From positions 18,228,001 through 18,292,000 of the forward strand of contig NW_026889758.1 of assembly GCF_033153115.1 (NCBI RefSeq): a DNA stretch of 64,000 nt, read 5' to 3'. A model generated the notes under the pieces. The model was not told where the DNA came from, ran no database searches, and saw only the letters and a program-made list of their open reading frames with translations. This document shows positions 1 to 64,000 of the stretch, one piece after another (within the stretch, counting starts at the first letter, position 1; every line of letters starts with the position of its first letter). The position numbers and the translations under genes were made by a program. This DNA comes from Saccostrea echinata (Eukaryota).

Positions 1-14300: not shown

Positions 14301-15563
14301 CAGCAATCATGTCCATAAGTTCTTTTTCCGTCGGGTCCTGACCCATTGACCTCATCACTGCCCCCAGTTCCTCCGTACTGACCGTCCCATCCCCATCCTT
14401 GTCAAACACCAAGAAAGCCTCTTTAATGTCTGAGACAAAGAGAACAACAATTAGTTCGTTAGATAAATAAGTAATTTTTATCAGAAGTGGATATCATGCA
14501 GGATATGATAAGGAAATTGAATCGTGCAATATTATATTTATATTCTGTCCGTCAGAGAAATAAAATTATCCTTGTATCAAAATATGTTGATAGATGGTTG
14601 ATGAAAATGGAAAAATGGAGAGTTGTTATTTTAAAGGTCTCATTCCACTTTTCAAAAGTTTCTTTGTTGGCGTGCTATGGTTAACGGTCAACTTAATTTT
14701 GAACGTATTGTCTTCTCACAAATTATTATATAAAACATAAAATTTTGTATCATAACACAGAATTTTATGTTTCGATAAAAATAGTAATATGATTATAAAG
14801 AGAATATTATGAATCATTGTTGGTGTTGATGATTGAATTACGAACACTCTGCATCAATAATTAAAAATGTTGTGACATCATCGTATTTGCTTATCAGATA
14901 ATAAAAAAATCAATCCCAGAAATTTGACAAGTTCTCTTTATCAGTTTAGTAAATGTATTCCGTTTTTCCTCTACTTTTACTCAATGTATCTTAAGCAAGA
15001 TTGAACTTTAAAATAAAATTCATCAATCTTTTCTATGACATACCATTTATCTGCTCTTCTGTTAGGTTTTCAACCTTAAATATACATAAAAGGGGAAATA
15101 ATGAAAACTTTGAATTAAGAGATATACAGACAAATGCAAGGTTGATCATACTTTCAAAACTTAGCGTGGAATATAGTGTATTTCAGTTCATTACTCACAG
15201 ATTTTAAAACCTGTTTTAAATTATGTTTACACGTGAAAGAAAATACTCTGTAAATACATTTGAATTCCCTTTTTGTTTATTTTCCATAAGAACCTTTAGA
15301 ATTTTATTTACATTAACGTCAATGATTTTTAAATTACTGCCCATGACTCCCCGTTTTGAAAATATCAAAATAAGTCTTTCTTCTTTCTCCATTTTAAAAA
15401 CAAATTATTTTGTCTTTTTTGGTTGTGTAAATTATCACAGTTAATCTCATTAAGTAGGTGTAATCTCATTAGATTTTATACCAAAAAGATGTACATGTAA
15501 TCTCATTTAATGCATCATCAAATCGATAATTACTTTAGTTAAATAGCCAGTATTACTTACCAT
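11359..15563 (-). CDS. Calmodulin-like protein, paralogue 2 (5 coding exons; EF4 dead)
   Basis: Exons: 15561-15563 (ATG|gtaagt), 15044-15074, 14286-14429, 13591-13833, 11359-11387. Protein: [149 protein letters not shown]. Matches ORF 13559..13822. Confidence 0.92.
12071..12201. mobile_element. Short palindromic MITE in the last intron of paralogue 2
   Basis: CGGGGCCATA...TATGGCCCCG termini with internal GAGCTC/ATCTCAGT..ACTGAGAT/GAGCTC symmetry. Confidence 0.6.
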
Positions 15564-16262
15564 TTTATTTGGCACATTTAGAATTCCAACCGCAGCTCTT
15601 CTTCTGCGCGCATTTATTCACGGAAATTTAAAATCAATGGCAAAAGTGCTTTCTTTGAAAATAAAACAACCTTTAGTTTTACAAATGTCTTTGACACACT
15701 CTAATCAATGACTACACGGTTATATGAGTGGAAACCAAATAAGCATTTGACAAGGTATATCATACACGAAAATCAATCTTTCCTCTTCTGCCACTACTGT
15801 GAAATAGTACCATTTCGTGACCCAACTTTGAATACAAAGAAATCATCAATATTTTTGTTGAACGCTTTCACACGGGACAAATGTAAAATTGATTGACATT
15901 TTTGACTCGATCAGTCCGTCGGGACAAATAAATATATGTCTGAAATACAAGTTATAATATTGCATTTAATTGAATAATACGAAGTCGGAAGTTTAATTAC
16001 CAAGAAGAAATTTAAAAATGGCATCCATCATTGCTGTATACAAAACTGAACCAAAGAAGTGCACAAGAGGTTGTTCGCCAGTATTTACTTTCTTATATTC
16101 TGGTACAGATCAACAGAAATTGCTTGTTCATTCCATGATAAGCAAAAAGAAAAAGGTCTGGAAATGAATATCAATCATATTCAATGCACATTTATTTTGA
16201 TTTCTTCACACCGTCTTCTTTAATTTCTATCAGAAAGAGTTTGGTATTACAACCGTATAAAC

Positions 16263-17865
16263 TCAGCTATCATATCTTGAAGACTGTGTCACCAGCTTTA
16301 TATAATCTGAAAGTAAAAAAAGTCTTTATAAAAAAAATTTAAATAACAAATTTAAAAATATCTTAAAGGCAAAAGAAATATCTGTAGTCCATGACGAAAG
16401 TCAATGACACTTTAATTAAACTTTGGCAATAACCCTCTAATTAGAAAAATGTACACGTAATTCATAGATGGTCTCTTCGTGTCAGAATGGTACTGATCTA
16501 AAGAATCAATACTCAATAAACGAATTACCTTGAAAATCGACCTTTCCTTTTTGGTTAAAGTCAGCAATTTGTATCATTTCATTGACTTCTTCCTCCGTGT
16601 ACTTTTCACCTAGATTTGTCATCAGATGCCTAAGTTCTCGGACTGTAATATATCCGTCTCCATCCTTATCAAAAATTCGAAAGGCTCTTTGTAATTCATC
16701 CTCGATATCTGCTTGTCGCATTCTAAGAGTCAGTGCGTTGACAAAATCGTGGAATCCAAATTCCCCTAAATTCCATCGAATTACAAGAAATTGCAATTAA
16801 AAGTCCATTTAAACACGAATGACATAATTGCATGGCGGAAAAAACGAACATAGAACTGACGTCACAAGAGCAATAAAAGCTGTCTGCACATCTTGTATTA
16901 CAATTACTGTCTAAATCAACATTTGATAATGAAACATCAATAGAAATATCTGATGGAAAACGTAACATTTCTAGAATACCTAGGAGTAAGCAAAATATTT
17001 AAAAAATAAATTTTAAAAAAATGATTAATAGGTTCAACAACATTATTTTGATCTTATTTGTTGAAAATATTTATTAACTAAAAAGAACATTATATAATAC
17101 CATCTTTATTCAGAAGTTTTGCCATGTTGTTGATATCTGATCGTCTTGCTGTAGGATCTATTTTGCGAATGATATCGGGAAGTTGCGATATTGCCACCTT
17201 CCCCGTCCCACTGGTGTCCAACATTTCAAAGGCAGCGCGAAATTCTAAACATTCAAATCTTAGATAATGTTATGTAGTTAAAAGATGCTACACGACTTAT
17301 ATCATCACGGTAACACCTACTACATAAAAGCTAAATAGAGAAATTTGTTTCTCACCTTCAGTTTAAGGACATTGTATTATATAAGTATTTAAATGAAAGG
17401 TTTTTACAGTCTCTTCATAGCCTGTTTAATTAAACGGTAAGAAGAGAAATGATGGGACAGGTTTAACAGTCATTGATAGAAAATGTATGGTCTCTATACA
17501 TTTCTCTAATTCAAATCTTTTAGTGAGGAAAATAAAACTGCTTTTTTCTATTTACATTTCATATACTGCGTAGGATGAATCCATTGCTTACTATGTTTAC
17601 ATGTTCTTTTTCTGAAATTAACATTTAAACAACCAGCAAATTGACAGAGAAATAAAAAATATAATCCTACCTGTAACTTGCTCATCAGTTAATACGTCGG
17701 GCCAAGCATTTGCCTATAAAAGGACATTTATATCAATATAAACATAAGCAGAAAATACACTGTAAAAAAAGATTACAATTTAAAATACTAGACGATTGGT
17801 AATATTTTCATGATACATGTATCATAAAATATATATATCAAGACATCAAGAATACGCCTCACCAT
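16263..17865 (-). CDS. Calmodulin-like protein, paralogue 3 (degenerate N-lobe; only EF3 canonical)
   Basis: Exons: 17863-17865 (ATG|gtgagg), 17671-17713, 17101-17244, 16529-16765, 16263-16306. Protein: [156 protein letters not shown]. Confidence 0.9.
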
Positions 17866-18577
17866 CTTACGAGAAAAACAGACAGTCGTCTTCACAACCT
17901 TCTTCTAAGCCATTCCGCCAAATTGCAGTTAGTACACCGCGGTATATGTCTTGTCAGCTGGTGAGGTGCACTGGTTTCTATCTTATATTTCACACGAAGA
18001 ACATGTCTTACTTTCTGGATTTTAATCATTATCAATTTAATCAATTCATTTTGGCTTTAGGTTTCTAGTCGACAAGCTATACACCTTTTTTATTTTTAAA
18101 ACCCAGTCTTTTATATCTTGAAAAGTGTGAAAATTTTGTAGAGCTCGCTGTCAAAATAGTTTAATCAATAGATAAATGGTGTATCTGTCGTCACGAAGTT
18201 AAAGATATACGTATATTATTAAACAATCATCCAGATATCTCAAAATCTATGCAATTCTTCCGTTATGTCCATATAAAACTTTGACTTTAAATTCCCATGT
18301 TGATTTTACTAATAAAATTAAAATAGGAACAGAACATATAACATTCCTACTAATACATATCTTACAAACTTTTCTATCATTTATTTCTCATTCACTTTGT
18401 AAAGGACTTGATGATTCGGTTATATTGTTAATTAAACAAATTAATTGTACAATGAATTAATTCTTAGTCTTAATTAATCTTGTAAAGGAATAGAAACACG
18501 ATTTCAAGGGTCTATCGAAAATTTAAATCATGTTAATAATTATAGTTAATTATAGTTAATTATAGTTAAACTAAACG

Positions 18578-19398
18578 TAGGAGGGATTGTCAAAAAGTTC
18601 ATGGACTGACGTCATAAAATTAATACCGCTTATTATACATCAATGAATTATACACATTTATTTAAAATCATATTTTCTACCTGCAGAATAGACTATAAGT
18701 CAAACGGTTGATCTTTGAATAAATTGTAAATGTTTCCTTAATCAATGGTATCTCCACACGGCGCAACCTCAAAGTACGAGGTATTTCTTTGTGAGTATAA
18801 AATGAACATATCCTTTGAAATGAGCATTTGTCATCCAATAATCAATTGAAGTCATTAGTTTGATTTGACATAACCTTGTCGTAAAATTTACAATTTTACC
18901 TCAATTTTTCAGATCTGTGAGATCTTACCGTTAATTCAAAAGAGAGTACTAAACTCTTATTGGTTAAGGGGTTTTGAAAAACTCACATAGACTTAAGAAA
19001 CTTTAGAACAGACCAATGGAGAAGACAAAATTTGTACAGATTACTCATTTTTAAAAGGCACAAAAGATTCAGAGAGAGAAGAGACACATTTAATGCTGAT
19101 TCGCGGACCGGGTGTCCAAATTAAGTCAGTTATGTCAAAAAGTAACATTGCCCGTGTGCCTTAAAAATTTAATTTGAACGTCAACGAGCGGATTAAGGCA
19201 AAGTCAACTAAGAATCTTTCATCTTAAGTGTAGGTTTATTTTCAATATTTTGTTTTGAAATCGGCTGTTCATGAAATTTTAAAGTCATATAAACAAGATG
19301 AGTTTCAATCAGTTTTAATACAAGGATGTCTCGTCAAGAAAAGTATATTGAGGCAGTAGGAAGGAACATCGAGGGGCGATGACGTTGTCAAACGTCAT
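18578..19398 (+). mobile_element. Mariner-like non-autonomous element, copy 2
   Basis: Starts GAGGGATTGTCAAAAAGTTCATGGACT and is colinear with the other two copies. Confidence 0.65.
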
Positions 19399-19489
19399 AA
19401 AACAAAAGCACCTGGTGATCATATTATATCTTTTCCATTTAACGATAATTGGCTAATAGTAAACATATACATATAGAGCTAAATTAGCT

Positions 19490-19493
<4 letters not shown>

Positions 19494-19573
<80 letters not shown>
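19494..19573. repeat. (TA)n microsatellite
   Basis: About 40 TA units. Confidence 0.95.
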
Positions 19574-19580
<7 letters not shown>

Positions 19581-20150
19581 AATAATAATAAGACATGACG
19601 TCATAACATTTAACGTACAACAAAAACATGGTCCATTTGAAAACGTATACTTGGTAAAAAGTAACACAGCCCAATTGAAATATAAGGCTTATTTGATGAC
19701 AGGTGACTTGCTTTACTTGACATGATGTAGATAGCATCCGACGGTGTAAGACGTTAGGAAGATGTATTCCATTTATCGTATGCATTTGTGTAAGGTGGGA
19801 CAGCTATCACGGTACAAAGTCCATATGCATTGGGCAGAAACAGACAACAGTTAATGAAGGTAATTTAATATCAAGCAGTGATCACCATAAATTGATAGGC
19901 ATCTCGTTAGAGTTCTTTTTTCTGTATCGGGAATTGATACATATACTTAACATGTTTCATTTGATAATGTTCAGGGGATGCCAGGCATGATATTTTATCC
20001 GAGAAACGGCAGTGACATGATAGGTAACGACATCCTTCAATGAACAGATTTTATACGAAATCTGGTAGTGAAAAACATCCACAAACCAAAAAGAAAAAGA
20101 ACATGGATCCCATTGCCTATTCACAGGTTTATATAAATATATATAATTGG

Positions 20151-21870
20151 TGGCATATTTATTTTTGATGTGCCATCTTTTTGCTGTATACTTACTGTTT
20201 TTTATATTTTTTGCAAATATTGTTTATCGGTAAATTTAGGGGATCAGCATATTGATATGTATTGTGTGAATACCTTTTGGTCTGATCCCCTATCATGTTT
20301 ATGTATATATATTTCTTATTTTCGTCATTTTTAATAAATGACATATTTCATCTCAACATTGGTGTTGATTTCATTGATTATAACTCAGCAAAAACAGAGC
20401 TGCGGTGAGTTTGTGCAGCATGAGGAAACATAAAACAACAATTATGTAAATAATTTCATTTATGTGTTGAATGCTGTCTAGTTTTCTTTTGTTTAAATGT
20501 AAGTAAGTAAATATTGTATTTTGTATTGTTTTAAATCTCAATATATTGATTTTTCTTCATCGGCTTGAATTCTCCCATGCCTTGCAGGTGTCAGGTGCAC
20601 GTTATGCAATTTTCCCCATTTCTTCAGTTTCGGCTACTTGTTACACAACTCCAAAATTTTCCATGGTCAAACCTTACCCCTATGCAAGCTAATAGCCAAT
20701 CAGAAATGACCATCATGGTCACGTGTTTTGATGCTGTCGGTGGCTGACCAGTCAGCGATGGGTCATTCTCGCCTCATCTATGCTACTAATAACAACAAAA
20801 TATTTGGCACACCCACCACCACCCCTGTCTTTCCTACCTTATTTTGCATTTATATATTTTAATTTTACTGGCATATTTATTTTTGATGTGCCATCTTTTT
20901 GCTGTATACTTACTGTTTTTTATATTTTTTGCAAATATTGTTTATCGGTAAATTTAGGGGATCAGCATATTGATATGTATTGTGTGAATACCTTTTGGTC
21001 TGATCCCCTATCATGTTTATGTATATATATTTCTTATTTTCGTCATTTTTAATAAATGACATATTTCATCTCAACATTGGTGTTGATTTCATTGATTATA
21101 ACTCAGCAAAAACAGAGCTGCGGTGAGTTTGTGCAGCATGAGGAAACATAAAACAACAATTATGTAAATAATTTCATTTATGTGTTGAATGCTGTCTAGT
21201 TTTCTTTTGTTTAAATGTAAGTAAGTAAATATTGTATTTTGTATTGTTTTAAATCTCAATATATTGATTTTTCTTCATCGGCTTGAATTCTCCCATGCCT
21301 TGCAGGTGTCAGGTGCACGTTATGCAATTTTCCCCATTTCTTCAGTTTCGGCTACTTGTTACACAACTCCAAAATTTTCCATGGTCAAACCTTACCCCTA
21401 TGCAAGCTAATAGCCAATCAGAAATGACCATCATGGTCACGTGTTTTGATGCTGTCGGTGGCTGACCAGTCAGCGTTGGGTCATTCTCGCCTCATCTATG
21501 CTACTAATAACAACAAAATATTTGGCACACCCACCACCACCCCTGTCTTTCCTACCTTATTTTGCATTTATATATTTTAATTTTACTGGCATATTTATTT
21601 TTGATGTGCCATCTTTTTGCTGTATACTTACTGTTTTTTATATTTTTTGCAAATATTGTTTATCGGTAAATTTAGGGGATCAGCATATTGATATGTATTG
21701 TGTGAATACCTTTTGGTCTGATCCCCTATCATGTTTATGTATATATATTTCTTATTTTCGTCATTTTTAATAAATGACATATTTCATCTCAACATTGGTG
21801 TTGATTTCATTGATTATAACTCAGCAAAAACAGAGCTGCGGTGAGTTTGTGCAGCATGAGGAAACATAAA
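20151..21870 (+). repeat. 718-bp head-to-tail repeat (2.4 copies, B-A-B-A-B); candidate non-autonomous Ngaro-like element
   Basis: Units start at 20151, 20869 and 21587. The 284-bp B part occurs three times and ends AACATAAA. Copies are nearly identical (one visible A/T difference, CAGCGATGGG vs CAGCGTTGGG). Flanked by ATAAATATATATAAT at 20133-20147 and 21866-21880. Confidence 0.85.
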
Positions 21871-21939
21871 TATATATAATGTGCTGATTACCTTTAGCAT
21901 AAGTTTAACTTACGATGTGTATATTAACCTTTCACAGAA

Positions 21940-22575
21940 TGATGGATATGTTCAGCATGAGTTCGAAGGATACTCGAAATAGAAGACACATCTGTTTCAT
22001 ATTTGGGTGATTTTAAAAAAAGTCAGAAAAAGACATTGATGGCAAACTGACAATTAAACTTTATGATAAATGTGATGTCTTCATTTTTTCTATCGTCAAC
22101 TTCATCTATTCATATAGCAATTTCCACTATCACCTGCATATGGAGTTTGTGTCTCAGTTGATTCGATAGGCAAAGCATTTACTACATACGAACACTTTCT
22201 AAAACGAGGCATATTACAAATAAGTTGATGGTACAAGGATATCAATAATCTCCTTTAAAGTAAACATTTCGCATAGCCTATGGTCGATACAATGATCTTG
22301 TTTGCAAATAAAATCTGTCATTAAGTCGAATGTTAACTGAAAATTGTTCATACAGATTGTTAGGCCATTATGTTCACATTGCAATGTCTACAGATTTTTC
22401 CGTCTTTTCCGATCATGACAAGGAGCACATGCGGGTGTGAACAGTCGGCAGGGGATGCTCACTCCTCTATTGCACCTTATCCCACCTCTGATGCTTTAGA
22501 AGTTGCTCTGCTCCTGATTTCTATTGTTTGAATGGACTTCTGAGTTTGTATACTGTTTGTTATCTTCATAGTCCA
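21940..22575 (+). mobile_element. Penelope-like 3' fragment, decayed
   Basis: Degenerate KLYDK..FSIVNF..SNFPLSPAYGV coding sequence and the 3' UTR motif at about 22430-22495. Confidence 0.72.
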
Positions 22576-22903
22576 TGACATTTGATAGTCACGCCACATC
22601 ATAGTAACAATAAAGACATACACGTATATACAGCTGTATTTTCTGAAAATTTTCTTCAAAGAAAATCAAAATAAACCATTAAAAATGCAGGTAATCTATC
22701 ACAAAAGCATTGACAAAGCGCAAAATTGTCACTCTGCGTTTTTTTCAGATGTCATGGAAACAAACCTCGAACATAGCGTACTTGATTGTTTATGTTGTTA
22801 TTTACATCTTACTCAATATGATTCTATATCACAGATGAAAAATTGCACATCATTTGATGTTAAATGAACGTTTTGCGTATCCCTTTTTTAACAAGAATGT
22901 CTT

Positions 22904-24266
22904 TCACGTAGTAATCATCATTTTTACGAAGTCTGAAAAATAGATATACGTATAAAAGATCATATGTTAAAAAGATTAATTGAAACAAAACAGTATTTGT
23001 AAGATTATGTATTTTTCAGTATGTTCAAAATATACCATATACTATTTCACCTGTTATGTTAACTAATCCGTCCTCGTCTTTGTCAGCCTTTTGTATAAGT
23101 TCTTCTGCTTCCTGTTCTGTGATGCCATTACCCAGGGCCGCCATTGCTTCTCTAAGATCATGAGCAGTGATCGTCCCACAACCATCCATATCGAATACGC
23201 TGAACACCTCTGTTAATTCTTCCTCCGTTATAATTTCTGTCTGGTCCCCTCTTTTGACCATGATTTCCATGAAATCGAGGTAGCTTATGAAACCATTTGC
23301 TTAAAAGAGACAAGGCCATATCACTGAAATCCATTCCGTAATCATTGATTTGTACTCACTCTGTTCATTATGATAAGTCTTAAGTTATTTGCATTTACTT
23401 AGACACATTGTATAAGAACCTTTTAAGAATTGTAAAATACATGTATTTTTTACACAAAATCTGAAATATTTTAGATATATTCCCCAGGACCCCAAAAGAC
23501 TTGTAGAATACATGTAGTTTTTTTTACACAAAATATTAAACACTTTAAACATATTACAGAGGGTTTCTCACTCAGTATGATCAAATTATAATTCCTTAGT
23601 TGAAATCAAATGTATTCCTTTAAGTGATAAACTACATGTGTACGCTCTTTCGTTTGCTATATTATTTATTTGCGAAATTAATCAGGTTTTCCTTCCCGAT
23701 ATCCATTCATTTTTACACGTGAACTATAGATATCATGAAATCTTTGTTACAAATGTAGAACATAAAAATCAAGCTTACCACTTCTGTCGTACTCCTGTAT
23801 CATTGATTTAATGTCGTCATGGGCAATATCCTGGCCTAAAGCCTTCATGACTTTTTCCAAGTTCTCTACGGATATCGTCCCATTCTTATCCTTATCAAAA
23901 CGTCTGAACACTTGCTGGTACACTTTATAACAAATATGAAGTAAAAGATAAATTTCAAATTGCAGTTATATTTTCTGTATATAAAGTGATTTTTTATATA
24001 CATTCCCTCCTAGGTCAAGGCAAACTTTACATACATATAGATTTTATTTACTATTTCTCCCAATAAAATTGGTGATACATGTATTCAGAAAAATAATGAC
24101 TTACACTTTATTTGCTCATCGGTTATGACAGGCTCCTAAAATACGAAAAAACAAACACTGAGAAACAGAATCGAAGATGCACATCCTGCGCAGTTTCACT
24201 TAGTTTCCAAATTACCTTTTTAACTGGTTTCTTTTTCTTTCTCCTAACAACCTTTTTCGGTGGCAT
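22904..24266 (-). CDS. Calmodulin-like protein, paralogue 4, with polybasic N-terminal extension
   Basis: Exons: 24216-24266, 24105-24135, 23779-23922, 23051-23299, 22904-22932. Protein: MPPKKVVRRKKKKPVKKEPVITDEQIKLYQQVFRRFDKDKNGTISVENLEKVMKALGQDIAHDDIKSMIQEYDRSANGFISYLDFMEIMVKRGDQTEIITEEELTEVFSVFDMDGCGTITAHDLREAMAALGNGITEQEAEELIQKADKDEDGLVNITDFVKMMITT*. Confidence 0.9.
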
Positions 24267-25974
24267 TATTAATTCTTTCTAGTTTGTATTTATCATGGAA
24301 TCCAGTAAGTTTTAGAGTGCGTTTTCACATATCCATTTCAAAAGACAACAACCAGGGGTTACAGATATCCAAGTTTTGTTTACAAACTTAAAAAAACTTG
24401 ACAAGAGTGTAAGGTGCTCTACAGTAAAATGAATTCAATAGACTCTTGGCAGGGTTTATATTTTTGGTTGCCTTTCTAATCTACTTTTATCATAGTTCCA
24501 CTGATAATCTGAGCTAATCATAAGGTTTTGTAATAAATCTAATTTGAAAGAACTAAATACAGGTAGAAGTAAACAAAGATGGCTTACCATAACCGCATAA
24601 TCGTTTAAAATCTTTGCTAATGGCAGTATTTCAATAGGGGAAGGTCGAATAACCTTGAATTTAAATCTCTTCGTACAAAGACCGGTTGAATAGACATGTG
24701 TAAAGATCGATACCCATACCACAGCTCGTTAGGACTCTTAAATGTCACTATAATTATAAATACAAGGTCCAATAGTTTTTCCTTTAACACTGAGCCCTCG
24801 AACATATTCCGGTGAAGGTACCATGATAACATTTAAAGTTTCCTTGTAATGGAATCTTGCAAATTATTTGTGTCATTAAATAAATATACATATACTGAAA
24901 AGAAATGTAAACTTTTGCTCCATCTAAACATCTATTGATACTTAATGTATTTTATGAAGAAAAAAATCTAAAATACTTTTGTTTTTAAACAATCCTGAAA
25001 CGTAAAAGACTAGATATGGTAATGGCCGAGTTTAGTCCCCTGTTTGATACAAAAATCAAAACGCAGTAAAAATCCGATAATTTGCAATTTTAAAACTAAA
25101 AATGACGCTTGTTTTAAAACCAGTATTGATTTTATTTCATAGTGTACAAGATAGCAACATGAGGAGGACGATTTGATTATTTAACATTTATTCTTCGATT
25201 CTCGTCACATTTTAGATACTTTTCATTTCGGGAAACACAAAGCACAAGCTTGCCTATATGAGATTTTCATACACAAGATTTTTCTGATACTGGTGCATGA
25301 AATATCTAAATTTGGTAGATAGGCAAGGTTGAACCCAACATTTTCTGAGAGAAAGTTTGGAAATTGACAGATTTCTTGACATTTCTGTGACCTCTGTGTA
25401 TGCTATCATTGATTTTTCAAAACTCCAAATTCAGGGCAAAGGGGGGATCTTCTCCAATCGCGTTCTTTAAAGTAGATATCGATACTCTGATCAGAATCAG
25501 AAAATTTTATTTAAAGTCGGATTNNNNNNNNNNNNNNNNNNNNNNNNNNNNNNNNNNNNNNNNNNNNNNNNNNNNNNNNNNNNNNNNNNNNNNNNNNNNN
25601 NNNNNNNNNNNNNNNNNNNNNNNNNNNNNNNNNNNNNNNNNNNNNNNNNNNNNNNNNNNNNNNNNNNNNNNNNNNNNNNNNNNNNNNNNNNNNNNNNNNN
25701 NNNNNNNNNNNNNNNNNNNNNNNNNNNNNNNNNNNNNNNNNNNNNNNNAGAAAATTTTAAAGGTTTAAAAATGAATAAGCCACCCTTCATTTTTTAGATT
25801 ATTATCGATCTTATCAGATTTCATTCATATCTCAAAGGAAAGTTTGAAGATAATAATAAAGTTACATGGGATGTAATTTGAAAACCAACAATAGCAAATT
25901 TTGAGAAATAATTTTGCCAGCAAGTAGCTACATGTCTTGCTTGATATCTTTTCGCATGGAGGTTTTATGGAAAT

Positions 25975-26620
25975 AGGTGAAGACAAATATTGATTAATCT
26001 TAAAAACTCTGTAAACAATACGAATTGTAAACAGAGCAAAAACATAGACCCCTGAAAACATCTGAGGTGGGATCAGGTGCCTAGGATGATCAAGCATCCC
26101 CTGTCGACCGGTCACACCCGCCATAATCCCTCTGTAGTGATCAGGTGAACGTAGTGAACAGTACTGAGTAGTTAAAATTGATATAAAAACAACGGCCCAA
26201 CAGTTTGTAGGATACGTGTTAGTAAAAATTCGACTGAACGATGTTTTACAGTATTTGGAAATAAGATCATTACAGCAACCATTGAATTTGCAAAATGCTG
26301 ACTCGAAACAAAATTGAAGCCCTATACATGTAACATCCTTTTTCAAAACCCTGCCTCGGTTAAAAAAATTATCGTACTTGGAACATGCTTTTGCGTACCT
26401 AATTAGTTGAGAGACATAAACACGATATAAAGGTGAAAGTGGAAATTATATGTATAACTTCATAAAAAGGGATAGTTGACCATGGAAAAGTTTATAAGAT
26501 AATTTACTTTTTGTTGGCCATTAATAAATGTAGTCAGTGTAACATCCAAGGATGAATCAGATGTGGCAGACTCTGTGGTGTAATTTATTTCGACTTCACT
26601 GGGATATATTCAGTCTACAT
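25975..26620 (-). mobile_element. Penelope-like 3' fragment, older subfamily
   Basis: 3' UTR motif GGTGGGATCAGGTGCC...CACACCCGCC plus degenerate RT C-terminal coding sequence. Confidence 0.7.
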
Positions 26621-26706
26621 ATTCATGAATGAAAATATTTTTTATTAATTCATATTGTGAATATATCATGATGTCAATTTAAATGCCACGGCAAGAGTTT
26701 TCGTAA

Positions 26707-27240
26707 AATATATGGAGATAACGAACAGTATTCAAGCTCAAAAGTCCATTAAACAATACAAAATAGGAGCAGAGCAAACATCAGAGGTGGGATCAGGTGC
26801 CATGGAGGAGTGAGCATCCCCTGCCGACCTGTCATACCCGCCGTGTGCTCCTTGTCATGATCGGGAAATAACGGAAAAATCCGTCGACAATTCAGTGTGT
26901 AAATAATGGTCTAACAATTAGTTTGAAAAACGTCAGTCAGCATTTGACTCAGTGATAAATTGTATTTGCTGACAAGGTCATTGTATCGACCATAGAACTT
27001 ACGAAATGATGACTTTAAACGAGACTGCTGATATTCCTGTTTTACCAACTTGTTTGTCAATAATTTACCTCGTTTTAGAAATTGTACATACGTAGAGCAT
27101 GCTCTTGCGTATCGAATCAACTGAGAGATATAAACCCCGTATGCAGGTGATGAAGTTATATTGCTGCATAAGAAAGGGAAGATGATTGAAAAGTTAAAGT
27201 CATCACGTTTATCATAAAGCTTGGTTGTTAGATTACCATT
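26707..27240 (-). mobile_element. Penelope-like 3' fragment
   Basis: TKLYDKRDDFNFS...PAYGVYISQLIRYARACS...TNC* plus the same 3' UTR. Nearly identical to 38826-39400. Confidence 0.85.
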
Positions 27241-28028
27241 AAAGAAAGGGAACTAAAAATGAGTGTAAGTTGGATTACCAATCAAAAAAATTTCTTCCAA
27301 AATGCACTTGTTATATTGACCTACAACAAATGTCAAGTTTGGGTAAGAAAAAAGAAACACTAATTCTTTTACTATGCTACTTTATTCATTTTTTTTTTTA
27401 CACAAAACAGTGATTATTCAAGATTTTAAAAAAATTCGATTTGAAGAAGTACACATGTAATATGAAGTCAATATAGGGACATAATAAAAGTGCCTATGAC
27501 CAAGATAATAAATGCTACAAATCGTTTTGAAATTGACAAGTGAAATGCCTGGAACACAATACATAAAATTCTTGAAATAAAAAAATTAAAAATAATAAAA
27601 TGAATAAAAAAATAATAAAACGCAATATGCTTTTATAATTCTTTTCTTCTCTATGAAAAATTAATTACTTTGTGCTTTGGGATCCATAAACATTAAATGT
27701 ATACTCAGTATATGAAATAAAATCCATAAAAATTGAACTGTGATAAGACAATAGAAATGTGTTCACACGGTATAAAATAGTCTAACTAGGATTATCTTCA
27801 CCAAACCAGCAGTTTTGAGCATTATTTTTATCAACAAACTTGAAAAATATGATACGTAAATTTCATTCACTCGCACAAGTATTGATTCGATCATGTAGTT
27901 CAACAGTGTTGAACACCGGTATGTGATTTTCAGTCAGGCGTCCATTTTCAACAATGATCTGAATTTCGTTAGCAGATTGATAAAATTCATTTCTCTTAGC
28001 ATTCACTCAATTTCCTGTTTGTTGATTT

Positions 28029-31000
28029 CTAAGAGTCTTTCTTCCCAGATGCCATCATTTTAACAAACTCTGAAAGAAACAAAATATCTTTAAATCAGCA
28101 TCTACACCCGAACATTGTAAACCTAGAAATGCTTCCAGATACCCTTCAGAAAATGATAAAAATATGTTGACAAATATTTTTTTTTAAACTTAGTAATAGC
28201 TGTAAGTCTAAATCTATATAAAAATGTGTCAGCTTGAACTTAAACCTACGGTGGCTGGTATAGGACATGGTATGTGTAAGTGTTTACAATCATATCAGTG
28301 TTAAACGTAAATGACTTACTTTTTATGTACTAAAATTACAAGCCCGTGGGAAGCAATTTCAATTAGGAGCACAACCAAACATTTCCAGTTTGGGGGACAC
28401 CACCAAGCAATAATTTATTGACAAGCGTATAAAAAAATAAATTAATTAAAATTAATAATAATAAAAATAAAGGTCATCAGACATTATTATTGAGGGGGCA
28501 CAAGTATGAAATAGCTCTGTTTTCTATAGTAATCTATATATCGCAAAATTAGGGGAGGGGGCAGTACTACTTAATGTCTACAATCATTTCAGTTAAACTT
28601 CTATGGCTTTTGATGTTTTAAAACAAAATTTTTTTTTAAAGATTTAGATTGACTTGCAAACTGTCCTTTAACCTCCATACTCTTAAAAGTTTTCAAACAT
28701 CAGTCATAATACATCTTTTTGACATCTAATGAATGTATTTAAGATAGACTTATTTTTAAGATGAATGTGCGTTTTTCATGCCTAATGAATGACGAATGGA
28801 TTTTCGTCTACAAAATATGAATTTGTCAAAAGAAGAATTGATCAATGAGGGTGCGTGGCCGTGAAATTTGATATAATTATGTATCCAGTAATGTTGCATA
28901 CCTATCAATATTTCAGTAGTGTCGTTCAATATTGCATGAAGGATCTATTGTTACTAATACAATGTGTCTCATTTTGTCTTAAATTACCTTCGTAGTTGAC
29001 CTGACCATCACCATCTAGATCCGCTTCTTTGATCATTTCATCAACTTCTTCGTCTGTGAGTCGTTCTCCGAGACTCTTCATCACGTGACGTAATTCGGAA
29101 GCGCTTATGAATCCATTACCGTCCTTATCGAACACTTTGAAGGCTTCCTTTAATTCTTCTGTAGTGTCTGTATCTCTCATCTTACGAGCCATCATTTGAA
29201 GAAATTCGTCAAAATCGATCGTTCCGCTTTCTGAAAGATAGTTATCAACAGAATGATGTTTTTTAAACATACCTTTTAGAAGTATTATCAAGAATACATC
29301 TTACTTTAATAAGATTTTAACCAATCTTTATAAACAGCTTTAGATGGTATTTAGACGTATATAGTTAATTTTATATCGATAAGATACGTTTGCTAGGCAT
29401 AGTGTGTACCTATAAAAGGTCTTTAAAGAAGATATTACATATTTCTTTAATCCATAAATGTTATACAATGCAGAAGAATAACACATCAGTCCAGAAAATA
29501 CTCAGTCTCCATTCGTAAGATGGTTAATGCTTAAAATGAGAGCATTGAGAGGTCATCTGGTTATCACTTATAGAATGCATTAATTTTATTAATACAGCAA
29601 ACTGAAGGGATAAAAAAAATAGTAGTAACTGTCTACTCACAGGGAGTTACACTTTTCAACATAGTGAATAAAGTGATGACAGTTTTTAAACCTTTATAGT
29701 TCTCTTATAATCGATCTCAAATTCCCAACTGAATGCTAGTTCCTTCAATGATCAATGAATACTAAAGGTTTAAATGTATTTCGAATGATTCGATCATCGG
29801 TATGAAATTTATACTTCTCCACTAATGACAATTATCAATTCTATATCATGGAATAAATGTATAAATAGTGGAAATCTAAGACTGCATTTGTTCGTACATG
29901 TATGGCATTAAGAAAGTGACAAATATGTTTTATCACTTTGACGTCTTTTTGTGTCAAAAAGGAACGAATCTGAGAAATTCTGACTTTGTCATTCGTGCAA
30001 TGAATGCAGTCCGATAACCATTTTTAAAAACAATGAACAAACAAATAGATGTGACAACCAGTAAGCCGAGACAGAAACAGGATCTCATTATACAATCCAA
30101 TGACAGGTCAGCGACATGAAGTGAATGACAACACGTACCGTCGTAGTCCACTTCGTTGATCATATCCTGGAGCTCGCTTTCGGTGGGATTTTGTCCGAGA
30201 CTGCGCATAACTGTACCCAGCTCTGTCGTTGTTATACTTCCGTCCCCATCCTTGTCAAACAAGTTGAAAGCTTCCCTGAATTCTAATAAAATTTTTAAAA
30301 AATGAAAACTTGTGTTACAGAAAACATATCTATTAGTTCATAAAGTTTGGTATAAATAATGACTATTTTCGGAAAATATTATCATTAATTAGGAAGTGGA
30401 TAGCTAGTGTTGATATCAATTTGATTTAATTATTTACGTTGATTTACTTTTTTAGTATGAGCATTGATATTTCACATACGTCAATCAATGATATTTGGGG
30501 TGGTTTCTTTAGATTTCTTTTCAAAAAATATTTTATCATTAAATGTATAAAATATCACGGACTCACTGAGCTCGAGAGTGGTACCTATCGATGTTAAGTG
30601 AGTACTGCTGAAAACAGTTGAAACTCACCTGCAACTTGTTCGTCAGATAGCTTGATTTGTTCTTTTTGTGCCTAAAAAGACATTTTCATGTAGTGTATTT
30701 TACAGTCATTCTAATAAAAAAAAAATACAGAAAGTGATACACGTTTCAATGTAAACAAGCTTATAAATGCATAATTTGCTGAAGGATAAATGAGTTCGCT
30801 TGTTTGTTAGGCGATTGTTAATAATGAGAATATTCCACTCATCAGCCTTAAATTTACCTTCACTAACTTTACGTTTTACCATCTTGAATCTACTGTAATC
30901 GGTATATGATACTTTTAGAAAATGTTTTTCCTAGACTTTGCACTTATATCGCAATAAAAAAAAGAGTAGATCAACTCATAATTGATTCAATGGGATCCCA

Positions 31001-31649
31001 AATAAACTTGGCTTAAAACTAGCTGAGAGCATTGTTCAATTATTCCCGATGTAAAAGAAAGGTGACTGTAGCTTTAATTCTGTTGGCCTTAAAAATCTGC
31101 TTTTTAAACTCTGCTTCATCGATTTCTATAAATCGTTTCAGTTGATCAAGCACGACTGGGCAAATAAGCTAGCTCTTCTATGTATGAAAGGAAAATGGTC
31201 ATTTTGTGAGATACTCAGTAATTCCAGTGAAATGAATAATATAAAATATATTGATGTTTTTTAAAAAGACAGTTAAGAAAAGAACCATGAGACCTGGGGT
31301 AAAGGGTATTGCTTAGGGATAACCTTAAATATAGTGTACAGAGAGTGTACCAGGAACGTGTTCGAGCATATTTCGAATTAATGTCTTCCAGCTGTGCCAA
31401 ATTCAATTATTGACGCCTCTGAAGCGTGAAAGTATGCAACTATTATTTGATATAACAATAACATATTATTGATTGTAAAAGAACAAAAGGATTGGCTATA
31501 TGTAATACCATGCCCATTGCTTTACCAATTATTAGTGAAATATACCTTCAGTTTCGGAACATCTAATATTAATGATAGCAAGTTGCGTTGATCGATTAAA
31601 GAGCGATCATAAATACAAAGAACTCCCTACAGGATATGTTTGTGGAGGG

Positions 31650-31700
<51 letters not shown>

Positions 31701-33119
31701 TGGTTTATTGAAAGCCGTGCGATGTATCAGTCACGTGACCAGAATGTCGGTCTGTTAATGCGAGTTTATTTTTTGAGCAAAGTCCCAATCAGACACAGTT
31801 GAGTACCAAATAGCGTGACGATAGAGCAACGTGATCGATAGTCTAAACGCTGATAAATGAGGGAAAAACATTAAATATGCAAGAGTTAAAAGAAAACGTG
31901 CCAATGCAAAATCATATGTTGTTATTGTATTTTCAAGTAGAGTTTATCGATTGTAATAATGCAATTATCTTGGCGTGCTAAAGTTTTCCCTCTTCTCGGC
32001 ATCAACCCATACCATTTACTTGTATGCCTTGCCGATAAAATCCTTAAATTATAGTAAAAGTATACCAGAATATGGGTATGCCTAAAAATATTATGATTAT
32101 GGACACTTTGCCTTATCTAAAACGCACTAAATGTATATGGTGTAAACAATATGAAAAAAACGTGATATATTAAAATTATTTGAAAACGAATAAGAAACTA
32201 AATAACTTTTTTTTAAGAAATCAAGAGAATATGTGTAGGAACACAAGTACACGCTTAACTATGATGTGCATTTGTCAGATTGTTGAAATTTTATTGAAAA
32301 TATGGATTTAATAACGGAGGACTGATTTTTAATGTCGAAAGTCTGAATTCCAGACCTTATTTATTTTAAATAAAGCATAGTAAAATAAACAGAAAAATCA
32401 TATTTCAAATTGATTTCAAATTCATTTCATATCCAATACTTTGTCCTTATTTAAAAGGAAATGTATCTCTTGAAATATAAAAGTCTATTAAACATAGCGT
32501 TAACTGTACTATTTTAAAACATTCCTCCGTTGATTGAATGATAGAGCACGCAATTAATAAAAAAAAATGTTATAATATGGAAAGGAAAACAGATATGAAA
32601 AGGAAACTATTCCATGCAATTAAAAAAAAAAACAATAGAATAGTGAGTAATTGATTAATGCTTGAAAAGGTGCATTTATCAAGGCTAAAGAAATGTGTCA
32701 ATGTCTCTAATTCTTGCAGCTGTTTCAAGCTCCACGGCGATAAAGTGATTAGGAGGTTATCATTCATCCTTGTAAGGATTTCTCCAAATCGATTTTGTTT
32801 TCAAATGTTTCTTACAAAAATTAACAAATTGGTTCCATTGCCGTTGTTTGTTCTGCTCACATATTTACAACCACAGAATCGATGTCGGTAACGTTAGATC
32901 CACGATCACTCGACTTCTTAAACACTTCTTTTATAGATTATCATAAGTACTACGTGTATATGTACCATTATGAACCTAAATGTATTTCAAGTACTTTGAA
33001 TTCGAAAACTTCTAGACTGCAGCCTCTCTTAATTAATTGTCAAGATTTCGTTCGAAAATCTTACAAAAAAGTTAATAATTTAAATAATAAATAAAAGTTC
33101 AATAAATTTTACTTACCAT
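28029..33119 (-). CDS. Calmodulin-like protein, paralogue 5 (closest to canonical calmodulin; four intact EF-hands)
   Basis: Exons: 33117-33119 (ATG|gtaagt; alternative ATG|gtaaaa at 30880-30882), 30629-30671, 30139-30282, 28988-29230, 28029-28069. Protein: [157 protein letters not shown]. The choice of start exon is uncertain. Confidence 0.9.
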
Positions 33120-33212
33120 TTTTTTATGTTCACTTGTTATTTGAAATATAAAGATTTTCTTTTTCTCCTTCTATTTGATGAGATAAGCTTCACCACGATT
33201 GCTCCGTTATTA

Positions 33213-33259
<47 letters not shown>

Positions 33260-33289
33260 GAATAGTATTGGGCCGCACTCTACGTCCCT

Positions 33290-33322
<33 letters not shown>

Positions 33323-33368
33323 GAACGCGGCTTAATTCATCGCCGAATATCGATCCTAGGTAGACCAA

Positions 33369-33408
<40 letters not shown>

Positions 33409-34360
33409 CAGATTTTTGCACAATTTTTTCATCAATATGCTTGACCAAATTACACAATTAATCGTTACATTCCACTAATGGACTGATTGTCATTATACTA
33501 ATCATCGTAAAATCAACAATTTAAACGATGTCTGTTTTATTGCCAAACATCGAGAATATTTGAAATTACTCATAGTCCATTATCTCGTCATGGAGCATAG
33601 TAAAACTGTGATAGCAAAGAGAAGTCTCACAATAATTCATGATTATGGCATTATGGCCAATCAATTAAATGTTTTAGTTTTAAATCATTTTGTTTTTATG
33701 TTTGTATCTATTTACAATGCTTTCGTTTCCGCTTTATCCTTGTTAACTTTTAACAGGTTGTGTATTTAGCCAAAGCTCGAGGATTAAAAAAAAACACGAT
33801 TAAAAAAACAATTCATAATTCATTCTTTTTATCACATGTTTAACACGTATTTTTTACACATTTTATACTTTTTTTTAACAAAAATATGAATCCAATTAAT
33901 TTGACTTTATCACTTTGACGCAAAAACCAAATGTGGATATGGATAACGATATCATATGACCGATATCCACTCTAGCAAACATGTGGTAAAACAACGCGAA
34001 ATTCTCAACGCTTTTTTAATAATTAAAATTGAATTCTTAATTGTTGTCACATGCGATACGAGGAGTCAAGTATGCTGGGTAGAAAGAAGCACCAATTTTA
34101 CAGTAGGAAAGAAATGAGTGAAATAATGTGTGAAAATCTGTGTCCCCTGGTTCTAACGCTATCTATCCCCCCAACTTCAGAAAATCGCTAATTCTGATTA
34201 TTTCAAGTATGATTTCGATCTGTGCAAGAAGGGGTATCTTATCAAATGGAATCGTTATATTAAAGTGAACAGAAATCCCTGCTTGAGAGGCTCGTCAAGG
34301 TTACTCAGCCACAGATGTTAAGAGAAGCATGTCGGACACTATTAACATATATAGTTTACA

Positions 34361-35724
34361 TATAGGGGTTATCAAAAAGTTCGTGGACTGCGCTCTAATT
34401 TCTAAAATTAAGACCGCTGTCTACAGAATGAACTACAAGTCATATGTTCATATAGATTAATTGTCAAATGTTTTATAAGCAGTGGTATGACCATGCGCGC
34501 AGTCTCAAAAGTATTCCTACCGTGATCTCAGGCATACAAATCTCTTGGGATGTAAGCATTTGTCAGCCAATAATCACGTAAATTGACTTGTGTGATGTGA
34601 CACAATTATTCCGTAAAATTTACAGTTTTTACTTAATTTTTACAGTTGTATGAGATCTTCTCGTAGATTCGACATAGAATGTTTAAAAAAAATAGGGGTT
34701 AAAATTGACGCCGGGTGAGGGAAGAAGGTGTCTTTTTTCTGAAATCTATAATTTCACTTTCAAAAATCTGGCATAGAAATGTTTAAACAGGCCAGAGAGA
34801 GAAAAATATGTCCAGATTACCTGTTTTGAAATGCTATAAAGATTCAGAGAAAGCAGAGAGACATTTAATTAAGGACCCTCTATACACTAATGAAAAATGT
34901 TTTTTAGACTTTGCCAAAATTATATAGTTTAAAGGAGGATATTTTGAAATTAACTAATTCATTTTATATATAGGGAGCCTGCCTTTTTTATCCAGGAAAA
35001 ATCTTCAAAGACAATGAAGTAATAATCTTGAAAAATTGATTTTGCTTTCTCAAATGGAGAAAATCCAAGCAAATAAAGTTTTCAACTACTCTATCTTGGT
35101 CTAATATAATGTGTAGAATACTTGAATTTATTTTAAATTATGTCATAGAATGCAGATTATAATTCATTTTTTGTGTGTGTCAAATTATGGGTCTGTCTAA
35201 TTACACAAAGGTACCCTAAAATTAGGGTGCAGTGTAGAGAGGGTCCTTAAGGACCCTCTATACACGAAAGGAAAATATTTCTTGGACATTGAGACATGCA
35301 ATTACATGTAAAGTGTGTAAAGGTGTAAATATCAAACTCATCTTGTACATTTTCAACATAGGGTACTTTGCATTTAACGCCAGGAAAAGTACTGATGAAC
35401 AGAAATCAATGTTGTTTACTTTTAAAAGTGGGCAAAATACCTGCATGACGGGCTGCAATTTTACTGCACGGGTATACAGAGCCAGTCATGTCGAAAAGTA
35501 ACGTTGTTTATGTGCTGTAGAACAAATCCAACAAGCTGTTGAAGTAATTTTTCTCTTTTGTATTAATCCCTTTACAATATTGTGTTTTGAAATCAGCTGT
35601 TTATGAAATTTTGAAGTGATATAAACAAGATAGAATTTAGTCAGTATTTAACACCAGGGTACCATGACAAGAAAAGTTCATTTAAACAGAGGAAGCAGAC
35701 ATTGAGAAGCAAAGACGTTGTCAA
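34361..35724 (+). mobile_element. Mariner-like non-autonomous element, copy 3 (interrupted by TTAA MITEs)
   Basis: Starts TATAGGGGTTATCAAAAAGTTCGTGGACT. Homology resumes near 35480 after the insertion. Confidence 0.6.
34873..35246. mobile_element. TTAA-targeting MITE (Kolobok/piggyBac-type)
   Basis: TTAA|GGACCCTCTATACACT ... AGTGTAGAGAGGGTCC|TTAA. Confidence 0.8.
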
Positions 35725-36204
35725 AAATAATTTACTATTAATAAAAATCATTTCTCGGTGACTACTTTTTCTGCAATGTGTAAAAAAAATTATTAAAGTT
35801 AAGGTACAATTAGTTTTGTTCATACTTTTTCAATAGCTTCCGTTACTTTTTCAGTTCCTGTTTCATTACAATATATTATAATGTTTCAAACTTAATTAAT
35901 AAAAAAATAACTTGCAATTGTCCATTTTAGTATGAGATGAATAATTATAGCTTTGATTAGTATGTATGATATTTTTTTTATGTTTAAATAGTTTTTTTTA
36001 ATTATGAAATTAAAGGAATAAATAAAAATATCAAAATTTTTTTTTCTTCCTATTCTTTCTGTAGATTCTCTTTCTCCAAATTCACAACTATAATATAGAC
36101 TATAGCAATTAATTAATTACCTTACCTGGTCAATTTCCCGTTTTGCACACATTTTTTTTTTTCAATACCTGAAATTTATATGAGTGCAAAACGGAAACAA
36201 ACCG

Positions 36205-36830
36205 TATAGTCAGCAACACTGAGCAACATCTGTCAAAGACATTGCTCCTAGTAGAGTCAGCGGTATTGAGCGACACTTCTCAAAAACAGTGCTTCTAGTT
36301 TTTATCCAGAATAGTGCTTCTGATTAAGTCAGTCAGCGGATTTGTCAAAGACATTGTTCCTCGTAAAGTCCAGGACATTTATATCCTAGGAAGTCCTTCT
36401 AGTAGAGTCAGCGGCAATAAGCGGTATTTGTTCAAGAGAGTGATTGTGATTAAGCCAGCAGCATTAAGCGACATTTCTTCAAGAAGATGCTTCTGGTAAC
36501 GCAAGGGGCATTGAGCAGGATTAGTTAAGGAATGTCTTATCTGGTAAAGTCAGCGGCACTGAGCGACATTTCTCCAATAGAGTGCTTTATGTAAAGAAAT
36601 CAGCACTGAGCGGTATTTGTTCACAGCAGTTTTACCGTGAAAGTTAGAAACAAGTGCCTCTTGTTTAGTAAGCGGCATTGAGCGTATTTCTCCGAGGCAA
36701 TTCAATTGTCCAAGAAAGCGCTCTTTGTAAGGAAGCGGTATTTGTTCACAGTAATTCTCAGAAGTCAGCAGAACTGCATTTGTTCAAAACAGTGTCTTTC
36801 AAAGTAGCATTTGCCAAAGACAGTGTCCAA
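36205..36830 (-). repeat. Degenerate array of the same 47-bp unit, in inverted orientation
   Basis: Repeated AGTGCTTCT(G/A)GTAAAGTCAGCGGCA(C/T)TGAGCGACATTT, the reverse complement of the 37615-38820 unit. Confidence 0.8.
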
Positions 36831-37077
36831 GACCCACTGCAAAGAAATAAGATAAATATATTAAAGGTTTCGTAGACAAGTTAGACTCAATGTAAAATTG
36901 CATATGAAGTTCAGTTCAAGTACTAAAACGTACTAAATATTATCATTCTACGTTGATATGGATGACAGACTTTATGTCAGACCACTGGTCAGTTAGGTAC
37001 TTAAAACTGTTAATTACACATTAACTTTATTTTTTTATGTACAAAATGATTTTTTTGGTTTGCCTTCTATGCATTTC

Positions 37078-37371
37078 AACAGTGGTTAGAGCGTCTGCTC
37101 TAGAGTCGCGAAGTAAGGAGTTGATCCTTACGTCGCGGGTTCGAATCCCACTGTGGGACGTGGAGACCGGTCCTTCGGATGAGACTGTATAAACCGAGGT
37201 CCCGTGTCGCATTAGGTGCTGGCACGAAAAAGATCCCTCACTGTTCAATGGCCGTAAGTGCCGAGTATAGGACAAAATTTGCAGCTCTCCACCGGCAAGT
37301 GGTGGCGTGTCTATATGAGTGAAAAATTCTCGAGAGGGACGTTAAACAAAATACAATCAATCAATCAATCT
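37078..37371 (+). mobile_element. tRNA-derived SINE with V-type central domain
   Basis: A box TGGTTAGAGCG, B box GGTTCGAATCC, core CCTTCGGATGAGAC..AAACCGAGGTCCC and a (CAAT)n tail. Confidence 0.82.
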
Positions 37372-37614
37372 ATACATTTCAAAGAAATTCTGTCAGCTGG
37401 AAAACAACACTTTTCACATAAACTTTATCATGTTTATTACAGATTCTTTCACTCCTGGTGCCAAAAACTGAATTGGTTATTCACTTGTCTATTTCTGAAG
37501 CCCTGCATGCTCTTATTTCAAGTTACTAGTATATGTTAAAATCACTTCAATGAATTCATTTTGAGATAAGTGAAAATTCTTAATCTGGATGGTGGGATAT
37601 GTGTAATTTGTGTT

Positions 37615-38820
37615 AAGTCGACTTTACTAGAAGTACTTTCCTTTAGAAATGTCGCTCAATACAGTTGAATTTACCAGAAGGACTTACTTTTAGAAATGTC
37701 GCTCAGTACAGTTGACTTTACCAGAAGCACTTTCTTTCAGAAATGTCGCTCAGTACAGTTAACTTTACCAAAAGGACTTACTTTTAGAAATGTCGCTCAG
37801 TACAGTTGACTTTTCCAGAAGCACTTTCTTTTACAAATGTCGCTCAATAGAGTTAACTTTACCAGAAGGACTTGCTTTTAGAAATGTCGCTCAGTACAGT
37901 TGACTTTTCTAGAAGCACTTTCTTTTATAAATGTCGCTCAGTACAATTAACTATACCAGAAGGACTTGCTTTTAGAAATGTCGCTCAGTACAGTTGACTT
38001 TACTAGAAGCACTTTCTCTTAGAAATGTCGCTCAGTACAATTAACTATACCATAAGGACTTGCTTTTAGAGATGTCGCTCAGTACAGTTGACTTTACTAG
38101 AAGCACTTTCTTTTAGAAATGTCGCTCAATACAGTTGACCTTACCAGTAGGAGTTACTTTTAAAGATGTTGCTCAAAACAGTTGACTTTACTAGAAGCAC
38201 TTTCTTTTGGTAATGTCACTCAGTATAGTTGACTTTACCATAGGCACTTTCTTTTGGAAATGTCACTCAATACAGTTGACTTTATTAGCAGCACTTTCTT
38301 TTAAAGATGTCGCTCAGCGCAGTTGACTTTACTAGAAGCACTTACTTTTAGAAATGTCGCTCAGTACAGTTGACTTTACTAGAAGCACTTTCTTTTGGTA
38401 ATGTCGCTCAGTATAGTTGACTTTACCATAGGCACTTACTTTTGGAAATGTCACTCAGTACAGTTGACTTTATTAGCAGCACTTTCTTTTAAAGATGTCG
38501 CTCAGCGCAGTTGACTTTACCAGAGACACTTTCTTTTGGAAATGTCGCTCAGTACAATTGACTCTACCAGAAGCACTTTCTTTTGGAAATGTTGCTCAAT
38601 GCAGTTGACTTTACCAGAGGCACTTTCTTTTAGAAATGTCGCTCAGTACTGTTGACTTAAGCAGAAGCCTGTCGTGAAGAAATGTCGCTAAATGTCGTTG
38701 ACTTTACCGGAAGAAATGTTGTTCAAAGCCGCTATTTTTTTTCTTGAAGAAATGTTGCTTAACGCTACTAACTTTGTCATATGCAAAATGTTGCTCAGTG
38801 CCGCTGATCTCACTAGAGAC
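37615..38820 (+). repeat. 47-bp minisatellite array (about 25 units)
   Basis: Consensus AGAAATGTCGCTCAGTACAGTTGACTTTACTAGAAGCACTTTCTTTT; period 47 (for example 37645 to 37692). Confidence 0.92.
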
Positions 38821-38825
38821 ACGGT

Positions 38826-40256
38826 GAAATATGTGGAGATAATGAACAGTATTCGAGCTCAAATATCTATTAAACATTACAAAATAGGAGCAGAGCGAAC
38901 ACAGACCTCTAAGACATCAGATGTGGGATCAGGTGCCATGGAGGAGTGAGCATCCGCTGCCGACAGGTCACACCCGCCGTGTGCTCCTTGTCATGATCGG
39001 GAAATAACGGAAAAATCCGTCGACAATTCAGTGTGTAAATTAATGGTCTAACAATTAGTATGAAAAAAGTCAGTCAGCATTTGACTTAATGAAAGATTGT
39101 ATATGTTGACAAGGTCATTGTATCGACTATAGAACTTACCAAATGATGACTTTAAACGAGACTGCTGATATTCTTGTTTCATCAACTTGTTTGTCAATAA
39201 CTTACCTCGTTTTAGAAATTGTTCATACGTAGAGCATGCTCTGGCGTATTGAATCAACTGAGAGATATAAACCCCATATGCAGGTGATAAGGGTATATTG
39301 CTGCATAAGTAAGGGAAGTTGACGATTGAAAAGTTGAAGTCATCACGTTAATAATAAAGCTTTGTTGTTAGATTACCATTAACGTCTTTTTCTAATAAAA
39401 TATCCAAATATGAAACAGATGTGTCAGACTCTGTGGTATCTTTTATCTCAAGTTCACCGGGATATATCGTATCGACATAAGAATGGAAATAACCATTGTT
39501 AATTGACAATACGATATATCTAAATGTTGAGTTGAAGGCCACAGCAAGTGTTTTCTTCTTTCACGTAAAAGATTTTGAACAAATTCTGCTTTATATGAAT
39601 ACAAAAATAGGTCTGCTAATAACGGGGTGCAATTGGTACCCATGAGAATTCCAATAGATTGTTGGTTGACCTGGTCTCCATAAACCACATAGATATTGTC
39701 AATCAGAAACTAAAGCATCTTTTTAATGTCAACTTCAGAGCACTTGTGTGTACAATCAGATTGTTTTTTAACAAAGTAATTTTGCAAATTACCAGTGACA
39801 AGGTAAGTAAATTTACGAGTTCCATTTTTATTGAAAAATCATATAATTTATCGTGGGGAATAGTTGTATATAAAGTTGAAAAGTCGTAAGTTTTTATGTT
39901 GTTGATTTTGGTACATTTTTGTGATTTCAAATGTTCCAAAAGTTCCTTGGAATTTTTTAGCATCCACATCTGATTTACACCACTTTTCGAATATATTATT
40001 GCACAGTACTCTTGAAGTTTCTCCTTCACTACTGTTAATATCTTAGTGAGGAGTAAAGAAAGAGGCTTGGTAGAACATTTACTGGAACCTGCTATGTATT
40101 TTTATTTGTAAGGATTTTTATGAAGTTTCGGAATCCAATATAGATATGAATTCGAATTCATTTTGGTTGTTGGCAATATTAAAAATATTCAAAACTGACA
40201 TATGATTTTGAAGAATTTCCTCCTTAGAAAGGGAGATGTTGGTATAAGTTGGATTC
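38826..40256 (-). mobile_element. Penelope-like retroelement, 5'-truncated, decayed RT (longest copy in the window)
   Basis: Frameshifted RT pieces: YWIPKLHKNPYK, KTYDFSTLYTTIPH, GILMGTNCTPLLADLFLYSY, FRYI, ELEIKDTTESDTSVSYLDILL, LIQYARACSTYEQFLKRG...FHTNC*, followed by the conserved 3' UTR. Confidence 0.85.
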
Positions 40257-40879
40257 TAAAGTTGCAATCTAAAACCCCCGGGAAAGAGGTCCTCTAGATC
40301 TGTTTTAAAATATAGAAAATGACAATTAATATTATAGTGATACATGTGGATTTGTTTTTTTTACTAATTAATATTTTATGGCAAGGAAAATCATATTTCA
40401 TACTTTTAGATGAATCTATAATTTGTTGACCACCCATCACATCCCCCTTAAACGGGGAAAATGCTTTTAAAGACAACTTTGAAACTTAATTTTAAATTGC
40501 AAAAAATCAATTTTACAAATTTGAAATATTCAGACATGTGTAAGGTAGAAAATAGCTAATGTCCATTAAAATTGAAATGTAACTTTTTCCGGAAAGCTGG
40601 GCTTTCCTTTAGACCAATTCTTGTGTTATACAGTAATATTTACCTTTGCAAATGGTTTTTCCCTTTACATGTTTAATACTATTTGAACACCACATTCAAT
40701 TTATAATGTTTAATTAATGTTAGAAAAAATCTCTTCATGGTTTAAAAAATATAGTACGCAAAAATTTGTTATAAATCAGTCACAAATGTAAATACAAGTA
40801 ATAAGGTATCATTTTTTAACATTTATTTGCTCTTTGGGCTTTATGGGATTTGATCACATGACCAACACGTATTTACATC

Positions 40880-41215
40880 CCGATAACAGCCTCGTTAAAA
40901 GTCAGCATTTCGTAAACTTTATGGTCGTTATAATGACCTTGTTAGCAAATATAACCTATCAATGGGTCGTATTTTGGTTGACTTGTTTCATACCAATTGT
41001 TAGGCCCTTGTTTCTGTACTGAATTGATTACGGATAGTTCCGTCTACCTGATCAATTCATAGGGTTTACGGCGGGTGTGACAGGTTAACAGGGGATGCTT
41101 ACTCCTCTAGGCACCTGATCCCACCTCAGGAATTTCCAGGGATCCGTGTTTTATGACTTATTCACATATTTGTATTGTTTGGAGATCGACCACTGTTCGT
41201 TTTATTTACCTTTTA
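40880..41215 (+). mobile_element. Penelope-like 3' fragment
   Basis: KSAFRKLYGRYNDLVSKYNL...TNC* followed by the 3' UTR motif at about 41068-41148. Confidence 0.75.
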
Positions 41216-41976
41216 CATTTAAGAATGATACCTTATTTCTTGAGTGATCCTCCACTTAAAGAATATATTAAATGACAATGTTTTCTTTAAGGCTTATTCC
41301 ACCATTTAATTCCCAGGGGCTAAGATTGGTATTCAATACGTGCAGTATGTTTCAAGTTCTAAAATCAGTAGAGTATTTTGATTACCTTTGTATAAAATAT
41401 GCAGAAACCCTTTCATTAAAATCCCTTGGAACATTTTTTAGTCGTACGTTATATTACAGTAAAACTCCGACCTGTTTAATTTCATGTTTAATGAGAGAAA
41501 CCGTTTGGGTCCTTGTATGAACTCGATCCCCTGCATTGTCAAATGTAAACCTGTTGAAAGGCAAAGAGAGGTAATTCCATCTCTAGTTTTGAACGCTTTC
41601 GTTTTAAGTATTGCTATTTTGATCGAAAAGCTTTTGCACAGTTTTTTTTTTTTTAAATTAATCCTTTTTTTATCATACGAAGAGTCACAGTGCTCCCTCG
41701 ACAATTTTCACAGAAAAGATGGTGTGTCACATGGCCCCTTAGTAGATTGACAAAAAATAAATATCCGAAATTTAAGCTTATTTTTGCATATAATTAATCT
41801 TTGATATACATGTATGTACCTCCAGGAATACCACTTCTACAGAAAATATTTTATGCAAGATACATGATTTAATTTCCAGTTTCGGGTAGGGTACACTGAC
41901 CCGAATAAATTCCTCTCACTTGCTTTGGTATGCTGCTCGTAGCAATTTCGGCTGCGTTTATGTAAGTAGATAATAT

Positions 41977-43137
41977 AGAGGGTGTTGCAGAAACTCGTGA
42001 TTATTCCCTAAATCGAGAAGGTCATTTAAATACCCACGACGCATGAAGAGTTATCTCTAAATATAGATAAAGCTACGTAGATTGCTTTATTTATACAGCG
42101 GGTATGTCCAGCTTGTTATAACAAAACATTTCACATTTTATGTTAATATCATGCATACATTTTCCTAAATAGACTCGCACATCATTTTGAAAGATGTACT
42201 GTAAAAAGCGTGCGTTAATATTTTTCAATATACTAGTATACAAATGTGTTCAATAATTACGCTATTGATGCAATATCCAAGAAACTCCATTGAGTCATTT
42301 CAATTTAGTTGTTTCAAGTCAAATCTGAGCCACTAATTAATAGAACAATAATGAAACGAAATGCATATGAATAAATTAAATTATTTTAAATGATAGTACT
42401 TTATTTTTTAAGACATTGCCACTAAATAATAACATTAAATGTATGTCTTATTAGTTTTAGACACAATATCAAAGAAAACATTTTAATTTTGCATTTATTT
42501 AAAATATTACCCATTAACTTTCTGACATTCTCTACCTCTCTCTTTCTCTCTCAAGAGAGTTGTTACATTATACTTCCATTATAGTGTATAAGAAAAAAAT
42601 GTACATACCAGCCATGCCAGGATTCGAACCCATTCTCAGGTAAAAAAAAAAAAAAAAAAAGAATCTTCGCATAGAGGCCACACGCTTTACCACTAGAGCA
42701 GCTCCGACACTGAATTAGAGTGTGCTATTTTATGTACACACTTTTCATTTCGGGTGGATAATAATTTTTCTTCGATTTTTGTGAGTTTCAAAAATATGCC
42801 TCTTTGAAACAAAAATCGGAAATGGCAGTTTTGAAGAAAATTCCTGTCTCTTTATGCGTATATCAAATTCATTTTGTTTCAAGGAGGCAGTTTTTCAGAA
42901 CAATGGGGATTCCCTATTTGAAAAACAGAAAACTTGACTTATTTTGCTATGTGACTAATTTACACTTCTTTTAATGGCAAATTGGTAGTCGATATGCATT
43001 TTGCAAACATTGTTCTACATTGTGCTGTATATTCTGTTGTATCTGAAAAAAATTAAGACCGTTTTCTGTTACTTAAAAATTTTCTTTTAAACTGCTACAG
43101 CTTTATGGAAAATAACAAAAGAACTGCAACACCCTCT
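41977..43137. mobile_element. Non-autonomous DNA transposon with 14-bp TIRs, carrying a tRNA-like SINE head (about 42605-42710, minus)
   Basis: AGAGGGTGTTGCAG ... CTGCAACACCCTCT. Internal GGGTTCGAATCCTGGC B box on the minus strand. Confidence 0.65.
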
Positions 43138-43499
43138 TTATAGCTCTGTTAATTGTTGTGGTTTCGTATAAACTTAAACTGGTAGGTGTTTTCCTTTAAG
43201 TAAATATACCATCGATCATTATAATTTAGGATATTTTTATAGAGACTGCATTAGCTTGTACACAGGTTTTTCTTCGTGAAATAAGTTGGTCTATCTTGAG
43301 ACCAGATTGCTTTGTGTTTAGACATGCTAGATGCTTTTTTCAACTTAATAGGGGAATATTACATTCCAAGTTATTTCCCACATCAGACATAAGAAAGCGT
43401 TATCTATAATTAGGTAAAGTCTTACAAATACATTGTACATTGTATGTGAAAAAAAACAAATGAAAGTTATTCTTGGCAAAGCCCGAGCACAACGGATTT

Positions 43500-45060
43500 T
43501 AAAACATAATTCAATTCTTCACGATAAAACACGAGTTTGACTTCGTCATTTCGAGAGCAAAGAATTAAAAAGATTCTGATCTGCTTGAATATTCCCATAA
43601 AGCAATGGACGATACAAAATCAATGTAGTCCGCAGAGCTAATAGAACATCTAGCAAACTTTCGGAAAATTCTGTTGCAATCTGAAAACAAAAGACTAAAT
43701 TTCAATGATAGTTATTCTCTCAGTGATGAAAATTATTATAACTTGACAGGAATTTCTGAACCGCAGTTAAAAAAAAAATTAATGTTTAATTCGCATTTTG
43801 CGTAATAAAACGTACTCCAAGAAAACACTTGTTGGAATTCTATTAGCAATACTACGAAATGGTCTTTCAAATAATATACTAAAACTTTATTTGATATCGA
43901 TAAATCTTCTTGTATTTATAAAATCACCAAGAGTGTGAGAGAAGCTATGATGACCCAATTCGACCCATGTACAGGGGCTTCGACCATATCGACAATATCT
44001 CAAGGTGAAGTGATTCGCAATCACAGTACCATATTTGCGCTGGAACTTCTTCCATCCGTTGATTCAATTACCGCTATCCCTCTTCTCGATGGAACATATA
44101 TTTATATTGAAAAAAGTTCAGAATATTTTCAATGAAAGTCCTACAGTGTGTACAAAGGTAGTTCTCTTGTCAAACTAGTGATGGTTTTGGGTCCAACTTG
44201 TGGCATCCAACGGGTGCATTATTGACAACCTTGATCCGTAATTTGCAGATGAGATGAACAATGATGCCGCTATTCTAAACCAGTATTTATCCAAAAATGA
44301 AAACTATTTCAAAGTAGTCTGAGAAATGAGAATCTAGTTTTAGATTCTCTTGATGTGATCTAGTCGTTGTGATTACGAACAGATTCACCATATTTTCTGG
44401 GGAAAAACAAGTTTCTGTATCTAAAGCTAATGCATCTAGGTTATTGACCAAAATTAGATGTGCAGTTGAATCTTTAAATGGTAGATAAAATGATCGAAAT
44501 TCTTAGCAAATATAGTTTCAAATACACAGAATTATGTTTATTATCGATTATGTACGTATTGTGGGATCATTGATCATTGCATTCAGACCACCCATACCGT
44601 CTGATTCTGTGAGCAATTTAGAAATGTCACACAAAATGCTCAAAAAATCAAAAAATAATGTTAACCCTTTAAGGGATATGTTTATTAATTCCTCTGGCAA
44701 ACGAATATTATCAATGAAATTAACAAAAACGCGACCAGATGTTTCTGTTCTCTCAGAAGATTATCTTTGATTCCTCACCTATGGTGTATATCAAACAAAA
44801 AAGGCATTTTCTTATACACGTGAATATCTAGATGAAGACAGGGGTATGATATTTTTGTAGGAAAAATTTTGCCGAAAATAATACAGGGGAAAATATAGTT
44901 TAGACACGTATCCTCAAAATCATATTACATTGTATCTGTGGGCATATTTCGATTACGAGGATGAATTTGATACTATAAAATTTTGGTATTGCCAAAGTAA
45001 GTCGGAGTCGGGCAGTGGTCCAACATCATGATGCTTCTCTTCTTTGGTGTATAGGCATCC
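43500..45060 (+). pseudogene. Decayed DDE transposase (DDE_Tnp_4; Harbinger/ISL2EU/Kolobok-related) with a C-terminal SWIM-like remnant
   Basis: Fragments LDGTYIYIEKS, *KSYSVYKG.SLVK, NNDAAIL, ANASRLLTKIRCAVESLNGRIK, DYVRIVGSLIIAFRPP, TYGVYQTKKA and WYCQSKS..ASLLW, with many stops and frameshifts. Confidence 0.75.
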
Positions 45061-45103
45061 AGAGGCACAACAACATCACTTAACACTCAGATAATGCCAA
45101 AAA

Positions 45104-46275
45104 ATGTGTTGGATTTATGCCAGTGAACTTGAAATAAAAGACATCACAGAGTCTTCCACATCTGCTTCATATTTGGATGTTTTACTGACTATAGACGACA
45201 AAGGCCAACTAACAACTAAATTGTTTGACAAACAAGATGACTTCAGCTTTTCCATCGTCAACTTTCCTTATTTATGTAGTAATATTCCGCTATCACCTGC
45301 ATATGATGTTTATGTCTCCCAACATTTTTGCTTCTCAAGAGCATGCACTGAGTACGATCAATTTTTAAATCGAGGCAGGTTACTCACACATATGTAAGTT
45401 GATTTAACAGGGATTTCAACAACTTCGTTTTAAGTCAGTATTCCGTAAATTATATGGTCGATATAATGACCTTATAAGCAAATATCACCTATCAATGTGT
45501 CGTATTATGGCATACTTGTTTCCTACCAATTGTTAGACCTTTGTTTTTATACTAAATTTACTACGGAATGTTGTCGCTCGCGTGGCGCAGTGGTTAGAGC
45601 GTCTAGAGTCGCTCAGTAAGGTGTTGATCCTTACGTCGCAGATTCGAATCCACTGCGGGACGTGGACACCGATCCTTCGGATGAGACCGTTTCAACCGAG
45701 GTCCCCTGTCGCAGTAGGTGCTGGCACGAAAAAGATCCCTCCCTACTGAGAGGTCGTAAGTGCCGAGTACAGGTCTAAATTTGCAGATCTCCACCAGCAA
45801 GTAATGGCGTCTCAAGGGAGGTTTAACACACAAACAAACAAAAGCATTATCACCTGCATATGGAGTTCATATTTCCTAATTGACTCGATACGCTAGAGCA
45901 TGTTCTACGTACAAACAATTTCTAAAACGAGACAAGCTATTGACAAATAAGCTGATGATACAAGGATGTCAGCAGTTATTTTAAGGCAACGTTTTGCAAA
46001 TTCTACTGCCGATACAATGACCTTGATAGCAAATACAATCTATCATTTAGTTGAATATTAACTAAGGCTTTTCTTACAAATTGTCAGGCCATTATTTTCA
46101 CACTTTTGCACGATCATGGCAAAGAGCAAGCGGCGGATGACGGATGTGACTAGTCGACAGGAGAGGCTATTTGGCACCTGGTCCCAAATCTAATGTTCTT
46201 AGATATCCTTGTTTGCTCTGTTCCCAATTTGTATTGTTCGGATGGACTTTGAGCTTGATTACTGTTCGTTATCGT
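45104..46275 (+). mobile_element. Two Penelope-like 3' fragments (45104-45570 and 45846-46275) separated by a SINE
   Basis: ORF 45104..45397 (ELEIKDITESSTSASYLDVLL...FSIVNFPYLCSNIPLSPAY). The second piece carries the YARACS-like region and the 3' UTR. Confidence 0.75.
45573..45843 (+). mobile_element. tRNA-derived SINE, same family, internally deleted
   Basis: GTGGCGCAGTGGTTAGAGCG...ATTCGAATCC, CCTTCGGATGAGACC..AACCGAGGTCCC and a (CAAA)n tail. Confidence 0.8.
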
Positions 46276-46523
46276 CATATTTTACACACTGTATTTTCAA
46301 CATACAATATAATACAATAGAAACGTCACATTGGATATTGGTTAAAACTGTTTTATTTTTTTCTTTATAATCGTTTTCATTTTTGGGACAGTTTCCCTGG
46401 ACAGAGTACCAAATTATACAATGAACTCTAGAAAAAAATCTTTTGCAGACGTTTATGACCAACTAACAACTATATGACAAACGGGATGACCTCCGAGTAA
46501 GCTTTTCCATGGCCAATTTTTAC

Positions 46524-46690
46524 TTAAGGCTTATGAGAATAAGCTAAGTTTATGTTGAAAAGAATACCGTAACTTTAACATCTACCAGGTTAGGTTCTGA
46601 TGGTTACATTTAATTTGTTCAACGATTCTGATTGGATGTTATTTATAAACTAGATTCAGTGGCAGAGTGGATTGTAAACAGAAGTCTAAT
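46524..46690 (+). repeat. Ngaro terminal repeat A1
   Basis: Direct repeat of 51713-51879. Confidence 0.93.
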
Positions 46691-46852
46691 ATTTATTGCC
46701 CGTTTTCCACGGTCTTAAAATTCTAATTGTGACTGTGCATTGCGTGTACAGAATTATGTGAGATATGTGAACAATTTTAATACAGAAGTTGTATGTTTCC
46801 GTGATTTATAAACTGTAATCGTAGTTTGGAATTCAGAGACAGTTATCTCACA

Positions 46853-47443
46853 ATGGCGGATGGTAATTCAAGACCGCGCACTCGCCAGCGTCCATTACAA
46901 AATATGTCAAGTCGATGGGACGCTACTAACGTAAACAATTGGACAACTACACAGTTTCAAGAAGAACTTCTAAAATTAAACATTCGTGTCCCTGCTAATA
47001 TTGGAAAGGCGACTCTTAGAAAACTCTACTTGGAAAATGTAAACAGAACCCCCACGGTGAGAGAACGGCGGGAAAATGACTCGTCCCAAAATAGTCATCC
47101 TGATGAGCTTCCTAATTCCTCGACAGAAACACCCATTGTGTCCCAGTCTGAAGAAACTTCCAATATCGGAACATCTACACATACCGAGTTTACCGACCAG
47201 ACCGTCCAACGTGCTCAAACGCATATGAATTCGGGCTCGGAATCCTTGCGTAAAAATTCCAACATGGCCGCCAGTGTAAATAATCAAGTAATCAGCGGTA
47301 TGCTGAATACTATGAACACAATGCAACAAACCGTTATGGGTCTACAACAGACAGTGCTCCGACTGATGTCAGATAAGACGGGAAATACAGGAAATAGCAC
47401 AATGACACGGGTAATTCACTGGACACGGCGTATGCGGCCATGA
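46853..47443 (+). CDS. Ngaro Gag-like ORF, N-terminal part (probably frameshifted from the next ORF near 47400)
   Basis: ATG at 46853. LEM/SAP-like N-terminal helical motif (WTTTQFQEELLKLNIRVPANIGKATLRKLYLEN), a low-complexity linker and a coiled segment. The downstream frame is already open from about 47400 (NDTGNSLDTAYAAMRSQ). Confidence 0.7.
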   Translation: MADGNSRPRTRQRPLQNMSSRWDATNVNNWTTTQFQEELLKLNIRVPANIGKATLRKLYLENVNRTPTVRERRENDSSQNSHPDELPNSSTETPIVSQSEETSNIGTSTHTEFTDQTVQRAQTHMNSGSESLRKNSNMAASVNNQVISGMLNTMNTMQQTVMGLQQTVLRLMSDKTGNTGNSTMTRVIHWTRRMRP

Positions 47444-48255
47444 GGAGCCAGACTGTCCCAGCAACTCAGAATACAGGTGGGTATAGATTACCTCAGACAG
47501 AATTTGGTGTCCCCTCTGAAAACCTAACGCATTTAGACATTCTTGGGGATAAATTCAGACAGAAGATATGGGGGGGGGGGGAAGACGTGAATTTAGCAGT
47601 ATTGCTAATACCCAAATATGAGACAGAAAAGACGAAGAATATCACAATAAACTTGTTAAAATATGAGGATCCTCGACTCCATAAACAATTGACTATATCC
47701 GAATTTATTACTGCATTCGGACGATACAAGAGAGTCATGTGTCAAAAGTACCCTGAAAGGCAAGTTGAACTGGACAGGTACGAGGCTAACATAGCGGATA
47801 TTCATAACGTTTATGGTCAAAAGTTCTATGATTACCATTACCAGTTTTCTGCCAGAGCAGCCACAGCACTAAGAGACCATAATGTTAAGGTGGATTGGTC
47901 AGTTAAGGACTTGAATCTTATGATGATAGTGATGGGAAATGCTCAAGCCAATACCTGTAATACATGTTCATCAACCTTACACATGTCTGCTTTCTGTCCA
48001 AAAATATCTGAAAGTAGAATTCCAGTGATTACTTCATCTCCGTCACAAAACCCGAAGTCATCATCAATGGACAGATATGGACGACCAAGGACCATAATAG
48101 ATGGGAAAGAAGTGTGTAATAACTTTAACGAAAACAAATGCAAAAGACAAAATTGCCAGTTTGAACATCTGTGCACAACATGTCATTCTAAGGACCATGG
48201 ATCCTCATTATGTAAGAATGTTTCCAGAGTCCAGCCTAAGGTTGGAAAAAAGTGA
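47440..48255 (+). CDS. Ngaro Gag-like ORF, C-terminal part with Cys/His zinc fingers
   Basis: CNTCSSTLHMSAFC and CNNFNENKCKRQNCQFEHLCTTCHSKDHGSSLC (CCHC/CCCH-type knuckles), typical of Gag in YR retrotransposons. Confidence 0.82.
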   Translation: MRSQTVPATQNTGGYRLPQTEFGVPSENLTHLDILGDKFRQKIWGGGEDVNLAVLLIPKYETEKTKNITINLLKYEDPRLHKQLTISEFITAFGRYKRVMCQKYPERQVELDRYEANIADIHNVYGQKFYDYHYQFSARAATALRDHNVKVDWSVKDLNLMMIVMGNAQANTCNTCSSTLHMSAFCPKISESRIPVITSSPSQNPKSSSMDRYGRPRTIIDGKEVCNNFNENKCKRQNCQFEHLCTTCHSKDHGSSLCKNVSRVQPKVGKK

Positions 48256-48270
48256 CTAGAAAACAGGACA

Positions 48271-49497
48271 ATGATGACAGATGATCTCCTAACAACGCCT
48301 GTAAGCATTAAAGTTTTAACACATGAACTTTTCCATCATCCTGACAAAGAATTTGCGAAATATTTGTGTGATGGTTTTACTTATGGCTTTGATACTATGA
48401 TTTCTAATGCAGATGCTGATTCAGAAACCTTAGAATGTAGAAATCTTCTGTCGGCTAGAAATCAGCCAGAAATAGTAGATAAATTAGTGAAGACAGAAGT
48501 GGAAAAAGGTTTCGTGGTAGGTCCACTAGAGTCACTTCCATTCCCAAAATACAGAGTAAGCCTAATAGGCGTGGCAATTGGGAAATATTCAGGGAAACCA
48601 AGGCTTATCATGGACTTATCATCCCCTCATGATAACGAGCATCATGCCAGTGTCAATTCCATGATAGATAAAGAAAACTGTTCTCTGTCTTATGTTAAAA
48701 TAGATGACGCCATACGAATTATTCAGACTCTAGGACGTGGGACCACTATGTGCAAAACAGACATTTCCGATGCCTTTAAACTTGTCCCGGTTCTACCCGA
48801 ACAGTGGCATATGTTTTGTTTCAAATGGAGATCACAATATTATTACTATACAAAATTATCATTTGGTTGCAGATCAAGTCCAAAGATATTTGACAATCTT
48901 TCACAAGCAGTGTGCTGGATAGCGTATAACAATTATGGAATCAAATATATTCTACATCTATTAGATGATTTCATCACTTTCGAACATCCTGAAAATGACG
49001 GTGAAACAAACATGAATTTGTTGTATTATATCTTTCAAACTCTCAATATACCAATGGCTCTGCATAAAACCGAAGGACCTACCACGTGCTTAGAGTATTT
49101 AGGCATCATTTTAGACTCACAGTTAATGGAAGCCAGACTCCCAAATGAGAAATTCCAAAGAATAACAGAATTCCTTCACAAATTTCAATCACGCAAATCT
49201 TGTACGAAGAGAGAACTTCTGCAGCTACTGGGCCATTTGAACTTCGCCAGCCGTGTCATCCTCCCAGGAAGGTCTTTTGTTTCCCATCTTATTGCCCTAT
49301 CCACCACCGTTAAACAACTGCATCATTATGTGAAAATAAACGAACAATGTAGGGAAGACATGCAAATGTGGCTGAGTTTCTTAAGCAATTGGAATGGCAT
49401 TAATCTATTTTATAGTATGTCTCAGATTACATCAGAGGAACGAACTAAATCTTTATACAGATGCTTCTGCAACGGTAGAATATGGAGGGTTCTTTAA
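48271..49497 (+). CDS. Ngaro reverse transcriptase
   Basis: RLIMDLS, KTDISDAFKLVPV, LSFGCRSSPKIF, HLLDDF and YLGIILDS motifs of DIRS/Ngaro RT. Confidence 0.92.
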   Translation: MMTDDLLTTPVSIKVLTHELFHHPDKEFAKYLCDGFTYGFDTMISNADADSETLECRNLLSARNQPEIVDKLVKTEVEKGFVVGPLESLPFPKYRVSLIGVAIGKYSGKPRLIMDLSSPHDNEHHASVNSMIDKENCSLSYVKIDDAIRIIQTLGRGTTMCKTDISDAFKLVPVLPEQWHMFCFKWRSQYYYYTKLSFGCRSSPKIFDNLSQAVCWIAYNNYGIKYILHLLDDFITFEHPENDGETNMNLLYYIFQTLNIPMALHKTEGPTTCLEYLGIILDSQLMEARLPNEKFQRITEFLHKFQSRKSCTKRELLQLLGHLNFASRVILPGRSFVSHLIALSTTVKQLHHYVKINEQCREDMQMWLSFLSNWNGINLFYSMSQITSEERTKSLYRCFCNGRIWRVL

Positions 49498-49918
49498 AGG
49501 AAACTGGTTCTCCGAGCCTTGGACAGATGAAGTTAAACAATTATGTGATAGTGATACAGAATTATCAATTGCTTTCTTTGAGTTATATCCCATTGTTGTA
49601 GCTTCCATTCTCTGGGGTCATATGTGGAAGAAACAAAGAATAGTTTTTATGTGTGACAATTCGGCAACGGTAGCAATCTTAAATAACGGAAGATCAAAGT
49701 CTGTACATATTATGCCGTTAATGAGACGATTAACTCTTGTGTCTGCTCAACATAATTTTGTATTCTCTTCAATTCATGTTCCTGGTAAACAAAATACTAT
49801 AGCAGATGCTTTATCACGTTTACAGATTTCGAAGTTTCGCAGTCTGGTACCCAGTGCCCAAGAGCATGCAACCAAAGTACCACCACCCAAAGATGTTTTG
49901 TGGAGCTCGAAGACGTAG
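49394..49918 (+). CDS. Ngaro RNase H domain (separated from RT by a 1-nt frameshift near 49440)
   Basis: LYTDAS, FELYPI, CDNSATV and NTIADALSR motifs. Confidence 0.88.
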   Translation: MALIYFIVCLRLHQRNELNLYTDASATVEYGGFFKGNWFSEPWTDEVKQLCDSDTELSIAFFELYPIVVASILWGHMWKKQRIVFMCDNSATVAILNNGRSKSVHIMPLMRRLTLVSAQHNFVFSSIHVPGKQNTIADALSRLQISKFRSLVPSAQEHATKVPPPKDVLWSSKT

Positions 49919-50871
49919 TACAACAATTATGGACAAATGCCGTAGCACCAAGCACAAGATCCACTTATAGGTCTGCGTTCCATATGTACGTTCAATTTTT
50001 ATTGATGTCATGTGCCATTTCTAGTGCATATACTTCGGACATCCCAGTGACTGAAGACTATTTGATATACTTTGTAGCTCACTGTGTTAGTAGGCTTAAG
50101 CTAAGCTTTTCAACCATTAAGCTGTATTTGTGTGGTATTAAATTTATATGTCTTGAAAGCAACATTGCTTACCCAGATGTCACCAATCTGTCTCGACTTA
50201 AAGCATTGTTAAATGGTGTCAAACGAATGCAGTTACCATCTTGTAAGCTAAGACATCCTATAACTTTTGACATACTGAAAAAAGTTTGTATATATTTTCG
50301 TAGAACAGAAAGTTTTAGAAATTTTATGTTAGAAACTGTATGTACTATAGCATTTTTTGGTTTTTTAAGGTGTGGGGAATTTACCATTAAGGATTCTTTT
50401 GACCCCACAACAAACTTATGTGTTAGTGACCTTAGTGTTCTAGAAAGTTGTGTATTGTTAAATCTTAAGATCTCAAAAACTGATCCTTTTAGAAAAGGAA
50501 TTACAATTAAACTGTTCCCCACAAGCAACATAATATGTCCATTTTCAATATGTTGTAAATATTTAAAAGCACGCTGTTCCTTGCCCTTTTCAGCCAAGCA
50601 ACCATTATTTGTAAATAGCGATGGAAATGCTCTAACAAGAACTGAATTTATTTCTGAACTTAAGCATGCTCTTAAATGTATTGGATGTAATTCAGATGTA
50701 TATAATGGACACTCATTCAGGATAGGGTCAGCAACCACTGCAGCTGCTGTCCATATGGAAGACCATTTAATCAAGGTGTTAGGTAGATGGTCTTCTGATG
50801 CTTATTGTAGATATATTAGAACACCAGAAACTGTTTTACGAGAGGCACAAAAGTCAATGACAACTGTTTAA
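49900..50871 (+). CDS. Tyrosine recombinase (phage-integrase family) of the Ngaro element
   Basis: GFLRCGEF (R), KISKTD (K), GHSFRIGSAT (H-x-x-R) and LGRWSSDAYCRY (W, Y) catalytic set. Intact 323-aa frame. Confidence 0.93.
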   Translation: MELEDVVQQLWTNAVAPSTRSTYRSAFHMYVQFLLMSCAISSAYTSDIPVTEDYLIYFVAHCVSRLKLSFSTIKLYLCGIKFICLESNIAYPDVTNLSRLKALLNGVKRMQLPSCKLRHPITFDILKKVCIYFRRTESFRNFMLETVCTIAFFGFLRCGEFTIKDSFDPTTNLCVSDLSVLESCVLLNLKISKTDPFRKGITIKLFPTSNIICPFSICCKYLKARCSLPFSAKQPLFVNSDGNALTRTEFISELKHALKCIGCNSDVYNGHSFRIGSATTAAAVHMEDHLIKVLGRWSSDAYCRYIRTPETVLREAQKSMTTV

Positions 50872-51082
50872 TACCTTGTCACCTGACACTTATTTTCAGT
50901 TTTAGGTTTAGTTGACCTTTGTCAGATAATTGCATACAATTTTCGTTTTTTCAGCATTAAGAACTTTTATGTTTTATATTAGGATGTACATGTATATCAT
51001 TTCTATTCAGTATTATTAATATTGCATTTTTGGGGGCACTCAGCTTCATTTCGATTGCAACTACATTCACCTGAGTTTTGGC

Positions 51083-52608
51083 CATCATTTAATAATTTTT
51101 TACCATATATATATATTATTAAATTTTAAACCCCCAAAAAATCATGTAACTTGTTTTAAATAGCTTATATTCCGGCTCTTGTTACCTAACTATGAAGTGG
51201 CTTTCATTTCGGCATGCTGAGAGAAATATCTCACTAAATTCATAGAGAGGCTACACCGAGTTTATAAGCATCATCTTCCAGACATTCTCTTCCGGCTCTT
51301 GTATCCTGGAACCAGTCCATCTTTCAGTCTACCACACCGAGTTGAGTACTACGTGCTCTTCCGGATCTTGTCGGTCAAACATGACTGGTCTCCTATGCTG
51401 CTACACCGAGTTGAGTTTTGTCTTGGAAGTTGAACCTCAATCTCAAAGCACACCAGTTTCACCGAGTTGACTGGTACATATATCTGTACCTTTCTTCCGG
51501 CTCTTGGGACTGGTTCCGCTGTTCTGAGGATAGGGTTTTTAACTGATTAAAACTATGAGAAGCTGAGTCTGCCCCTATTTCTGCCAAAGTATATATATGT
51601 ATTTCAATGTTATTTGATGTTTTTGTATTGGAAGTTATTTGTGGAATGTTTAAATGTTAGACTTTGAATAAATGTTTTAACCTACTATACTATTTTATCT
51701 TTTCAACATAAATTAAGGCTTATGAGAATAAGCTAAGTTTATGTTGAAAAGAATACCGTAACTTTAACATCTACCAGGTTAGGTTCTGATAGTTACATTT
51801 AATTTGTTCAACGATTCTGATTGGATGTTACTTATAAACTAGATAAAGTGGCAGAGTGGATTGTAAACAGAAGTCTAATCGCCACCACCCCTACGCATCT
51901 CCATATTTTTCATTTTCATGTAAAATGCTTATTCATATATATTTTCATTCCCAAATTGGGTAGACTCAGCCTTTTATTCATCATTTAATAATTTTTTACC
52001 ATATATATATATTATTAAATTTTAAACCCCCAAAAAATCATGTAACTTGTTTTAAATAGCTTATATTCCGGCTCTTGTTACCTAACTATGAAGTGGCTTT
52101 CATTTCGGCATGCTGAGAGAAATATCTCACTAAATTCATAGAGAGGCTACACCGAGTTTATAAGCATCATCTTCCAGACATTCTCTTCCGGCTCTTGTAT
52201 CCTGGAACCAGTCCATCTTTCAGTCTACCACACCGAGTTGAGTACTACGTGCTCTTCCGGATCTTGTCGGTCAAACATGACTGGTCTCCTATGCTGCTAC
52301 ACCGAGTTGAGTTTTGTCTTGGAAGTTGAACCTCAATCTCAAAGCACACCAGTTTCACCGAGTTGACTGGTACATATATCTGTACCTTTCTTCCGGCTCT
52401 TGGGACTGGTTCCGCTGTTCTGAGGATAGGGTTTTTAACTGATTAAAACTATGAGAAGCTGAGTCTGCCCCTATTTCTGCCAAAGTATATATATGTATTT
52501 CAATGTTATTTGATGTTTTTGTATTGGAAGTTATTTGTGGAATGTTTAAATGTTAGACTTTGAATAAATGTTTTAACCTACTATACTATTTTATCTTTTC
52601 AACATAAA
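51083..52608 (+). repeat. Ngaro 3' repeat block B1-A2-spacer-B2
   Basis: B1 51083-51712, A2 51713-51879, spacer 51880-51978 (starts CGCCACCACCCC), B2 51979-52608. Confidence 0.93.
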
Positions 52609-53603
52609 ATGTATATATTATTTTAGTAATATTCCACTATCGCCTGCATATGGTGTTTAAGCTTCCTAACGTATTCGGTACTCTAGAGCAAGCTCTGTGC
52701 ACAATCAACTTTTAAAACTGAGGCAGAATACTGACAAATAAGATGATGTTAAAGGGCTTTCAAAACGTCTCAATCAAAGTCAGCATTTTGAAAATTCCTG
52801 GGTCATTATAATGCTCTTGTTAGCAAATACATTTATTTTTCCATTAAAAAAAATCATAAGATTATAATTTTTTTTAAATTTTAGAATCTTAAAAAAGCAT
52901 GATGGTCATAACTTTTATATATACGGAATATAATAAACCATATAGTACGATGCCGTTAAAGACCAGAAAGAAATATAATTCGGACGAATTTTGATATATA
53001 TTTTAAAAAATAAGGTACTGCAATAGTTCTGACTAAGTTTGTTCTTCGCTCGGATATATGTTATCTGTGTGGACATGTAAGTTCTTCCTTTGGACAAATT
53101 AAATAAATTTTTATGAAATTGTTTTTGATCGGAATTCTTCGGACGAACTTGATATTTGCTCGGACAACTTAGCTAATTACATGTACATATTTGTCGAAAA
53201 GATTTGATGCTTCTTTATTCAAGATTTATCATTACTCTGATAAAGGGGAGCATCCAGAAAATCTGAGGTGGTACATATCAGCACATTGATTAACTGGGCA
53301 GGCAAATACAAAGAAGGACGTTTCAAAGTATAGTGAGCTATGCAGGTATTAAAGAAACAGTCAGTATTCTAAGGCCACAGAGTTGAGAGGTACAATAGGA
53401 ATATGTTAAATATTTCTGTTATTTGTTTCCATATTTGTATTTCTTATCTAAAGATAGGTAAAACTTCAGAGTTCAAAGAAAGGGCGATGCTCATTTTGGA
53501 CAACATCGGATTGCCAAAAGCTTAAAAACAACCAAAATTGGTCCTAGTGCATTAAATGTACATTTCCATGTGGAATTAAACGACTATTAGCTCTATTCAA
53601 GGC

Positions 53604-53609
53604 TATAAA
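53604..53609 (+). promoter_or_regulatory. TATA box of the C-type lectin gene
   Basis: CTATAAAG lies about 45 bp upstream of the lectin ATG at 53649. Confidence 0.5.
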
Positions 53610-53648
53610 GAGTACTTATAGGATCTGATTTCTATTTTCCAAAATCCA

Positions 53649-55891
53649 ATGACTGGAAAGGTTTTACAATTTTACTTCCTTCAATCTGTTGGTGAGTAGG
53701 CATTTTTTTCTGCTATTTAACTATTATATATATCATATTGTTTTGTTCAGCAAGTATATACACACTTAATATGACTGCGTAAATTAGCTTTTGTTTTGAG
53801 AAATTATCGGAACTGTAAAATGTCCAATGTTGATATGTATTAAACATTTTAATTATAGTATACAGTGCAATTTTATAAACAAGTAAAAGCTTATATATGT
53901 CATAATAAATAGAATCAATCCTTAAGTGTTGGTAGTGTGGGCGTGCCCTGTAGGATGGACTAAACATGGCCCCGCCTGTTACCACATGGGACCAGAGGAG
54001 GAATCTTGGTTTGATGGGATGGTATGTACGAGCACATGTCTGAGAGGTGTCATGTGTATTTATAAGTAGTGTAATCTTTTCAGTTTAGAGGGGTATTAAG
54101 CCGAATATTTTAACTTGATTACATGTATTAAATATTTCAACACGGTACATGTACCTCTAAAATAGGTTCGATGTATGAAGACGTGTATAATCATCAGTAA
54201 AGAGCAACTAAATTTCCATAGGAAATACTACTATCATTCCAATAACAGCGTGTCAGTTTGCTTGATCGACCGTAGTATAATTTCGCAAATTAATTACCAT
54301 ATTATCCATCGATAGGATGTTTGATTTCAATGAAATCAATACCACTTTGCATATGAAACACAAATACCTGCAATACCACTGATAATACTGGCAAATCACA
54401 TTGCATGATTCTTTACGAGTACGGCATTTGTTGTAAGCACCAACACGTGGTCAGTCAAATCCCGTTTTCTGCATATGTTATAATATTTGGTTGATTAAAT
54501 ATTCCTAGTACAAGGAGAAGACCTTTTAAAGATTTTGATTTATTACAAAAAAGCGCTAGAGTTTCTTGGACATCTAAATTGAAACTCTAGCGCTTTGTTG
54601 TGTGAATCAAACGTTCTGTAAAAATCATTTTTAGCTATCAATTGCATACCGCACCCATGTAATAAAACTCAGGAGTGTTACTTTACTAGTTTTCATGTAC
54701 ATGTTCTTATAATATTTTTATCCGGTCAATTCACGACACGTACATGTATGATCAAAGGTAGTAAAACAGGCTTTGACTGACCACGTGTTGCTGTTTTCTT
54801 CCGTAGTAAACAATCATTCAAAGTGATCGATGGTGAATACTCTTGGTGGTATTTGGAAGTCCAGTGTTTTATATTTTGATTGATTGATTTATTTTTATTT
54901 AATATATTTTGATGCAGGAGCACAATGAAAACTAGCTACTTGCTAATTGTGTAATCCTGGATAAATAAAGATTATAATTATTATATATAAGGTACTGTGC
55001 ATTTTTTAAGCTAACCAGCCAATCAACGAGTAATATAGTAATCAAGGTGTAAAAATTTAGCACGCTTGATCAAGCAAACTGACACACTGTTATTTGAATG
55101 ATATCTCTCTTTTATGTCTGGTGTATATGAAATATATGGAGATAACGAACAGTATTCAACTTCAAAAGTCCATTAAACAATACAAATTTTGGAGCAGAGC
55201 AAACACGGACCTCNNNNNNNNNNNNNNNNNNNNNNNNNNNNNNNNNNNNNNNNNNNNNNNNNNNNNNNNNNNNNNNNNNNNNNNNNNNNNNNNNNNNNNN
55301 NNNNNNNNNNNNNNNNNNNNNNNNNNNNNNNNNNNNNNNNNNNNNNNNNNNNNNNNNNNNNNNNNNNNNNNNNNNNNNNNNNNNNNNNNNNNNNNNNNNN
55401 NNNNNNNNNNNNNNNNNNNNNNNNNNNNNNNNNNCTTAAGCTAACATAACTGCCCTAAGTGAAGAAATATTTAATATAGAAAGCACAAAGAAATTCACTT
55501 TTTATAAGGATACCCACTTCCGCCCCAGCCCGGGGTTGAACTCTCGACCTACGGAATCTGTTTCCTAGCAGTACAGGAACAGCGCACCAGACCGCTCGGC
55601 CATCTAGACAAGTCAAAAAACTTCTTCACGGTCATTGAGAATGGAAGTGAGATACAGTTATTTGGACATTAGTTTATTATTTGGACATTAGAGGATCTTT
55701 ACCGATACACATTGTGATGAAATTTAATTTTATTTATAAAGCACATATTACAACAACTCTTAAACTAACATAACTGCCCTAAGTGAAGAAATATTTAATA
55801 TAGCAATCACAAAGAAATTCAATTTTAATTTATAAGTGTTAGTTTAAGAGTTGAAGTGTGTATCCCTATAAAAAGTGATATTCTTTGTGCT

Positions 55892-55965
<74 letters not shown>

Positions 55966-57135
55966 TTTTTAAAGAAAATGTGTCAAATTCATGGATCCAG
56001 CCTCGCAACAGTGTTAAGTCAAGAAGAACAGAATTTTATTGTAGGCCTTATGAAACAATCACACAGTAAGTTTCGGAAAAAAATGACTGTCTACAGATGC
56101 TCATTTCACAGACAGTTTTATAATTTTGCAATGTAAAAAGGCTATTGATAAAAAACCAAATGTCTATCACATAACAATTTTCGCAAAAATAAGGTAATTA
56201 TAAAAAAAGGAAAAGGAAGAATGCCATTTTAAGTTGAATTAATGTAAATGACTTGTAGATTTTATACGACCTCCCTTACATTGTCATGACAAGCATATAC
56301 GTACAGCACCGTTTTGAGATGGATTGGTCCAGTATTTGTATGATATATGTAATTTGATGCCTTTGATTGGTCCAGTATTTGTATAATATATGTAATTTGT
56401 CTAACTGTAAATTTCAGACAGTGTTGTTTGGTTAGGTGGGACTGATTGGACTTTAGAAGGCACCTTTGTCTGGGAACCGTATGGGGACAAAATGAGTTAC
56501 ACACATTTCGGTCATGGGGAACCAAACAATGGAAATGGGCGTGGTCACGAAAATTGTCTGTTGATTGACGGTTCCTCACATAAAGGCTACGCCTATGTCT
56601 GGGATGACAGAGACTGTGATGATTCGCACTATTATATTTGCAAACAAATGTAAAATTACATCTAAGTTTTATAATCTTTTTTGAATGATAATCTCTTTTC
56701 ATTTTCATTTCATATGGGGTAAAATACAGAATATAATTATGTAACTTTATATTTCATATGATAGACTCTTTCGAAACAAACAATCCAAAGGTGCTTGATA
56801 ACAGGATTTGGTATCCCCCCCCCCACCCCCGTTAGTTTTCCTAAATCAGATTCCCCTTACACATGGCGTGATTTCAAATCAAAAGTCATTGAATGAAAAT
56901 CGTTTGTATATAAACTGAAATTATACAGAAATATTTATGAAATGTTTGTTTTCAGTCATTTTTAAACCTTTGGTATTGAATTAATGGTTAACATTTCATA
57001 AGTGAATCGAAATATTCATTTTCAAAAGTCTTAGAAAAAGGGATGGGATGTACAAATGTATGTTGTAAAGATATCATAATTGTTGTCTTTTAATTGTTTT
57101 GTAGGGACGATATAACTGGAAACTTAATTGGTTGA
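53649..57135 (+). CDS. Secreted C-type lectin (perlucin-like), EPN/WDD type
   Basis: Exons: 53649-53691, 53927-54021, 55975-56065, 56418-56649, 57105-57135 (GT-AG, phases consistent). Protein: MTGKVLQFYFLQSVVLVVWA-CPVGWTKHGPACYHMGPEEESWFDGMKMCQIHGSSLATVLSQEEQNFIVGLMKQSHNSVVWLGGTDWTLEGTFVWEPYGDKMSYTHFGHGEPNNGNGRGHENCLLIDGSSHKGYAYVWDDRDCDDSHYYICKQMDDITGNLIG*. It shows a signal peptide, six CTLD cysteines, the WLG motif and EPN. Confidence 0.9.
55441..55822. repeat. tRNA-like SINE head (minus, about 55515-55608) bracketed by a direct repeat
   Basis: CTAACATAACTGCCCTAAGTGAAGAAATATTTAATATAG occurs at 55441 and 55766. The minus strand has GATGGCCGAGCGGTCTGGTGCGCTG...GAGTTCAACCCCGGGC A/B-box-like motifs. 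Confidence 0.55.
55895..55960. repeat. (TA)n microsatellite immediately upstream of the lectin exon 3 acceptor
   Basis: About 33 TA units followed by ATTTTTTTTTAAAG|. Confidence 0.95.
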
Positions 57136-57421
57136 CCACTGTCAAAATTATTTCTATACACGATCGCGATGTTTTTGAAATAAACTTGAAAAAGAGAATT
57201 GTTCATTATGATATGAATATCAAACAAATAGCGACCGGTTATTAAATTATTATTAAATTCAAGACTTTATTTAGTTGTATTTATTTTATCAATACGCAAC
57301 ACATTATCGTATCATGAAACGGAGTATTCTTTCTAATGTTTCAACTATAAGAACAGAGGAACGAGATCAATATTAAGTTTAGCAGAATTAGTATTAATAA
57401 CTTAGTTTGTTATCATATGTG

Positions 57422-60400
57422 GGTGTAAAGACAAATAATGACCCCCATAGAATAATGACCGGGGGTCATTTTTCGCCATAGAATAATGACCCCCAGTCAT
57501 TATTCAACGGCGAAAAATGACCCCCGGTCATTACTCGGCGTCGAAAAATGACCCTTTTGCCCGTAGAAAAAGTGTCATCATCCTAAAAATCTGCACACCC
57601 TACGTGACGAAAAATGACCCCCGTAGAATAATGACCCCTTGTGCATTAAAGTTGAAATTTTTAGGGGGCAAAAAAATAAAATAAATCAAGAGACATGTTG
57701 GCCAAAATGCTTACCTGAGCATGTCAGGCATGGCATCGAAAGGGGAAATGGGCATTATAAGAGGCAAAAATGACAAGTTACCTTAGAAAAATCTTTGATG
57801 AACCCCTAAAAAAGTTTATTGATGTAAGGGGGATTTCCTTTTTCTCTACTCTATCAAAAAGTTGAGGGTAGGGCAACCAAACTTGCAATTAACATTTTCA
57901 AGCGAAAAAAAATTAAAAATTACGTTCATGAAAATGGAAGGGGGAGGACACCCCACCCAACCCCTGATTCTATGCGCCTGAATGTTATGTTCACCTTGTC
58001 AACTAAAGTATGAGAGATTTTTTTAACTATACTATATAAAAAAGAGGGGCTGTTTACAAGACTTTAAATGAACTTTTTCAAACTATAAATTGCTAAAATT
58101 TACATTCAGAAAAAGTGGGGGGGGGAGGGTATACCTCCCTCTTCTCTGATTCTTTGTGCCTGAATATTATGTCAACTAGAGTGGAATTCGGATGGAGGTG
58201 AAATAACTTTTCAGAAATCTTTTCAATCTATTTTTAGTTCAGTGTAGGAAAAATAAATTCTTATGGTCACCTTGAAGGTCAATAAAATAGTCTGTATTTA
58301 ATAATAAATTGAAAACATTAATGTACTTCAATATAAACTGTATTGAAATGTTTCCATATTGATGTGACAAATGTATCACTGTTTTAAAGTGCATTTTAAA
58401 AAAAAAAAATATTCCTCTTACATGTATTTATCCTATTCTTAGACGACCATGTTAACAGACTTGAATGTACATTATACTGCATGGGATTCTTCTTTATTGC
58501 TTCTATATATTTGAAAAGAAATTCCCATGGACCACTTTTTAGAAATAAAATTGAATGCACATTATACGATTGTGTACGAGACATGCAGAAATTTTATGTC
58601 CTTCTTATGTTTGCTACGTCTGCTTCATATTTGGACGTTCTTCTGACTATAGACGATAAAGAACAACTAAATTGTCTAACAAACGGGAGGACCTCAACTT
58701 TTTCCATCGTCAACTTTCCTTATTTATGTAGTAATATTCCGCTATCATTTGCATATTATGTTTAAAGGTGCTTAGACACAGATTTGAAGTTAATATTTTC
58801 TCAAGTTTTCTGTATAATATCACGACTTATATATTGCAATAGCATTTCACACGAAAATAAAATTAAAAACTTATTTTATCTGGAAATTATTGGAACTAAA
58901 AATTCCTGGACGCGTTTGATTAACACATCATTGCACTTTCACAAATGTTATCTTTATCCTTAATATTTAAGAGAAGAAGCAATTTTGTTGTGTATTAATG
59001 AAAAATATTACATCTATCATCTAGAAAATTCAAAGTAGAAATGTGCAAAAGCAAACCCCCTCATTAATATCGTCAGCCCGTGCTCAGTATTGTGTACAGA
59101 GTTTAACAAATTGAATACACCCGTGAAACGTAAACTGTTTTTGTAAACAGGGCACGAGCTCTGTTATTGTTAATGTTTACGATTCACCGGGTGTGTTCAA
59201 TTCTTAAAGTCTGCACACACCACTGAGCACGGACTGACAATACTGTGAGTGGGTTTTTCTTTCGAACATTTCTACTCTGAATTTTCTGGATTATAGTTTT
59301 AATATTTTTCATCAATACATAACAAAATTGCCACTTTTCTCAAGTGTTAAGAATAAAAATTAAAATTTGTGAAAGTGCAAGGATGTGTCAATCAAACGCG
59401 TCCAGAAATTTGAAGTTTCAATAACTTCGAGATGAAATAAGATTTTTATTATATTTGAGCATGAAATGCTATAGCAACATATAAGTCATGAAATTATACA
59501 GAAAATTTGAGAAAATATTAACTTCAAATCTGTGTCCAAGCACCTTTAAGTCTACCAACTTATTCGATACCCAAGAGCACGATTAATTTTTAAATCGAGG
59601 CAGGCTACTGACAGATACATGTGAGTTGATGTTACAGGGGTTTCAACAACCTCGTTTAAAGTCAGAATTTCGTAAATTCATTGGTCGTATCAATGACCCT
59701 GTCTACAAATATAACCTATAAATGGGTCAATTAATTTGCCTTTGCTTTTATACTAATTTCGACAACGGATTATCACGTTTACCTGATTTATTCATAGGGC
59801 TTATGACGGATGTGAGGGGGCAACAGGGGATGTTTACTCTTTCGAGGCACCTGATCCCACCTCTGCAATTTTCAGGGGTCCTTTTTTATGCCCTGTTAAC
59901 AGAATTGTTTGTGGATATTTTTAAATCATTACTGTTCATTATCTTCACCTTTTTTCATTAGGAAATATATCCACGGTATGTCGTTCGCATGAGATATTAT
60001 GTCATTTTATTATGTCAAATGATATCATCATTTTTCCTTCACTTTTTAGAAAAGTTAATCGTACTCAAAGCATGCTGAATACTTTGGTAGACATGTTTAC
60101 CACTGAAAAGCCAGAACATCCCGCTTGTCTATTATTTAGCTAGGTATGTCTATATTCGGTCAAATATCCAGATATGAAACAAATGGAAGACAGTCATAAA
60201 GGGAGATTATGTTAAGTGTTATATAACCAATAGTAGCCATTTTGTGATTTTTAATATGTGCTGAGAACACAATAAGCTTAAAAGATAGAAATATGCTGTT
60301 AATGTAGTGCTGTTTTATTGCATTTTAATTGACCGTTCGTCCAGTGTTGGTCAATAAGGGCATGAAGAAGAATTAAACATTGAGATTCAAACTTTGGCAT

Positions 60401-60627
60401 CAATCATTATAAATCATTATAAATTTTGTATCACTTTGTTGGAAAAGGGGTCATTTTTCAACCGGGTTCTGTTTTTTATAGGACGCACATATAAAAAAAA
60501 AATGACTCCTAGGGCTCTTTTTCTACAAAAAATGATTTTTTTTCTACGGCTGGGGGGTCATTTTTTTTTCGTTGAAAAATGACCCCCCGGTCATTATTCT
60601 ATGGGGGTCATTATTCGTCTTTACAGG
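57422..60627. mobile_element. About 3.2-kb non-autonomous DNA element with about 50-bp inverted termini and subterminal AATGACCCC repeats
   Basis: TGTAAAGACAAATAATGACCCCCATAGAATAATGACCGGGGGTCATTTTTC (57424-) is inverted at about 60574-60625. Many AATGACCC/GGGTCATT motifs occur at both ends. Confidence 0.75.
58766..59545. mobile_element. Foldback (whole-element palindrome) TTAA MITE inserted into a Penelope-like fragment
   Basis: TTAA|AGGTGCTTAGACACAGATTTGAAGTTAATATTTTCTCAA ... TTGAGAAAATATTAACTTCAAATCTGTGTCCAAGCACCT|TTAA, with arms of about 370 bp. Penelope coding sequence lies at about 58615-58761 and resumes at about 59550-59950. Confidence 0.85.
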
Positions 60628-61221
60628 GGCAATCTTTTTAATAAAAATCATTGCTGAAGATAAAAAAAAATATAATGGGATCATAGTATTCCATCAGTTT
60701 TAGATTCATTTCTCTTAAAAGAGTCCTTTGTAGTGTAATAGTAATACTGTTTGTGTAAATATCTATATTGTTACAGCATGATCTTAATACTCAAGATGTA
60801 CCCGATTTATTCTTTTTTGAATTTAGCTTCACAAAAACATGTGTAAGGTACAAATTCGAAAAAGACAAAAACTGATACTGAAGGTTTTTTTTAAATGTCT
60901 TAAAACGCAAAAGTCCAGCAAATTAAGGCGAAAGAGCAAGGTTCACAAAGCCAATTTGGCCCAGTAAATTTCTGAAAAATCAAAACTCTCATTCTAGATG
61001 ACACAACATTAGATATCACTTGGACACTTGGTGACTGCATATCTATTGAAAATGACAAAATATTCTCACTAGTCCTTGTGTTACGACGTCATGAATTTCG
61101 TCAAATCCTGAAATTTTCCTGAAAACTGCCAAAAGTTTAATAATTTGCATAGAGCGAAACCTCTGATCCAGAATGTGCAATTATATGATGAAAGAACTTT
61201 GCCTATAGGTTTTAAAAATAT

Positions 61222-61259
<38 letters not shown>

Positions 61260-61569
61260 GCTGGTTTCATATTTTAATTCTTTGGTGAAAATACTCAGAA
61301 ACACCAAAGAATTAAAATACAGTGCAGTTTCACACAATCTGTTTTTAATACATGGATTCGGAGGAAACTTTGTTAAAGAAATTATAATCACTAAGTATCC
61401 ACTTTATATTGGTGTTTAAAATAGGTCGTTGGTCTTGATCAATGTATTTGTATATAGAGAGGGTCATTCTGTACATAAAGTGTACTTAGTTCTTTTAGTA
61501 TATTTGTGCGAAAGTTTTCATACATATGTATGTGGATATATTGATATTTATGTTTGTTTTTTAAATGTC

Positions 61570-62515
61570 TATTATGGCATATTTCTGCAATCCAGATAAT
61601 TTTTGTTAACATAAGAAATCGCGTCAAGTCAAGATAATTATTTCGTCAGGTCAAGATAACTTGATGGTTTTGTCAAGATACAATAAAATTTCTATCTCGT
61701 CTAGTCAGGATAAACAACCACATTCTTTTTTCCGATAGCTATTTTTGACGCGATATCTTATGTTGACATAAATTATGTGGATGGCATAATTCAATCTCAT
61801 TAAAATTATTAAAATTTTCATTAGATTGGGCATAATTGTAAATAGTACATGTAATTAAGGAAAAAATCATTGGTTGGTTTACTTGTATTTTATTTTATTT
61901 GTTCCAACTGAATTCATTTGAAATTATGCGTGAAATACTTATTAGAGTAACAATTTTATAGAAGAGATCTGCGTATTTCATTAGAAAATGACCGAGGCAC
62001 CCGTAGAACGTCTTCTATTTAGATAGCTATATATATGTATATACAGTTATCGTGACTGCAATTCTGAAGAGGCAGTATTGTCAACGCAACAATTTTGTCA
62101 TGATAAAAGATAAATCATTGTCATGTCAAGATAGGTATAACAAGAAAATGTGATAGCTCTTCGTGACTAGAAAAGATAAAAGTTGGTGTATCTCAACAAA
62201 ACCAGCTAGTTATCTAGATCTTGACCTGAAGAGATTTCTTATGTTGACAAAAAATATATGGATGTCATAAGTATGCCACCATATACGCCGAATTCAAACT
62301 CGTCTAGTCAAGTATCACATTTTGTTTTGATAGATATCTTGACATGATATAGTGTATCTTGTATCCTGATACATCGAACTCTAACCCGTCTAGTCATGCT
62401 ATCAAATTTTGTTTTGATAGCTATCTGGACATGATGGTAATTTATCTTGTATCGTGACAAAATTGTTGCGTGGACAAATACATGTACTACCTCTTCAAAA
62501 TTGAAGTCACAAGAA
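61570..62515. repeat. Degenerate MITE-like region with GTCAAGATA motifs and overlapping inverted repeats
   Basis: About 61570-61620 is inverted at about 62232-62283, and about 62050-62135 is inverted at about 62420-62510. Confidence 0.55.

Positions 62516-64000: not shown

What the first reader, a model, noticed from the sequence alone, without database searches (positions are those of the whole stretch)
20133..21880. Non-coding 718-bp concatemer shares the Ngaro B|A junction architecture but has a TSD-like flank
Seen in sequence: the Ngaro B1|A2 junction reads ACATAAA-ttaag-GCTTAT GAGA ATAAGC-taag-TTTATGT. The junction of this repeat (20428-20465) reads ACATAAA-acaac-AATTAT GTAA ATAATT-tca-TTTATGT. 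The inverted arms are the same, the spacing is nearly the same (25 vs 24 nt), and the 6-bp hairpin shows compensatory GC/GC to AA/TT changes while keeping a GNRA loop. Both elements end exactly at AACATAAA and have a CCACCACCCC tract just before B. Both close a B helix with GGGG...CCCC-TAT (here GGGGATCAG/CTGATCCCC) followed by AATAAATG. The layout is B-A-B-A-B with no ORF. It is bounded by ATAAATATATATAAT on both sides, although tyrosine-recombinase integration normally leaves no such TSD. Inference: a minimal non-autonomous Ngaro-type parasite that replicates as a small circle or multimer. This copy may have been inserted by target-primed reverse transcription (Penelope/LINE machinery) rather than by recombination.
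Basis: partly seen in the sequence, partly recalled or inferred. Interest (0 to 1): 0.8.

Follow-up and report, generated by a model that had tools for sequence, protein, structure and literature searches.

The report
Truncated Ngaro retrotransposon tail with real TSD
The 718-base repeat is the repeated tail of an ordinary gene-carrying Ngaro jumping gene of this oyster, but it was inserted cut short at its front and with a genuine duplication of the target, which this recombinase-using class of element is not supposed to make.

Summary
Window 20151-21870 is 2.4 head-to-tail copies of a 718-bp non-coding unit, with one mismatch. The same 15 nt lie on both sides, and its B|A junction has the nested-palindrome layout of the other Ngaro in the window.

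The "minimal non-autonomous replicon" reading is not supported. The unit is 98% identical to the B1-A2-spacer-B2 tail of a 7.7-kb autonomous Ngaro in the same genome (Saccostrea echinata), which has a weak GDSL-like ORF, a gag-like ORF, RT/RNase H and a tyrosine recombinase. The array starts with the 4 nt that precede B1 in that element, at the foot of a 14-bp hairpin. No other locus has a dimer.

The non-recombinational insertion reading is supported. Contigs from two other sequencing runs join 20132 directly to 21866. This is an empty allele with one copy of the 15-mer, so the duplication is real. Two other 5'-truncated copies carry 10- and 29-bp duplications and a third a marginal 5 bp. Seventeen canonical copies carry none. 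All end exactly at ACATAAA, without poly(A).

The most likely event is insertion of an incomplete cDNA by a route that bypasses complete recombinase integration. The enzymology is open.

The parts
20133..20147 (+). Left copy of the 15-nt flank repeat. 20133-20137 (ATAAA) is target sequence that matches the element's own last 5 nt. 20138-20147 (TATATATAAT) is the target-site duplication proper.
   Evidence: The empty allele joins 20132 to 21866.
20148..20150 (+). TGG (TTGG together with T20147). These are the last nucleotides of the internal region upstream of B1 in the autonomous element, and they mark the 5' truncation point at -3/-4.
   Evidence: BLAST to the full element starts at its position 6705, which is 4 nt before B1. 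Loose ends at 20147 continue into the internal hairpin in other copies.
20151..20434 (+). B repeat, copy 1 (B1-type, 284 bp). It contains the GGGGATCAG/CTGATCCCC helix (20239-20290) and AATAAA (20333-20338), and it ends in ACATAAA.
20428..20465 (+). B|A junction nested palindrome. Lower stem ACATAAA/TTTATGT, upper stem AATTAT/ATAATT, loop GTAA. The element boundary is after 20434.
20435..20811 (+). A repeat, copy 1 (377 bp). It carries the private substitution 20758 A; 30 of 30 other copies have T.
20812..20868 (+). 57-bp spacer S that follows A2 only. It is unique in the autonomous element and starts with the C-rich tract CCCACCACCACCCC (20812-20825).
20869..21152 (+). B repeat, copy 2
21153..21586 (+). 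A repeat copy 2 (21153-21529) plus spacer copy 2 (21530-21586). The second junction palindrome is at 21146-21183.
21587..21870 (+). B repeat, copy 3 (terminal). It ends exactly at ACATAAA, the normal 3' terminus of the family, with no poly(A).
21871..21880 (+). Right copy of the 10-nt target-site duplication. The 15-nt repeat is 21866-21880 and includes the element's last 5 nt.
46524..52608 (+). The comparison element: a second, distantly related Ngaro (family 2). A1 46524-46690; ORFs 46826-50871; B1 51083-51712; A2 51713-51879; spacer 51880-51978, starting CGCCACCACCCC; B2 51979-52608. It is a canonical insertion without a TSD.

Best explanation
The array is the 3' terminal-repeat region (B1-A2-spacer-B2) of an autonomous 7.7-kb Ngaro retrotransposon family of Saccostrea echinata. 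It is cut off 3-4 nt upstream of B1 and carries one extra A-spacer-B unit. It is a young insertion that is polymorphic or lineage-specific.

It did not arise by the normal complete recombination between the circle junction and a target, which leaves no duplication. Instead an incomplete, 5'-truncated cDNA was inserted.
- Its right end is the element's normal terminus, the point where the recombinase cuts the B|A junction. This end joined a target that ends in AA(A), as in normal integration.
- Its left end is where copying stopped, here at the foot of a 14-bp hairpin. Host repair joined this end after 10 nt of target had been copied twice.
- The extra unit came from a B1-to-B2 template switch during reverse transcription, or from a later unequal crossover.

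Shown: the identity of the element, the truncation point, the real TSD with its empty allele, the exact 3' end, and the recurrence in other copies.

Inferred: that the right joint is made at the recombinase cleavage point or at a cDNA terminus (one-ended strand transfer or end capture), not by priming on polyadenylated RNA. Also inferred: that the hairpin stalled the polymerase.
For: Identity
- The unit is 98.3% identical to B1-A2-S-B2 of L031 (G000:C29:16923499-16931206) and of a second full copy on C52.
- That element encodes RVT_1, an RNase H-like RVT_3 and Phage_integrase, plus a weak GDSL-like ORF. It has the A1-ORFs-B1A2B2 layout.

5' end
- The window match to the full element begins at its position 6705, 4 nt before B1.
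- A 14-bp perfect hairpin ends at -4 (dG -20.7 kcal/mol as DNA, -25.6 as RNA, z about -5.6).

Real TSD
- A 1108-nt contig in run X1 (502 and 535 nt on the two sides) and a contig in X2 join 20132 to 21866. They skip 1733 nt, which equals TGG + 1720 + 10.
- The left flank is single-copy in the assembly, so this is an allele or orthologue and not a paralogue.

Recurrence
- 5'-truncated copies L005 (29 nt), L048 (10 nt) and L019 (5 nt) have flank duplications. The 17 canonical copies have at most 4 nt. The null maximum in 552 mismatched pairs is 6.
- All four TSD copies have AA, AAA or ATAAA just left of the duplicated stretch. The same is true of 16 of 19 canonical left flanks.
- All four end exactly at ACATAAA with no A-tail.
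- AATAAA lies 95 nt before the B end, so a polyadenylated RNA would probably end inside B2. This is an inference.

Census
- Genome-wide there are 47 B ends but only 27 A starts, and 7 exact junctions. About 3 copies have an A start but lack a B end. Losses are therefore biased to the 5' side, as expected of incomplete reverse transcription.
Against: - Only three clear TSD cases and one marginal case, in one low-copy family.
- Three further truncated copies (L045, L046, L040) show no duplication.
- The TGG at the left joint could be untemplated filler: L005 and L048 also have 1-3 nt of filler.
- The number of units (2.4) rests on the assembly alone. The runs laid were short contigs.
- Variable TSDs, 5' truncation and a T-rich primer site are equally the signature of LINE-type target-primed reverse transcription.
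- No experiment shows what a Ngaro recombinase does with an incomplete cDNA.
- The 3' end of the Ngaro RNA is not mapped.
Confidence: 0.6

Rival explanations
1. Target-primed reverse transcription in trans. A LINE or Penelope-like endonuclease/RT nicked the target at a T-rich site. The 3'-OH annealed to the AUAAA at the end of a Ngaro RNA and primed a cDNA that stopped early. This is the same route as processed pseudogenes and SINEs, and it is the first reader's proposal.
For: - TSD lengths vary (5, 10, 10 and 29 nt), the copies are 5'-truncated, and the 5' joint has 0-3 nt of filler or 1 nt of microhomology.
- There is 2-5 nt of A-rich microhomology at the 3' joint.
- Loss is biased to the 5' side genome-wide.
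- A template switch between B copies is easy for such RTs.
Against: - None of the four copies has a poly(A) or microsatellite tail, and none carries 3' flank from a source locus. All end at the exact base where recombinase-made copies end.
- The AATAAA signal lies 95 nt upstream of that base, so mature RNA should not end there.
- No ribozyme was found.
- The target preference (AA just before the joint) equals that of canonical Ngaro insertions.
- No LINE sharing the tail was found, but this was not properly searchable.
Confidence: 0.25
2. A self-standing minimal non-autonomous Ngaro-type parasite. The 718-nt A-S-B unit replicates as a small circle or multimer, and this array is one of its integrated multimers.
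For: - A-S-B-A-S-B has formally the full split-direct-repeat layout (A1-x-B1-A2-S-B2), so it could be mobilised in trans.
- Solo 718-bp A-S-B units are the commonest form of the family, with at least 15 copies. They could come from integrated minicircles.
- Each unit keeps the junction palindrome.
Against: - The array starts with TTGG from the internal region of the autonomous element, not with the spacer that precedes B in a circle.
- No other locus has two adjacent units.
- All solo units can equally be A1 x A2 deletion products, like solo LTRs.
- The units here differ from the autonomous copies by the same 11 substitutions and from each other by one. They are therefore one event, not a lineage.
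Confidence: 0.05
3. An ordinary recombinase insertion later damaged by deletion, with a chance AT-rich flank repeat; or an assembly artefact that duplicated a unit.
For: - The flank is low-complexity TA-rich sequence, and a (TA)43 tract lies 570 bp upstream.
- The unit number was not confirmed by long reads.
Against: - The empty allele has one copy of the 15-mer and the filled allele has two, which a deletion cannot produce.
- 10-nt matches never occurred in 552 control flank pairs.
- A non-low-complexity 29-nt duplication flanks L005.
- The private substitution at 20758 marks two physically different A copies.
Confidence: 0.03

Closest known systems
Ngaro retrotransposons (DIRS order, tyrosine-recombinase retroelements with split direct repeats A1-[ORFs]-B1A2B2)
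   Same: The array is 98% identical to the B1-A2-B2 region of an element with RT, RNase H and tyrosine recombinase, no methyltransferase, and the A1-ORFs-B1A2B2 layout. Canonical copies of the family insert next to AA(A) without a duplication, as described for DIRS-type elements (PMC3266345, PMC7192593).
   Different: This copy, and at least two others clearly, is 5'-truncated and flanked by a true target-site duplication of 10-29 nt. The published model excludes this. It also carries one more A-B unit than the canonical tail.
LINE-type 5'-truncated retrocopies made by target-primed reverse transcription (including SINEs and processed pseudogenes)
   Same: Fixed 3' end, variable 5' end, variable-length TSD, A/T-rich microhomology at the 3' joint, and short filler at the 5' joint.
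   Different: No poly(A) or LINE-type tail. The 3' end coincides with a recombinase cleavage site inside a conserved palindrome. The element encodes no endonuclease.
Penelope-like elements and animal retrozymes (partial tandem copies, variable TSDs, hammerhead ribozymes)
   Same: Head-to-tail partial tandem, 5' truncation, variable TSD and non-coding repeat units.
   Different: No hammerhead or other Rfam ribozyme on either strand. The tandem structure is explained by Ngaro's own B-A-B repeats.
Solo LTRs and internally deleted non-autonomous LTR or YR elements
   Same: At least 15 solo A-S-B units of the family look like recombination products between the direct repeats. The array is gene-less.
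   Different: Solo units start at A position 1 and have no TSD. This array starts in front of B1 and has a TSD.
Folded single-strand recombination sites of tyrosine recombinases (integron attC, CTX phage attP); an analogy only
   Same: Two short stems separated by an internal loop, with the exchange point at the edge of the lower stem. Only about 3 nt of identity with the target is needed.
   Different: Nothing here shows that the Ngaro junction is recombined as a single strand. The same bases can also be read as an ordinary duplex core site: ACATAA, 8 nt, TTATG.

Membership tests
Ngaro (DIRS-order YR retrotransposon), for the family the array belongs to | Encodes RT/RNase H and a tyrosine recombinase, with no DDE integrase and no methyltransferase | tested here: met
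   L031 ORFs match RVT_1 (E 3.4e-7), RVT_3, Phage_integrase (E 2.2e-5) and, weakly, GDSL. No methyltransferase was found.
Ngaro (DIRS-order YR retrotransposon), for the family the array belongs to | Split direct repeats in the order A1-[ORFs]-B1-A2-B2 | tested here: met
   L031: A1 2000-2376, B1 8708-8990, A2 8991-9367 (+57-bp spacer), B2 9425-9707. L032 has the same layout.
Ngaro-derived sequence, for the array itself | Sequence identity to the terminal repeats of an autonomous element | tested here: met
   98.3-98.6% identity over 1002-1006 bp to element positions 6705-7708.
Canonical YR integration product | Full ends (A position 1 to B end), no target-site duplication, short identity with the target at the junction | tested here: not met
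   The array starts at -4 of B1. A 10-nt TSD is confirmed by the empty allele. The 17 canonical copies meet the feature.
Propagating non-autonomous Ngaro derivative | Several genomic copies of the gene-less unit, or of a dimer, bounded by canonical ends | tested here: not met
   Only the window has two adjacent 718-bp units. Solo units are explained as recombination products. The search scored 40 of 114 candidates, so this is a lower bound.
Retrozyme / Penelope-associated tandem repeat | Self-cleaving hammerhead (or other) ribozyme in each unit | tested here: not met
   No Rfam match at gathering score in the window. Nothing relevant up to E = 10 in 19900-22100.
LINE-mediated retrocopy (TPRT) | Variable TSD and 5' truncation | tested here: met
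   TSDs of 5, 10, 10 and 29 nt. 5' ends at four different positions.
LINE-mediated retrocopy (TPRT) | Poly(A) or LINE-specific 3' tail at the insertion's 3' end | tested here: not met
   All four copies end at ACATAAA and are followed directly by the TSD.
LINE-mediated retrocopy (TPRT) | A partner LINE or PLE that shares or recognises the 3' end | not tested
Satellite / tandem repeat | Long arrays, at several loci | tested here: not met
   2.4 units at this locus only.
attC-like folded single-strand YR site | Recombination of one folded strand, resolved by replication | not testable with these tools
   Only the geometry could be compared.

The most novel reading that the evidence does not exclude
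Ngaro elements have a second way into the genome. The recombinase cuts its conserved core site at the B|A junction (ACATAA, 8 nt, TTATG, nested in a hairpin that is kept by compensatory changes in at least 7 lineages). It joins only that one end of an incomplete, perhaps single-stranded, cDNA to an AA-ended target. The host then finishes the other end by strand-displacement synthesis and end joining. This gives LINE-like, 5'-truncated, TSD-flanked copies. Tandem tails made this way (A-S-B-A-S-B) are structurally complete gene-less mini-Ngaros and could seed non-autonomous lineages.
Probability: 0.25. Interest if true: 0.75.

Novelty: new variant of a known kind. Interest (0 to 1): 0.5.

Why it matters
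The papers read here state that tyrosine-recombinase retrotransposons integrate by site-specific recombination and leave no target-site duplication. Annotation pipelines rely on that.

This locus is a clean counter-example. The filled and empty alleles are both seen. The 3' end is exact, the 5' end sits at a hairpin, and 10 nt of target are duplicated. Three sister copies have flank duplications, two of them clear. Across the genome, about twice as many 3' ends as 5' ends survive.

If this is general, part of the 'fragmented' DIRS/Ngaro load of mollusc genomes consists of primary truncated insertions and is not decay. In that case Ngaro cDNA can enter DNA without a complete recombinase reaction. 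That bears on the open question of what the true integration substrate of these elements is (circular duplex versus linear single strand; PMC7192593).

The conserved junction motif, with its invariant spacing, gives a concrete site to test with purified recombinase.

Tried and rejected
- Tandem Repeats Finder missed the array because the period exceeds 500. The repeat finder and a script found it.
- Ribozymes and other RNA families: nothing at gathering score, and only chance snoRNA-like hits at E > 1.
- Repeating the TSD test on the window's second Ngaro family: too few copies, 3-4.
About 5-8 further B-end-only sites could therefore not be read.
I used a genome-wide pattern scan instead.
- The loose pattern AACATAAA...TTTATGT alone is not enriched (313 matches against 741 in the reversed control). 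Only the version that includes the inner hairpin is (28 sites, each matching on both strands, against 0).
- The palindrome at 14735-14770 has no associated direct repeats and was dropped as chance.
- The idea that the A2|spacer boundary is a splice joint, because A1 is followed by GTAAGA: rejected. The spacer occurs nowhere else in the element and family 2 has no GT there.
- Covariation within family 1: most copies are dead solo units, so this is not informative. One diverged copy (L043) keeps the hairpin with two G-T/G-U pairs.
- Literature: no paper in the library describes TSD-flanked truncated DIRS/Ngaro copies (papers read). Goodwin and Poulter 2004 is not held.
Full report
**What is there**

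Window 20151-21870 is 1720 bp with period 718, which is 2.395 units. The only mismatch is 20758 A against 21476 T. I call the 284 bp that end in ACATAAA "B" and the following 434 bp "A plus spacer".

- The 15-mer ATAAATATATATAAT lies at 20133-20147 and at 21866-21880.
- On the right, its first 5 nt are the last 5 nt of the element, so 10 nt of target are duplicated.
- On the left, three nt (TGG) separate it from B.
- The region has no ORF above 90 aa, no significant Pfam hit (best E 0.24) and no Rfam family on either strand.

**Which element it belongs to**

A search of the window's own genome with the unit found more than 50 matches. These included places where the first 377 bp of A stand alone about 6.7 kb upstream of B-A-B.

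- One such place (L031, G000:C29:16923499-16931206) is a 7708-bp element. Its layout is A1 (377 bp), four ORFs, B1 (283 bp), A2 (377 bp), a 57-bp spacer found nowhere else in the element, and B2.
- The ORFs are a weak GDSL-like hydrolase, a gag-like protein without a Pfam hit, RT plus an RNase H-like domain, and a Phage_integrase-type tyrosine recombinase.
- A second full copy lies on C52 (99% identical).
- This is an autonomous Ngaro. The window unit is 98.3% identical to its tail.
- The recombinase's best database relatives are named Saccostrea echinata. They sit on contigs whose lengths equal those of this assembly, so the genome is that oyster.

**Forms of the family**

In the loci I could read there are:
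- two full elements, plus one copy within a duplicated segment;
- one A-internal-B form;
- at least 15 solo A-spacer-B units of about 718 bp, which start at A position 1 and end at ACATAAA;
- several copies that lack the left end.

Exact-motif counts over the whole genome give 47 B ends, 42 B starts, 27 A starts and 7 exact B|A junctions. About 36 terminal B ends therefore face about 18 terminal A starts. Only about 3 copies have an A start but no B end. Losses are strongly biased to the 5' side. Only the window has two adjacent units.

**The duplication is real**

I laid contigs of four public runs on 19600-22400.

- A 1108-nt contig of run X1 covers 19631-20132 and continues directly at 21866-22400. 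A contig of X2, a differently labelled organism, does the same.
- The skipped 1733 nt equal TGG + 1720 + 10.
- The left flank occurs once in the assembly, so this is an empty allele or orthologue with a single copy of the 15-mer.
- The runs are kept as short contigs of uncertain kind (DNA or RNA). They therefore prove that the empty form exists, but say nothing about unit number or expression.

**The pattern recurs in sister copies**

| Copy | Structure | Flank duplication |
|---|---|---|
| L005 (C25) | B(112-284)-A-B | 29 nt, not low-complexity |
| L048 (C28) | last 385 bp | 10 nt |
| L019 (C9:28.46 Mb) | A(133-434)-B | 5 nt |

- With the same test, 17 canonical copies give at most 4 nt. The 552 mismatched flank pairs give at most 6 nt, and 19 of them give 5 or more. 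Three cases are therefore clear and one is marginal.
- Three other truncated copies (L045, L046, L040) show none.
- In all four TSD cases the target bases just left of the duplicated stretch are AA, AAA or ATAAA, which matches the element's last bases.
- The left flanks of canonical copies likewise end in A (19 of 19) and in AA (16 of 19). This fits the published rule that DIRS-type elements recombine at a short sequence shared by the junction and the target, without a duplication (PMC3266345, PMC7192593).
- All four TSD copies end exactly at ACATAAA with no A-tail.

**The left end and the extra unit**

- BLAST of the full element against the window starts at element position 6705, 4 nt before B1. 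The window reads TTGG before B, as the internal region does, and not the TTAC of the spacer.
- In other copies the same position continues into the internal sequence (loose ends at 20147).
- Immediately upstream in the element lies a perfect 14-bp hairpin whose last paired base is -4. A polymerase that copies the plus strand from the B end would meet it exactly where the window copy stops.
- This points to a full-length template and to stalling. However, the 3 nt could be filler: L005 and L048 also have 1-3 nt of filler.
- The canonical tail has B-A-B and the window has B-A-B-A-B. All units share the same 11 differences from L031, and one A has a private substitution where 30 of 30 other copies read T. 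The extra unit was therefore made from the same template at insertion (a B1-to-B2 switch) or afterwards (unequal crossover). I cannot tell which.

**The junction**

- The two Ngaro families in the window are distant: the recombinases are 27% identical and the RTs 34%.
- Both junctions nevertheless fold the same way. There is a lower stem ACATAAA/TTTATGT, an internal loop, an upper stem of 6-7 bp (AATTAT/ATAATT against GCTTAT/ATAAGC) and a GNRA loop (GTAA, GAGA). Family 2 folds strongly (z about -8 to -9) and family 1 weakly (z about -2).
- A genome scan for this architecture found 28 sites, each matching on both strands, against none for the reversed control. They fall into at least 7 sequence variants.
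- The lower part of the upper stem changes while staying complementary. One abundant variant has a perfect 10-bp stem.
- The distance from ACATAAA to the TTAT of the upper stem is 7 nt in all 28 sites, although 5-10 was allowed.
- Read as duplex DNA, this is ACATAA, 8 nt, TTATG: two short inverted arms around an 8-bp spacer, with the element boundary one base inside the spacer. That is what a tyrosine-recombinase core site looks like. This last point rests on my knowledge of Cre and Flp sites and was not tested here.
- Read as a folded single strand, it resembles an integron attC site. Neither reading is tested.
- The C-rich tract is the first sequence after A2 in both families and occurs nowhere else in the window. 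Its role is unknown.

**How it most likely happened**

Three things must be explained together: an exact normal 3' terminus without a tail, a variable 5' end, and a variable-length duplication next to an AA-ended target.

- *Favoured route.* An incomplete cDNA was joined by its normal B terminus, the recombinase cleavage point, to a target of the usual kind. The other end was then fixed by the host after limited strand-displacement synthesis.
- *Why not TPRT on mature RNA.* Priming on polyadenylated RNA fits less well. The only AATAAA lies 95 nt before the B end (about 40 nt in family 2), so mature RNA should end inside B2. No copy has a tail or transduced flank.
- *Main rival.* LINE- or Penelope-driven TPRT remains the main rival, because the other hallmarks are the same.
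- *Capture variant.* Capture of a linear cDNA at a staggered break, without the recombinase, is a variant of my reading that I cannot separate.
- *Excluded.* Canonical insertion followed by deletion is excluded by the empty allele.

**Verdict**

The 'non-autonomous circle parasite' reading is not supported. The 'not inserted by ordinary recombination' reading is supported.

I found no description of TSD-flanked, 5'-truncated DIRS or Ngaro copies in the searchable literature. The original Ngaro paper was not available.

**Limits**

- No further genome letters could be fetched.
- Only short contigs, not reads, could be laid.

Noticed in passing
L031:8668-8707 (G000:C29, just upstream of B1): A perfect 14-bp hairpin (stem AATGTGATTGCCAA, loop TTATGT) ends 4 nt before the B1 repeat. 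It may mark a priming or stalling site that defines the 5' border of B. Family 2 has no equivalent there.
   Followed up: partly
window 20812-20825, 21530-21543, 51880-51891: A C-rich tract (CCACCACCCC core) is the first sequence after the A2 repeat in two Ngaro families whose proteins are only 27-34% identical. It occurs nowhere else in the 64-kb window. Its function is unknown.
   Followed up: partly
whole genome, e.g. G000:C1:33357432, C2:5455260, C54:28690740: A more abundant Ngaro-type junction variant (13 sites) has a perfect 10-bp upper stem and a GAA loop. Four rarer variants, with upper-stem loops GATT, GATA, GATG and GAAG, also exist. All keep 7 nt between ACATAAA and TTAT.
   Followed up: partly
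L007-L014, L017, L018, L020-L023 (various contigs): Solo 718-bp A-spacer-B units outnumber full elements of the family by about 5 to 1. They could be A1 x A2 deletion products or integrated minicircles. The two cannot be told apart from sequence.
   Followed up: partly
L031:3518-3965, 7974-8014, 8079-8213: The autonomous element carries internal tandem arrays: 83 bp x 5.3 between the hydrolase ORF and gag, a T41 run after the recombinase ORF, and 36 bp x 3.7 before B1.
   Followed up: no
G000:C29:16923499-16931206 and C29:16963807-16970261: Two copies about 40 kb apart share the same right flank, and the second lacks element positions 1-1248. This looks like a segmental duplication or an assembly feature, not two insertions.
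   Followed up: no
window 21985-22110: A short repeat of about 110-120 bp with thousands of copies in the genome (2241 first-look candidates, about 80-91% identity) lies 100 bp right of the insertion.
   Followed up: no
window 19494-19578: A (TA)43 microsatellite lies 570 bp left of the insertion, so the target region is very AT-rich.
   Followed up: no
window 46524-52608: The family 2 Ngaro is a canonical, very young copy (B1 and B2 identical over 630 bp), has no TSD, and has only 3-4 copies in the genome.
   Followed up: partly
G000:C8:4270004-4294295 and C29:13105917-13128364: In two copies of the family, A1 lies 18-22 kb from the rest of the element. One ends at B1 (an A-internal-B form) and one is cut inside A2. 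These are probably nested insertions and repeat-mediated deletions.
   Followed up: no

Follow-up and report, generated by a model that had tools for sequence, protein, structure and literature searches.

A predicted cis-acting RNA domain with repeated internal-loop modules in a Ngaro-type retrotransposon of Saccostrea echinata

Several structured RNA signals can be considered counterparts of the domain described here. Psi of retroviruses and LTR retrotransposons consists of clustered stem-loops bound by the zinc-knuckle nucleocapsid. The CTE (Mason-Pfizer/simian type D) is a 3' rod of ~160 nt in which two direct repeats lie antiparallel and present identical internal loops rotated by 180 degrees; its partner protein is NXF1. 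In R2 and the stringent-type LINEs, structures in the 3' UTR are recognised by the reverse transcriptase (RT).

The present domain bears on the way in which retrotransposons with a tyrosine recombinase select their RNA and then prime and copy it. For the DIRS order no mechanism of priming has been established, and DIRS-1, the best studied of these elements, is still without a determined primer or start signal (PMC7192593). DIRS-1 contains an internal complementary region (ICR), complementary to the termini of the element, and a 3' hairpin; its non-coding cis sequences are needed for, or after, cDNA synthesis (PMC7192593). The Ngaro literature searched, the scope of which excluded Goodwin & Poulter 2004 and Poulter & Goodwin 2005, mentions no hairpins, stem-loops or secondary structure in the corresponding regions. 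The Ngaro-type element analysed here carries a predicted multi-hairpin domain which, as modelled folds and comparisons between lineages suggest, probably acts at the RNA level as a signal in the copying or packaging of the element.

The element and its two-part motif

The window, i.e., the whole stretch of 64,000 nucleotides that was analysed, contains a complete Ngaro-type (DIRS order) retrotransposon of Saccostrea echinata. Its split direct repeats are arranged as A1-[ORFs]-B1A2B2, the layout published for Ngaro (PMC8547959, PMC9210276), except that the textbook element has no spacer between A2 and B2, whereas ~99 nt separate them here. The parts of the element are as follows:

46524-46690, + strand: A1 repeat, with 4 mismatches to A2 in 167 nt
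46826-50871, + strand: coding region with ORF1, a zinc-finger ORF2 (Gag-like) and the RT, RNase H-like and tyrosine recombinase ORFs, taken from the ORF list
51083-51712, + strand: B1 repeat, 100% identical to 51979-52608
51667-51672, + strand: putative polyadenylation signal AATAAA, 40 nt before the end of B, its role presumed
51699-51751, + strand: palindrome over the B1/A2 junction, with 14-nt arms and an inner 6-nt inverted repeat
51713-51879, + strand: A2 repeat, matching A1
51979-52608, + strand: B2 repeat, containing the array a second time in full, its motifs displaced by +896 and its 3' closing-helix arm at 52455-52472

Judged by its translated reading frames, the element encodes RT/RNase H and a tyrosine recombinase (YR), the coding content of Ngaro-type elements of the DIRS order. 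The RT is recognised by Pfam RVT_1 at an E value of 3e-9, the match to RVT_3 being weak, and two CCHC motifs and a single CCCH finger are present in ORF2. The last ORF, that of the YR, has no Pfam match of its own; among its 1351 relatives several bear PF00589 or the name of a tyrosine recombinase. It is 98% identical to an annotated Saccostrea echinata protein, and its relatives in Crassostrea, Pecten, Mizuhopecten and Argopecten are 56-67% identical.

A two-part motif recurs downstream of the coding region. Its 5' half, TTCCGG(C/A)TCTTG, is found at 51170, 51290, 51359 and 51495, and its 3' half, CACCGAGTT, at 51254, 51335, 51404 and 51460; a preliminary description of the locus had given the same positions, and all of them hold when the sequence is read again. 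A further, partial motif reported at 51421 turned out to be the 3' strand of a helix, CUUCCAGACA/UGUCUUGGAAG. An exact scan of the 64-kb window finds TTCCGGNTCTTG and CACCGAGTT eight times each, always on the + strand, four times in B1 and four in B2, the numbers expected from dinucleotide shuffles being 0.00 and 0.18, respectively. The duplication of the array in B2, noticed earlier, is exact, as B1 and B2 show no difference over 630 nt. In the whole genome the pattern of the motif pair has 16 matches, all of them in this family and in a second one, fam2 (control, 0).

The segments between the halves (the tops) are mutually unrelated in local alignments against shuffles (p>0.2 for 9/10 pairs), and the original picture of constant parts with variable tops is a fair one. 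Tops 2, 3 and 4 are exactly 33 nt long each, which, together with a unit length of ~69 nt, points to an origin by an old 69-nt duplication. Units 4 and 5 are the halves of one inverted module, in which the 3' half at 51460 is paired with the 5' half at 51495. Two further observations of the preliminary description are likewise exact, namely that GGAACCAGTCC (51308-18) is the reverse complement of GGACTGGTTCC (51507-17) and that GACTGGT recurs (at 51383 and 51469). A simple or decaying minisatellite, the tandem duplication against which the locus had originally been weighed, was rejected: TRF reports no tandem repeat in the array region even at a score of 30, the tops are unrelated, and the motifs are exact and conserved across lineages.

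Predicted fold of the domain

All structures described here are predictions. The predicted domain (51032-51576) lies between the stop codon of the recombinase and the putative polyadenylation signal. For 51032-51600 the predicted folding energy of the sense strand is -160.4 kcal/mol, with a z of -5.3 against -2.6 for the antisense strand; with a second set of shuffles the values are -7.6 and -2.8, and the B2 version of the domain reaches -7.1. The features of the domain and of its second copy (51958-52472) are listed below:

51031-51047, + strand: B1-type 5' arm of the closing helix, UGGGGGCACUCAGCUUC, lying outside the B repeat on its upstream side, a word kept in other lineages
51076-51083, + strand: box b, UUUUGGCC, where the identity of B1 and B2 starts; pairs locally with CCAAAA at 51134-39
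51087-51141, + strand: A/U-rich hairpin followed by box c (CCCCCAAAAAA, 51131-41), helices of the MFE structure; box c recurs in other lineages
51163-51269, + strand: rod I, a hairpin in which 5'm1 (51170-81) is paired with 3'm1 (51254-62); z -3.3
51271-51433, + strand: rod II, in which units 2 and 3 are paired antiparallel; z -2.9
51434-51536, + strand: rod III, the inverted module of 3'm4 (51460-68) with 5'm5 (51495-506); z -3.3
51559-51576, + strand: 3' arm of the closing helix, GAAGCUGAGUcuGCCCCU, paired with the 5' arm in the predicted folds
51582-51589, + strand: box e, UGCCAAAG, conserved, after the 3' arm and complementary to box b
51958-51971, + strand: B2-type 5' arm of the closing helix, GGGUAGACUCAGCC, within the spacer between A2 and B2

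The closing helix comprises 16 bp (6+10), formed by 51032-47 with 51559-76 at a pair probability of 1.0 in both the MFE and the centroid structure. The array had been placed inside the B repeat, which is correct from the start of B1, but the segment 51032-51075 sits upstream of it. B1 and B2 are each preceded by a 5' arm of their own, and these two distinct arms fit the same 3' arm, both here and in fam2; the B2-side word GGGTAGACTCAGCC pairs with it even better than the B1-side word, and in the fam2 spacer, GGGUAGAUUCAGCC, a C-to-U change leads to a U.G pair with the 3' arm. Box e could, by its sequence, pair with box b as an alternative or as a pseudoknot.

Inside the closing helix a UUUUGG/CCAAAA hairpin stands beside the three rods. 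Every rod has the same predicted module, consisting of a helix, a UU/UU loop, a C-G pair, a bulged A, CGG/CCG, a CUCU bulge, UGU/ACA and again a helix, and the helices flanking the module on both sides differ in sequence between rods. The outer module of rod II is formed by 5'm2 (51290-301) with 3'm3 (51404-12), and the apical one by 3'm2 (51335-43) with 5'm3 (51359-70), at the tip GAGUAC/GUGCUC; between them lies a middle helix, ACCAGUC/GACUGGU. Rod III is tipped by an apical GGUACA/UGUACC hairpin.

These folds modify the original reading of the array. The two halves of the motif do face each other as had been supposed, but the pairing GGCUC/GAGUU is a minor register, with a probability of 0.135 in rod I against 0.86 for CGG/CCG; RNAalifold favours GGCUC/GAGUU for rod II. 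A local stem-loop within a unit is predicted for unit 1 (rod I), but for units 2 and 3 its ensemble probability is 0.0, the inter-unit pairings 5'm2:3'm3 and 3'm2:5'm3 having probabilities of 0.97-1.0. The local hairpins 2 and 3 give -23.6 kcal/mol versus -34.0 for inter-unit pairing, and a serial array of four to five local stem-loops is not supported. Because the ensemble pairs units 2 and 3, and not loops, the mutual complementarity of the tops is that of the two strands of one rod. Kissing loops, which the 11-nt complementarity had suggested, are not predicted, as this match has a pair probability of 0.0 and is absent from fam2 and from a further relative, L006.

Conservation, strand preference and competing explanations

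In addition to near-identical copies, the genome holds one degenerate relative of 81% identity (L006) and the multi-copy family fam2, the recombinase of which is 69% identical. Only three alignable lineages bear this particular motif. What fam2 lacks is exactly 3'm2 plus 5'm3, the apical module of rod II; the closing helix and rods I and III are present in it, and its rod II has one module. Between this family and fam2 the motif columns are identical in 64 of 65 cases versus 257 of 400 elsewhere (Fisher p 1.8e-10); the motifs are therefore constrained and not decaying, and sequence comparison indicates purifying selection on the modules. Rod z values lie between -2.9 and -5.0 for both intact lineages and one L006 rod: the fam2 homologue of rod I, with a top that is unalignable yet folds in both lineages, reaches -4.5, and the homologues of rod III reach -3.25 (fam2) and -5.0 (L006), rod I of L006 attaining only -1.45.

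Compensatory changes are found in fam2 in the base helix of rod I and in the helix above its module; rod III shows both one-sided and compensatory changes, and the arms of the palindrome at the B1/A2 junction covary in fam2. The consensus of three lineages comprises 86 pairs, compensatory changes being found in 7, and has an alifold energy of -61.2, which beats all of 100 column shuffles (-32.6 +/- 5.1; z -5.6), at an SCI of only 0.42. In a column-wise test of the MFE pairs of the element in fam2, 19 of 59 changed pairs were kept, no better than in slid controls, and covariation of the MFE read on the columns of L006 was no better than in slid controls either. Given this failed test and the SCI, a conserved core is claimed and not the details of the tops. 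Conserved RNA structure was found for this core only, i.e., the closing helix, the rod bases, the modules and rod III; the compensatory change sought in relatives is accordingly present in the closing helix, the base of rod I and parts of rod III, but not in the fine structure of the tops.

The closing helix has a much wider distribution. A helix of the form UUGGGG-X / X'-CCCCAA occurs at the equivalent place in 24 Ngaro lineage representatives, 20 genome stretches having been sampled and ~20 further YR lineages of this genome left out. The search extended over sequence lying 3' of other recombinase genes, both of this genome (YR 40-51%) and of metagenome contigs (32-47%); the metagenome scan with YR alignment yielded relatives at most 47% identical and is informative for the frame, not for the motif. 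The lineages with the frame span YR identities of 32-100%, and the helix spans ~140-890 nt. X differs from lineage to lineage (e.g., CUCAGCUUC, CUCAGCUAUUAUA, CUCAGUCACUCAU, AUUCACUCACA, UUAUGCAGCUGC, AUUCUCA) and X' is always complementary; in a tally of the representatives, ~2.5% of trials with random 24-mers drawn from these regions matched the helix energy that is observed. The frame has further recurrent words, namely UUUUGGSC where B starts, ACCCCAAAA, and YGCCAAAG downstream of the 3' arm. Its 5' word, TTTTGGGG(C)nCTCAG, sits 29 nt upstream of the B repeat, and in this element and in fam2 the B repeat begins within a conserved frame word. The motif is absent from lineages with a YR identity of 51% or less. 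Sequence comparison dates the frame as much older than the motif.

Other lineages have repeated hairpins of their own, inside or beside the frame, and the content, length (~150-600 nt) and motif of these arrays are wholly different between lineages:

L067 family: AGGCCAUCGGCCU, six copies
L069: a pair of paralogous units of three hairpins each, the stem of one arm being replaced and still paired
L058: GUUUGAcaccUCAAAC, two copies
L107 (metagenome contig): CACCAUguaCCCAaucgUGGGGUGGUG, four copies
L076: a 35-nt unit, six copies
L060 family: ~14 hairpins of UGUGCuuacGCACA and GUACuuacGUAC, beside the frame and not inside it

Whole domains have z values of -5.5 to -9.2 in six lineages. This turnover is what would be expected if only the frame were functional and the array were a tolerated, functionless, minisatellite-like expansion arising by RT slippage or unequal exchange. 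The large L060-family array outside the frame, the equal 33-nt tops, such as a 69-nt duplication would give, the module missing from fam2 and the fine structure not kept column by column fit the same explanation. It is nevertheless considered unlikely, since the half-motifs are almost invariant between lineages the surroundings of which are 64% identical, since the motifs are exact within the element while its tops are randomised, and since every rod beats shuffles in both intact lineages.

The preference for one strand bears on two further explanations. In 22 of the 24 lineages the closing helix is more stable as sense than as antisense strand, and G.U pairs number 41 on the former versus 8 on the latter, a bias somewhat inflated by the ascertainment of these helices on the sense strand; in the rods, the sense z is better than the antisense z in 8/8 comparisons. 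Were the motifs to act in double-stranded DNA, either as enhancer-like repeats or as accessory sites bound by the tyrosine recombinase or by a host factor, they would work much as arm sites do in phage att regions, close to the B/A junction where recombination is expected, and the palindrome at the B1/A2 junction, 140-540 bp downstream, would be a candidate core site. Lineage-specific repeat arrays are typical of protein-DNA recognition, and the motif sequences, being invariant and not covarying, are equally compatible with recognition as DNA. Such sites would, however, leave unaccounted for the mutual complementarity of the half-motifs, always opposed in predicted helices with pairing flanks, the excess of G.U pairs, the better folding of the rods on the sense strand and the occurrence of all copies on one strand, and this explanation is regarded as distinctly improbable.

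Another explanation assigns the structure to minus-strand cDNA or plus-strand single-stranded DNA, in which it would serve second-strand priming or circle formation, and not to RNA. It draws on the amplification of DIRS-1 via single-stranded cDNA (PMC7192593) and on the L067 and L093 domains, which fold better on the antisense strand. The sense strand, however, folds better in this element, fam2, L058 and L069, and the G.U pairs lie on that strand, G.T being weak in DNA, so there is little to recommend a structure in DNA. The last group of ideas, namely self-cleavage as a ribozyme, dimerisation through kissing loops or a scaffold of variable guide-like sequences, takes its support from the exact 11-nt complementarity and from the differences between tops, and can hardly be credited, as that complementarity is neither predicted to pair nor conserved in L006 or fam2, the tops match nothing in the genome beyond copies of these elements, and the Rfam 15 covariance models include no relevant family, ribozyme or other, the sole match at E<=1 being a chance miRNA-like hairpin (mir-5444, 22 bits against a gathering score of 90) at the B/A junction.

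The preliminary interpretation is supported in part, in that the region behaves as a structured cis element of the sense strand, for which the folding z values, the constraint on the motifs and the covarying closing helix argue.

Proposed function and comparison with known systems

What the analysis shows is the motif pattern, the predicted fold, its conservation with compensatory changes and the strand bias of the G.U pairs; synthesis of the RNA, the identity of a protein partner and the function are inferences. The reading preferred here, to which moderate confidence, about that of an even chance, is attached, is that the modelled domain would be a functional cis-acting RNA of the sense strand, composed of a conserved frame and repeated protein-binding modules that differ from lineage to lineage. 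In this model, 51032-51576 and 51958-52472 would both be cis-acting domains of the sense RNA of the element. The long, Ngaro-wide closing helix would insulate the domain, and within it neighbouring direct-repeat units of ~69 nt would pair into the three rods, each presenting the same internal-loop module, TTCCGGCTCTTG paired with CACCGAGTT, between flanking helices of free sequence. The four identical modules would most likely be repeated binding sites for one protein. In view of the CCHC and CCCH motifs of ORF2, the zinc-finger Gag of the element itself is the first candidate partner, which might select the RNA for packaging or for RNP assembly; binding of Gag to the modules is plausible on the sequence of ORF2. 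RT or a host export factor may be named as alternative partners. At the boundary of B, the frame, i.e., the closing helix and the boundary word UUUUGGCC, would probably assist reverse transcription or a switch of template; the start of B inside a frame word suggests such a role in template switching or in RT loading.

A bolder version, offered tentatively and itself rather unlikely, is that a clade-wide 3' RNA frame with a fast-evolving hairpin cassette serves as a lineage-specific address label read by Gag. If so, the cassette would decide which RNAs are packaged or copied by which autonomous lineage, and the decision would extend to gene-less non-autonomous copies and solo A-spacer-B units. 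The domain also offers a means of identifying non-autonomous Ngaro derivatives and of predicting the autonomous lineage that mobilises them. Being bounded and conserved, with repeated modules, it provides concrete targets for probing, protein binding and mutational work.

Psi is resembled by the predicted domain in being a non-coding multi-hairpin RNA with repeated short motifs and lineage-specific sequence, in an element that encodes a zinc-finger Gag. Unlike Psi, which belongs to the 5' leader, the domain, as predicted, is located 3', duplicated in B1 and B2, and enclosed by a conserved long-range helix. The geometry of predicted rod II (51271-51433) would be that of the CTE as described above, rod II of fam2 having one module only; in contrast to the CTE, four modules are distributed over three rods here. 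With the 3' UTRs of R2 and other LINEs the domain may share a structured 3' position, the importance of shape over sequence and a possible part in loading RT, although the Ngaro replication scheme is a different one, based on split direct repeats and a tyrosine recombinase. Like the ICR and the 3' hairpin of DIRS-1, it consists of non-coding cis sequences of a YR retrotransposon that rely on complementarity (PMC7192593), but the complementarity of the DIRS-1 ICR is to the element termini, whereas here both partners belong to a single 3' domain, with a repeat array between them.

Repeat copies and the B1|A2 junction

Within the Ngaro-type element, A1 (46524-46690) and A2 (51713-51879) differ at 4 of 167 positions, whereas B1 (51083-51712) and B2 (51979-52608) are free of differences along all 630 nt. 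Such identity of the B copies next to diverged A copies is unexpected if insertion regenerated both pairs and, judged from the sequences, suggests conversion between B1 and B2, which are close neighbours. Immediately 3' of A2 lies CGCCACCACCCC (51880-51891), also present there in fam2, a related multi-copy Ngaro family of the same genome (copy L027, about 2266-2277); beyond it, the A2-B2 spacers of the two families differ.

The junction itself is covered by the following feature:

51699-51751, palindrome spanning B1|A2, with arms CTTTTCAACATAAA and TTTATGTTGAAAAG and inner repeat GCTTAT/ATAAGC

In comparison with the studied element, the fam2 arms have changed in concert to CTTTCCAAC / GTTGGAAAG. 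The palindrome may serve as a recombinase core site or fold as an RNA hairpin; this junction hairpin gave the sole match in the Rfam search (mir-5444, E 0.67).

Two kinds of repeat elsewhere in the window have no relation to the Ngaro element: a (TA)33 microsatellite (55895-55960) and palindromic 31-nt repeats (CCCCCGGTCATTATTC...; 57424-57554 and 60584-60625), whose inverted pairs are separated by 3 kb.

Possible alternative pairings and related arrays

In the frame, made up of the closing helix, seen in 24 Ngaro lineages, and its boundary words, UUUUGGCC has two possible partners, the nearby CCCCCAAAAAA or UGCCAAAG just beyond the closing helix (words at 51076-51083, 51131-51141, and 51582-51589), and the 5' arm UUUUUGGGGG can also pair with CCCCCAAAAA. 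A conformational switch or pseudoknot is thereby possible; the alternative-pairing words are kept in several lineages.

A further B copy elsewhere in the genome (L004/L023; contig G000:C2, about 21470517-21471453), possibly a solo A-spacer-B unit, carries the B2-type 5' arm GGGTAGACTCAGCC and has no recombinase gene in its vicinity. Other Ngaro lineages carry hairpin arrays of their own:

L069, 543-700 downstream of the YR (tyrosine recombinase) gene (contig G000:C25, about 13069700), a cloverleaf-like unit of one closing stem with three hairpins, present as two paralogues
L060-L063, 380-860 downstream of the YR gene, small hairpins (about 14) that share an invariant UUAC loop

Between the L069 units one arm is wholly different in sequence, the shape being unchanged. 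The L060-L063 stems are of two types, UGUGC/GCACA and GUAC/GUAC, and these hairpins are placed upstream of their own family's frame, not within it.

ORF2

47440-48255, ORF2; close to its C-terminus, two CCHC-type motifs along with a single CCCH-type zinc finger

ORF2 had no match in Pfam; its predicted zinc-finger content is as expected for a nucleic-acid-binding Gag.
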